Of a stretch of 64,000 nucleotides of DNA, positions 1 through 64,000 are shown one piece after another; the first letter of the stretch is position 1; every line of letters starts with the position of its first letter. The position numbers and the translations under genes were made by a program. The stretch is from a bacterium. GTDB taxonomy: Bacteria > CLD3 > SB21. A model generated the notes under the pieces. It saw only the letters and a program-made list of their open reading frames with translations, did no database searches and was not told the DNA's origin. The DNA is taken from positions 62,001 through 126,000 of the forward strand of contig JABWCP010000007.1 of the NCBI GenBank assembly GCA_013360215.1. The letters run 5' to 3'.

Positions 1-129
1 TTATTTGAAGATGGTATGGGTTTACGTTTAAAAACCGCATTAGAAAATCTGGATGTTAACAGTCTCACGCCGCTGGATGCGCTCAATCATCTGAACAAGC
101 TCAAAGCCATTCTTACTGAACAACCTTAG
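1..129 (+). CDS. mutS: 3' end of DNA mismatch repair protein MutS (partial)
   Basis: Frame +1 reads LFEDGMGLRLKTALENLDVNSLTPLDALNHLNKLKAILTEQP*. 'LDVNSLTPLDAL' matches the MutS C-terminal oligomerisation motif. Stop overlaps the convergent recG stop. Confidence 0.75.
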   Translation, partial: LFEDGMGLRLKTALENLDVNSLTPLDALNHLNKLKAILTEQP

Positions 130-2240
130 CCGATCTGACTCAAATCCATCCGATCACGGTACGCCTCCAAAAATTTTTTCCGAACGGTTTTATGGGTAGC
201 GCTACGCAGTTGCGGATCAAGATTTACTATCGTAAAGGCGGCCTCTTTGGCAAGCGCCATCAATTCGCGATCTTCCACAATATTGGCTAAACGCAGTTCC
301 GGCATGCCGGATTGTTTGGTTCCAAAAAATTCACCCGGTCCTCGCAGTCGCAAATCTTCTTCCGCTATTTTAAATCCATCCGTCGTTTCTTCCATGATAC
401 GCAGTCGTTGTTCGGTTTCTTCCATCAGGTGATGTTTGCCGACCATCAGTATGCAGTACGATTGATCGGCGCCGCGACCTACACGTCCGCGCAACTGGTG
501 CATTTGGGTAAGCCCAAAGCGTTCGGCATGTTCGATGACCATGATCGTCGCGTTGGGGACGTTGACACCGACTTCGATCACCGTGGTGCTCACGAGTATG
601 TCCATAGCTTTCTTTTTGAAGTCGGCCATGACAGCTTGCTTTTCAGCGCTGCTCATTTTGCCGTGCAGCAATCCCAATTTCAGGTCGGGAAATTCGTCGG
701 TTTGCAAGTGTTCAAAATTTTCGGTGGCCGCCTTCAAATCTAATTTTTCTGATTCTTCGATGAGCGGATAGACAATATAACATTGCCGCCCGTTGCGGAT
801 TTCCTGGCGTATGAATTCGTAAATTTTCTTTCGCGCATCTTCGCGACGAATCGCCGTTTTGATGGGTTTACGTCCGGTGGGCAGTTCGCCGATCACGGAA
901 ATGTCCAGATCGCCGTACATCGCCATGGCCAAGGTGCGGGGAATCGGTGTGGCCGTCATGACCAGTACATCGGGGATAATGCCTTTATCCAGAGCTTTGG
1001 CACGAATTTCTGCTCGTTGCATGACACCGAATCGGTGCTGTTCGTCAATTACGACCAACCCTAATTTGGCAAACTCCACATGTTCCTGAAAAATCGCATG
1101 CGTACCGACAACGATATCAACCTGGCGTGTTCGGATGTCTTCGATGATTTTATTGCGCTCTGATTTTTTCTGCCCGCCTTTGATCAGCACCGCCTGGATA
1201 CCCATACCCCATAGATAATCCTGAATGACATAGTAGTGTTGCTCGGCGAGAATTTCCGTCGGCGCCATAAAAGCGGCCTGGTAACCGCTTTCGACGGCCG
1301 ATACGATGGCCAATAACGCTACGACGGTCTTACCGCTGCCGACGTCACCTTGGATCAATCGGTGCATCGGTTTGTCGGAGCGCATATCGGCATAAATTTC
1401 CTTGAGTACTTTGCGCTGTTCGTCGGTGAGTTTAAATGGTAATTTTTCGGCGAGCATTTTGGCTTTATCACCGGAATTAATAAATGGAATGCCGATTTGT
1501 GCATGGATGATCTGGCTTTTGCGGAAAGCCATCATGAGTTGAAGGTAAAATAATTCCTCAAATTTTATACGACGGACAGCGTCGGCAAGATCCTCGTGCG
1601 TGGAAGGATAATGAATATGGCGTAATGTTTTATCCAGCGGGGCAAGGGATAAATTATGAAGAAGTGATGCCGGTAACGTGTCTTCGACAAGGGATGCACA
1701 GTCCAGTACGGTAAAAATCAATCGCCGAAAACCGCGGCTGTCAAAACCCATACGCTTGAGCGATTCGGATGAAGGGTACTGCGGGATAATCGAGCCCGTA
1801 TGCATGAAGTTAACATTTTCATCGGCGTCCAGGCGATCAATTTCCGGATGTGCGATTTGTATTTCCCGATTGTAATAATCAATCTTGCCGTACACCGCTA
1901 ATGTTTCGCCGACTTCAAATGCTTTTTCGAAATACTGTGCTCCACGAAACCATACCAAGCTGATGGAGCCGGTCGGATCACTAAGAATGAGCCTAAAACG
2001 CGAACCTTTACCGCGGTGATTGCGAATCAGGGCAAAATTTTCCACTTGTCCGATGATGGTCACTTCCTCGTGAATACGTGCCTGACGTATACTGGTGATT
2101 TTGCTGCGGTCCAGATACCTGCGCGGATAATAATGGAGTAAATCCCACACGGTATGTAGGCCGATACCGGACAATGCTTCCGCACGTTTGGGGCCGACGC
2201 CTTTAAGAAATTTTATTTCAGTATGGAGATTTACCTGCAT
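126..2240 (-). CDS. recG: ATP-dependent DNA helicase RecG
   Basis: LKGVGPKRA N-terminus, QGDVGSGKT, MAPTEILAEQH, DEQHRFG, MTATPIPRTL, HQLRGRVGRG, DLRLRGPGE. Confidence 0.98.
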   Translation of the reverse strand: MQVNLHTEIKFLKGVGPKRAEALSGIGLHTVWDLLHYYPRRYLDRSKITSIRQARIHEEVTIIGQVENFALIRNHRGKGSRFRLILSDPTGSISLVWFRGAQYFEKAFEVGETLAVYGKIDYYNREIQIAHPEIDRLDADENVNFMHTGSIIPQYPSSESLKRMGFDSRGFRRLIFTVLDCASLVEDTLPASLLHNLSLAPLDKTLRHIHYPSTHEDLADAVRRIKFEELFYLQLMMAFRKSQIIHAQIGIPFINSGDKAKMLAEKLPFKLTDEQRKVLKEIYADMRSDKPMHRLIQGDVGSGKTVVALLAIVSAVESGYQAAFMAPTEILAEQHYYVIQDYLWGMGIQAVLIKGGQKKSERNKIIEDIRTRQVDIVVGTHAIFQEHVEFAKLGLVVIDEQHRFGVMQRAEIRAKALDKGIIPDVLVMTATPIPRTLAMAMYGDLDISVIGELPTGRKPIKTAIRREDARKKIYEFIRQEIRNGRQCYIVYPLIEESEKLDLKAATENFEHLQTDEFPDLKLGLLHGKMSSAEKQAVMADFKKKAMDILVSTTVIEVGVNVPNATIMVIEHAERFGLTQMHQLRGRVGRGADQSYCILMVGKHHLMEETEQRLRIMEETTDGFKIAEEDLRLRGPGEFFGTKQSGMPELRLANIVEDRELMALAKEAAFTIVNLDPQLRSATHKTVRKKFLEAYRDRMDLSQIG

Positions 2241-2334
2241 GCCTATAACGGTATTACGATCGTATTTTTTCGAGGAAACACATTGCTTACGAGGCCGCTG
2301 CTTCGTATTTTAACCCGTAAATTGAAAGAAAATC

Positions 2335-2739
2335 ATGATGATGTCAACCGAAGTCTCCGAAATCAAAAAACAGCACACGGTTTTGATCGTTGACGATGAA
2401 GACGAAGTGCGCGATATGTTACGGCGCATATTAAAGTTGTCATCGTACCGGGTGCTCGAAGCACAGAATGCGCAGGAAGCTATGGAAGTAGCTGTCCGTG
2501 AAAAACCGGATGTCATCACGATGGATATTATGATGCCCGATAAGGACGGCATCACGCTTTGCGAAGAAATCAAAGCCAATCCGCAAACCAAACATATACC
2601 GGTTGTCATGGTGACGGTCGTCGGCCAGCGTCAGCGCGCAATGACTGCAGGCGCCGATTATTTCATGAATAAGTTTTTCACCATTGATGAACTGGTATCG
2701 GTGATTGATAAACTTATCGCTGATAAACAAACCGCTTAA
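2335..2739 (+). CDS. Stand-alone response regulator receiver domain protein
   Basis: VLIVDDE, phosphoacceptor in DIMMP, PVVMVT, GADYFMNKFF. No output domain. Confidence 0.9.
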   Translation: MMMSTEVSEIKKQHTVLIVDDEDEVRDMLRRILKLSSYRVLEAQNAQEAMEVAVREKPDVITMDIMMPDKDGITLCEEIKANPQTKHIPVVMVTVVGQRQRAMTAGADYFMNKFFTIDELVSVIDKLIADKQTA

Positions 2740-2745
2740 AACATG

Positions 2746-3885
2746 CTACCCCACAATATGAACTTTTGTGTTTTTTCCGATACCGATATAGTTTGATTTT
2801 TCCTCTGTCTCTGCCAGTTGCACCACGTCATAACGTTCAATTTTCCTAAATGCCGAATTGTCGTCGGATTTATCGCGTTTGTTCATACTGTACGCACAAC
2901 GTCCGCGGTCATTGCAACCGAAAACCCGTATTCTTCCTTTTTCTTCAAACCGTTCGCTGACAACCCGTACAGTAGAGAGAAAATCACGATTTCCGATCGT
3001 TACATCGCTCAGATGGATATCGCGTTTGCCCATGACGATATACGTGAACTTGAGCGACTGGCGAATATGGCCCGTCATGCCATCCAGTACACGAATAAAT
3101 TCAGGCCGTTGCCACGGTACATCATGGTGACACCAGTCGGTTTTCTCCGTAAGCGCGGGGCAAGGGTTGCTTGTAAAACAAGGGCTGTATAAAAACCAGC
3201 CTTCCTTTAGCATGCGATCACGAAATGTCAGAAGCCGCCGTGATAAATCCATCAGCGCCGGTTCGATCCAAATCACCAAACCATCCTGAGCCAACGCCGC
3301 ATCAAGCCAAGGAAGAATATGCGATTCGGCATCGGGTTCCAACTCATTGAGGACATTGCCTGCGGTGATTAAATCAAATTTATTTTCGGACGGTACCGCG
3401 TGATTAAGATTTAAGATTTGTGTACGAAGCGGATAGGGCAGCGCGAGGGCTTTGTAAAACGCGGATAATGTATCCAGTGACGAAGAAGCGTAATCCGATG
3501 CCGTCAGCTCGGCTGTCAGCGTTGTTTCGTTTTTCAGCCAATAGGCCAGTCCCAGTAACATGCTGCCGGTTCCGGATCCTGCATCCAAAACGCGGAGATT
3601 TTTTTTCTGATTAAAAAAATCCGACTTTTGGATTTCTGCAAGCGGGATGTGAATCTTAGGAAAATTGATGCTGCCGTAATAAAGCAGATATGCGTCACGA
3701 AAAACTTTTTGATCGAGATAGATCCGGCGAATAAATTCGGAACGCTTGTTTTTTTTCTTAAGTCCCTCTGAGATATCCGTGATCGCCTCAGCAAAAGGCT
3801 TGAGTGTGCGTGGAATCGGCTCGTCAAGGTGAAGTTGCAAAAAATCACCCAGGCGCTGAATATAATCGTCCGGCAAATAAAGCAT
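2746..3885 (-). CDS. SAM-dependent methyltransferase, Rsm22/METTL17-like
   Basis: AYLLYY, VLDAGSGTG motif I, DLITAGNVLNEL, IEPA, 'PC...PCP...WCH' cluster. Start set at the ATG of MLYLPDD because the longer ORF overlaps serS. Confidence 0.75.
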   Translation of the reverse strand: MLYLPDDYIQRLGDFLQLHLDEPIPRTLKPFAEAITDISEGLKKKNKRSEFIRRIYLDQKVFRDAYLLYYGSINFPKIHIPLAEIQKSDFFNQKKNLRVLDAGSGTGSMLLGLAYWLKNETTLTAELTASDYASSSLDTLSAFYKALALPYPLRTQILNLNHAVPSENKFDLITAGNVLNELEPDAESHILPWLDAALAQDGLVIWIEPALMDLSRRLLTFRDRMLKEGWFLYSPCFTSNPCPALTEKTDWCHHDVPWQRPEFIRVLDGMTGHIRQSLKFTYIVMGKRDIHLSDVTIGNRDFLSTVRVVSERFEEKGRIRVFGCNDRGRCAYSMNKRDKSDDNSAFRKIERYDVVQLAETEEKSNYIGIGKNTKVHIVG

Positions 3886-3958
3886 TACCCAATTTCCCGT
3901 TCGCAAAGAAATCCGAAATAATATAGAACAGTAAAGTTCGGCGATCCCGTTGCGATCA

Positions 3959-5233
3959 TTATGTCGTAGCGCTGATGATATCCATGCCCATATATTTGCG
4001 CAAGACCTGCGGCACCATGATCGTGCCTTCATCCGTCTGATAATTTTCCATAATGGCGGCGACGATACGCGGCAAGGCCAAGCCCGATCCGTTGAGCGTA
4101 TGCACAAACTCCGGTTTTCCCGTTTGGTTGTCTTTGTATCGTATATTCATGCGCCGTGCCTGAAACGATTCAAAATTGGAACAGGAGGAAACTTCCAACC
4201 AGCGTTTTTGCCCTGCGGCCCAAACTTCTAAATCGTATTTTTTAGTTTGCGTAAAACCCATATCTCCGCGACACATCAGCAGTGTGCGGTAAGGCAACTG
4301 CAATGCTTGCAATAAACGTTCGGCATCCATTCGCAGTGATTCGAGTTCATCGTACGAGGTATCAGGGTGAACGAATTTTACGAGTTCTATTTTGTCAAAC
4401 TGATGCAAGCGGTTCAGTCCGCGCACATCTTTGCCATACGAACCGGCTTCACGTCGGAAACAAGGGGTATAGGCGGCATATTTGATTGGCAATTGTTCCG
4501 CTTTCAGCGTCATTTCGCGATGGATATTGGTAACCGGCACTTCCGCGGTAGGAATCAGAAAAAATTCATCGCGTGTCACGACATACATCTGATCTTCTTT
4601 ATCGGGTAATTGACCGGTACCGGTTGCCGAATCGGTATTGACGACGATCGGTGGTTGCACTTCGGTATAACCATTATCGGCCGCGGAATCCAGGAAGAAA
4701 TTAATCAATGCCCGTTGCAGTTTGGCACCGGCGCCGCGGTAAACCGGGAAACCTGCACCGGCTATCTTGACGCCCGTTGCAAAATCAATCAAGTTATGTT
4801 TTTCGGCCAATTCCCAATGCGGTTTGAGTTCGAAATCCGCCGTCGGCAGCGTGCCCCAAGTAAAGATTGTTTGATTGTCTTCCGGTGAACTGCCTTGCGG
4901 CGCGGAAGGGTGAGGTACATTAGGAATGGTCAGCAATACATCGCGCAGATTTTTTTCGATCACTTTGAGCTGTTCATCCAGAGCTTTGATTTCTTCGCCG
5001 ACAGATTTGGTTTCGGCGATGACGGCATCGGCATTTTGTCCGGCTTTTTTGAGTTTGGCCACTTCTTCGGAAGCTTTATTGCGTCGGGCTTTCAGATCCT
5101 CGACTTTACGAATAACAACTTTGCGTTCGTCATCCCAACGAATGACGGCATCCACGTCGGCTTCAAACTTTTTTTCTTTGGCCGCGGTTTTTACAAGCTC
5201 CGTATGGTCACGGATAAATTTCAAGTCTAGCAT
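3959..5233 (-). CDS. serS: Serine--tRNA ligase
   Basis: MLDLKFIR, LIPTAEVP, FRREAGSYG, GLNRLHQFDKIE, EVSSCSN, HTLNGSGLA. Confidence 0.99.
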   Translation of the reverse strand: MLDLKFIRDHTELVKTAAKEKKFEADVDAVIRWDDERKVVIRKVEDLKARRNKASEEVAKLKKAGQNADAVIAETKSVGEEIKALDEQLKVIEKNLRDVLLTIPNVPHPSAPQGSSPEDNQTIFTWGTLPTADFELKPHWELAEKHNLIDFATGVKIAGAGFPVYRGAGAKLQRALINFFLDSAADNGYTEVQPPIVVNTDSATGTGQLPDKEDQMYVVTRDEFFLIPTAEVPVTNIHREMTLKAEQLPIKYAAYTPCFRREAGSYGKDVRGLNRLHQFDKIELVKFVHPDTSYDELESLRMDAERLLQALQLPYRTLLMCRGDMGFTQTKKYDLEVWAAGQKRWLEVSSCSNFESFQARRMNIRYKDNQTGKPEFVHTLNGSGLALPRIVAAIMENYQTDEGTIMVPQVLRKYMGMDIISATT

Positions 5234-5436
5234 ATTTCCTCAAAACATTTTGCAAGTGTGAACGTACTGTATATTGACTATACGCCAACATATCAAAACT
5301 TGCCGTGTAATTCAAATCGAAATTGGGGATCCCAAGGTATGCATAGCGGTTCAGGGTCTGCAGTTTACTCTTGCACAAAGTGTCTTTGACGAATATCTTT
5401 TTTCTATAACCATCGAAAAATTCAAAAGAGGTTCGC

Positions 5437-7353
5437 ATGTATAAAACGATGTCCGCGTTGATCGTTATGGGTTTGTTTTGGTCGGCCTGCCGCCCGTCGG
5501 CTTTACCCCCGTTGCCCAAAGTATATGATCCGCATTCCAATGCCCGCGCCGACCAGGCGTACGTAACACATATGGCGCTTAACGTACGTGTGGATTTTGA
5601 TAATAAGCAGATTTCAGGCAAAGCTACCTTTGATGTGGTGGTGTCCGATAAAAACACGTTGATGCTGACCTTAGATACGCGCGGCCTGACGATTGATTCT
5701 GTCAAGCTGGATCAGGAATCGTCCATGGCCAATTACGCGTTGGATGCGGATATTCCGAATTCCGATTATGCGAGTGATAGTTCGGCCATACAAATATCGT
5801 CGGCGCAAGCCACGATGGGTCAAGCCCTGCGTATATTCGTAGCACCTACAACTAAAGAAGTGCATGTATATTATCGTACGGGTCATGAAGCCGACGCTTT
5901 GCAATGGTTGGCACCCGCGCAAACGGAAGGTCAAAAGAAGCCTTTTTTATTTACACAATCGCAACCGAATCTAGCAAGGACGTGGTTTCCCTGTCAAGAT
6001 AGTCCCGGCATACGCATGACGTACGAAGCGCGCGTACAAGTACCGCCCGGTTTGATGGCCGTGATGAGCGCCGAAGGCGATACCATTTTGCATGCCGACG
6101 GTATCTATCAATTTCGAATGGCACACGCCATACCGTCGTATTTGGTGGCGTTGGCGGTCGGTGATTTTGGTTTTCGATCCTTGGGACCTCGTAGCGGCGT
6201 GTATGCGGAACACACGATGCTAGCGCGTGCGGCTGCAGAATTTACCGATGTCGAAGCGATGATCGCCGCGGCCGAAAAACTGTATGGGCCTTATCTGTGG
6301 GGACGTTACGATCTGATCGTACTTCCGCCGAGTTTCCCGTACGGCGGTATGGAAAATCCGATGATGACTTTTGCTACGCCGACGATCATTGCAGGTGATC
6401 GTTCGCTGGTTTCTCTGGTTGCGCACGAATTGGCACACTCATGGTCCGGTAATCTTGTCACCAATGCGACATGGGGTGATATATGGATCAACGAAGGTTT
6501 TACTACATATTTTGAGCGACGCATTGACGAAGCCGTATTTGGCCGTTCATTTTCCGAAATGGAAGCGCATCTGGGGCATCAGGATATGCAAGCGGCATTA
6601 AAAGAATTGGGTACGGAAAGCCCATTGACCAAACTGCGATTGGATCTGAATGATCTGGATCCGGATGCCGGTCATTCCGGAATTATTTATGATAAAGGGT
6701 ATCACTTTTTGCGTTTTATGGAGGAGCAGATCGGTCGTGATAGATGGGATGCTTTTCTCAGGAAGTACTTCGCCACATTTGCTTTTCAATCCATGACTTC
6801 GGAACGCCTGATGAATTATATGCGCACGGAGCTCATTCGCGGCGATCGTGCGTTGGAAGAAAAACTCCAACTCGATCAGTGGATATTGGGTACAGGTTTG
6901 CCGTCGGTTTGCCCGGTGCCGCAATCGGATGCTTTTACTAAAGTCGAAGAAGAAGTAAAAAAATGGAAGTCGGGTGTACCCGCAAAACAACTACTGACTT
7001 CATCGTGGCAGACCCAACAGTGGATGCACTTTTTAAGGTTGTTGCCGGAGAATATGAAAACAGCGCAACTCACAAGTTTGGATGAAGCTTTTAACTTTAC
7101 GCGTTCGGGTAATGCAGAAATACAATTTGAATGGTTCCAACATGTGATAACGCATAAATATACACCCGCTTACGCGCGTCTGGAACACTATCTTACGCAT
7201 ATCGGGCGGCGCAAATTAGTATTTCCATTGTACCGTAAGATGGCATCCGATCCGGAAATGCGCATCATGGCCAAGCGTATTTACGCTGTGGCGCGGCGGG
7301 GTTATCACCCGGTGACGTATGGTTCTATTGATGAAATTTTGTTAAAAAAATAG
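5437..7353 (+). CDS. M1 family aminopeptidase (leukotriene-A4-hydrolase-like), probable lipoprotein
   Basis: GGMEN and HELAH...NEG zinc motifs, C-terminal GRRKLVFPLY, lipobox-like WSAC. Confidence 0.93.
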   Translation: MYKTMSALIVMGLFWSACRPSALPPLPKVYDPHSNARADQAYVTHMALNVRVDFDNKQISGKATFDVVVSDKNTLMLTLDTRGLTIDSVKLDQESSMANYALDADIPNSDYASDSSAIQISSAQATMGQALRIFVAPTTKEVHVYYRTGHEADALQWLAPAQTEGQKKPFLFTQSQPNLARTWFPCQDSPGIRMTYEARVQVPPGLMAVMSAEGDTILHADGIYQFRMAHAIPSYLVALAVGDFGFRSLGPRSGVYAEHTMLARAAAEFTDVEAMIAAAEKLYGPYLWGRYDLIVLPPSFPYGGMENPMMTFATPTIIAGDRSLVSLVAHELAHSWSGNLVTNATWGDIWINEGFTTYFERRIDEAVFGRSFSEMEAHLGHQDMQAALKELGTESPLTKLRLDLNDLDPDAGHSGIIYDKGYHFLRFMEEQIGRDRWDAFLRKYFATFAFQSMTSERLMNYMRTELIRGDRALEEKLQLDQWILGTGLPSVCPVPQSDAFTKVEEEVKKWKSGVPAKQLLTSSWQTQQWMHFLRLLPENMKTAQLTSLDEAFNFTRSGNAEIQFEWFQHVITHKYTPAYARLEHYLTHIGRRKLVFPLYRKMASDPEMRIMAKRIYAVARRGYHPVTYGSIDEILLKK

Positions 7354-7364
7354 AGAAAAAATTT

Positions 7365-8678
7365 TCACAAACGCCCGCGGGCTTTGATGTCAAGATAGAG
7401 GTTGATCACGGCGGAATGGAAATGATCCGGCATGGCATCAATTACGAGTGCGCCGCGTGAGCGCGCAAAGGCGATGGCTTCATCGCGTTCGCGCAAAAGT
7501 TCAGCCGTTACGCCTTTTTCAAAAGCCGAGTCACTTTGCGTTACCGGTCGCTGGAGTACCTCCGTCAGCGCTTTGTCTTTCATCAAAATGAATACGGGCA
7601 GATGTTTAGGGTACAGTGTAGCCATACTGCCGAGCAGAATTTGAGACGAATAGCGATCCACGATTTCCGTAAAAACTAAGATTAGAGCGCGGTGTCTTTG
7701 GCGTCGCTGCAGCCATTGGAAGGCTGTCGTATAATCCGATTCGGTTCGTTCCAGTTGAGCGGTATATAGACTTTCGGCTATAAGGGCTCGTTGGGATGCG
7801 TTTTTTTTAGGTAAAAGAAAAGAATGAACGGCAGAACCGAATAACATCAGTCCGACCGCGTCACCGTGAGCGATACATACTTGGGTCATGCGTGCCGCGG
7901 CGTTGACGGCGTGATCGAGTTTACTGAGACCAAACGCCTCGCTGCCCATGAGTCGCCCGGTGTCTATCAAGAGCATGATGTGTTGTGCGCGTTCCATCTG
8001 GAATTGATTGGCCATCCATTTCCCGCTGCGCGCGGAGGCCGACCAGTTAATTTTGCGGTACTCATCATCGGGGGTATATTCCCTCAAGCTTTCAAATTCT
8101 GTTCCTGCTCCGTAACGCCGGACTGAACGTTGGGAGGTCAAAACGTTTCGTTTGCTTACCGAGAGCAACGCCGGCTGAGTATGCATACGAAAATCGGGGT
8201 ATACTTGAACAGTCTGCTCCGATGCAAACGCATAACGTTTGCGTACAAGATCGAAAAAGGCACCTTTTACTTCGATCGTAGTAGTATGAAATAAAAAAAC
8301 ACCGCGATGCATCGGATAAACGTCATACGTCAATCGGATAGCTCGTTGTGGTGGCAACGTATCTTGAAAATTTACTTCACGCATTTGCCATATGTCCGGC
8401 GGTTCATCGTGTATTCGGATAAACCAAGACCGCGTGGATCGGCTTTGAATTTCCAGTACAACGGTATTTCGAACGCCCACGGCCATTTTTTTCGGATAAG
8501 ACCTGTGCACAGAAAATGATGATCGTACCGGGAATGAACGCAATTCGATGAGCAATCCGGTAACAAGTAATAGCAGCAGCATCCATCCGGCGAATATTAA
8601 TGCCGGCATATAGGTGCCCAGGATAAAAGCCAAAGCCGCACCTACTAAAATGATGGAAGTTCTTTCCGTAAAAATCAT
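7365..8678 (-). CDS. DUF58 / vWA-domain membrane protein
   Basis: GTEFESLREY..DEYRKINW.ASAR, LLIDTGRLM MIDAS-like motif, N-terminal TM helices. Confidence 0.88.
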   Translation of the reverse strand: MIFTERTSIILVGAALAFILGTYMPALIFAGWMLLLLLVTGLLIELRSFPVRSSFSVHRSYPKKMAVGVRNTVVLEIQSRSTRSWFIRIHDEPPDIWQMREVNFQDTLPPQRAIRLTYDVYPMHRGVFLFHTTTIEVKGAFFDLVRKRYAFASEQTVQVYPDFRMHTQPALLSVSKRNVLTSQRSVRRYGAGTEFESLREYTPDDEYRKINWSASARSGKWMANQFQMERAQHIMLLIDTGRLMGSEAFGLSKLDHAVNAAARMTQVCIAHGDAVGLMLFGSAVHSFLLPKKNASQRALIAESLYTAQLERTESDYTTAFQWLQRRQRHRALILVFTEIVDRYSSQILLGSMATLYPKHLPVFILMKDKALTEVLQRPVTQSDSAFEKGVTAELLRERDEAIAFARSRGALVIDAMPDHFHSAVINLYLDIKARGRL

Positions 8679-8788
8679 AGCCTAAGTTCCACGAGATAAA
8701 GGCGAAAATCAAATAAAAAATCATTGCTCCGACAAAGACATGCCATTAGATTGCGTAACCGTCTTATCATTGTAGAAAGGAAAATCGT

Positions 8789-9193
8789 ATGACACGTAAG
8801 TTATCCCGTGCACAGTTTCTTAAACTTTTCTCCGGTGTTTTTTTGTTTTTTGGTATGAGCCAATGGATGTTGTCCTGCGCGTCTGAAAAAAATTCTGATG
8901 ATGACGATGGCGACAATGGTGGCGGGGGTACGGATCCGAAGCCGGATTGTATCAATGCAGGCACAAATATTTCGATAAGCGGAAATCACGGGCATACGTT
9001 ATCCGTATCTAAAGCGGATGTGGCAGCCGGCACGGAGAAAACATACAACATCACAGGTTCATCGGCACATAGCCATTCCGTGACGATAACGGCAGAACAT
9101 TTTGCGCAGCTTGCAGCGAATACTTCGATTGTTATTACCAGTACGCCGAGCGGCCATAGCCATCAGGTAACGGTAAGTTGTGCTTTGACTTGA
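8789..9193 (+). CDS. His-rich exported lipoprotein, probable metal-binding
   Basis: Tat-like SRAQFLK, lipobox LSC, three HxH motifs (NHGH, HSH, HSH), two further Cys. Confidence 0.7.
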   Translation: MTRKLSRAQFLKLFSGVFLFFGMSQWMLSCASEKNSDDDDGDNGGGGTDPKPDCINAGTNISISGNHGHTLSVSKADVAAGTEKTYNITGSSAHSHSVTITAEHFAQLAANTSIVITSTPSGHSHQVTVSCALT

Positions 9194-9217
9194 GAAAACA
9201 AATTAGATATAAAAGAT

Positions 9218-9246
9218 AAAACCCGGTTTTTTAGCCGGGTTTTTTT
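9218..9246. terminator. Bidirectional intrinsic terminator between the lipoprotein gene and tRNA-Ser
   Basis: AAAACCCGGTT-TTT-AGCCGGGTTTTTTT hairpin with A and T tracts on either side. Confidence 0.8.
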
Positions 9247-9251
9247 GTGGG

Positions 9252-9338
9252 CGGAGAGGGTGAGATTCGAACTCACGAAACCCTTGCGGGTTTACCGGTT
9301 TTCGAGACCGGCTCCTTCAACCACTCGGACACCTCTCC
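9252..9338 (-). tRNA. tRNA-Ser (anticodon CGA)
   Basis: Minus strand: GGAGAGG/CCTCTCC acceptor stem, CCGGT-CTCGAAA-ACCGG anticodon arm, long variable arm AAACCC-GCAA-GGGTTT, TTCGAAT T-loop, G discriminator followed by CCCA. Confidence 0.97.
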
Positions 9339-9494
9339 AAAGAAAAACTTCATTTTTTAAAAGCGGGTAACGATACAGAATCATGTTCTGAAAATCAAAT
9401 ATTTTTTAGATAAATTTGAATTTCCGAGATGCAAAATAGAGTGTTTATTACTAAGGTATCGATGTATTTACTTTCATAATGAGCAAAGTATGTA

Positions 9495-9511
9495 TGACGA
9501 AATTTCCGTCA
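9495..9511. promoter_or_regulatory. Palindrome TGACG-N7-CGTCA upstream of the yihY-kinase operon
   Basis: TGACGAAATTTCCGTCA, just upstream of a TTGCAT-17-TACTTT promoter-like pair. A similar site lies at 19471-19487. Confidence 0.4.
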
Positions 9512-9569
9512 AAACTTGCATACGTAAATAAATGTTTTTACTTTGTTTTAAATCAAAATTAGTGATTCC

Positions 9570-10547
9570 ATGAAAAAGACGACGATAGCGATAGTCAAAA
9601 AATTTCGCCGCTTTATTGTTTGGTGGATCGAATTTTTGGGTTGGTTATACAAAACGCCCGTGATGTATTATTTACAGCAACTGCAGCAACGTATTTTTGA
9701 TCGCCATAAACTTACAACCAATGCAGCGGCCATTTCTTTTTTCTTTTTATTATCCATTATCCCTTTGCTTTTTATTGTGCTTTCGATTATCGCGTCGTTT
9801 GTGCAATCGCCCGAAGAAGCGCAAGCCTATATTTCGGAAACCTTGACGAACCGGGTTCCCGACACGGCGCGTGATTTTGTGTTACAATTGATTCAGAAAA
9901 GCAATCTTACCGAATCCGTCACATCGATACTTGAGAATAAAGGCTGGATCAGCCTTGTCAGTATTGGTTCGCTACTTTGGACAAGCAGTGGTGCGTTTGC
10001 CGCGATCGAAGATGCAATGTCTACGATATTCGGTGTACGGGGCCGAAACTACTTTGTCAGTCGTTTAGTCGAAATGGGTATGGTCGTTCTCATCGGCTGC
10101 CTCTTTCTGCTTTCGAGCCTGATCAGCGGGATTATTCACTGGCTACAGGAAAATCATATCACTTTTTTTCAAATTGATTTTTCAAACCTACCGTACGTTT
10201 GGGATATTATTACAAACGCTTTGCCGTATGTGCTCATCGTGCTGACGTTTTATGTCACGTATAAAATTTTACCCAAAACAGAAATCTATGATCGTGCGGC
10301 GATGCTCGGTGCGCTGGTAGCGAGCGTGCTGCTGGAATTGACGCTTTATGGTTTTAGTTATTATGTGCAGAATTTTGCAAAATATAATGTGTTTTACGGA
10401 TCCGTTGCCGGTGTGGTGATTTCTGTTTTTACGATTTATTTGGCTTCCATTATTTTACTTGTCGGTGCGGAAATAACCGAAATTGCCAATACGCGTTTGG
10501 AGAACGAGCGCGAATTGGCGCAGACCATAAGAGAGTTTGAGTCATGA
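9570..10547 (+). CDS. YihY/BrkB family inner-membrane protein
   Basis: AAAISFFFLLSIIP, LLWTSS, YNVFYGSVAGV, ILLVGAEI, about 6 TM segments. Confidence 0.92.
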   Translation: MKKTTIAIVKKFRRFIVWWIEFLGWLYKTPVMYYLQQLQQRIFDRHKLTTNAAAISFFFLLSIIPLLFIVLSIIASFVQSPEEAQAYISETLTNRVPDTARDFVLQLIQKSNLTESVTSILENKGWISLVSIGSLLWTSSGAFAAIEDAMSTIFGVRGRNYFVSRLVEMGMVVLIGCLFLLSSLISGIIHWLQENHITFFQIDFSNLPYVWDIITNALPYVLIVLTFYVTYKILPKTEIYDRAAMLGALVASVLLELTLYGFSYYVQNFAKYNVFYGSVAGVVISVFTIYLASIILLVGAEITEIANTRLENERELAQTIREFES

Positions 10548-21109: not shown

Positions 21110-21460
21110 ATGAACAATTTTTTTATATCTCGACAAAAACAAGTGCACCGGATCATAAAGGAAATCACGGCACTTTATTTGGTTGTCTTTTTTTTAGCCG
21201 TGAGCGGTCGCCCTTGTTCGGAAGGAGTCGGCAATACCGATAACCGCATGACGATCCGGGTGCAGGATGAAAACCACGAAGAATCCTGCACCGATAGGTG
21301 TTCGCCGATGGACGGTTGTGCGTGCTGTTCGCATTATTGTATTTGTTTTTATATCAAAAAAATGCCGCTTCATTTTTATTTTACGACATACCGGCCGGCT
21401 TCTACGGACGTACCCATTTCCCTATATAACAGCAGAATTTTTCAACCGCCGCGTGGATAA
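21110..21460 (+). CDS. Cys-rich small exported protein (DUF6660-like) ending in IFQPPRG
   Basis: Signal-like N-terminus, CTDRCSPMDGCACCSHYC, C-terminal QPP, 35 nt upstream of the TonB receptor. Start uncertain (ATG 21110 or GTG 21143). Confidence 0.65.
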   Translation: MNNFFISRQKQVHRIIKEITALYLVVFFLAVSGRPCSEGVGNTDNRMTIRVQDENHEESCTDRCSPMDGCACCSHYCICFYIKKMPLHFYFTTYRPASTDVPISLYNSRIFQPPRG

Positions 21461-21495
21461 CGTTTTTAACGTTTATTTACACCAACGGAGATGAT

Positions 21496-23676
21496 ATGAA
21501 AAAATGGATTTTATTATGTATGACAGGGATCGGTCTGTCCGTACCGCAACTGTTAAATGCACAACATGCGCTCACAGTAAAAGTAACCGATTCCGAATCG
21601 GGCGAAGCGGTACCCGGTGCACAAGTGCATATTATGGGTACAACCCAAGGCGGCGTTTCGAATGCGGAAGGCATTGTACGACTTGAAAATATCGCCGAAG
21701 GCATTTACCGGCTGCGCATCACTTCCGCAGGTTATGAGGACGTGATTATGGAGATTCAGTTACCGCGCACGGACGCGAACCCGATCCCCATTGTACTGGA
21801 ACATGCCTCGCATGAAGGCGAAGAAATCACTGTTACGTCCACGCGTTCCAGTCGAACGATCGAAAATACACCGACGCGCGTCGAAGCCATCGCTGCGGAG
21901 GAATTGGACGAAAAGGCCAATATGCGCGTGAGTGATATTCGCATGCAACTCAATGAGAGTACAGGCATTCAGGTTCAGCAAACGTCAGTTACCTCCGGTA
22001 ATGCGGTATTTCGTATCCAGGGTCTTGATGGCCGTTACACACAATTGCTCAAAGACGGTTTCCCGCTGTACGCCGGTTTTTCCGGCGGGCTCAGCATCAC
22101 GCAAATACCGCCGCTTGATCTTCAGCAAATCGAGATCATCAAAGGCAGTGCATCTACGCTATACGGCGGTGGGGCTATTGCAGGGCTGATCAACTTGGTA
22201 AGCAAAACGCCGCAGGAAAAACCTGAGACTTTACTGATGGTCAACGGTACCACGGCCAAGGGTTTTGACGGCAATATCTATCACGCGCGGCGAAATGAAA
22301 AAATAGGGTATAGTGTGTTTTCATCAGCGCATACCCAAAGCCCGTACGATGCCGATGAGGATGGGTTTTCAGATATTCCTAAAATTCATCGCTTTGCGTT
22401 GAATCCCCGGGTTTATTATTATCCGGGTGAACGAAGCACACTGATGCTGGGATTTGACGGCGTTTTGGAAAGAAGGAACGGCGGCGACATGCAGCGCCTC
22501 GAGAACGGAAAAGATTCGATGCACACGTATATCGAAAAAAACCGTTCACGGCGCCTGTCCACACAGATGATGTGGCAACAACCTCTTTTCGGGCGAGCCA
22601 CGATGACATTTAAGAACAGTTTCAGTTTTTTTGATCGTGCGATTGTGCTGCAGGATTATCGTTTTACCGGATACCAACAATCTTCTTTTTCCGAATGGAC
22701 GTTGGGATATACGCATAAAAATAATTCCTGGATCATGGGCATCAACCTGTGGACGGATCGTTTTGATGAACAGAAGCCATCCCTAAAACGTGATTTTCAT
22801 AGCCTGACATCGGGAGTATTTGTCCAACATCAGGCGGAGTGGAGTGAAGATTGGTCATCCGAAGCCGGTCTGCGTTATGATCGCGATAAAGACTACGGTT
22901 CGTTTGTACTACCTCGTTTGTCCGTAATGCGCCGCTGGAATGCTTCGTGGACATCGCGGCTCGGCGGAGGACTTGGTTATAAATCGCCGACGATATTCAA
23001 TGAAACATCGGAAACGCAGTCCTATCGTAACATCCGCGGTATTCAAAAAAATCAACTTAAAGCCGAGACATCGCTTGGCGGAAATTTTGATATCAATTAT
23101 CAAAATGTTTGGGCAAAACGATTCCCTGTGTCGCTCAATACCATGGTGTATTATACGCGGTTGCGGCACGCGCTGACGTATGACAAAGATTCGCTGGCGT
23201 CGGGCGCGTACGATTTGATCAATTCCGACGGGCATATTGATACACGCGGTACGGAGATCAACGGAAAAATCAGTTACGAAGCATGGAAATTATTTGTCGG
23301 TTATACATGGGTGGATATAAAGCGTCATGAAAACGGCGGTACATCGCATATACCGCTATCGGCTAAACACCGGCTTGGGCTTGTACTCGTGTATGAAGAA
23401 GAGGCACGTTGGCGTGCGGGTATCGAATCGTATTATACCGGTCATCAGTACCGCAGTGATGGCCGTTCTACAAATGATTTTTGGATTTTTGGTTTTATGA
23501 TTCAGCGCACCATGGGCCCGTATGCCGTATTTGTCAATTTTGAAAACTTCACGGATACGCGTCAATCCCGCTTTGAAGCGCTGTACACCGGTACGCGAAC
23601 CAATCCGGATTTTAAGGAACTCTATGCGCCGACGGAGGGTTTTGTGGCGAATGCAGGTTTAAAAATACGCTGGTAA
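21496..23676 (+). CDS. TonB-dependent outer-membrane receptor
   Basis: Signal peptide, CarboxypepD_reg-like N-domain, plug (RIQGLDGRYTQLLKDG, IEIIKGSASTLYGGGAIAGLIN), C-terminal W. Confidence 0.95.
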   Translation: MKKWILLCMTGIGLSVPQLLNAQHALTVKVTDSESGEAVPGAQVHIMGTTQGGVSNAEGIVRLENIAEGIYRLRITSAGYEDVIMEIQLPRTDANPIPIVLEHASHEGEEITVTSTRSSRTIENTPTRVEAIAAEELDEKANMRVSDIRMQLNESTGIQVQQTSVTSGNAVFRIQGLDGRYTQLLKDGFPLYAGFSGGLSITQIPPLDLQQIEIIKGSASTLYGGGAIAGLINLVSKTPQEKPETLLMVNGTTAKGFDGNIYHARRNEKIGYSVFSSAHTQSPYDADEDGFSDIPKIHRFALNPRVYYYPGERSTLMLGFDGVLERRNGGDMQRLENGKDSMHTYIEKNRSRRLSTQMMWQQPLFGRATMTFKNSFSFFDRAIVLQDYRFTGYQQSSFSEWTLGYTHKNNSWIMGINLWTDRFDEQKPSLKRDFHSLTSGVFVQHQAEWSEDWSSEAGLRYDRDKDYGSFVLPRLSVMRRWNASWTSRLGGGLGYKSPTIFNETSETQSYRNIRGIQKNQLKAETSLGGNFDINYQNVWAKRFPVSLNTMVYYTRLRHALTYDKDSLASGAYDLINSDGHIDTRGTEINGKISYEAWKLFVGYTWVDIKRHENGGTSHIPLSAKHRLGLVLVYEEEARWRAGIESYYTGHQYRSDGRSTNDFWIFGFMIQRTMGPYAVFVNFENFTDTRQSRFEALYTGTRTNPDFKELYAPTEGFVANAGLKIRW

Positions 23677-23695
23677 GCATCACGTACCGGATATG

Positions 23696-23731
23696 GTTTT
23701 TTGATTTTGTAGTTGTTCGTTTGTACTATAA
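23696..23731 (+). repeat. Direct repeat copy 2 (36 bp)
   Basis: GTTTTTTGATTTTGTAGTTGTTCGTTTGTACTATAA. As in copy 1, TCCCGT follows and opens a terminator stem. Confidence 0.85.
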
Positions 23732-23763
23732 TCCCGTCGAATAAAACGGCGGGATATTTTTTT
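23731..23763 (+). terminator. Intrinsic terminator after the TonB receptor
   Basis: ATCCCGTCG-AATAAAA-CGGCGGGAT followed by a T tract. Confidence 0.75.
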
Positions 23764-23839
23764 AAATACTTCATAAAACGTCAACGAGTATATTTCATAG
23801 TATACGTCGTTTATTTTTAATCAGTAATACAATCACGGT

Positions 23840-24568
23840 ATGCGCAACATACGTATAGTCGTAGAATACGACGGCACGGATTTTCACGGATGGCAATATC
23901 AATCGCACTGTCGCTCCGTACAAGGTACGCTGCAGGAAGCCGTACATCGCATCACATCCGAAAACATCGTCGTCGAAGGTGCGGGGCGTACCGATACGGG
24001 TGTGCATGCACGCGGACAGGTGGCCAATTTTAAAATAAATCACGCTATCGCTGAAGGAAGAATCGCGTTGGCACTAAACGCCGTCCTGCCGACGGATGTG
24101 CGCGTCATTTCGGCACAGGAAGCGCCGGATACATTTCATGCGCGTTTTTCGGCGCGGGAACGTCGTTATCGTTATCGTATCACACCGATGCCTGCCGCAT
24201 TACAACGTCATTATTGTTGGTTTTATCCCCATGCGATGAATTGGGAGGCCATGCAAGCTGCGTGTGCGGAATTGATCGGTGAAAAAAATTTCAAATCGTT
24301 TTGTTTGTCAGAAACCGTGCTGCCGCATTATCAATGCGATGTCAAGTCGGCGGTATGGCTGATGGAAAATGATGTCCACGTGTTTGAAATACGGGCGAAT
24401 CGTTTTTTGCATAATATGGTACGGGGTATCGTCGGAACCATGATCATGATCGGTCGCGGCCGTCTTAAGCCGGGTGATATCGCAACGATCTTAGCTAAAG
24501 CACATCGCCGCCACGCGGGATTTAATGCGCCGCCGCACGGTTTGTGCTTAGAGGAAGTGATTTACTGA
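23840..24568 (+). CDS. truA: tRNA pseudouridine(38-40) synthase TruA
   Basis: EYDGTDFHGWQ, GAGRTDTGVHA, FHARFSA, FLHNMVR, APPHGL. Confidence 0.98.
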   Translation: MRNIRIVVEYDGTDFHGWQYQSHCRSVQGTLQEAVHRITSENIVVEGAGRTDTGVHARGQVANFKINHAIAEGRIALALNAVLPTDVRVISAQEAPDTFHARFSARERRYRYRITPMPAALQRHYCWFYPHAMNWEAMQAACAELIGEKNFKSFCLSETVLPHYQCDVKSAVWLMENDVHVFEIRANRFLHNMVRGIVGTMIMIGRGRLKPGDIATILAKAHRRHAGFNAPPHGLCLEEVIY

Positions 24569-24717
24569 CGAGGAAAAATCACATCATTGCCGCCACACAA
24601 AACTACTTCATTTCTATATGACAGCGTGTCCTATTCGCAGGTAAACTTCATAATAATTTCCTTTGCAGCTAAGTGATTTATGCGCGTACATTGAGGGCGA
24701 ACATACTTCGTTGTGCT

Positions 24718-25308
24718 ATGAAAATTCCTAAACTCAGCAGCGACATACCTACATTTGGTAACGCTCTATCCCGTAAAATCGGTTATATGATTTTACGATC
24801 CATGCGTTGGCATATTGAGGGCGAAATACCGAATCTGAAAAAGATGGTAATTATCGGTGCGCCGCATACGACGAATTGGGATTTTGTAATCGGGATGTCG
24901 GCTTTAATGGCGCTCGGTGTTCGCGTGCACTGGATCGGAAAAGATACGATTTTCAAGTGGCCTGTAAAATATGTCTGGCAATGGCTTGGCGGGGAACCGG
25001 TAGACCGATTTCACGCACACGGCGTGGTAGAACAAATCGTTCAAAAATTTAACGCGCACGATCAGTTTATTCTCGGACTGTCGCCCGAAGGTACGCGAAG
25101 AGATATTCCAAAATGGCGCAGCGGTTTTTATCATGTGTCCGTCGGTGCCGGTGTACCCATATTATTAGTCGCATTTGATTTTCCGTCGAAAACACTGCGT
25201 ATCGGCGAATTGTTTTACCCCACGTCAAATCCTGATTCGGATATGCTGCAGTTAACCGGGTACTTTAAGAACTTCCGCGGAAAATTTGTTAAAACGTGGC
25301 AGAATTAA
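24718..25308 (+). CDS. Lysophospholipid acyltransferase (PlsC family)
   Basis: APHTTNWD (HxxxxD), SPEGTR, W.SGFY. Confidence 0.9.
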   Translation: MKIPKLSSDIPTFGNALSRKIGYMILRSMRWHIEGEIPNLKKMVIIGAPHTTNWDFVIGMSALMALGVRVHWIGKDTIFKWPVKYVWQWLGGEPVDRFHAHGVVEQIVQKFNAHDQFILGLSPEGTRRDIPKWRSGFYHVSVGAGVPILLVAFDFPSKTLRIGELFYPTSNPDSDMLQLTGYFKNFRGKFVKTWQN

Positions 25309-25327
25309 TTTTTTTTGAAACTTTAAA

Positions 25328-25344
25328 AACTACATAACGTAGTA
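25328..25344. promoter_or_regulatory. BlaI-type operator 1
   Basis: AACTAC-ATAAC-GTAGTA palindrome 5 nt before the repressor start codon. Confidence 0.75.
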
Positions 25345-25349
25345 GGATT

Positions 25350-25769
25350 ATGTCTAAACATACATTTACATTTGATCCGCGCGGTAAAGGTTTACGCAAA
25401 GTGCTTGGCGATCTGGAGTCCGATATCATGGAAGTGGTATGGGAATATAAATCGGTCACCGTGCGTGATGTATGCACACACCTCAACAAAAAGAGGCCTT
25501 TGGCTTATACTACCGTGATGACGGTTATGACGCGGTTGGCAGAAAAAGGCGTATTGCGAAAAATCAAATCCGGCGCCGCGTTTGTTTATCAACCGGCACG
25601 ATCACGGGAATCGTTCACGTTAAGCGCATCGGTTCAAATTTTTAAAAGCCTTTTTGATGATTTTTCAAAACCGGTAATGAGCGAACTGATTGATACGATT
25701 CATCGGGAAAACCCCGAACGATTGGATGAGTTGGCCGCATTGATAGAGAAAAAGAAAAAAAAGAAATGA
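25350..25769 (+). CDS. BlaI/MecI/CopY family repressor
   Basis: LGDLESDIMEVVW, LAYTTVMTVMTRLAEKG. Confidence 0.95.
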   Translation: MSKHTFTFDPRGKGLRKVLGDLESDIMEVVWEYKSVTVRDVCTHLNKKRPLAYTTVMTVMTRLAEKGVLRKIKSGAAFVYQPARSRESFTLSASVQIFKSLFDDFSKPVMSELIDTIHRENPERLDELAALIEKKKKKK

Positions 25770-26698
25770 ATTACTTCGATATTATTTATACGGAGGTATT
25801 GACTTATCTCGGGTTTTTTGTTGTGAATCCGATTGCTTGCGCGTACGTCGCAATGTTGCAAACGGCACTCTTGATGAGCGCGGGTCTTATTGCGTTGGGT
25901 ATTTATAAGCAAAACCGCACCATAAAAATGTGGAAAAAAAATTCAATACAACCCGATAAACGATGGATGGCCACTGTTGAAAAAATCAATCGCCGTATCG
26001 GGCTCTCTTCGCTACCGGGATTACGTTTTACCCATCAGGCGCTTCCTATTTGTACGGTGGGTTTTTTTAAACCGGTTATTTATATACCGGAACCGATGGT
26101 GCGAAATTTAACAGATTCCGACCTCGCGATGATTGCAGAACATGAACTGTGGCATATAAAAAAACGCCACAATCTGAAAAAATTAATCATGCGTTCATTG
26201 GGGCTCGTGGGTTCGCTTTGGTCGGGTTTTGCAACCGGACTCGCACTGACCTATCGTGTTTTGGATCAACGGTATGAAATCATCGGATTTGTGCTTTCGT
26301 TTATATTAGGTCTAATTTTGATGCGCGCATTCCGTCGTTATGTTATACCGTATTTTGATTTGTGGTGCGAGTATGAATGCGACGATGCTTTGCAGATGTG
26401 TCGTAATCAGCGACAAACTATGGCGGCAATGCTGGTTCGATTGGGAAAAATGAATATTGTTTCCGATCCGATGCGGGACATGATCCGATGTGCAGCGGTT
26501 TCGCATTTGGAGAAGCGCGTTCGACGGTTAATCAGTGAACCCGCATCAAACGCGTTTACGCCTTATATTCGCGGTGTTCTATACTTCGTAGCGATAGTAT
26601 TGATCGTCAACGTGATCAACATCCACCGCGCACATAATTTCCAATGGGTTTCCGGCCACGGCAAACGAATGCATTTGTGCGCGGGGCAATGTAAATAA
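25766..26698 (+). CDS. BlaR1-type M56 membrane metallopeptidase (no C-terminal penicillin-binding sensor)
   Basis: GFFKPVIYIP, HELWH zinc motif, EYECD, LEKRV. Translationally coupled to the repressor. Confidence 0.85.
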   Translation: MNYFDIIYTEVLTYLGFFVVNPIACAYVAMLQTALLMSAGLIALGIYKQNRTIKMWKKNSIQPDKRWMATVEKINRRIGLSSLPGLRFTHQALPICTVGFFKPVIYIPEPMVRNLTDSDLAMIAEHELWHIKKRHNLKKLIMRSLGLVGSLWSGFATGLALTYRVLDQRYEIIGFVLSFILGLILMRAFRRYVIPYFDLWCEYECDDALQMCRNQRQTMAAMLVRLGKMNIVSDPMRDMIRCAAVSHLEKRVRRLISEPASNAFTPYIRGVLYFVAIVLIVNVINIHRAHNFQWVSGHGKRMHLCAGQCK

Positions 26699-26713
26699 TT
26701 TTTTACCATACAT

Positions 26714-26730
26714 TACTACACTATGTAGTA
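26714..26730. promoter_or_regulatory. BlaI-type operator 2
   Basis: TACTAC-ACTAT-GTAGTA perfect palindrome upstream of 26750. Confidence 0.8.
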
Positions 26731-26749
26731 GAAAATAAAAAGGAGATTC

Positions 26750-27214
26750 ATGAAAACACTACTCATGATCGCGTTTCTCGTGCCGTGCATCGGGTGTCGG
26801 GTCAATCCTGATTTGGAAGCGGAAAAAACGGAGCTGTTACGCTTACACGAAGCACAACGACGTGCCCATTTTGATCGCAACGTAGATCCGATGACGGAAG
26901 GGCATGTACCGCAACGTATTCAAATCAACGGAGGAGAGTTATCCTACACCACGCCGGAGCAAACGCGTGCCCGGTTTGAGCGTTATTTTGGTCGTGTCGA
27001 ATTTCTTCGTTGGGATGATACGATCGAACCGATCATTGTGATTTCTGATGATGCTACGTTGGCCAATACATTTGTTCAGAAACTCGTTGTGGTGTCTTAT
27101 CAGGATGAGCGCGGCGCCAAACAATTGGATACAACCCGGTTTGCCTGGACAACGACTTACCGAAAAATAAACGATCAATGGCAGATGATCGCTGTGACTT
27201 CCACCCGAAAATAA
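26750..27214 (+). CDS. NTF2-like (DUF4440-type) lipoprotein
   Basis: Lipobox IGC, AAGGAG RBS, 'WTTTYRKINDQWQM' NTF2-like end. Confidence 0.65.
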   Translation: MKTLLMIAFLVPCIGCRVNPDLEAEKTELLRLHEAQRRAHFDRNVDPMTEGHVPQRIQINGGELSYTTPEQTRARFERYFGRVEFLRWDDTIEPIIVISDDATLANTFVQKLVVVSYQDERGAKQLDTTRFAWTTTYRKINDQWQMIAVTSTRK

Positions 27215-27218
27215 GGAG

Positions 27219-28490
27219 ATGAAAATGGTACGAATCGGATTGTTTTGTTTTTTGTTTCATTCCGCGGTTGCTCAAAATGATATTATGCATTTGTATCGTG
27301 ATGCGATGGCATCAATGATGAAAAAAGATTTCGAACATGCGGAACAGAAACTCCGAACGCTGGACAGTCTTATGCCGGATGACACGGAAATTTATTTCCT
27401 CCGAGCGCAGGTTTTAGCTCACATGGGTGATCATGCTAAAGCAATGGGCCTGTTGAAGGCGAGTCTAATCATGGGCAGCGATATGCTTTTCACAATCGGT
27501 AAAGACAGCGCATTTGCAGGTTTGTGGGCCGACTCCGAGTTTCAAAATTTACTCAAAGAAATTGAACAGCTTAAACGGCCCGTCCATCACAGCCGCGATG
27601 CTTATCTTCTTACAGAGCGGGATTTGATACCCGAGGGCACGGCCTACGATGGACATACCGGGCAACTTTTTATTAGCAGTACCTATAAAAGAAAGATCAA
27701 ACGCATTTATCCGGACGGGCGCAGCGATGATTTTACCAAGGAAGGCCAAGACGGCTTGCTCGGCGTAGTCGGGATGGAGGTGGATTCCGTGCGGCGAATT
27801 TTATGGGTTAATAGCTGTAATAATCCGAATATGCCGATACGGGATAGTAATGCCGATGCACGGGTTCCTGCGCGGGTGCATAAATTTGACCTTACGACAG
27901 GACGTCTGCTGCAGCGGTATGATGCCCCGGCGGGTTCACATTTTTTCAACGATCTTACCGTCACGGCGAAAGGGGATGTTTTTATTACCGATACCGAATC
28001 GGGAGAAATCTGGCAGATCGCCTCTGAACGCCATACGCTAGAAATATTTTTGAAACCGCAGAACGTGCTTTTCCTCAACGGCATTACCAAGTCGCCGGAC
28101 GATCAATGGCTTTATGTTGCCCATGCGGCGGGAATTTTAGTTATAGATATTGCTACACGCCGGTATGAGCCTTTGAAACATCCGCCGTTATTTCCGCTCG
28201 GAAGCATTGACGGGCTGGCTTTTTACAAGCAATCGCTCATCGCGCATCAGTCGGGTGTCGTTGGACGAATCAAACGAATTTATCTGGATAACGATCTGCG
28301 CACGGCCACACACGCAACGGTTTTGGAAGCGCATAATCCGCATTTTGATCAACCGACGACGGGCGAGATCGGCGGTTCGTTTTATTATTACATCGCCAAT
28401 GCGCAATTACGGAGCGGGTTTAGGAATAAAAAAATCAAACCTTATCACGAACTCCGAGACGTTGTAATTCTGAAAATCCCTTTGGAGTAA
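27219..28490 (+). CDS. Exported TPR + SMP-30/gluconolactonase-like beta-propeller protein
   Basis: Signal peptide, TPR-like helices, PEG.AYD, FFNDL, FLNGI, IDGL repeats. Confidence 0.75.
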   Translation: MKMVRIGLFCFLFHSAVAQNDIMHLYRDAMASMMKKDFEHAEQKLRTLDSLMPDDTEIYFLRAQVLAHMGDHAKAMGLLKASLIMGSDMLFTIGKDSAFAGLWADSEFQNLLKEIEQLKRPVHHSRDAYLLTERDLIPEGTAYDGHTGQLFISSTYKRKIKRIYPDGRSDDFTKEGQDGLLGVVGMEVDSVRRILWVNSCNNPNMPIRDSNADARVPARVHKFDLTTGRLLQRYDAPAGSHFFNDLTVTAKGDVFITDTESGEIWQIASERHTLEIFLKPQNVLFLNGITKSPDDQWLYVAHAAGILVIDIATRRYEPLKHPPLFPLGSIDGLAFYKQSLIAHQSGVVGRIKRIYLDNDLRTATHATVLEAHNPHFDQPTTGEIGGSFYYYIANAQLRSGFRNKKIKPYHELRDVVILKIPLE

Positions 28491-28572
28491 ATCATGCGCA
28501 TACCGTAAAAATCGTCCTTTGAAATTCATGCTACGCTGTGTATGTTGGCGAAACTAAACATATACACAACTT

Positions 28573-29814
28573 ATGGCCATTCCGCATCCCTGGCGCGGTA
28601 TACATCTTCTGCCGAAACCGATTTGGGTACTTTTTTGGACGACCTTAGTCAATCGCAGCGGCATGATGGCGTTGCCGTACTTGGTTCTTTATCTTACCAA
28701 AGAATTGCACTATACCGCTGAGGACGCCGCGGCGATGATCGTCGTGTATGGCATCGGGGCGTTTTTAACCGGGCCGGTAGCCGGTAAAATTTCCGATCGC
28801 ATCGGTGCACATCGCATCATGATTTTATCTTTGGTTGCGACGGGCATGGTTTTGGTGACTATTCCGTTGGCGCATGAATTTTGGGCTGTGGCTTGTCTCA
28901 CCGTACTATGGGCCGTCGTAAGCGAAGCTTTCAGACCGGCGAGCCTTGCGGTCGTGACCAATTTGGTTTCCGTTGACCAACGCAAATTAGCTTTTGCCGT
29001 CAATCGTCTTGCGATCAATATCGGCATGAGTATCGGTCCCGCCGTCGGCGGATTTATTGCACTCTATTCGTATCCGATGTTGTTTTATGTGAATGGTATA
29101 TTTTCGGTGTTAGCCAGTCTGGTGATGATGTTTTCCCGTTGGCCGGAAGCGCATTCGGCACACGCTGCGGCCGCGCTTCATCGTGAAGCGGAATCGGACA
29201 TGCATCCGTGGCAGAATCTTTCATTTATGTATTTTTTGATTCCGCTATTTTTGATCATGTTGATCTTTTTTCAGATTGATGCGACGGTGGCGTTGTATCT
29301 TGTTCGCGACATGGCGTATCCGGAATCCCATTTCGGGTTATTATTTTCGGTGAACACGGTACTCATCATTTTTCTCGAAGTCTGGATCAATATACGTATG
29401 AGTCACTGGAAACACCGGCATGCGCTCAGTCTCGGAGCGCTTCTGATCGCGTTGGGTTTCGGATTGATGGCTTTCAGCGGGCATATCGGCTACATTGCTT
29501 TTACTGTGGCTGTGTGGACATTTGGTGAGATGATTCTTTTTCCCGGTTCGGCGGCGTATGTATCGGATATCGCACCGGCATCGCGGCGCGGAGAATATAT
29601 GGGCTACTATCAAATGACGTTTAGTCTCGGATTGATCATCGGGCCGTGGCTGGGTGTGCTGTTGTATGAAGCGACCGACGCGCCTACATTATGGTTGACG
29701 ACATTGGGTGTCGGTATCGTGGCGACCGGTATGCTGCGTTTGGTCAAAGAGCCGCCGACGGTAACGATGAAAGTTTTATCGGAGGCAAAACCGGGCGGTA
29801 CGGATAACCCATGA
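28573..29814 (+). CDS. MFS transporter
   Basis: GKISDRIGAHR motif A, about 12 TM segments, RGEYMG. Confidence 0.93.
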   Translation: MAIPHPWRGIHLLPKPIWVLFWTTLVNRSGMMALPYLVLYLTKELHYTAEDAAAMIVVYGIGAFLTGPVAGKISDRIGAHRIMILSLVATGMVLVTIPLAHEFWAVACLTVLWAVVSEAFRPASLAVVTNLVSVDQRKLAFAVNRLAINIGMSIGPAVGGFIALYSYPMLFYVNGIFSVLASLVMMFSRWPEAHSAHAAAALHREAESDMHPWQNLSFMYFLIPLFLIMLIFFQIDATVALYLVRDMAYPESHFGLLFSVNTVLIIFLEVWINIRMSHWKHRHALSLGALLIALGFGLMAFSGHIGYIAFTVAVWTFGEMILFPGSAAYVSDIAPASRRGEYMGYYQMTFSLGLIIGPWLGVLLYEATDAPTLWLTTLGVGIVATGMLRLVKEPPTVTMKVLSEAKPGGTDNP

Positions 29815-30257
29815 AAAAAGAAAAACCATCTTCGGCGTTTGAAATCTTTCCTGCGGACATCATGACCGCGCGTCATACGCCGTTGGCCAACGATACGGTT
29901 TCGGCGGGGTTTCCTTCGCCGGCGGATGATTTTGTAGATAGGATGTTGGATCTCAATGAGCATCTGATCAAAAACAAAGCGGCTACGTTTCTTGTGCGCG
30001 TGCGCGGCACGTCGATGATCAATGCAGGTATTCATGACGGCGACATTCTGATCGTGGATCGTTCGCTGGAAGCGTCCAACGGAAAAATCGTCATCGGCGT
30101 AGTCAATGGGGAGTTCACCGTAAAGCGCATTCAAAAACGCGGCATGGATTTATATCTCATGCCGGAAAACGATCAATTTCAGCCCATCCGCATTAACGAA
30201 GATATGGATTTCAAAATCTGGGGTGTCGTAACGTATATCATTCACAAGTCGCCGTGA
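29811..30257 (+). CDS. umuD: DNA polymerase V subunit UmuD
   Basis: VSAGFPSPADD, GTSM catalytic Ser, GDILIVDRS, EFTVKR. Confidence 0.96.
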   Translation: MKKEKPSSAFEIFPADIMTARHTPLANDTVSAGFPSPADDFVDRMLDLNEHLIKNKAATFLVRVRGTSMINAGIHDGDILIVDRSLEASNGKIVIGVVNGEFTVKRIQKRGMDLYLMPENDQFQPIRINEDMDFKIWGVVTYIIHKSP

Positions 30258-30331
30258 CCGTGTATGATTGTAAGGCACGCTATTCAAACAAACTCAATTT
30301 ATCGGATTTATTCTTAGTAGCACTGGCAAAA

Positions 30332-30748
30332 TTATAAACTCGGATTCAACGATATTGCGACAGAGATCGAAGCGGCAACAAGAGCGATGAGGCTTAGGGT
30401 AATTAGCAACGTAGCGGTTTCAGATTCGCACAATCCTTCTTTTTGAATAATTTCAATATTTTTGATTTGTGTGCGCTTGAGCCAAATACTATCCACATTA
30501 TTTCCAAGCGCTCTTTTATGACGGGGTGTAAAACGATAACCTGTATCTTCTTTTTGAATTGTACCGGTTACAGTTATAAGCTTATTTGAATCATCTGTAA
30601 AAGTTACTTTCAGCGTTTTTTTTGAGGTGATAGCGGCTTGTATTTGGGCTTCTGATATTTCGGGTGAAGCGGTTGAATCGTATGCTATTGTCGTAGTTAT
30701 ACCGCAACCCAAAACCGCTGTAGTTAAAATTATCAACACGTATCTCAT
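30332..30748 (-). CDS. Hypothetical lipoprotein / membrane protein
   Basis: GGAGA RBS before the ATG at 30748, lipobox VLGC, C-terminal TM helix. Confidence 0.6.
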   Translation of the reverse strand: MRYVLIILTTAVLGCGITTTIAYDSTASPEISEAQIQAAITSKKTLKVTFTDDSNKLITVTGTIQKEDTGYRFTPRHKRALGNNVDSIWLKRTQIKNIEIIQKEGLCESETATLLITLSLIALVAASISVAISLNPSL

Positions 30749-30782
30749 GGTAGTCTCCAAGCGATCGTAATGCTTCGCATTT

Positions 30783-40630: not shown

Positions 40631-41457
40631 AACGAAATATGAAAAAAAGTTATAAATATGTTTGCCTGATGCTGTTTGTTGCCTTGCAGTCTTGCGAGAC
40701 TGATCCCAATCGAGTATTGAGCAAGCTCGGAATTCCTACCCCTCGGCTCATTAGGATTCAGGGAGGAAAATATGAAATGGGGTCGGACAGCCTTGCCGAA
40801 GCTTCACCCGTACATCGTGCAGCTGTGAATGAATTCTGGATGGGGGAGACGGAAGTGACGGTTGAGCAATTTCAGGCCTTCGTAGCGGAGACGGGATATA
40901 TCACAGAACCCGAAACCCTTGGCGGCGGTTGGATTCGCGATTCAGCCGGCTTTACGAAGAAATCTGACGCGTCGTGGAAAAATCCTTACTTTGCGCTGGT
41001 CAATGCTCAGCCGGTTGTTTTCGTCACCCGCCGGGATGCGGAGGCCTATTGTATTTGGTTGAGCCGGCGATCCGGATTAGCGATCCATTTGCCCTCGGAG
41101 GTTAAATGGGAATATGCGTGTCGTGGAGGGCAGAGGATAGAGTTTGTCAATGGTTGGACGGCAGAAAATAGCGGGATGCGAATTCATGACGTGGCTCAGA
41201 AAGCGCCCAATCATTTCGGGTTGTATGATATTCAGGGCAATGTTTGGGAATGGACAGCCGATGATTATGCCAATTACACGAAGGAGAGTGTGGCCGATTC
41301 CGCCCGGCGAAATGATGGCTCGCGCGGCGCTGTGATGCGAGGCGGGAGTTATGCGTTTCCGGTATCATTCGCATCCGTTTTTTTCAGGCAGCCTGGCCAC
41401 GGCGCAATTGCACGAGCTCAAGACCTTGGCTTTCGGGTCGTTATTTCTCCTGAGTGA
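40627..41457 (+). CDS. Formylglycine-generating-enzyme (SUMF1/FGE-sulfatase) domain lipoprotein
   Basis: ETEVTVEQF, LPSEVKWEYACRG, PNHFGLYDIQGNVWEW, RGGS, GFRV. Confidence 0.9.
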   Translation: MKRNMKKSYKYVCLMLFVALQSCETDPNRVLSKLGIPTPRLIRIQGGKYEMGSDSLAEASPVHRAAVNEFWMGETEVTVEQFQAFVAETGYITEPETLGGGWIRDSAGFTKKSDASWKNPYFALVNAQPVVFVTRRDAEAYCIWLSRRSGLAIHLPSEVKWEYACRGGQRIEFVNGWTAENSGMRIHDVAQKAPNHFGLYDIQGNVWEWTADDYANYTKESVADSARRNDGSRGAVMRGGSYAFPVSFASVFFRQPGHGAIARAQDLGFRVVISPE

Positions 41458-41660
41458 ATTTCCAAAAAAAACACTATGAGTTTTATAGCGCGTGATTGTA
41501 TAAAACAGCCCGAATGCGGGTAACATTAGCTCGAAAAGCAATCAACTCGTAGTTAACCTTGATATAGGTATACATAAGAATGTAATTATCGATCATAACA
41601 AACCGATCTGCAGCAACTACGCCGTAGAAGTGTTTACGCTTTCAAATTCTGTGAGATGAT

Positions 41661-41772
41661 GCGCGCGGCGCCGTGGCGCACGTAGCCCACGCAAAGCGCC
41701 AAAGGCGCTGCGGAGGCCGACAGCCCGAAGCCAGCCCGACCCGACACGCCACAGGCGTGACGGGGCACGCCC
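41661..41772. repeat. GC-rich structured intergenic element, copy A
   Basis: Shares GCGCCAAAGGCGC, GCGGAGGCCGA, AGCCCGACCCG and GACGGGGCACGCC blocks with 58816-58929. Confidence 0.8.
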
Positions 41773-41861
41773 AAGTGATCGGTCGTCGTATCGGTGTGTT
41801 TTTAGTAGAAATTCTCGTGCTATCGTATTAGATTGCGCCGCATTTGTAAAACAGCGGTGTC

Positions 41862-43280
41862 ATGGCTAAAACCAAATCTTATTTTGTCTGCCAATCGTGC
41901 GGCTACAAGTCCAGCAAATCGCTCGGACGCTGTCCGGAGTGTATGACGTGGAATTCGATGGTCGAAGAACAATCGGCTACGGAATCGTCCTCGGCACGCA
42001 CGCCGGATAATATACTCAAGCAGTTCGGCGCGGTGGACGCTTCGACGTATGCGGATTTTTCGGAAACGCCGCAAACGCTGGATCGCATCGAAGTGCGACC
42101 GGATCACCGCTTAGTTTCCGGTATCACCGAACTGGACCGCGTGCTGGGCGGCGGTATCGTCAAAGGGTCGCTTGTTTTGGTCGGTGGCGAACCGGGTATC
42201 GGCAAGTCCACGTTGCTTTTGCAGATGGCGGCCTATCAACGCGCCAAAACGCTGTACGTCTCCGGCGAAGAATCCGTGCAGCAAATCAAATCGCGTGCCG
42301 AACGCATCCAGGCTCCGCACGGCGGCATGCTGGTCGTCGCGGAAACCAATCTTCATAAAATCCTGCAGCATATTTTGCAAACCAAACCGCAGGTCGTCGT
42401 GATTGACTCCATCCAGACGCTGTACCGCGATGAAATGGAAAGCGCACCGGGCAGTGTCGGGCAAGTGCGCGAATGTACGGCCATCCTGATGCATCTAGCC
42501 AAAACGCACGGCATTTCGATATTCCTCGTCGGCCACGTGACCAAAGACGGTATGATCGCCGGCCCTAAAGTTTTGGAACATATCGTAGATACCGTGTTGC
42601 AGTTTGAAGGCGATACCAATCATCTTTTTCGCATTTTGCGCGCCGTAAAAAATCGTTTTGGTTCAACCAACGAAATCGGAATTTTTGAAATGCGGCAGGA
42701 AGGTTTGGCCGAAGTAGCCAACCCATCGGAATTATTTTTATCGGAACGCTACCTCCATCATTCCGGTTCCGTCGTAACGCCGGTCGTCGAAGGTTCGCGC
42801 GTGCTTTTGGTCGAAGTGCAGGCGCTGGCCAGCGTGACCAACTACGGCATGCCGCAGCGCACGACATCGGGCTTTGATCTACGCCGCCTGCAACTGCTGA
42901 TTGCCGTTCTCGAAAAGCGCGCACGTATACCGCTCGGGCAATACGATGTTTTTTTGAATATCGCGGGCGGATTAAAAACGGATGAACCGGCGATCGACCT
43001 TGCTGTGGCCCTGGCCGTCGCATCAAGCCACCGCGACTTCGTCGTGGATCCGTATACGGCGGTCATCGGTGAAATCGGACTCGGCGGCGAAGTACGCGCC
43101 GTCAGTTTTGCCGAACGACGGGTGCGGGAAGCGCTCAAACTGGGATTTGAAACCGTGATCCTGCCAAAAAGTAATATGAAAGACGTGAGTTTTGTAAGCG
43201 GCGTCAATCTGATCGGCATTCGCCGCATCGAAGAAGTTTTAGACGCGGTCACCGCACATACCGGACGCACGGAGTCCTGA
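41862..43280 (+). CDS. radA: DNA repair protein RadA/Sms
   Basis: CQSCG...CPEC zinc finger, GGEPGIGKSTL, KNRFG, GEIGLGGEVR. Confidence 0.98.
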   Translation: MAKTKSYFVCQSCGYKSSKSLGRCPECMTWNSMVEEQSATESSSARTPDNILKQFGAVDASTYADFSETPQTLDRIEVRPDHRLVSGITELDRVLGGGIVKGSLVLVGGEPGIGKSTLLLQMAAYQRAKTLYVSGEESVQQIKSRAERIQAPHGGMLVVAETNLHKILQHILQTKPQVVVIDSIQTLYRDEMESAPGSVGQVRECTAILMHLAKTHGISIFLVGHVTKDGMIAGPKVLEHIVDTVLQFEGDTNHLFRILRAVKNRFGSTNEIGIFEMRQEGLAEVANPSELFLSERYLHHSGSVVTPVVEGSRVLLVEVQALASVTNYGMPQRTTSGFDLRRLQLLIAVLEKRARIPLGQYDVFLNIAGGLKTDEPAIDLAVALAVASSHRDFVVDPYTAVIGEIGLGGEVRAVSFAERRVREALKLGFETVILPKSNMKDVSFVSGVNLIGIRRIEEVLDAVTAHTGRTES

Positions 43281-43281
43281 G

Positions 43282-43629
43282 ATGTATCTGCGGGATTGGA
43301 TCATCGCTTTGCATGAAAAAAAACGATTTCCGGCGCATCTTTGTTTGGATACCGGATGCACGCTGGTCATCGAAAAAATCAAACCGCTGGTGATCGTGCT
43401 GAATGCGCTGGTGGATAATCTGCGTTCGGTGAGCACACAGGAAATACACATTGATCTGGATGCGCATCAAAAGAAGGATCAACTCGTATTGATCGTACAT
43501 ACTGATCGGGAAACCAAACCGGTTGTGAAGACAATGATCACCGATGCCATGCATGAAATCGGCGCCGAGTTTTATGAAGAATTCATGCCGAAGCAATATT
43601 TGAAGTATCAATTGACATTTTCACGATAA
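43282..43629 (+). CDS. Hypothetical protein
   Basis: 115-aa ORF that fills the gap between radA and yebC exactly. Confidence 0.65.
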   Translation: MYLRDWIIALHEKKRFPAHLCLDTGCTLVIEKIKPLVIVLNALVDNLRSVSTQEIHIDLDAHQKKDQLVLIVHTDRETKPVVKTMITDAMHEIGAEFYEEFMPKQYLKYQLTFSR

Positions 43630-43645
43630 ATAAAGGACGAAGACC

Positions 43646-44353
43646 ATGGGTCGTATTTTTGAAAAACGTAAATACAAAATGTTTGCCCGTTTTGACCGGA
43701 TGGCAAAAACGTTTACCCGTATCGGTAAAGAAGTGGCCATTGCCGTCAAACAAGGCGGCCCCGATCCCAATACCAATCCCCGTTTGCGCGCCGCTATCGC
43801 CAATGCCAAAGCCGCCAATATGCCCAAAGACCGCGTGGATGCCGCGATCAAACGCGCTTCATCCAAAGATGAGAAAGAATTGCAGGAAATCATCTATGAA
43901 GGATACGGCCCGCACGGTATCGGCATGATCGTCGAATGCGCCACGGATAATCCCACGCGTACGGTGGCTAATATTCGCATGTACTTTACCAAACACGGCG
44001 GCACGCTCGGTTCCTCCGGTTCGGTTGCGTTTCTTTTCGAACGTAAAGGCGTTTTTAAAATCGGTAAAGAAGGCGTGGACTCCGACGAACTGGAACTGGA
44101 AATGATAGACTACGGTGCGGAAGACTTTGCCGTGGATGATGAAGATATCTATATCTATACGTCTTTTGGCGACTTTGTCAAAATGCAAAAAGCGCTCGAA
44201 GAGAAAAAACTCAACGTCAAATCGGCGGAATTGCAGTATATTCCATCCACGCAAACGGATGTCAACGAAAAACAAGAAGAAGACGTCATCAAATTAGTCG
44301 AAGCCATCGAAGAAGATGACGATGTACAAAATGTTTTTCACGCCATGAAATAA
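43646..44353 (+). CDS. yebC: YebC/PmpR family protein
   Basis: GGPDPNTNPRLR, NMPKD, YEGYGP, TDNPTRT, DDDVQNVFH. Confidence 0.95.
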   Translation: MGRIFEKRKYKMFARFDRMAKTFTRIGKEVAIAVKQGGPDPNTNPRLRAAIANAKAANMPKDRVDAAIKRASSKDEKELQEIIYEGYGPHGIGMIVECATDNPTRTVANIRMYFTKHGGTLGSSGSVAFLFERKGVFKIGKEGVDSDELELEMIDYGAEDFAVDDEDIYIYTSFGDFVKMQKALEEKKLNVKSAELQYIPSTQTDVNEKQEEDVIKLVEAIEEDDDVQNVFHAMK

Positions 44354-44377
44354 TCGCACGGAACGGGTTTTAAAAAA

Positions 44378-44923
44378 ATGGGCGCGATCCTCAAACAAGA
44401 ACCGGTCAAACTGATCTGCGGATTATTTTGGAATCCGGAGGTCAACCCGGAAACGATCTACCGCGTGATCGAAGCGGAGTGGGGTCCTATGGATGCGCGT
44501 TCGCCGGTTTTTGATTTTGATTTTACGGCGTACTATCAAGACGAGATGGGCGCGGTGATCCAAAAACAGTACGTGTCCTTCGAAAAACTGGTGGATATCC
44601 AAGCTATAACAGATTACAAAATTCGCTCCAATGCGCTTGAAGATCAGCACTTTACCCGGGACGGAAAACGTGCGGCCAATATAGATCCCGGCTATATCGC
44701 CGATGCCAAACTCGTCATGGCGACAACTAAAAATCTGCCGCACCGCGTGTATATCGGAAAAAATATTTATTCCGATCTGCAGATGATGTATAAAAAACCG
44801 ACTTTTTTTCCGATCAGTTGGACTTTTGCCGACGTCAAACAACCGGCGTTGATCGAATTTTTTAATCACGTGCGCGAAACGTATATCCGGCAAATCAAAA
44901 CCCTACGCCAAAACGAAGTATGA
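44378..44923 (+). CDS. DUF4416 family protein
   Basis: YYQDEMG, R.ANIDPGY, ATTKN..HRVY. Confidence 0.8.
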   Translation: MGAILKQEPVKLICGLFWNPEVNPETIYRVIEAEWGPMDARSPVFDFDFTAYYQDEMGAVIQKQYVSFEKLVDIQAITDYKIRSNALEDQHFTRDGKRAANIDPGYIADAKLVMATTKNLPHRVYIGKNIYSDLQMMYKKPTFFPISWTFADVKQPALIEFFNHVRETYIRQIKTLRQNEV

Positions 44924-45813
44924 GCCTCGCCCTGCATCATGTCGTCAAATCCTACGCTGACACAACGGCGGTCAAAGGATTGTCTTTCGAAGTGGAGCGC
45001 GGTGAAATATTTGGCCTGATCGGGCCCAATGGCGCGGGTAAAACCACGACCATGCGTATGATCATCGGCATGATCAAACCCGACGAAGGCCGGATCACAT
45101 GGCTCGGCGAACCTTTGCAGGCGTCGTTTAATGATCGCATCGGATATATGCCGGAAGAGCGCGGGCTCTATCGCCGCAGCCGCGTGCTGGATACGATCGT
45201 TTTTTTTGCCAAACTCAAAGGTCTGTCTAAAAAAACAGCGTTGGCCGAAGCGCATCGCTGGCTTGAAAAAACGGAACTCTCCGCGTATGCCACGCATCGT
45301 CTCGAGGCACTCTCCAAAGGCATGCAACAAAAAATACAGTTTATCTGTACCGTGCTTCACAAACCGGAACTTGTGATCTTAGATGAACCGTTTTCCGGAC
45401 TCGATCCCGTCAATCAAAATCTCATGCGTGCATGGATACGCGAACTGGCGGATGCCGGTATGACCGTGATTTTTTCAGCGCACCAGATGACGCATGTCGA
45501 AAAACTCTGTCGTCGTATCTGTATGATGCATCACGGCGTACCTGTACTTCATGACACGATCGCAGCGATACGACGTCAGCACGATGACGGACGCATACGC
45601 CTGACCGGTTCCGCAGAAGCCCTGCGCGAAGTGCTGAACACGATGGCATGGTCATCCCTGCACATTTCGGATCAGATATTGGACGGCATTCCGCCGGCCC
45701 CCATGTCATTTAATCAGATATTACAACGTATTGCAACACTCGACGGCATCGAAGGTATCGAACGCGTTCATCCTACGTTGGAAGATATTTTTTTGAAAGT
45801 GACGAAGAACTAG
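44920..45813 (+). CDS. ABC-2 type transporter ATP-binding protein (NatA/YhaQ-like)
   Basis: GPNGAGKTT, GYMPEERGLY, LSKGMQQK, ILDEPFSGLDP, PTLEDIF. Confidence 0.93.
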   Translation: MSLALHHVVKSYADTTAVKGLSFEVERGEIFGLIGPNGAGKTTTMRMIIGMIKPDEGRITWLGEPLQASFNDRIGYMPEERGLYRRSRVLDTIVFFAKLKGLSKKTALAEAHRWLEKTELSAYATHRLEALSKGMQQKIQFICTVLHKPELVILDEPFSGLDPVNQNLMRAWIRELADAGMTVIFSAHQMTHVEKLCRRICMMHHGVPVLHDTIAAIRRQHDDGRIRLTGSAEALREVLNTMAWSSLHISDQILDGIPPAPMSFNQILQRIATLDGIEGIERVHPTLEDIFLKVTKN

Positions 45814-46062
45814 AGCGATGGGAGGCTACATCGGAAGGCATCTGCCTTTGATTTACAGAATTTCATTGTTTGACATAAAAAATTTGCTGCGTAGCCGGGT
45901 TAATAATTACACGAATGAGCAGATTGATAACCAAGATAAAAATATAAACTTTCCCTTGGGTACACACACTCTCTTAGCAGCTAGATTCCTCTCGCTATGA
46001 AAAAAGTATGTATAGTGATCACAGTCTCAAGTTATTTGATTTCTCCCAAACCCTTTACTGTG

Positions 46063-46473
46063 TTATAATGTCGGCTTTCGGTAAATCGTGAGCGCGTGTG
46101 TCACGCCGCCGTCGCATGCACCCATGTGAACATGACCGGCTAACGTGTCAGGGTGAGTGAGCGTCATGTCAATATCCGGTGAACAATAGGAACCATGCGC
46201 ATGCCCGGTAAACTGATCACCGTCCATCGTACCTTCGATCGTACCGCTGTCGCCGCCGCCGTCACTAAACTGATCAATCACTCGAAAATAGCCCGATACG
46301 TTTTCAGCATCTTGTTCAAGCTTCATCTCAATGTATGAATCGCCTTCGCCGGTAAATACGGTTCCCTCCCATTCACCGGCAATACTTTCGTATGAACTGT
46401 CGTCCGAGCAGGATTTGAGCATTCCTAATCCCAGAGCTACGATGATGGTTATCTTCATTGATCTGAGCAGCAT
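46063..46473 (-). CDS. Hypothetical lipoprotein
   Basis: Lipobox LKSC, IAGEWEG beta-barrel-like start. Start codon uncertain. Confidence 0.6.
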   Translation of the reverse strand: MLLRSMKITIIVALGLGMLKSCSDDSSYESIAGEWEGTVFTGEGDSYIEMKLEQDAENVSGYFRVIDQFSDGGGDSGTIEGTMDGDQFTGHAHGSYCSPDIDMTLTHPDTLAGHVHMGACDGGVTHALTIYRKPTL

Positions 46474-46676
46474 AAAAGCCTCACAACGTGATTTGAGCCG
46501 TAGCATGATTGCTAGTGCTGGCCTGATTAAAATACGAAATCGGCGCTATTTGCGGCATGAGCAGTGTCACTATAGATTTGCTACACGAGGGACTGAAGAA
46601 GATGGATATAAAATAAGCGACACGTACAAAATGTGCTTTATGTCATGTTGTGGAGGGGCTTGTGTGTGACGGTAGT

Positions 46677-46706
46677 AAAAAAACTCCCCTTCTTACGAAG
46701 GGGAGT
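46677..46706 (-). terminator. Intrinsic terminator of the oxidoreductase operon
   Basis: ACTCCCCTTC-GTAA-GAAGGGGAGT followed by a T tract on the minus strand. Confidence 0.88.
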
Positions 46707-46728
46707 CGTCCTACCATTAACCGGCGTA

Positions 46729-48177
46729 TTACACCACGGGTTCACCGGGCTTGGCTATTTCGCCGTGGAATGCCCGGATTCCCCAATCAAAAGCTTCTTC
46801 GTTGAGCGGGATCATGGCGCATTTGTCTTTGAGCGCCTGACGAATGGCGGTAAGGAATGTATCTTTGGGAAACATCTGAGTCGCCGCCTGGAGTGCGCCG
46901 AGCGCGACGATATTTTTGACCATCGCCCGGCCAAGATCCATACCGATCTGAGTAAAAGGAATGCCATACATACGTACACCGTGATTAAAGTTAGGTGGAT
47001 TGGGGATCACGGAGCTGTCGTATAAAATAATACCATTGGCAGCAACCTGCGGACCAAATTTGAGAAGGCTTGGCGCATTAAATGCGATGAGGACATTGGG
47101 ATGCGGTGAAGCAGGGGAAAGCACTTCCTCTTCCGCGATGTGTACATCCGCGTAGGACGTGCCGCCGCGCGACTCGGGTCCGTAGCTTGGAATATGAGTT
47201 GCATCAAAACCTTCATTGATACCGGCGCGGGTGATCAGCATAGCTGCCGTTTGTGCGCCGTCACCGCCGGACCCTGCGAGCTTCAGCGCGATATCGTGCG
47301 GTGCGATGTGGTGCGGGAACGCCGTACAAAAACGTTTTTCCTTTTGCGATGAAGCGTTGATCTTTTCCATCATCTTGGCTGCATCAAAATTCGGTTCCTC
47401 CAGCATAAACCACGGTTCGCGCGGCACGTCTTTTTTTACGCCCAGCGGAAATACAGCCGTCATTTCTTTTTCTACCCAGGCTTCCGCTTCCGAAGGTGTC
47501 ATCTTGAGATGCGTGGGGCATTCCGATAAAATCTCGACGAACGCAAATCCGCGGCCTTCGACCTGAAGCTGCAAAGCTTTTTTGATGGCTTTTTTGGCAT
47601 GCACGCGCTGTTTGCTGTCGTACAAAGCGACACGTTCGATATAGACAGGCCCGTCCATCTGCGCGAGGATTTCTGACATGCGCAGCGGCATACCCATCAT
47701 CGTATCGCGGCCGTGCGGTGAGGTGGATGTTTTTTGTCCCATCAGCGTGGTGGGCGCCATTTGGCCGCCGGTCATACCGTAGATTGCATTATTCACAAAA
47801 ATCACGGTGATGGGAATGCCCAGTTGCGCGGCCTGCATGATTTCTGCCAAGCCTATGGATGCAAGATCGCCGTCACCCTGATAACTGATGACGATCGAAT
47901 TGGGATTGGCCATCTTATGAGCGATCGCTACCGACGGAGCGCGTCCGTGTGCGGCTTGGGTATTACCTACATCCAGATAATAATACATAAATACGCTGCA
48001 TCCGACGGGTGAAATCGCGATGGTACGATCCTGTATACCCAGTTCGTCTATCGTCTCGGCTAAAAACTTATGTGCCAAGCCGTGGCCACATCCCGGGCAG
48101 TAGTGGGTCGAATGACCTTTGAGTCCTTCACCGTGGGCGTGCCGCTCAAAATTTTCATAAAATACGCTCGTTTTCAT
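46729..48177 (-). CDS. 2-oxoacid:ferredoxin oxidoreductase, fused beta (TPP) + gamma subunit
   Basis: YCPGCGH, PVGCS, GDGD, NNAIYGMTGGQMAPT; then GSGGDG, PSYGPESRGG, NIVALGA. Confidence 0.92.
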   Translation of the reverse strand: MKTSVFYENFERHAHGEGLKGHSTHYCPGCGHGLAHKFLAETIDELGIQDRTIAISPVGCSVFMYYYLDVGNTQAAHGRAPSVAIAHKMANPNSIVISYQGDGDLASIGLAEIMQAAQLGIPITVIFVNNAIYGMTGGQMAPTTLMGQKTSTSPHGRDTMMGMPLRMSEILAQMDGPVYIERVALYDSKQRVHAKKAIKKALQLQVEGRGFAFVEILSECPTHLKMTPSEAEAWVEKEMTAVFPLGVKKDVPREPWFMLEEPNFDAAKMMEKINASSQKEKRFCTAFPHHIAPHDIALKLAGSGGDGAQTAAMLITRAGINEGFDATHIPSYGPESRGGTSYADVHIAEEEVLSPASPHPNVLIAFNAPSLLKFGPQVAANGIILYDSSVIPNPPNFNHGVRMYGIPFTQIGMDLGRAMVKNIVALGALQAATQMFPKDTFLTAIRQALKDKCAMIPLNEEAFDWGIRAFHGEIAKPGEPVV

Positions 48178-49562
48178 GCGATCACCTCTTCCATCGATAA
48201 AACTTTTTCAACGATTTCGTGCGTTTGCGGAAGTACGCCGCCAAAATGACGGACATGTTCTACCCGCGGCATCGGCAGTTCGGCTTTGCTCATCGCTAAA
48301 CGCAATTCGTCCTCCAGTTGTCCGTTGCCGGCTTCGACGCAGATGATCTGTTTGACGTGATACAAGAGCGGCTTGAGCCGATCTATCGGGAAAGGCCACA
48401 ATGTGATCGGCCTGAAGAGTCCGACGCGCATACCCTGACGGCGCAATTCCTGTACAGCGCCTTTGGCCATGCGTGCGGGTGTATTGGCGGCTACGATGAG
48501 TACATCCGCATCTTCGCACCGGAAAAGATCGGCCTGCTGTTCATGATGCGTCATCTGCGCATACTTTTGATTGATCATCAGATTATGTTTTTCGAGATCC
48601 TGTTCGCTGAGTTGAATGGACGAAATCAGATTGCCGCGGTGCGCTTCGTCGCCCCATACGGCCCATGCCGGCAACCCGGGTTTGATCATGTGATCCGGCA
48701 ATTCCACTTTACCGGTCATCTGGCCCATATAGCCGTCACCGACGACGATCACGGGATTGCGGTATTTGAAGGCAAGCTGAAACGCCTGCATCGTAAGATC
48801 CATCATCTCCTGCGGAGAAGACGGTGCCAGTACGATCGCATGCGTATTACCGTGACCGAGTCCGCGGCACACGAGTTTGATGTCTGCTTGTTCCGGGCCG
48901 ATATTGCCCAGTCCCGGGCCACCGCGCATGACATTGACAAACACAGCGGGTAATTCTGCGCCGATCATGTAAGAAATACCTTCGAGCATGAGGCTAAATC
49001 CGGGTGACGAAGTAAACGTCATACACGGTAAACCGGCCGATGCACAGCCGTACAGATAGTTGACCGCCGCCACTTCGCTCACGGCCTGCACAAAAACGCC
49101 GTTGAGTTCGGGCAATAATTTCGCCATGAGTTCCGAACCTTCGGTAGACGGCGTGATAGGATAACCGTAAAAATGACGGCATCCTGCGAGCAGCGCGCCG
49201 ATCGCGGAAGCGTACGTACCTTTGATGACAAGCGGTTCGCTCGGTGGCAATGCGATCAGGCGTGCCGCGATATCTTCGGCAGGTTGCGAGGAAGTGGGGC
49301 GCGGACCGTTGAGCGAAAACGGATCCACCATTTCGACAAAAGGTTCGTTTTCCAGCGGTCGTAACCCAAAAGGTTCGGGACAGGCGCTGATACAGAGCCC
49401 GCAGCCGGAGCATTCTTCGAGATGCAATTCGATCGGTATCATCCCGCTGACGGGATGCACTTCGTGCCCGGGTGTGATGCAGCCTTTGGCGCAGGCTTCG
49501 ACGCAACGTTCGCAGCCTTTACAAAATTCGGGCATTACAAATGGTTTAGGTCTGGCTTTCAT
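48174..49562 (-). CDS. 2-oxoacid:ferredoxin oxidoreductase, fused delta (2x4Fe-4S) + alpha subunit (VorB-like)
   Basis: CKGCERCVEAC and CSGCGLCISACP; YGYPITPS, SSPGFSL, RGGPGLG. Start set at MKARPK. Confidence 0.92.
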   Translation of the reverse strand: MKARPKPFVMPEFCKGCERCVEACAKGCITPGHEVHPVSGMIPIELHLEECSGCGLCISACPEPFGLRPLENEPFVEMVDPFSLNGPRPTSSQPAEDIAARLIALPPSEPLVIKGTYASAIGALLAGCRHFYGYPITPSTEGSELMAKLLPELNGVFVQAVSEVAAVNYLYGCASAGLPCMTFTSSPGFSLMLEGISYMIGAELPAVFVNVMRGGPGLGNIGPEQADIKLVCRGLGHGNTHAIVLAPSSPQEMMDLTMQAFQLAFKYRNPVIVVGDGYMGQMTGKVELPDHMIKPGLPAWAVWGDEAHRGNLISSIQLSEQDLEKHNLMINQKYAQMTHHEQQADLFRCEDADVLIVAANTPARMAKGAVQELRRQGMRVGLFRPITLWPFPIDRLKPLLYHVKQIICVEAGNGQLEDELRLAMSKAELPMPRVEHVRHFGGVLPQTHEIVEKVLSMEEVIA

Positions 49563-49572
49563 CGCCGTGTCC

Positions 49573-50877
49573 TTACTTAGAATTATATTTGAATCGTTCG
49601 TGCGCCGCGCGCGCAAGTTCTTCCCGGAAATCCGGGTGCGCGATGGCGATCAGCGCGTCGGCACGTTCGCGTAGATTTTTGCCATGAAGATAAGCTATAC
49701 CAAATTCCGTAACGATATAGTGTACATCGGCCCGCGTCGTGACTACACCTGCCCCCGATTTAAGAGCCGGTGCGATGCGGGATGTTTTCCCGCCTTGTGC
49801 CGTAGCCGGCAGCGCGATGATCGGTTTGCCGCCTTTGGCGTAAGCGGCGCCGCGAATAAAATCCACCTGACCGCCGAATCCGGAGAAAATTTTAGTGCCG
49901 ATGGAGTCAGCACAAATCTGTCCGGTGATATCCACTTCGATGGCGGAATTAACCGCGACCATATTTTCATTACGCGAAATGATGAACGGATCGTTGGTAT
50001 AATCCGAAGGACGAAATTCGAACATCGGATTATTATCGATATAATTGTAGAGGTGTTTGGAACCGAGTGCGAACGTACCGATCACTTTTCCGGGATGCAG
50101 TGTTTTTTTGGAACCCGTAACGATACCGGATTCGATAGCTTGTATCACACCGTCGGAAACCATCTCCGTATGAATACCCAAATCACGTTTGTCGGCGAGC
50201 GATGCCAATACGGCATCCGGAATACCGCCGATACCAAGCTGGAGCGTAGCACCGTTGTCTACAAGTTGAGCCACGTATTGACCGATGCGTTTTTCCGTGT
50301 CGGTGATTTGCGGGCGCGGTAACTCCGGCAAATCTTCATGCACTTCGACAAGTTTGTGAATTTTGGAAACGTGCACAAAACAATCGCCGAGCGTGCGCGG
50401 CATGTTTTCATTGACCTGAGCAAGTACGATTTTAGCGGCACGTATCGCGGCCATCGTAGCCAGCGTTTCCACCCCGAGACTCATGTAACCGTGATCATCC
50501 GGCATGGAGGTCTGAATGATAGCTACGTCGAGTTTCTTTTCGCCCGAAGCAAAAAGTTTGGGAATTTCGTAGAGGAAAACGGGGATATAGTCGGCGCGTC
50601 CGTCATTGACGGCATCACGATCGGCCGGGCCTACAAATAATGAATTATGACGAAAATGCCCGGCCATTTCCGGTTTGGAAAGCGGGTCATCGCCGAGTAA
50701 AAGCACGTGGGTTACTTCGACATCGGTAAGTTCGTCTTTACGTTTTGCAAGCGCACTGAGCAGGACATACGATGTGGCGGCATTACCGCTCGTAAATACA
50801 CGATCGCCGGGTTTGATGGCCAATACGGCCTCTTCCGCAGTTACCGTTTTGCGTTTATAATCTTCACGCCATCCCAT
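49573..50877 (-). CDS. Acetyl-CoA hydrolase / 4-hydroxybutyrate CoA-transferase family
   Basis: LQLGIGGIP, HTEM, SGFGGQVDF, YIVTEFG, IAHPDFR. Confidence 0.93.
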   Translation of the reverse strand: MGWREDYKRKTVTAEEAVLAIKPGDRVFTSGNAATSYVLLSALAKRKDELTDVEVTHVLLLGDDPLSKPEMAGHFRHNSLFVGPADRDAVNDGRADYIPVFLYEIPKLFASGEKKLDVAIIQTSMPDDHGYMSLGVETLATMAAIRAAKIVLAQVNENMPRTLGDCFVHVSKIHKLVEVHEDLPELPRPQITDTEKRIGQYVAQLVDNGATLQLGIGGIPDAVLASLADKRDLGIHTEMVSDGVIQAIESGIVTGSKKTLHPGKVIGTFALGSKHLYNYIDNNPMFEFRPSDYTNDPFIISRNENMVAVNSAIEVDITGQICADSIGTKIFSGFGGQVDFIRGAAYAKGGKPIIALPATAQGGKTSRIAPALKSGAGVVTTRADVHYIVTEFGIAYLHGKNLRERADALIAIAHPDFREELARAAHERFKYNSK

Positions 50878-51071
50878 ATAGGTGTAAACTCCATAAAATC
50901 ATTGTCAAATAGCAGGACTGATATAAGGTACAGTATTTGTTTACGGTGCGTTAGGATGGGAATCAAATGATCGGGTGATATTTATCAGGTGCGGAAATGA
51001 GAAATGCTAAAAAGTAGGAACTTAGTTGAAAATAGGAGCGAAATACACCATCGGAAGTATAAAAAAGTCGC

Positions 51072-52481
51072 TTATGACGATGCTGCGGGCAATAAAATCG
51101 AAATTGTAGTTCCGTGGCCTTGTTTGCTCTCCAGCTCGATTTTTCCGTCATGCAGTTCGACGATCATGCGTACGATGGCAAGCCCAAGCCCGGTCCCGCC
51201 GCTTTCCCGTGCACGGTCTTTATTGACGCGATAGAACCGTTCAAAAATTTTCGGTACATCTTCAGAGGGAATGCCCATGCCGTGATCCTGTACGGTGATT
51301 TTTGCATATGAATTCGTTGAAAGCGTAACACCCCGGGTTTCGATTTCGATCACGGAATCCGGTGGCGAATATTTGGAGGCATTGGTGATAATATTGAGAA
51401 ATAACTGGCTCAGCAGATTTTTATCACCTTGGACATACAAGGGCGGGCATGGGCTCAATTTTATCGTCTGATGCCGCAAAGAAGCGATGGCTTCCCAGTC
51501 TTTAGAAAATTCACTGATGATGTCACCGACAAACCAGCGTTGTTTTTCGGTTACGATCTGACGTGCATCACCGCGCGCCAGCAGTAACAAACCGTCCACG
51601 ATCTGAATGACGGATAACACTTCTTCCAAAAGATCAGACAGTACTTCGACGTAGGCTTCGGGTGTTCGTTCACGGGAGAGCGCCACTTCGATATTACCGC
51701 GCAAAATAGTCAGCGGTGTTCGCAATTCGTGAGAGACATTGGACGAAAATTCGTTGATCTGATTAAAAGAGCGATGAAGACGATCCAATAGTTGATTGAG
51801 CGTCGTAACGAGGTTTTGTATTTCTTCGTCGGGGCTTTCCAGGGTGATGCGTTGATCCAGATGTTCCAAATTGATGGTATCAGCCACACGGATGATTTCG
51901 ATCATCGGCTTAGTGATCCGCCGTACAAAAAAATACGCTACGATGGTGCCCAATAAAATGACCACCGCCATTGAAAAAATCATGGTGTTTTCGAAAACGT
52001 CAATATAGCGGTCGGCAATTCTGAAATTATGCGCGGCTAAAACATACGCGGCCGGGCGTCCTTTGCGGTGGATCGGATAAATCACACATACGTATTTTTC
52101 ATTTTCGACATCCAGTAAGACCGCATTCGCTTCCGGCGTGGGTTTGAATGGGTAATACGATTGAAACTCCACATCGGCTAGGTTTCGCGTTTTGCGTACC
52201 GTTTTAAATTGATTATCCGTGATAATGATATAGCGTGCGTACGGCGAGATTTTGATGTGTTCGAGTTCTTTCCATTCATCGGAATCTTCTACAGTGATCG
52301 AATCATCGGTAAAAGAAACAAACTCAGAGAACCGTTGTGATTCGGAAATAAGATCGGTTTCGATTTTTCCGGTGATAGCCGTACGATAGGCGATATAAAA
52401 AACCGTCGAAGTCGTAGCCACCAGAAAAGCACCGAAAGCAATAAAGCCGAGTATGAATTTCCATCGAAGCGATACGCGCAT
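51072..52481 (-). CDS. Sensor histidine kinase (HAMP, CusS/ArlS-like)
   Basis: Two TM helices, SHELRTPL, NASKY, DHGMG, GGTGLGL. Confidence 0.95.
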   Translation of the reverse strand: MRVSLRWKFILGFIAFGAFLVATTSTVFYIAYRTAITGKIETDLISESQRFSEFVSFTDDSITVEDSDEWKELEHIKISPYARYIIITDNQFKTVRKTRNLADVEFQSYYPFKPTPEANAVLLDVENEKYVCVIYPIHRKGRPAAYVLAAHNFRIADRYIDVFENTMIFSMAVVILLGTIVAYFFVRRITKPMIEIIRVADTINLEHLDQRITLESPDEEIQNLVTTLNQLLDRLHRSFNQINEFSSNVSHELRTPLTILRGNIEVALSRERTPEAYVEVLSDLLEEVLSVIQIVDGLLLLARGDARQIVTEKQRWFVGDIISEFSKDWEAIASLRHQTIKLSPCPPLYVQGDKNLLSQLFLNIITNASKYSPPDSVIEIETRGVTLSTNSYAKITVQDHGMGIPSEDVPKIFERFYRVNKDRARESGGTGLGLAIVRMIVELHDGKIELESKQGHGTTISILLPAASS

Positions 52482-53153
52482 CTAATCCGGCTCCTTGAGC
52501 ATATATCCGGCACCGCGAATGGTGTGAATCAAAGGCTTACGGGTTCCCGTATCAATTTTTTTGCGAAGATAGTTGATATAGACGTCCACGATATTGGTTC
52601 CCCGGTCAAAGTGGATATCCCATACGTGCTCGGTCAGTGAAGTGCGGGTCACAAGGCGATTTTTGTTACGCAGTAGATACTCAAGTATCGAAAATTCACG
52701 ATTGGATAATTCGATCCATTGTCCGCCGCGGGTAACGCGCCGTTCGGAAAGATTCATTTCCAGATCATCCACGGTAAAAAGATCCAGCGTACGCGATCCA
52801 CGGCGCATGAGCGCGCGTGTGCGTGCAAGAAGTTCGTTGAACGCAAACGGTTTGGTCAGGTAGTCATCGGCGCCGGCATCCAGTCCGGTGACACGATCGT
52901 TGACGGTTTCACGTGCTGTAAGCAGGAGTATGGGCAACGTGTAACCATTGGCGCGTAAGTCGCGGCAAACGGAAACGCCGTCTTTATTAGGTAACATCCA
53001 ATCCACGATCAGCAAATCGTAATTTTCGACTTCGGCCTGTGTCTGACCGGAGCGGCCGTCATATACGATATCCACGGCATTTCCGGCCTCGCTCAATCCG
53101 CGCTGAATGAAGGATGCCACTTTGCGGTCATCTTCGATCAATAAAATGCGCAT
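52482..53153 (-). CDS. OmpR-family response regulator (CusR-like)
   Basis: MRILLIEDD, DWMLP, GADDYLTKPF, NIVDVYINYLRKK, TIRGAGY. Confidence 0.96.
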   Translation of the reverse strand: MRILLIEDDRKVASFIQRGLSEAGNAVDIVYDGRSGQTQAEVENYDLLIVDWMLPNKDGVSVCRDLRANGYTLPILLLTARETVNDRVTGLDAGADDYLTKPFAFNELLARTRALMRRGSRTLDLFTVDDLEMNLSERRVTRGGQWIELSNREFSILEYLLRNKNRLVTRTSLTEHVWDIHFDRGTNIVDVYINYLRKKIDTGTRKPLIHTIRGAGYMLKEPD

Positions 53154-53345
53154 AACAATACCTTTTCGATTGGAAAAATTTACATCTAAAACAGACGTAA
53201 TGCAACGCATTGTGAATTAAAAAACATTAATGCGCATGCAAGGATGATATGCTTTGCGCCGCCTCCCCCTCGTAAAGTAGAACGTGTTGAAACGAAAAAA
53301 GGATTATACCGTCGTCCAATAGATTAAAAAACTTAGGGCTCATTC

Positions 53346-53382
53346 TTAAAACTATTTAATGCTTCATTAATCTGGTTTTAAT
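53346..53382. promoter_or_regulatory. Tandem TTAAT repeats at helical spacing, candidate OmpR-type binding site
   Basis: TTAAA at 53346; TTAAT at 53356, 53367 and 53378 (11-bp period) in the divergent promoter region. Confidence 0.45.
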
Positions 53383-53429
53383 GCGAGGTATGTACATTGG
53401 GATCAATCTTATCAAAGGAGAAGCGGCTT

Positions 53430-53909
53430 ATGAATCCGGCGCATATGCATCTTTTATTAAACCACATTCCGGTATTGGCTTTAGCGGCGGCGACAATCTT
53501 ATTGATCGCAGCGCGATGGCGATCGCAAATAGAATGGACACGATTGAGTATGTACTTTTTTGTAATCGCGGGTGCGGTATCCGTGCCGGTTTTTATGACC
53601 GGTGAGCCGGCGGAAAAAATCATTGAAAACATCGGCGGTATATCCATGATGCATTTGGAGTCTCACGAAGATTCAGCGGTAGCGAGTTTGATCGGGGCTT
53701 GTATTTTGGGGGTACTGGCCGTGATAGGGCTTTTTTTTATTGAACGGGTACACGCCCATCGCTTGATATGGGCGACCTTTTTGATCGTTGCATTGACGGC
53801 CAACGGTTTGATGGCATGGACAGCCAGTCTCGGTGGCAAAATTCATCATACGGAAATTCATAACGGCTACGCTCCGTCGCAAACACAAAAAAAGTATGAT
53901 GATGATTAA
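53430..53909 (+). CDS. His-rich 4-TM membrane protein (DUF2231-like, possible heme binding)
   Basis: AAGGAG RBS, HMHLLLNHIP, TGE.AE, HEDSA, GGKIHHTEIH. Confidence 0.7.
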   Translation: MNPAHMHLLLNHIPVLALAAATILLIAARWRSQIEWTRLSMYFFVIAGAVSVPVFMTGEPAEKIIENIGGISMMHLESHEDSAVASLIGACILGVLAVIGLFFIERVHAHRLIWATFLIVALTANGLMAWTASLGGKIHHTEIHNGYAPSQTQKKYDDD

Positions 53910-53934
53910 AATATTTTTTCAGGAGAACTAAATT

Positions 53935-54906
53935 ATGAAACGATGGATTGTTTACTTACTGCTCTGTGCTGGCTTTTATTTTTGGCCTGTGTACGGGCAA
54001 GAGAATAATGAAAAAGACGATGCCCGTCCTTCGGTTTCCGGTTACGCCCAGATCATATATTCTCAATACCTCAAAAATCAGGAACATGATCGCCAGAGCG
54101 GGTTTGATATAAATCGTGTGCGTTTTGCTTTTGAAGGAAGCGTCCTTCCTGATCGTGTACATTATGCCGTGGAGTTTGATCCGCAAGGGTCGCCGATCCT
54201 AGACGACACGTATCTTGATTTCATGATCTCTAAAAATTCAAAAGTCCGGCTAGGTCGGTATAAAATTCCTTTCGGCGCTGAGAACCCGACCGGTGAAGAC
54301 GAACTACATTTCATCGAAAAAAGTAAAGTGGTCGAATCTGTCTTTTCCGCACGCGAAGTAGGTATTGGTACATATTATGAGCAGAATTGGATTGTCGGTG
54401 ATGTCGGATATTTTCAAAAATCGGAAGACGAGCATATCGAACGCGACGTCATCGGGCGAATCGGTTTTAAACCATTCGGAAAATATATTGAAACCGGCGG
54501 TTCGGGGTATTACGAAAAAATTCATACCGATTCGACCAATTTTGCCATTCATCGCATCGGCGCCGATCTGACGTGTGAAGTCGGACCGATCAAAATACAG
54601 GGCGAATACATACGCTCCAAAGGTACGATGGAAGACAAACACCTTTCCGGATACGGGTATTATGGATACGGGCAATACACCCACCATATCGGTGATACCC
54701 AAATTTCGTGGGGCGTGCGGTATGAATTTTATCAACCGGATAAAAACAACAAATCCGATCAGGAAAGAAAGTATGTCGTAGGTTCTACGATCGCATTCCA
54801 TCCGAGAATGCGGGCACAGGTCAATTTCCAACATATCCGTGAGAATATTGAAACCAATAATCAGGGACAAAATAAACTGATTGTCCAATACCAATTTAGT
54901 TTCTGA
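53935..54906 (+). CDS. Outer-membrane porin (OprO/OprP-like)
   Basis: Signal peptide, FDINRVR, LGRYKIPFG.E, alternating beta-strands, C-terminal QFSF. Confidence 0.8.
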   Translation: MKRWIVYLLLCAGFYFWPVYGQENNEKDDARPSVSGYAQIIYSQYLKNQEHDRQSGFDINRVRFAFEGSVLPDRVHYAVEFDPQGSPILDDTYLDFMISKNSKVRLGRYKIPFGAENPTGEDELHFIEKSKVVESVFSAREVGIGTYYEQNWIVGDVGYFQKSEDEHIERDVIGRIGFKPFGKYIETGGSGYYEKIHTDSTNFAIHRIGADLTCEVGPIKIQGEYIRSKGTMEDKHLSGYGYYGYGQYTHHIGDTQISWGVRYEFYQPDKNNKSDQERKYVVGSTIAFHPRMRAQVNFQHIRENIETNNQGQNKLIVQYQFSF

Positions 54907-54920
54907 TCAGAGGGCATTGC

Positions 54921-56012
54921 ATGTTTAAAAAGTACGGCGTACTCACAGCGGCTTGTATTTTCGGTATAGGCACGTTCTCAGTTTATCTTTTCGGAGAATG
55001 GCATGAAATACAAGATGAAGGTCTGCGTTGGTTTTTAGAATTGCCGCACATGACCTTATCTTTTTTTCTGATCATCATGCTTCCTTTAGCGGTCCATCAG
55101 ATGGCTATTCTGATTGAGCGTAAGAATGAGACGCGGATGTTGTGGACACGATTTATGGTGGTCGTCGTGCTGCCGTATATCGTCGTGGCGACCTATCTGG
55201 CCGCCGAATGGGATGAGATCGAGGAGGAGTGGTTGCCGTGGTTGATCAAACCGTCTCATTTTCTGATTGTACTGATCAATGGGATTATGATTCCGGGCAT
55301 TCTGTGGCTGATCATCAATAAATTCATACAGCTTTGGGATGAACGCGAGCGTTTCTTAAAACGCATTGTCGAGTTAGAAAATGAGTTGCGTTCATTTGTA
55401 CATCCCGAGGTGTACAAGCGTATTTATGAAAAAACTTCGCTGGAAGCTACCGGCGCATTTAAAATTATCATGGCGGACATGCAGGGATTCACAAAGTTTT
55501 GTGAAGCTCATTCGGCTGCAGAGGTTGCCAATCTGGCTAATGAATTCTGTAACTTGATGGACGAACGTATTCGGCAAGTCGGAGGAATCACATTATCCTA
55601 TGCCGGTGATTTGGTGTTTGCGCTTTTTGATGAACACATTGCAAGTGACGATATCGTAGGGGTGGCTAAAAAAATGCAGGAAACGTTTCGCGCGTTTGCA
55701 CAAGCCAAATTTCCGGATTGGGATACGAACCTCAATATCGGCATTCATTATAGCCGGGATATCGTACTAGGAACAATAGGCGGCGGAAGTGCACAGAAAC
55801 ATTTTACGGCCAATGGATTTGGCATCTGCGAAGTGTCGCGTATGTGTTCAGAAGCCGATCATGGGCAGATTCTCGTTTCGGAAGCATTTGCAGAAACCGT
55901 CACGAGTGACCCAATACGATCACGTCTCATAGGAATTGCATGGAGTAAACAGCCCAAAAATATTACAGTGCCTCCGGTTATGTTTGAATACCGTTTAGTT
56001 GAAATGAAATAA
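54921..56012 (+). CDS. Membrane-bound class III nucleotide cyclase, atypical
   Basis: Four TM helices; MADMQGFT, YAGD..FALF, NIGIH, SRMCS, GQILVSE. Confidence 0.8.
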   Translation: MFKKYGVLTAACIFGIGTFSVYLFGEWHEIQDEGLRWFLELPHMTLSFFLIIMLPLAVHQMAILIERKNETRMLWTRFMVVVVLPYIVVATYLAAEWDEIEEEWLPWLIKPSHFLIVLINGIMIPGILWLIINKFIQLWDERERFLKRIVELENELRSFVHPEVYKRIYEKTSLEATGAFKIIMADMQGFTKFCEAHSAAEVANLANEFCNLMDERIRQVGGITLSYAGDLVFALFDEHIASDDIVGVAKKMQETFRAFAQAKFPDWDTNLNIGIHYSRDIVLGTIGGGSAQKHFTANGFGICEVSRMCSEADHGQILVSEAFAETVTSDPIRSRLIGIAWSKQPKNITVPPVMFEYRLVEMK

Positions 56013-56054
56013 CTTAAACGGTAAAGGTGGGACTTAAAATTTTTTAATACCTGA

Positions 56055-56561
56055 TTACGCCGATACCGGAGACTCCTGCATAATGCGCTCGATATCCTGG
56101 CACACGCGTGTGATGAGGTCGCCGATTTTTTCGCGAACATTGGGTGTGAGCTCTTCGCCAAATTCAAAATTGGCGCCCTCTATGCCGTAAATAATGACTT
56201 CCGGAACGGGATGGTGTAATGCTTTGGCCAATTCGATAGCCTCGGAAATACTATAGGCATGCGAAGAGTAATTGAAAAAATTACCGGGTATAATATCGGC
56301 ATTAGCCCGAAGCCTGTAGATGGTCCCCGGTATGTTATCCGAACACACTGTATCTATGATGATAACCCATCGTGCATCGGACCATACATCTTGCAGCGAC
56401 GAGCCGTCGCCGTTATGTTCGATGACGCACACATCCGGTAAACACATGTCCGCTATGGCGCGCGCCACTTCGATACCGGCGCGATCATCCCGCCGGTATT
56501 CATTGCCGATGCCGATCACGACGACCGATGCCGGCGTTGTGATAACATTATATTCTTTCAT
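56055..56561 (-). CDS. Hydrogenase maturation protease (HyaD/HybD/HoxW family)
   Basis: VIGIGNEYRRDD.AG, IIIDT, SSH, YGIEG. Confidence 0.9.
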   Translation of the reverse strand: MKEYNVITTPASVVVIGIGNEYRRDDRAGIEVARAIADMCLPDVCVIEHNGDGSSLQDVWSDARWVIIIDTVCSDNIPGTIYRLRANADIIPGNFFNYSSHAYSISEAIELAKALHHPVPEVIIYGIEGANFEFGEELTPNVREKIGDLITRVCQDIERIMQESPVSA

Positions 56562-56601
56562 AAGCCGTTCCTTTAATGGTGAATAAAACGAACGGTGCAT
56601 T

Positions 56602-57060
56602 TTATACGTGTTCGATCATGTCCAAAATCTGGAGCCGTGTGGATTCCAGGCGCTGGGTCACGATATGCGAAAACCGTTTGAGCAATTGGTATCCGAGTTC
56701 ATGATCGGATTCGCATTTGTTGCGCAGGCATCGTCCATCCAGTGCTATAGCTAATGTCAAATCCAAAGCCCGCGCATCAAATTGCCAATGGTACGGCGGG
56801 ATGAGCCATGACCATCCGAGGATATCGCCTTCGGTCAACGTATGTATGCCGATGTGACCGCGACCGGGCGATCCGATTTCTAATGCAATCTTGCCTTGGC
56901 GGATCAGATAAAATTCGTTAGCCTCCTGCCCTTCGCGAAAAATAATTTGTCCCGTATCAAACCGCACATTGGATGCACAACCGATGATCAATTCAACGTG
57001 CTCGGCTGACATATCAATCAGTAACGGGTGCTGCATCAGAAAAAACTTCAAATCTTTCAT
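56602..57060 (-). CDS. Stand-alone cyclic-nucleotide-binding domain protein
   Basis: IFREGQEANEFYLIRQG, GDILGWSWL. No HTH. Confidence 0.88.
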   Translation of the reverse strand: MKDLKFFLMQHPLLIDMSAEHVELIIGCASNVRFDTGQIIFREGQEANEFYLIRQGKIALEIGSPGRGHIGIHTLTEGDILGWSWLIPPYHWQFDARALDLTLAIALDGRCLRNKCESDHELGYQLLKRFSHIVTQRLESTRLQILDMIEHV

Positions 57061-57376
57061 AGTGGTTTTCCGTCTTAAAAATAAGCGCCGGCATAACAGA
57101 CACACCCGGACATCAAACGATACAGCCGTAAGCTGTATGTAAACGAATCGTACACGTACTCGGGTCCTGGATATCGGGGGAAGGCGGGAACGTTATGCCG
57201 GCAAAAGTTTTCATACACCGGACTCCTATAGTCCTGTAACTTAAGATAAGGCTAATGACTCGACTGCGCGACGACGTAGGTCATCACGATGTGTGATATG
57301 CGTCAGCGGTTTAAGTTAAATGGCCCTAAGTTGTTGAGATTTATAGAAGTTCAAAGTATGAGGGGGGAGGGGATGC

Positions 57377-57727
57377 TCAAGGCTGAATTTTTATACGTTC
57401 TTTTTTAGGGAGTTTTTTGACGACTTCGTCGTAGGAATGATCAATCATTAGAAAAATTTCTTTATCCGGCACGGATCCGTCCAAATACACGCTATTCCAC
57501 AATTTTTTATTCATGTGGTATCCCGGTTGAACGCCTTCGTAACGCTCGCGCCATTCGATGGCTTTTTCAGGATCGGCTTTGAGATTGATAAATTCGGCAA
57601 TATGGGTATTGATGAGAGCGAAAATTTTTCCACTGACCCGGAATACCAATGTTTCGTGATCAAACGGAAAATCCTCATCGGTTGATTTTTTCTTAAGACA
57701 ATATGTGCGGATCGTTTCGAGATTCAT
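57377..57727 (-). CDS. MmcQ/YjbR family protein
   Basis: FRVSGKIFA, NLKADP, PGYHMNKKLWNSV, IDHSY. Confidence 0.93.
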   Translation of the reverse strand: MNLETIRTYCLKKKSTDEDFPFDHETLVFRVSGKIFALINTHIAEFINLKADPEKAIEWRERYEGVQPGYHMNKKLWNSVYLDGSVPDKEIFLMIDHSYDEVVKKLPKKERIKIQP

Positions 57728-57762
57728 GATGCGTGAGTAATTTTAGTTTGAATTCACTTCGT

Positions 57763-57794
57763 AAAAAACAGAACCCCGCTTTTCAGCGGGGCTC
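57763..57794 (-). terminator. Intrinsic terminator of the candidate sRNA
   Basis: GAGCCCCGCT-GAAA-AGCGGGGTTC-TGTTTTTT. Confidence 0.85.
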
Positions 57795-57946
57795 AACGAT
57801 TTCCGGGAACCCCCGTAGCACGTCGCTAGCGGGCATCACCGGAGGTTCCCATTAAGTTATGCTTAATACGGATCACCTCCTATCCCCAGGGTTGAAACTT
57901 CTCGCCTGAAATCGCCCTGAACAATTTCACGCGAAGCGTTAATTAC
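57763..57946 (-). ncRNA. Candidate ~180-nt structured small RNA carrying AGGAGGTGATCC
   Basis: Bounded by a consensus promoter and an intrinsic terminator, several hairpins, no ATG ORF longer than 8 codons. Confidence 0.6.
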
Positions 57947-57952
57947 GTATTA

Positions 57953-57981
57953 AACTTACAAGCTATCCTTTCCATTGTCAA
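57953..57981 (-). promoter_or_regulatory. sigma70-type promoter of the candidate sRNA
   Basis: TTGACA (57981-57976), 17 nt, TAAGTT (57958-57953). Confidence 0.7.
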
Positions 57982-58051
57982 TACTCATTTTTGCAGATGA
58001 CGCTCCTGTTGAAGTATTGTTCTGAAAACATCAGTACATACGGCTTGCAAA

Positions 58052-58757
58052 AAAACAAGTTCTCGCTAAGACGCTAAGTTTTTAATTACAATCGAAACAT
58101 TTTTTATCTTTGCGGCTCTGCGAGAGGTTATTATTGATGGTAGCTTCAGTAGGTGCACGACACCTCGGTACGTCGCTTCGCTCCTACTCGGTGTCAGATA
58201 GCATGCGCCGAGTTGAGGGTTCTGTAAAGACAGAAAACATATTCTCGCTAAGACGCTAAGTTTTTAATTACAATCGAAACATTTTTTATCTTTGCGACTC
58301 TGCGAGAGAATTTTATTGATGCTATCTTCAGTAGGCGCACGACACTTCGGTACGTCGCTTCGCTCCTACTCGGTGTCAGATAGCATGCGTCTAGTTGAGG
58401 GTGCTATATATATAATAATATAGACAGAAAACATGTTCTCGCTAAGACGCTAAGCCTCGAAGTGCAATCGAAGCGTTTTTTATCTTTGCGACTCTGCGAG
58501 AGGTTATGATTGATGGTAGCTTCAGTAGGCGTACGGCACCTCGATACGTCGCTTCGCTCCTACTCGGTGTCAGATAGCATGCGCCGAGTTGAGGGTTCTG
58601 TAAAGACAGAAAACAAGTTCTCGCCAAGGTGCTAAGTTTTAAATTACGATCGAAACATTTTTTATCTTTGCGACTCCGCGAGAGGTTATTATTGATGGTA
58701 GCTTCAGTAGGCGCACGACACTTCGATACGTCGTTTTGTTCCTACTTGGTGTCAGAT
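58052..58757. repeat. Tandem array of four ~182-bp units, each with two palindromic modules
   Basis: TTCTCGC anchor at 58060, 58242, 58436 and 58618 (periods 182, 194, 182). Confidence 0.95.
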
Positions 58758-58815
58758 GGTTGTTGATGAAGAAATGATGGGAGAAGCGGTGTCCCGCGTG
58801 AGGGATGTGGAGGGT

Positions 58816-58929
58816 GAGCTCGCGTACAGGCGCGAGCGAAGACCCCGTAAACGCGCCAAAGGCGCGTGCGGAGGCCGATAGCCCGGAGCAAGCCCGACCC
58901 GTCACGCCGCGCGCGTGACGGGGCACGCC
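58816..58929. repeat. GC-rich structured intergenic element, copy B
   Basis: Homologous to 41661-41772, with compensated stems. Confidence 0.8.
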
Positions 58930-58953
58930 TAAAAAATGAATATCTATAATTTA

Positions 58954-59892
58954 TTATGCGCCGGCTTCGTCGCGTAAACCGAAACGCATCGGATGCGGCG
59001 GAAGATTGATGATTTCATCCGGATAAAACGATACGATATAATCAATCACGCCGCGTACGGACGTAAACGCAACCGGTTCGCCGTTTTCATTGACGATCGG
59101 GATATGGCGTACATCGTGCAGTGCAAGGATACGAATCGCCGCGCTAATAGGGTCGTGCATTTGCAGACACTGCGGTGCGACACGCATATAGTCATCCACT
59201 TTAGCGGTATCAAAATCCGGCGTCTCGTGTGCGATCTTGTACAATAAAAAACGCTCCGTCACGGTACCGATCAATTTTTTGTCACGCACAACCATGACGC
59301 AGCCGATATTGCGATCGGCCATCTGCCGCACCGCATCTTTGAGCAGGCCGCCGGACTCCACACACAAAGCCGCGGGCGGATCCAGGACACCGATCGGACG
59401 ATCAAAATCTTCGGGATCAATGCCTTGCTTTTCACGGGCTCGTTTTTTTTCGGATGAACGCGGTTTTTTTTCTTCGGTATCAAGCCGGACATGCATTTTG
59501 GCTAAAATGTGATCCAAGATGTCTTCGAACGTGAGAATGCCGCTCGGATCTCCGACCTGGCTGAGTACGGTGATATTGCGAAATCCGCCGAACGTCATTT
59601 CATTGAGCGCGTACTCCGCCGAATCGTCGGCATACAAACAATGCGTATCAGTGCTCATCAGGCGCGTAACCGGCGTATGTGAAAACTCCATATGCATCGC
59701 GATCAGATTGCGAAGAATGGTCCGCTCGGACAGCGTTCCTATCAATGCGCCTTTGTCACGCACCAAAATACATCCGCTTTTGGTTTGCTCCATCATCGCG
59801 ACCACATCGGCCACGGTCGCATCTTTTTCTACATAGAGCGGTTTGCGGGGATTGAGTGAATCCACACGGGCTTTGGTAATTCCTGCATTCAT
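58954..59892 (-). CDS. CBS-domain protein (two CBS pairs)
   Basis: Duplicated M...GC..V....LIGT..ER units, GFRNITV and DVRHIPIV. Confidence 0.88.
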   Translation of the reverse strand: MNAGITKARVDSLNPRKPLYVEKDATVADVVAMMEQTKSGCILVRDKGALIGTLSERTILRNLIAMHMEFSHTPVTRLMSTDTHCLYADDSAEYALNEMTFGGFRNITVLSQVGDPSGILTFEDILDHILAKMHVRLDTEEKKPRSSEKKRAREKQGIDPEDFDRPIGVLDPPAALCVESGGLLKDAVRQMADRNIGCVMVVRDKKLIGTVTERFLLYKIAHETPDFDTAKVDDYMRVAPQCLQMHDPISAAIRILALHDVRHIPIVNENGEPVAFTSVRGVIDYIVSFYPDEIINLPPHPMRFGLRDEAGA

Positions 59893-59972
59893 GGTAACCT
59901 CGCCGTTAAAATGTCCGTTGAACGGACCGTTGATCTATCGCTTTTCCAGTTCTCGCATCCATTCTTTTTCGA

Positions 59973-64000: not shown

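What the first reader, a model, noticed from the sequence alone, without database searches (positions are those of the whole stretch)
57763..57981. Stand-alone ~180-nt structured RNA displaying a 12-nt complement of the 16S rRNA 3' end
Seen on the minus strand: a TTGACA-17-TAAGTT promoter and a strong terminator enclose ~180 nt with no credible ATG gene. The + strand at 57870-57881 reads GGATCACCTCCT, the conserved 16S 3' end, so the transcript carries AGGAGGUGAUCC. This can sit in a GGAU-loop-AUCC hairpin. It is followed by an AUUAAG/CUUAAU hairpin and a GGGAACCUCC/GGGGGUUCCC stem, and GCGAUUUC/GAAAUCGU can close the whole domain. The ACCUCC arm can alternatively pair with GGAGGU, giving a possible two-state switch. 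The only codon at initiation spacing is ATT, opening IKHNLMGTSGDAR* (57867-57826). Inference: a 30S-binding or decoy RNA, an IF3-sensitive mini-ORF, or a type I TA-like transcript.
Basis: partly seen in the sequence, partly recalled or inferred. Interest (0 to 1): 0.78.

Follow-up and report, generated by a model that had tools for sequence, protein, structure and literature searches.

The report
Orphan small RNA or leader before yjbR
A roughly 180-base, strongly folding, gene-free stretch between a good promoter and a strong terminator is probably a species-specific small RNA or leader in front of a yjbR gene, and its match to the ribosome-binding signal is buried in a hairpin and no longer than chance allows.

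Summary
On the minus strand there is TTGACA-17-TAAGTT, about 180 nt with no credible ORF, a 10-bp terminator with a T-run, and AGGAGGTGATCC. That 12-mer is the exact complement of this genome's own 16S 3' end.

Three points weaken the headline:
- A 12-nt match to the 16S tail is what chance gives per genome. The expected count is 0.21 for this 12-mer. Over all nine 12-nt windows of the tail, 2.85 are expected and 3 observed.
- The motif is not displayed. It forms one arm of a 40-nt hairpin against an internal ACCUCC, and P(GGAGGU unpaired) is about 2e-4.

The unit itself looks real. Its folding z-score is -3.4 to -4.4, beyond all 120 random genomic windows tested. The promoter fits the genome's tRNA promoters. 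One metatranscriptome contig covers only this RNA. Strain variants show no listed change inside it.

It has no Rfam match and no homologue in 19 other genomes of its phylum or in 160 yjbR loci.

Best reading: a lineage-specific terminated small RNA or attenuating leader of yjbR. The 30S-decoy, mini-ORF and type I TA readings are unsupported. Interest is low to moderate.

The parts
57976..57981 (-). -35 hexamer TTGACA
   Evidence: Read. It is identical to the -35 seen upstream of several tRNA genes of this genome.
57953..57958 (-). -10 hexamer TAAGTT, 17 nt after the -35
   Evidence: Read. It matches the local tRNA-promoter -10 TATATT at 4 of 6 positions. The generic scan did not list it.
57765..57946 (-). 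Predicted transcript of about 182 nt. The start is inferred as about 7 nt after the -10 and the end lies in the T-run.
   Evidence: Inference from the promoter and terminator. MFE is -78.4 kcal/mol. One RNA-library contig covers 57790-57930 only. The ends are not mapped.
57896..57940 (-). 5' hairpin H1. GUGAAAUUGU pairs with GGCGAUUUCA, extended by CUUCGC/GCGAG.
   Evidence: MFE and centroid structures. On its own it has z -4.2.
57803..57889 (-). Three-way junction. Closing helix P2 is CUGGGGAU (57889-57882) paired with GUUCCCGG (57810-57803). It encloses hairpins P3 and P4.
   Evidence: MFE structure. z is -2.9.
57841..57880 (-). Hairpin P3. It is built from GGAGGU/ACCUCC, UCC/GGA and UAUUAAG/CUUAAUG, with loop CAUAA. 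It holds the SD-like segment and an internal anti-SD-like ACCUCC.
   Evidence: Pair probabilities are near 1 for most of the stem.
57870..57881 (-). AGGAGGTGATCC, the exact complement of the last conserved 12 nt of the genome's own 16S rRNA
   Evidence: The duplex with the 16S tail is -22.2 kcal/mol, against -9.2 for AGGAGG. It is predicted to be paired.
57812..57833 (-). Hairpin P4 (CCCG.CUAGC / GCUACGGG, loop GACGU)
   Evidence: MFE structure.
57826..57867 (-). ATT-initiated 13-codon frame IKHNLMGTSGDAR*. It is not regarded as a gene.
   Evidence: The ATT lies 13 nt after the first G of GGAG. The genome's preferred spacing is 9-12 nt. There is no canonical start at that spacing.
57763..57794 (-). 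Intrinsic terminator: GAGCCCCGCU-GAAA-AGCGGGGUUC followed by UGUUUUUU
   Evidence: 10 pairs, 7 G-C, loop of 4.
57377..57727 (-). yjbR gene (116 aa, PF04237). It starts 35 nt after the T-run and has no SD and no convincing promoter of its own.
   Evidence: E 2.6e-30. The intergenic bases were read.
58052..58757 (.). Context: a 182-bp tandem repeat in 3.8 copies, immediately upstream of the promoter
   Evidence: One further single copy lies at C40:141433-141591, outside the window.

Best explanation
This is a lineage-specific, non-coding transcription unit. A sigma-70-type promoter drives an RNA of about 180 nt that folds into a 5' hairpin plus a three-way junction. The RNA ends at a strong intrinsic terminator 35 nt before yjbR.

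The main product is the terminated small RNA. yjbR has no SD and no convincing promoter of its own, so whatever reads through the terminator probably supplies yjbR mRNA. The element therefore also acts as an attenuating leader.

The AGGAGGUGAUCC segment is simply the 5' arm of the longest hairpin, paired with an internal ACCUCC. It is a structural strand and not a displayed ribosome-binding site.

Shown: the sequence features, the predicted fold and its statistical excess, and the absence of an ORF or a known family.

Inferred: the transcript ends, read-through into yjbR, and any regulatory role.
For: - Promoter: a perfect TTGACA, 17 nt, then TAAGTT. This resembles the tRNA promoters of the genome, TTGACA-17-TATATT.
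- Terminator: 10 pairs plus a T-run.
- Fold: z -4.43 for 188 nt, with 0 of 200 shuffles as good. The body alone has z -3.4, beyond all 120 random genomic windows.
- No ORF of 30 aa or more, and only peptides of 17 aa or fewer.
- RNA-library run X20: its only contig on the 751-nt stretch is 57790-57930. This lies inside the predicted RNA and is flanked by adapter-like ends.
- Strain variants in runs X11, X14 and X15: 7 listed substitutions in yjbR or its 3' flank, 6 at 57968-58016, 1 insertion at 57762, and none listed at 57763-57960.
- The 35 nt between the T-run and the yjbR ATG hold only a TAAAAT with a poor -35 (read).
- The 3' strand of P2 (GGGGUUC) repeats the terminator's 3' arm. It can pair with the terminator's 5' arm, so an antiterminator is possible.
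Against: - No homologue exists to test conservation or covariation. BLAST found 0 of 40 relatives. The covariance model gave nothing below E=0.1 in the 19 other genomes of the phylum, and the one hit at E=0.84 is noise.
- yjbR was found in 14 of 14 other family genomes. In the upstream stretches I read in 16 of the 17 non-own loci, no such leader appears; the L012 extraction failed. A conserved cis-regulator is therefore unlikely.
- The transcription evidence is weak. All runs were contigs without strand information. X15, a small-RNA library, also covers yjbR and the DNA upstream of the promoter at equal depth, which suggests DNA carry-over or pervasive transcription.
- The X15 contig over 57750-57902 carries one unlisted difference that may lie inside the RNA. 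The absence of variation is nominally P about 0.02-0.1 by my own arithmetic.
- The antiterminator state is 10.9 kcal/mol above the MFE.
Confidence: 0.55

Rival explanations
1. Non-functional or very young sequence. The 1.2-kb intergenic region between the CBS-pair gene and yjbR is a repeat-rich, rearranged patch. The promoter-like and terminator-like strings, the stable fold and the 12-mer are by-products of that history, and the RNA, if made, has no selected function.
For: - The segment is unique to this genome among 41 and 20 genomes searched.
- Synteny is not kept. yjbR and the CBS gene have other neighbours in relatives.
- Immediately upstream lie a 182-bp tandem array and a GC-rich palindromic element with a second copy elsewhere.
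- The 12-mer is within chance.
Against: - Three features coincide: a perfect -35 at correct spacing, a folding z of -3.4 that exceeds 120 of 120 random windows, and a textbook terminator.
- No listed strain variation lies inside the unit, while both flanks vary.
- An RNA-library contig is confined to it.
Confidence: 0.3
2. One reading: a 30S-binding or decoy RNA, or an IF3-sensitive ATT mini-ORF. The 12-nt SD-like segment pairs with the anti-SD of free 30S subunits. Either the RNA titrates 30S, or 30S binding or translation of the 13-codon frame remodels the RNA.
For: - The complement to the organism's own 16S tail is exact.
- The organism does use SD sequences, with a GGAG peak 9-12 nt before starts.
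- The computed 12-bp duplex is -22.2 kcal/mol, and forcing the 12-mer open costs 10.2 kcal/mol, so binding would be net favourable.
- ATT sits 13 nt after the first G of GGAG.
Against: - The segment is paired in the MFE, centroid and MEA structures. P(GGAGGU unpaired) is about 2e-4.
- Display states are 6-12.5 kcal/mol above the MFE.
- A 12-nt match is expected 0.21 times per genome. The whole class of such matches is at chance level, 3 observed against 2.85 expected.
- Other 10-12-nt matches in the genome mostly lie in places with no plausible start.
- There is a single site per RNA and a single gene copy, which makes a poor sponge for thousands of ribosomes.
- There is no canonical start codon, and the frame is buried in P3 and P4.
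- No conservation can be shown.
Confidence: 0.07
3. A ligand- or protein-responsive riboswitch-like attenuator of yjbR. The three-way junction is an aptamer. Its closing helix P2 sequesters GGGGUUC. When P2 opens, that strand pairs with the terminator's 5' arm and lets polymerase read into yjbR.
For: - The layout is promoter, three-way junction, terminator, gene, all on one strand.
- The P2 3' strand repeats the terminator's 3' arm, and a 7-bp antiterminator can be drawn.
Against: - No Rfam riboswitch reaches even E=0.5.
- The element is absent upstream of the yjbR homologues I read in 16 of 17 non-own family loci. It is also absent from 160 more distant yjbR loci.
- The antiterminator fold is 10.9 kcal/mol less stable.
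- Riboswitch classes are normally widespread, which is general knowledge and was not tested here.
Confidence: 0.06
4. A type I toxin-antitoxin-like transcript encoding a small toxic peptide.
For: Only the size of the transcript and its stand-alone promoter and terminator.
Against: - The open frames are 13, 16 and 17 codons. They are polar and not membrane-like: IKHNLMGTSGDAR, VKLFRAISGEKFQPWG and MPASDVLRGFPEIVEPR.
- No overlapping antisense promoter or terminator was found by the scan.
- There are no paralogues in the genome.
Confidence: 0.01

Closest known systems
Terminator-ended orphan small RNAs, and prematurely terminated leader transcripts that double as small RNAs (general class; the examples are recalled and come from no call)
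   Same: A sigma-70-type promoter, a 150-200-nt ORF-free structured RNA, and a Rho-independent terminator. The unit lies directly 5' of a gene on the same strand.
   Different: There is no family in Rfam 15, no homologue in any genome searched, and no known target or effector.
SD-sequestering hairpins of RNA thermometers and translational riboswitch expression platforms (ROSE, fourU; recalled)
   Same: A GGAGG segment is paired with an internal CCUCC anti-SD mimic in an imperfect hairpin.
   Different: No real gene starts at functional spacing. The next AUG is 23 nt after GGAGG, lies inside the stem and opens 8 codons. yjbR starts 140 nt further on, beyond a terminator.
Molecular-mimic sponge RNAs: CsrB/RsmZ for CsrA and 6S RNA for RNA polymerase
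   Same: They share with the decoy reading only the concept of an RNA that imitates a binding site of the expression machinery.
   Different: No CsrA gene is in the genome. There is one GGA-rich site and not many, and it is paired. There is no match to the 6S models RF00013 or RF01685. The fold is a hairpin plus three-way junction and not a rod with a central bubble.
Leader-peptide attenuators (trpL, ermCL type; recalled)
   Same: A strong SD, a very short frame and a downstream terminator lie before a gene.
   Different: There is no ATG, GTG or TTG at initiation spacing, only ATT. The frame shows no regulatory codon pattern. The SD and the frame are both buried in stable helices.

Membership tests
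Any Rfam 15 family (4227 models, including 6S, Chlorobi-1 and riboswitches) | Covariance-model score at or above the family's gathering score | tested here: not met
   In the whole window, only a tRNA at 9252-9338 passes. For 57650-58100 at E up to 10, the best hit is isrJ at 18 bits against a cut-off of 37. That hit is driven by the terminator hairpin.
6S RNA | Match to RF00013 or RF01685 | tested here: not met
   Neither model has a hit at E up to 1 anywhere in the genome. RF00013 rings in only 5 of 14 control genomes, so its sensitivity is limited.
6S RNA | Rod-like fold with paired 5' and 3' ends and a large central bubble | tested here: not met
   The predicted fold is a 5' hairpin, a three-way junction and a terminator hairpin. 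The two ends are not paired with each other.
CsrB/Rsm-type protein sponge | A CsrA/RsmA partner encoded in the genome | tested here: not met
   PF02599 has no match in the own genome, which is 100% complete. The model rings in 3 control genomes.
CsrB/Rsm-type protein sponge | Many GGA motifs exposed in hairpin loops | tested here: not met
   The loops are UCA, CAUAA, GACGU and GAAA. The GGA-containing segments are in stems.
Type I toxin-antitoxin | A small hydrophobic toxin ORF of about 20-60 aa | tested here: not met
   The longest frames are 13-17 codons and polar.
Transcription-attenuating riboswitch or leader | Lies 5' of the regulated gene on the same strand and ends in an intrinsic terminator | tested here: met
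   The terminator is at 57794-57763 and the yjbR ATG at 57727.
Transcription-attenuating riboswitch or leader | A mutually exclusive antiterminator of comparable stability | tested here: inconclusive
   A 7-bp GGGGUUC:GAGCCCC pairing exists. The best fold containing it is -67.5 kcal/mol, against -78.4 for the MFE.
Transcription-attenuating riboswitch or leader | An aptamer conserved, with covariation, upstream of homologous genes in other taxa | tested here: not met
   No hit in the 19 other genomes of the phylum. No hit upstream of yjbR in family genomes. No hit in 160 yjbR loci.
Trans-acting small RNA gene | Its own promoter and its own Rho-independent terminator | tested here: met
   These are sequence-level matches only.
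Trans-acting small RNA gene | A discrete transcript with defined ends | tested here: inconclusive
   One RNA-library contig covers 57790-57930 only (X20). Another library (X15) also covers the flanks. Only contigs were available, with no strand or end information.
Trans-acting small RNA gene | Identified base-pairing targets or a chaperone | not tested
   No target prediction was attempted. The short matches found are at chance level.
Ribosome (30S) decoy, a hypothetical class | An accessible SD-like segment | tested here: not met
   Unpaired probability is 0.1 or less at 9 of 12 bases. P(GGAGGU open) is about 2e-4.
Ribosome (30S) decoy, a hypothetical class | Physical binding to 30S subunits | not testable with these tools
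   This needs toeprinting or filter binding.

The most novel reading that the evidence does not exclude
The RNA is a ribosome-sensing attenuator. Free 30S subunits invade hairpin P3 through the 12-nt perfect SD. The duplex is -22 kcal/mol and opening costs about 10 kcal/mol. Invasion collapses the three-way junction and frees the P2 strand GGGGUUC. That strand then pairs with the terminator's 5' arm, so transcription reads into yjbR and the downstream cNMP-binding and HycI-like genes. Gene expression would thus be tied to the pool of idle 30S subunits. Alternatively, the terminated RNA titrates the anti-SD.
Probability: 0.05. Interest if true: 0.8.

Novelty: new member of a known kind. Interest (0 to 1): 0.25.

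Why it matters
If real, it adds one more orphan small RNA or leader from an uncultured activated-sludge bacterium. That bacterium belongs to a small phylum with 20 species representatives in the collection searched. This is useful for annotation but not surprising.

It would matter much more if the SD-like arm really engaged 30S subunits. An RNA that senses or titrates idle ribosomes through the anti-SD has, to my knowledge, not been described. One literature search showed none among the 15 papers listed, of 251 matching.

The present evidence speaks against that reading. The motif is buried in a helix, and its length is within chance.

Tried and rejected
Searches for relatives and known families:
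- Rfam at gathering and at E up to 10 gave nothing.
- BLAST of the 223-nt unit against 40 relatives gave no match. In the own genome only the unit itself matched.
- Short-word BLAST in the own genome gave only chance 13-16-mers. A 16-mer at C52:200048-200063 looked like a true RBS, but it is followed by an unconvincing 71-codon frame and was dropped as coincidence.
- A single-sequence covariance model R1 found only itself in 20 of 20 genomes of the class, which equals the phylum.
- With filters off, R1 found nothing better than E=1.1 in six syntenic loci.
- The yjbR-based scans of metagenome contigs and genome contigs returned only homologues of 65% identity or less, mostly Bacteroidota and Ignavibacteria. 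R1 found nothing in those 160 loci.
- Phage and plasmid collections and viral contigs gave no match.
- The synteny route through the CBS-pair gene showed that the neighbourhood is not conserved.
- No flanking direct repeats suggest an insertion.
- The RNA shows no similarity to the adjacent 182-bp repeat. This was judged by eye, and no self-hit appeared.

Rejected identities:
- 6S RNA and a CsrA sponge.

Read laying:
- X15 covers the RNA, yjbR and the DNA upstream of the promoter at similar depth, so it says nothing about transcript ends.
- Parts without cover in X15 and X20 are not evidence.

Other:
- One literature search was made, and only titles and abstract beginnings were seen. No paper on an SD-mimic decoy small RNA was among the 15 listed. 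PMC7797042, on anti-SD sequestration in Bacteroidetes ribosomes, was seen in the listing only.

Full report
**What is there**

The window is contig C40:62001-126000 of a 3.72-Mb, 44.8% G+C genome. On the minus strand the features run in this order:
- TTGACA at 57981-57976, a 17-nt spacer, and TAAGTT at 57958-57953.
- About 180 nt with no open reading frame.
- A hairpin at 57794-57771, with 10 pairs of which 7 are G-C, followed by TGTTTTTT.
- 35 nt further on, the ATG of a 116-aa gene at 57727-57377. This gene is a YjbR-family protein (PF04237, E 2.6e-30).

No ORF of 30 aa or more lies on the minus strand between promoter and terminator. Three-frame translation gives only peptides of 13-17 residues.

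GGATCACCTCCT occurs once in the window, at 57870-57881 on the + strand. It is identical to the 3' end of the genome's single detected 16S gene...GGCTGGATCACCTCCTTTCT, at C11:79158-80654.

**Is it more than chance?**

The 12-mer is not.
- An order-3 Markov model of the genome expects 0.21 copies of AGGAGGTGATCC, and one is present outside the rRNA gene.
- Over all nine 12-nt windows of the 20-nt tail complement, 2.85 copies are expected and 3 are found outside the rRNA gene.
- The other 10-12-nt matches are scattered, mostly without a plausible start codon behind them.

The organism does use SD sequences. GGAG peaks 9-12 nt before the first ATG of 2298 long ORFs. Matches of 8 nt or more are rare, 6 of 2298.

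The structure is beyond chance.
- The 188-nt unit folds at -78.4 kcal/mol with z -4.43, and 0 of 200 shuffles fold as well.
- The 152-nt body without the terminator has z -3.4. The minimum among 120 random 152-nt windows of the same genome is -3.19.

The promoter was not listed by the generic scan, because TAAGTT matches TATAAT at only 3 of 6 positions. The tRNA genes of this genome carry TTGACA/TTGCA, about 17 nt, then TATATT. TAAGTT matches that at 4 of 6 positions, including T1, A2 and T6.

**Anatomy of the fold**

The MFE, centroid and MEA structures agree on four elements:
- A 5' hairpin at 57940-57896.
- A three-way junction at 57889-57803, closed by CUGGGGAU/GUUCCCGG (P2).
- A 40-nt hairpin P3 at 57880-57841 and a 22-nt hairpin P4 at 57833-57812, both inside the junction.
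- The terminator.

The SD-like segment is the 5' arm of P3. GGAGGU pairs with ACCUCC and UCC pairs with GGA, leaving only a GA bulge free.
- Unpaired probability is 0.1 or less at 9 of 12 bases.
- The ensemble probability that GGAGGU is entirely open is about 2e-4.

The alternative states are all less stable than the MFE of -78.4 kcal/mol:

| State | Energy (kcal/mol) |
|---|---|
| GGAU-loop-AUCC display state | -72.2 |
| GGGAACCUCC/GGGGGUUCCC stem | -72.1 |
| GCGAUUUC/GAAAUCGU closure | -70.1 |

The RNA therefore does not display the motif. It contains an intramolecular SD:anti-SD-like helix.

Forcing the 12-mer open costs 10.2 kcal/mol. A 12-bp duplex with the 16S tail is computed at -22.2 kcal/mol, against -9.2 for AGGAGG. 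Invasion by a 30S subunit is therefore not excluded on energy grounds.

**Relatives**

None were found.
- Rfam 15: no family passes at gathering threshold. The best sub-threshold hits (E of 0.68 or more) are terminator look-alikes.
- BLAST of the unit: 0 of 40 related genomes, and no second copy in the own genome.
- Covariance model built from the single sequence and its MFE structure: only itself among the 20 genomes that make up its class and phylum in the collection. One hit at E=0.84 is noise.
- yjbR orthologues: present in 14 of 14 other genomes of the family. In the closest genus they directly follow another gene. I read the 450 nt upstream in 16 of the 17 non-own loci (the L012 extraction failed) and saw nothing similar.
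- The neighbourhood of the upstream CBS-pair gene is not conserved either.
- The two large scans with the YjbR protein returned only distant homologues of 65% identity or less. The model found nothing in those 160 loci.
- Phage, plasmid and viral collections: no match.

Covariation, the decisive test for a structured RNA, therefore cannot be made with the data at hand.

**Expression and strain variation**

The stretch is held by activated-sludge and sludge runs. Only assembled contigs were available, so strand and ends are unknown.
- In the RNA-library run X20, the only contig on the 751 nt laid is 57790-57930. It lies inside the predicted RNA. Its loose ends look like Illumina adapter junctions, an identification I make from recall. 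This is a weak hint of a short RNA fragment.
- X15, a small-RNA metatranscriptome of a variant strain, covers 57481-57703, 57750-57902 and 57938-58050 at similar depth. That includes DNA upstream of the promoter, so it does not delimit a transcript.
- Across X11, X14 and X15 the listed differences are 7 substitutions at 57363-57674, 6 at 57968-58016, one insertion at 57762, and none at 57763-57960.
- One unlisted difference in the X15 contig over 57750-57902 may lie inside the RNA.
- If 13 sites fell uniformly over 751 nt, an empty 198-nt segment has P about 0.02. Allowing one site gives P about 0.1. Both figures are my arithmetic.
- This is suggestive of constraint but not strong.

**Interpretation**

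The unit most likely is a real, lineage-specific non-coding transcript of about 180 nt that ends at the terminator.

It lies on the same strand as yjbR and 35 nt before it. yjbR has no SD and only a TAAAAT with a poor -35 (read). Read-through probably supplies yjbR mRNA, which would make the element an attenuating leader as well.

The 3' strand of P2 (GGGGUUC) repeats the terminator's 3' arm and can pair with the terminator's 5' arm, so an antiterminator can be drawn. It is 10.9 kcal/mol less stable than the MFE.

A conserved riboswitch is unlikely, given its absence before every other yjbR gene that I could read.

Other identities were tested and rejected:
- A CsrA sponge is excluded because the genome has no csrA.
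- 6S RNA finds no support (and the fold).
- A type I toxin is excluded by the lack of a hydrophobic ORF.
- The ATT mini-ORF lies wholly within P3 and P4 and has no canonical start.

The main rival is that this is a young, functionless by-product of a repeat-rich, rearranged intergenic region.

**Verdict**

The stand-alone structured RNA is plausible. The 30S-decoy, mini-ORF and toxin-antitoxin readings are unsupported.

It is a new, orphan member of a known kind, either a terminator-ended small RNA or a leader. Interest is low to moderate, pending transcript mapping and sister-species sequences.

Noticed in passing
window 58052-58757: A 182-bp tandem repeat in 3.8 copies, 84% matches, lies immediately upstream of the RNA's promoter. 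Each unit contains long internal inverted repeats. One further single unit lies at C40:141433-141591, outside the window in another intergenic region, and a weak partial match lies on C19. It has no Rfam match. Its function is unknown.
   Followed up: partly
window 58770-58945, with a second copy at about window 41681-41774: A GC-rich palindromic element sits between the CBS-pair gene and the tandem array. A second copy with 85% identity over 96 nt lies elsewhere on the contig. On the + strand at 58857-58935 it gives a sub-threshold match to the twister-sister ribozyme model RF02681: 21.2 bits against a gathering score of 34, E 0.016-0.08 on short stretches, with one helix of the model missing. 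The second copy gives no such match, so this is probably chance.
   Followed up: partly
window 54921-57105: Downstream of yjbR on the same strand lie a cNMP-binding-domain protein (56602-57105) and a HycI-type hydrogenase maturation protease (56055-56600). An adenylate/guanylate-cyclase-domain membrane protein is on the opposite strand (54921-56012). This may be a small cyclic-nucleotide signalling neighbourhood.
   Followed up: no
G012, G013, G014, G008 and G011 loci L188-L198: In one related genus the 312-aa CBS-pair protein matches as two adjacent pieces, query residues 1-134 and 130-311. In G002, G010 and G006 the match contains one in-frame TGA. The gene may be split there, or there may be a frameshift or recoding event.
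   Followed up: no
genome C9:62493: GGAGGTGATCCGT occurs a second time in the genome, sharing 13 nt with the RNA. It is followed by a 40-codon TTG frame. This looks like chance.
   Followed up: no
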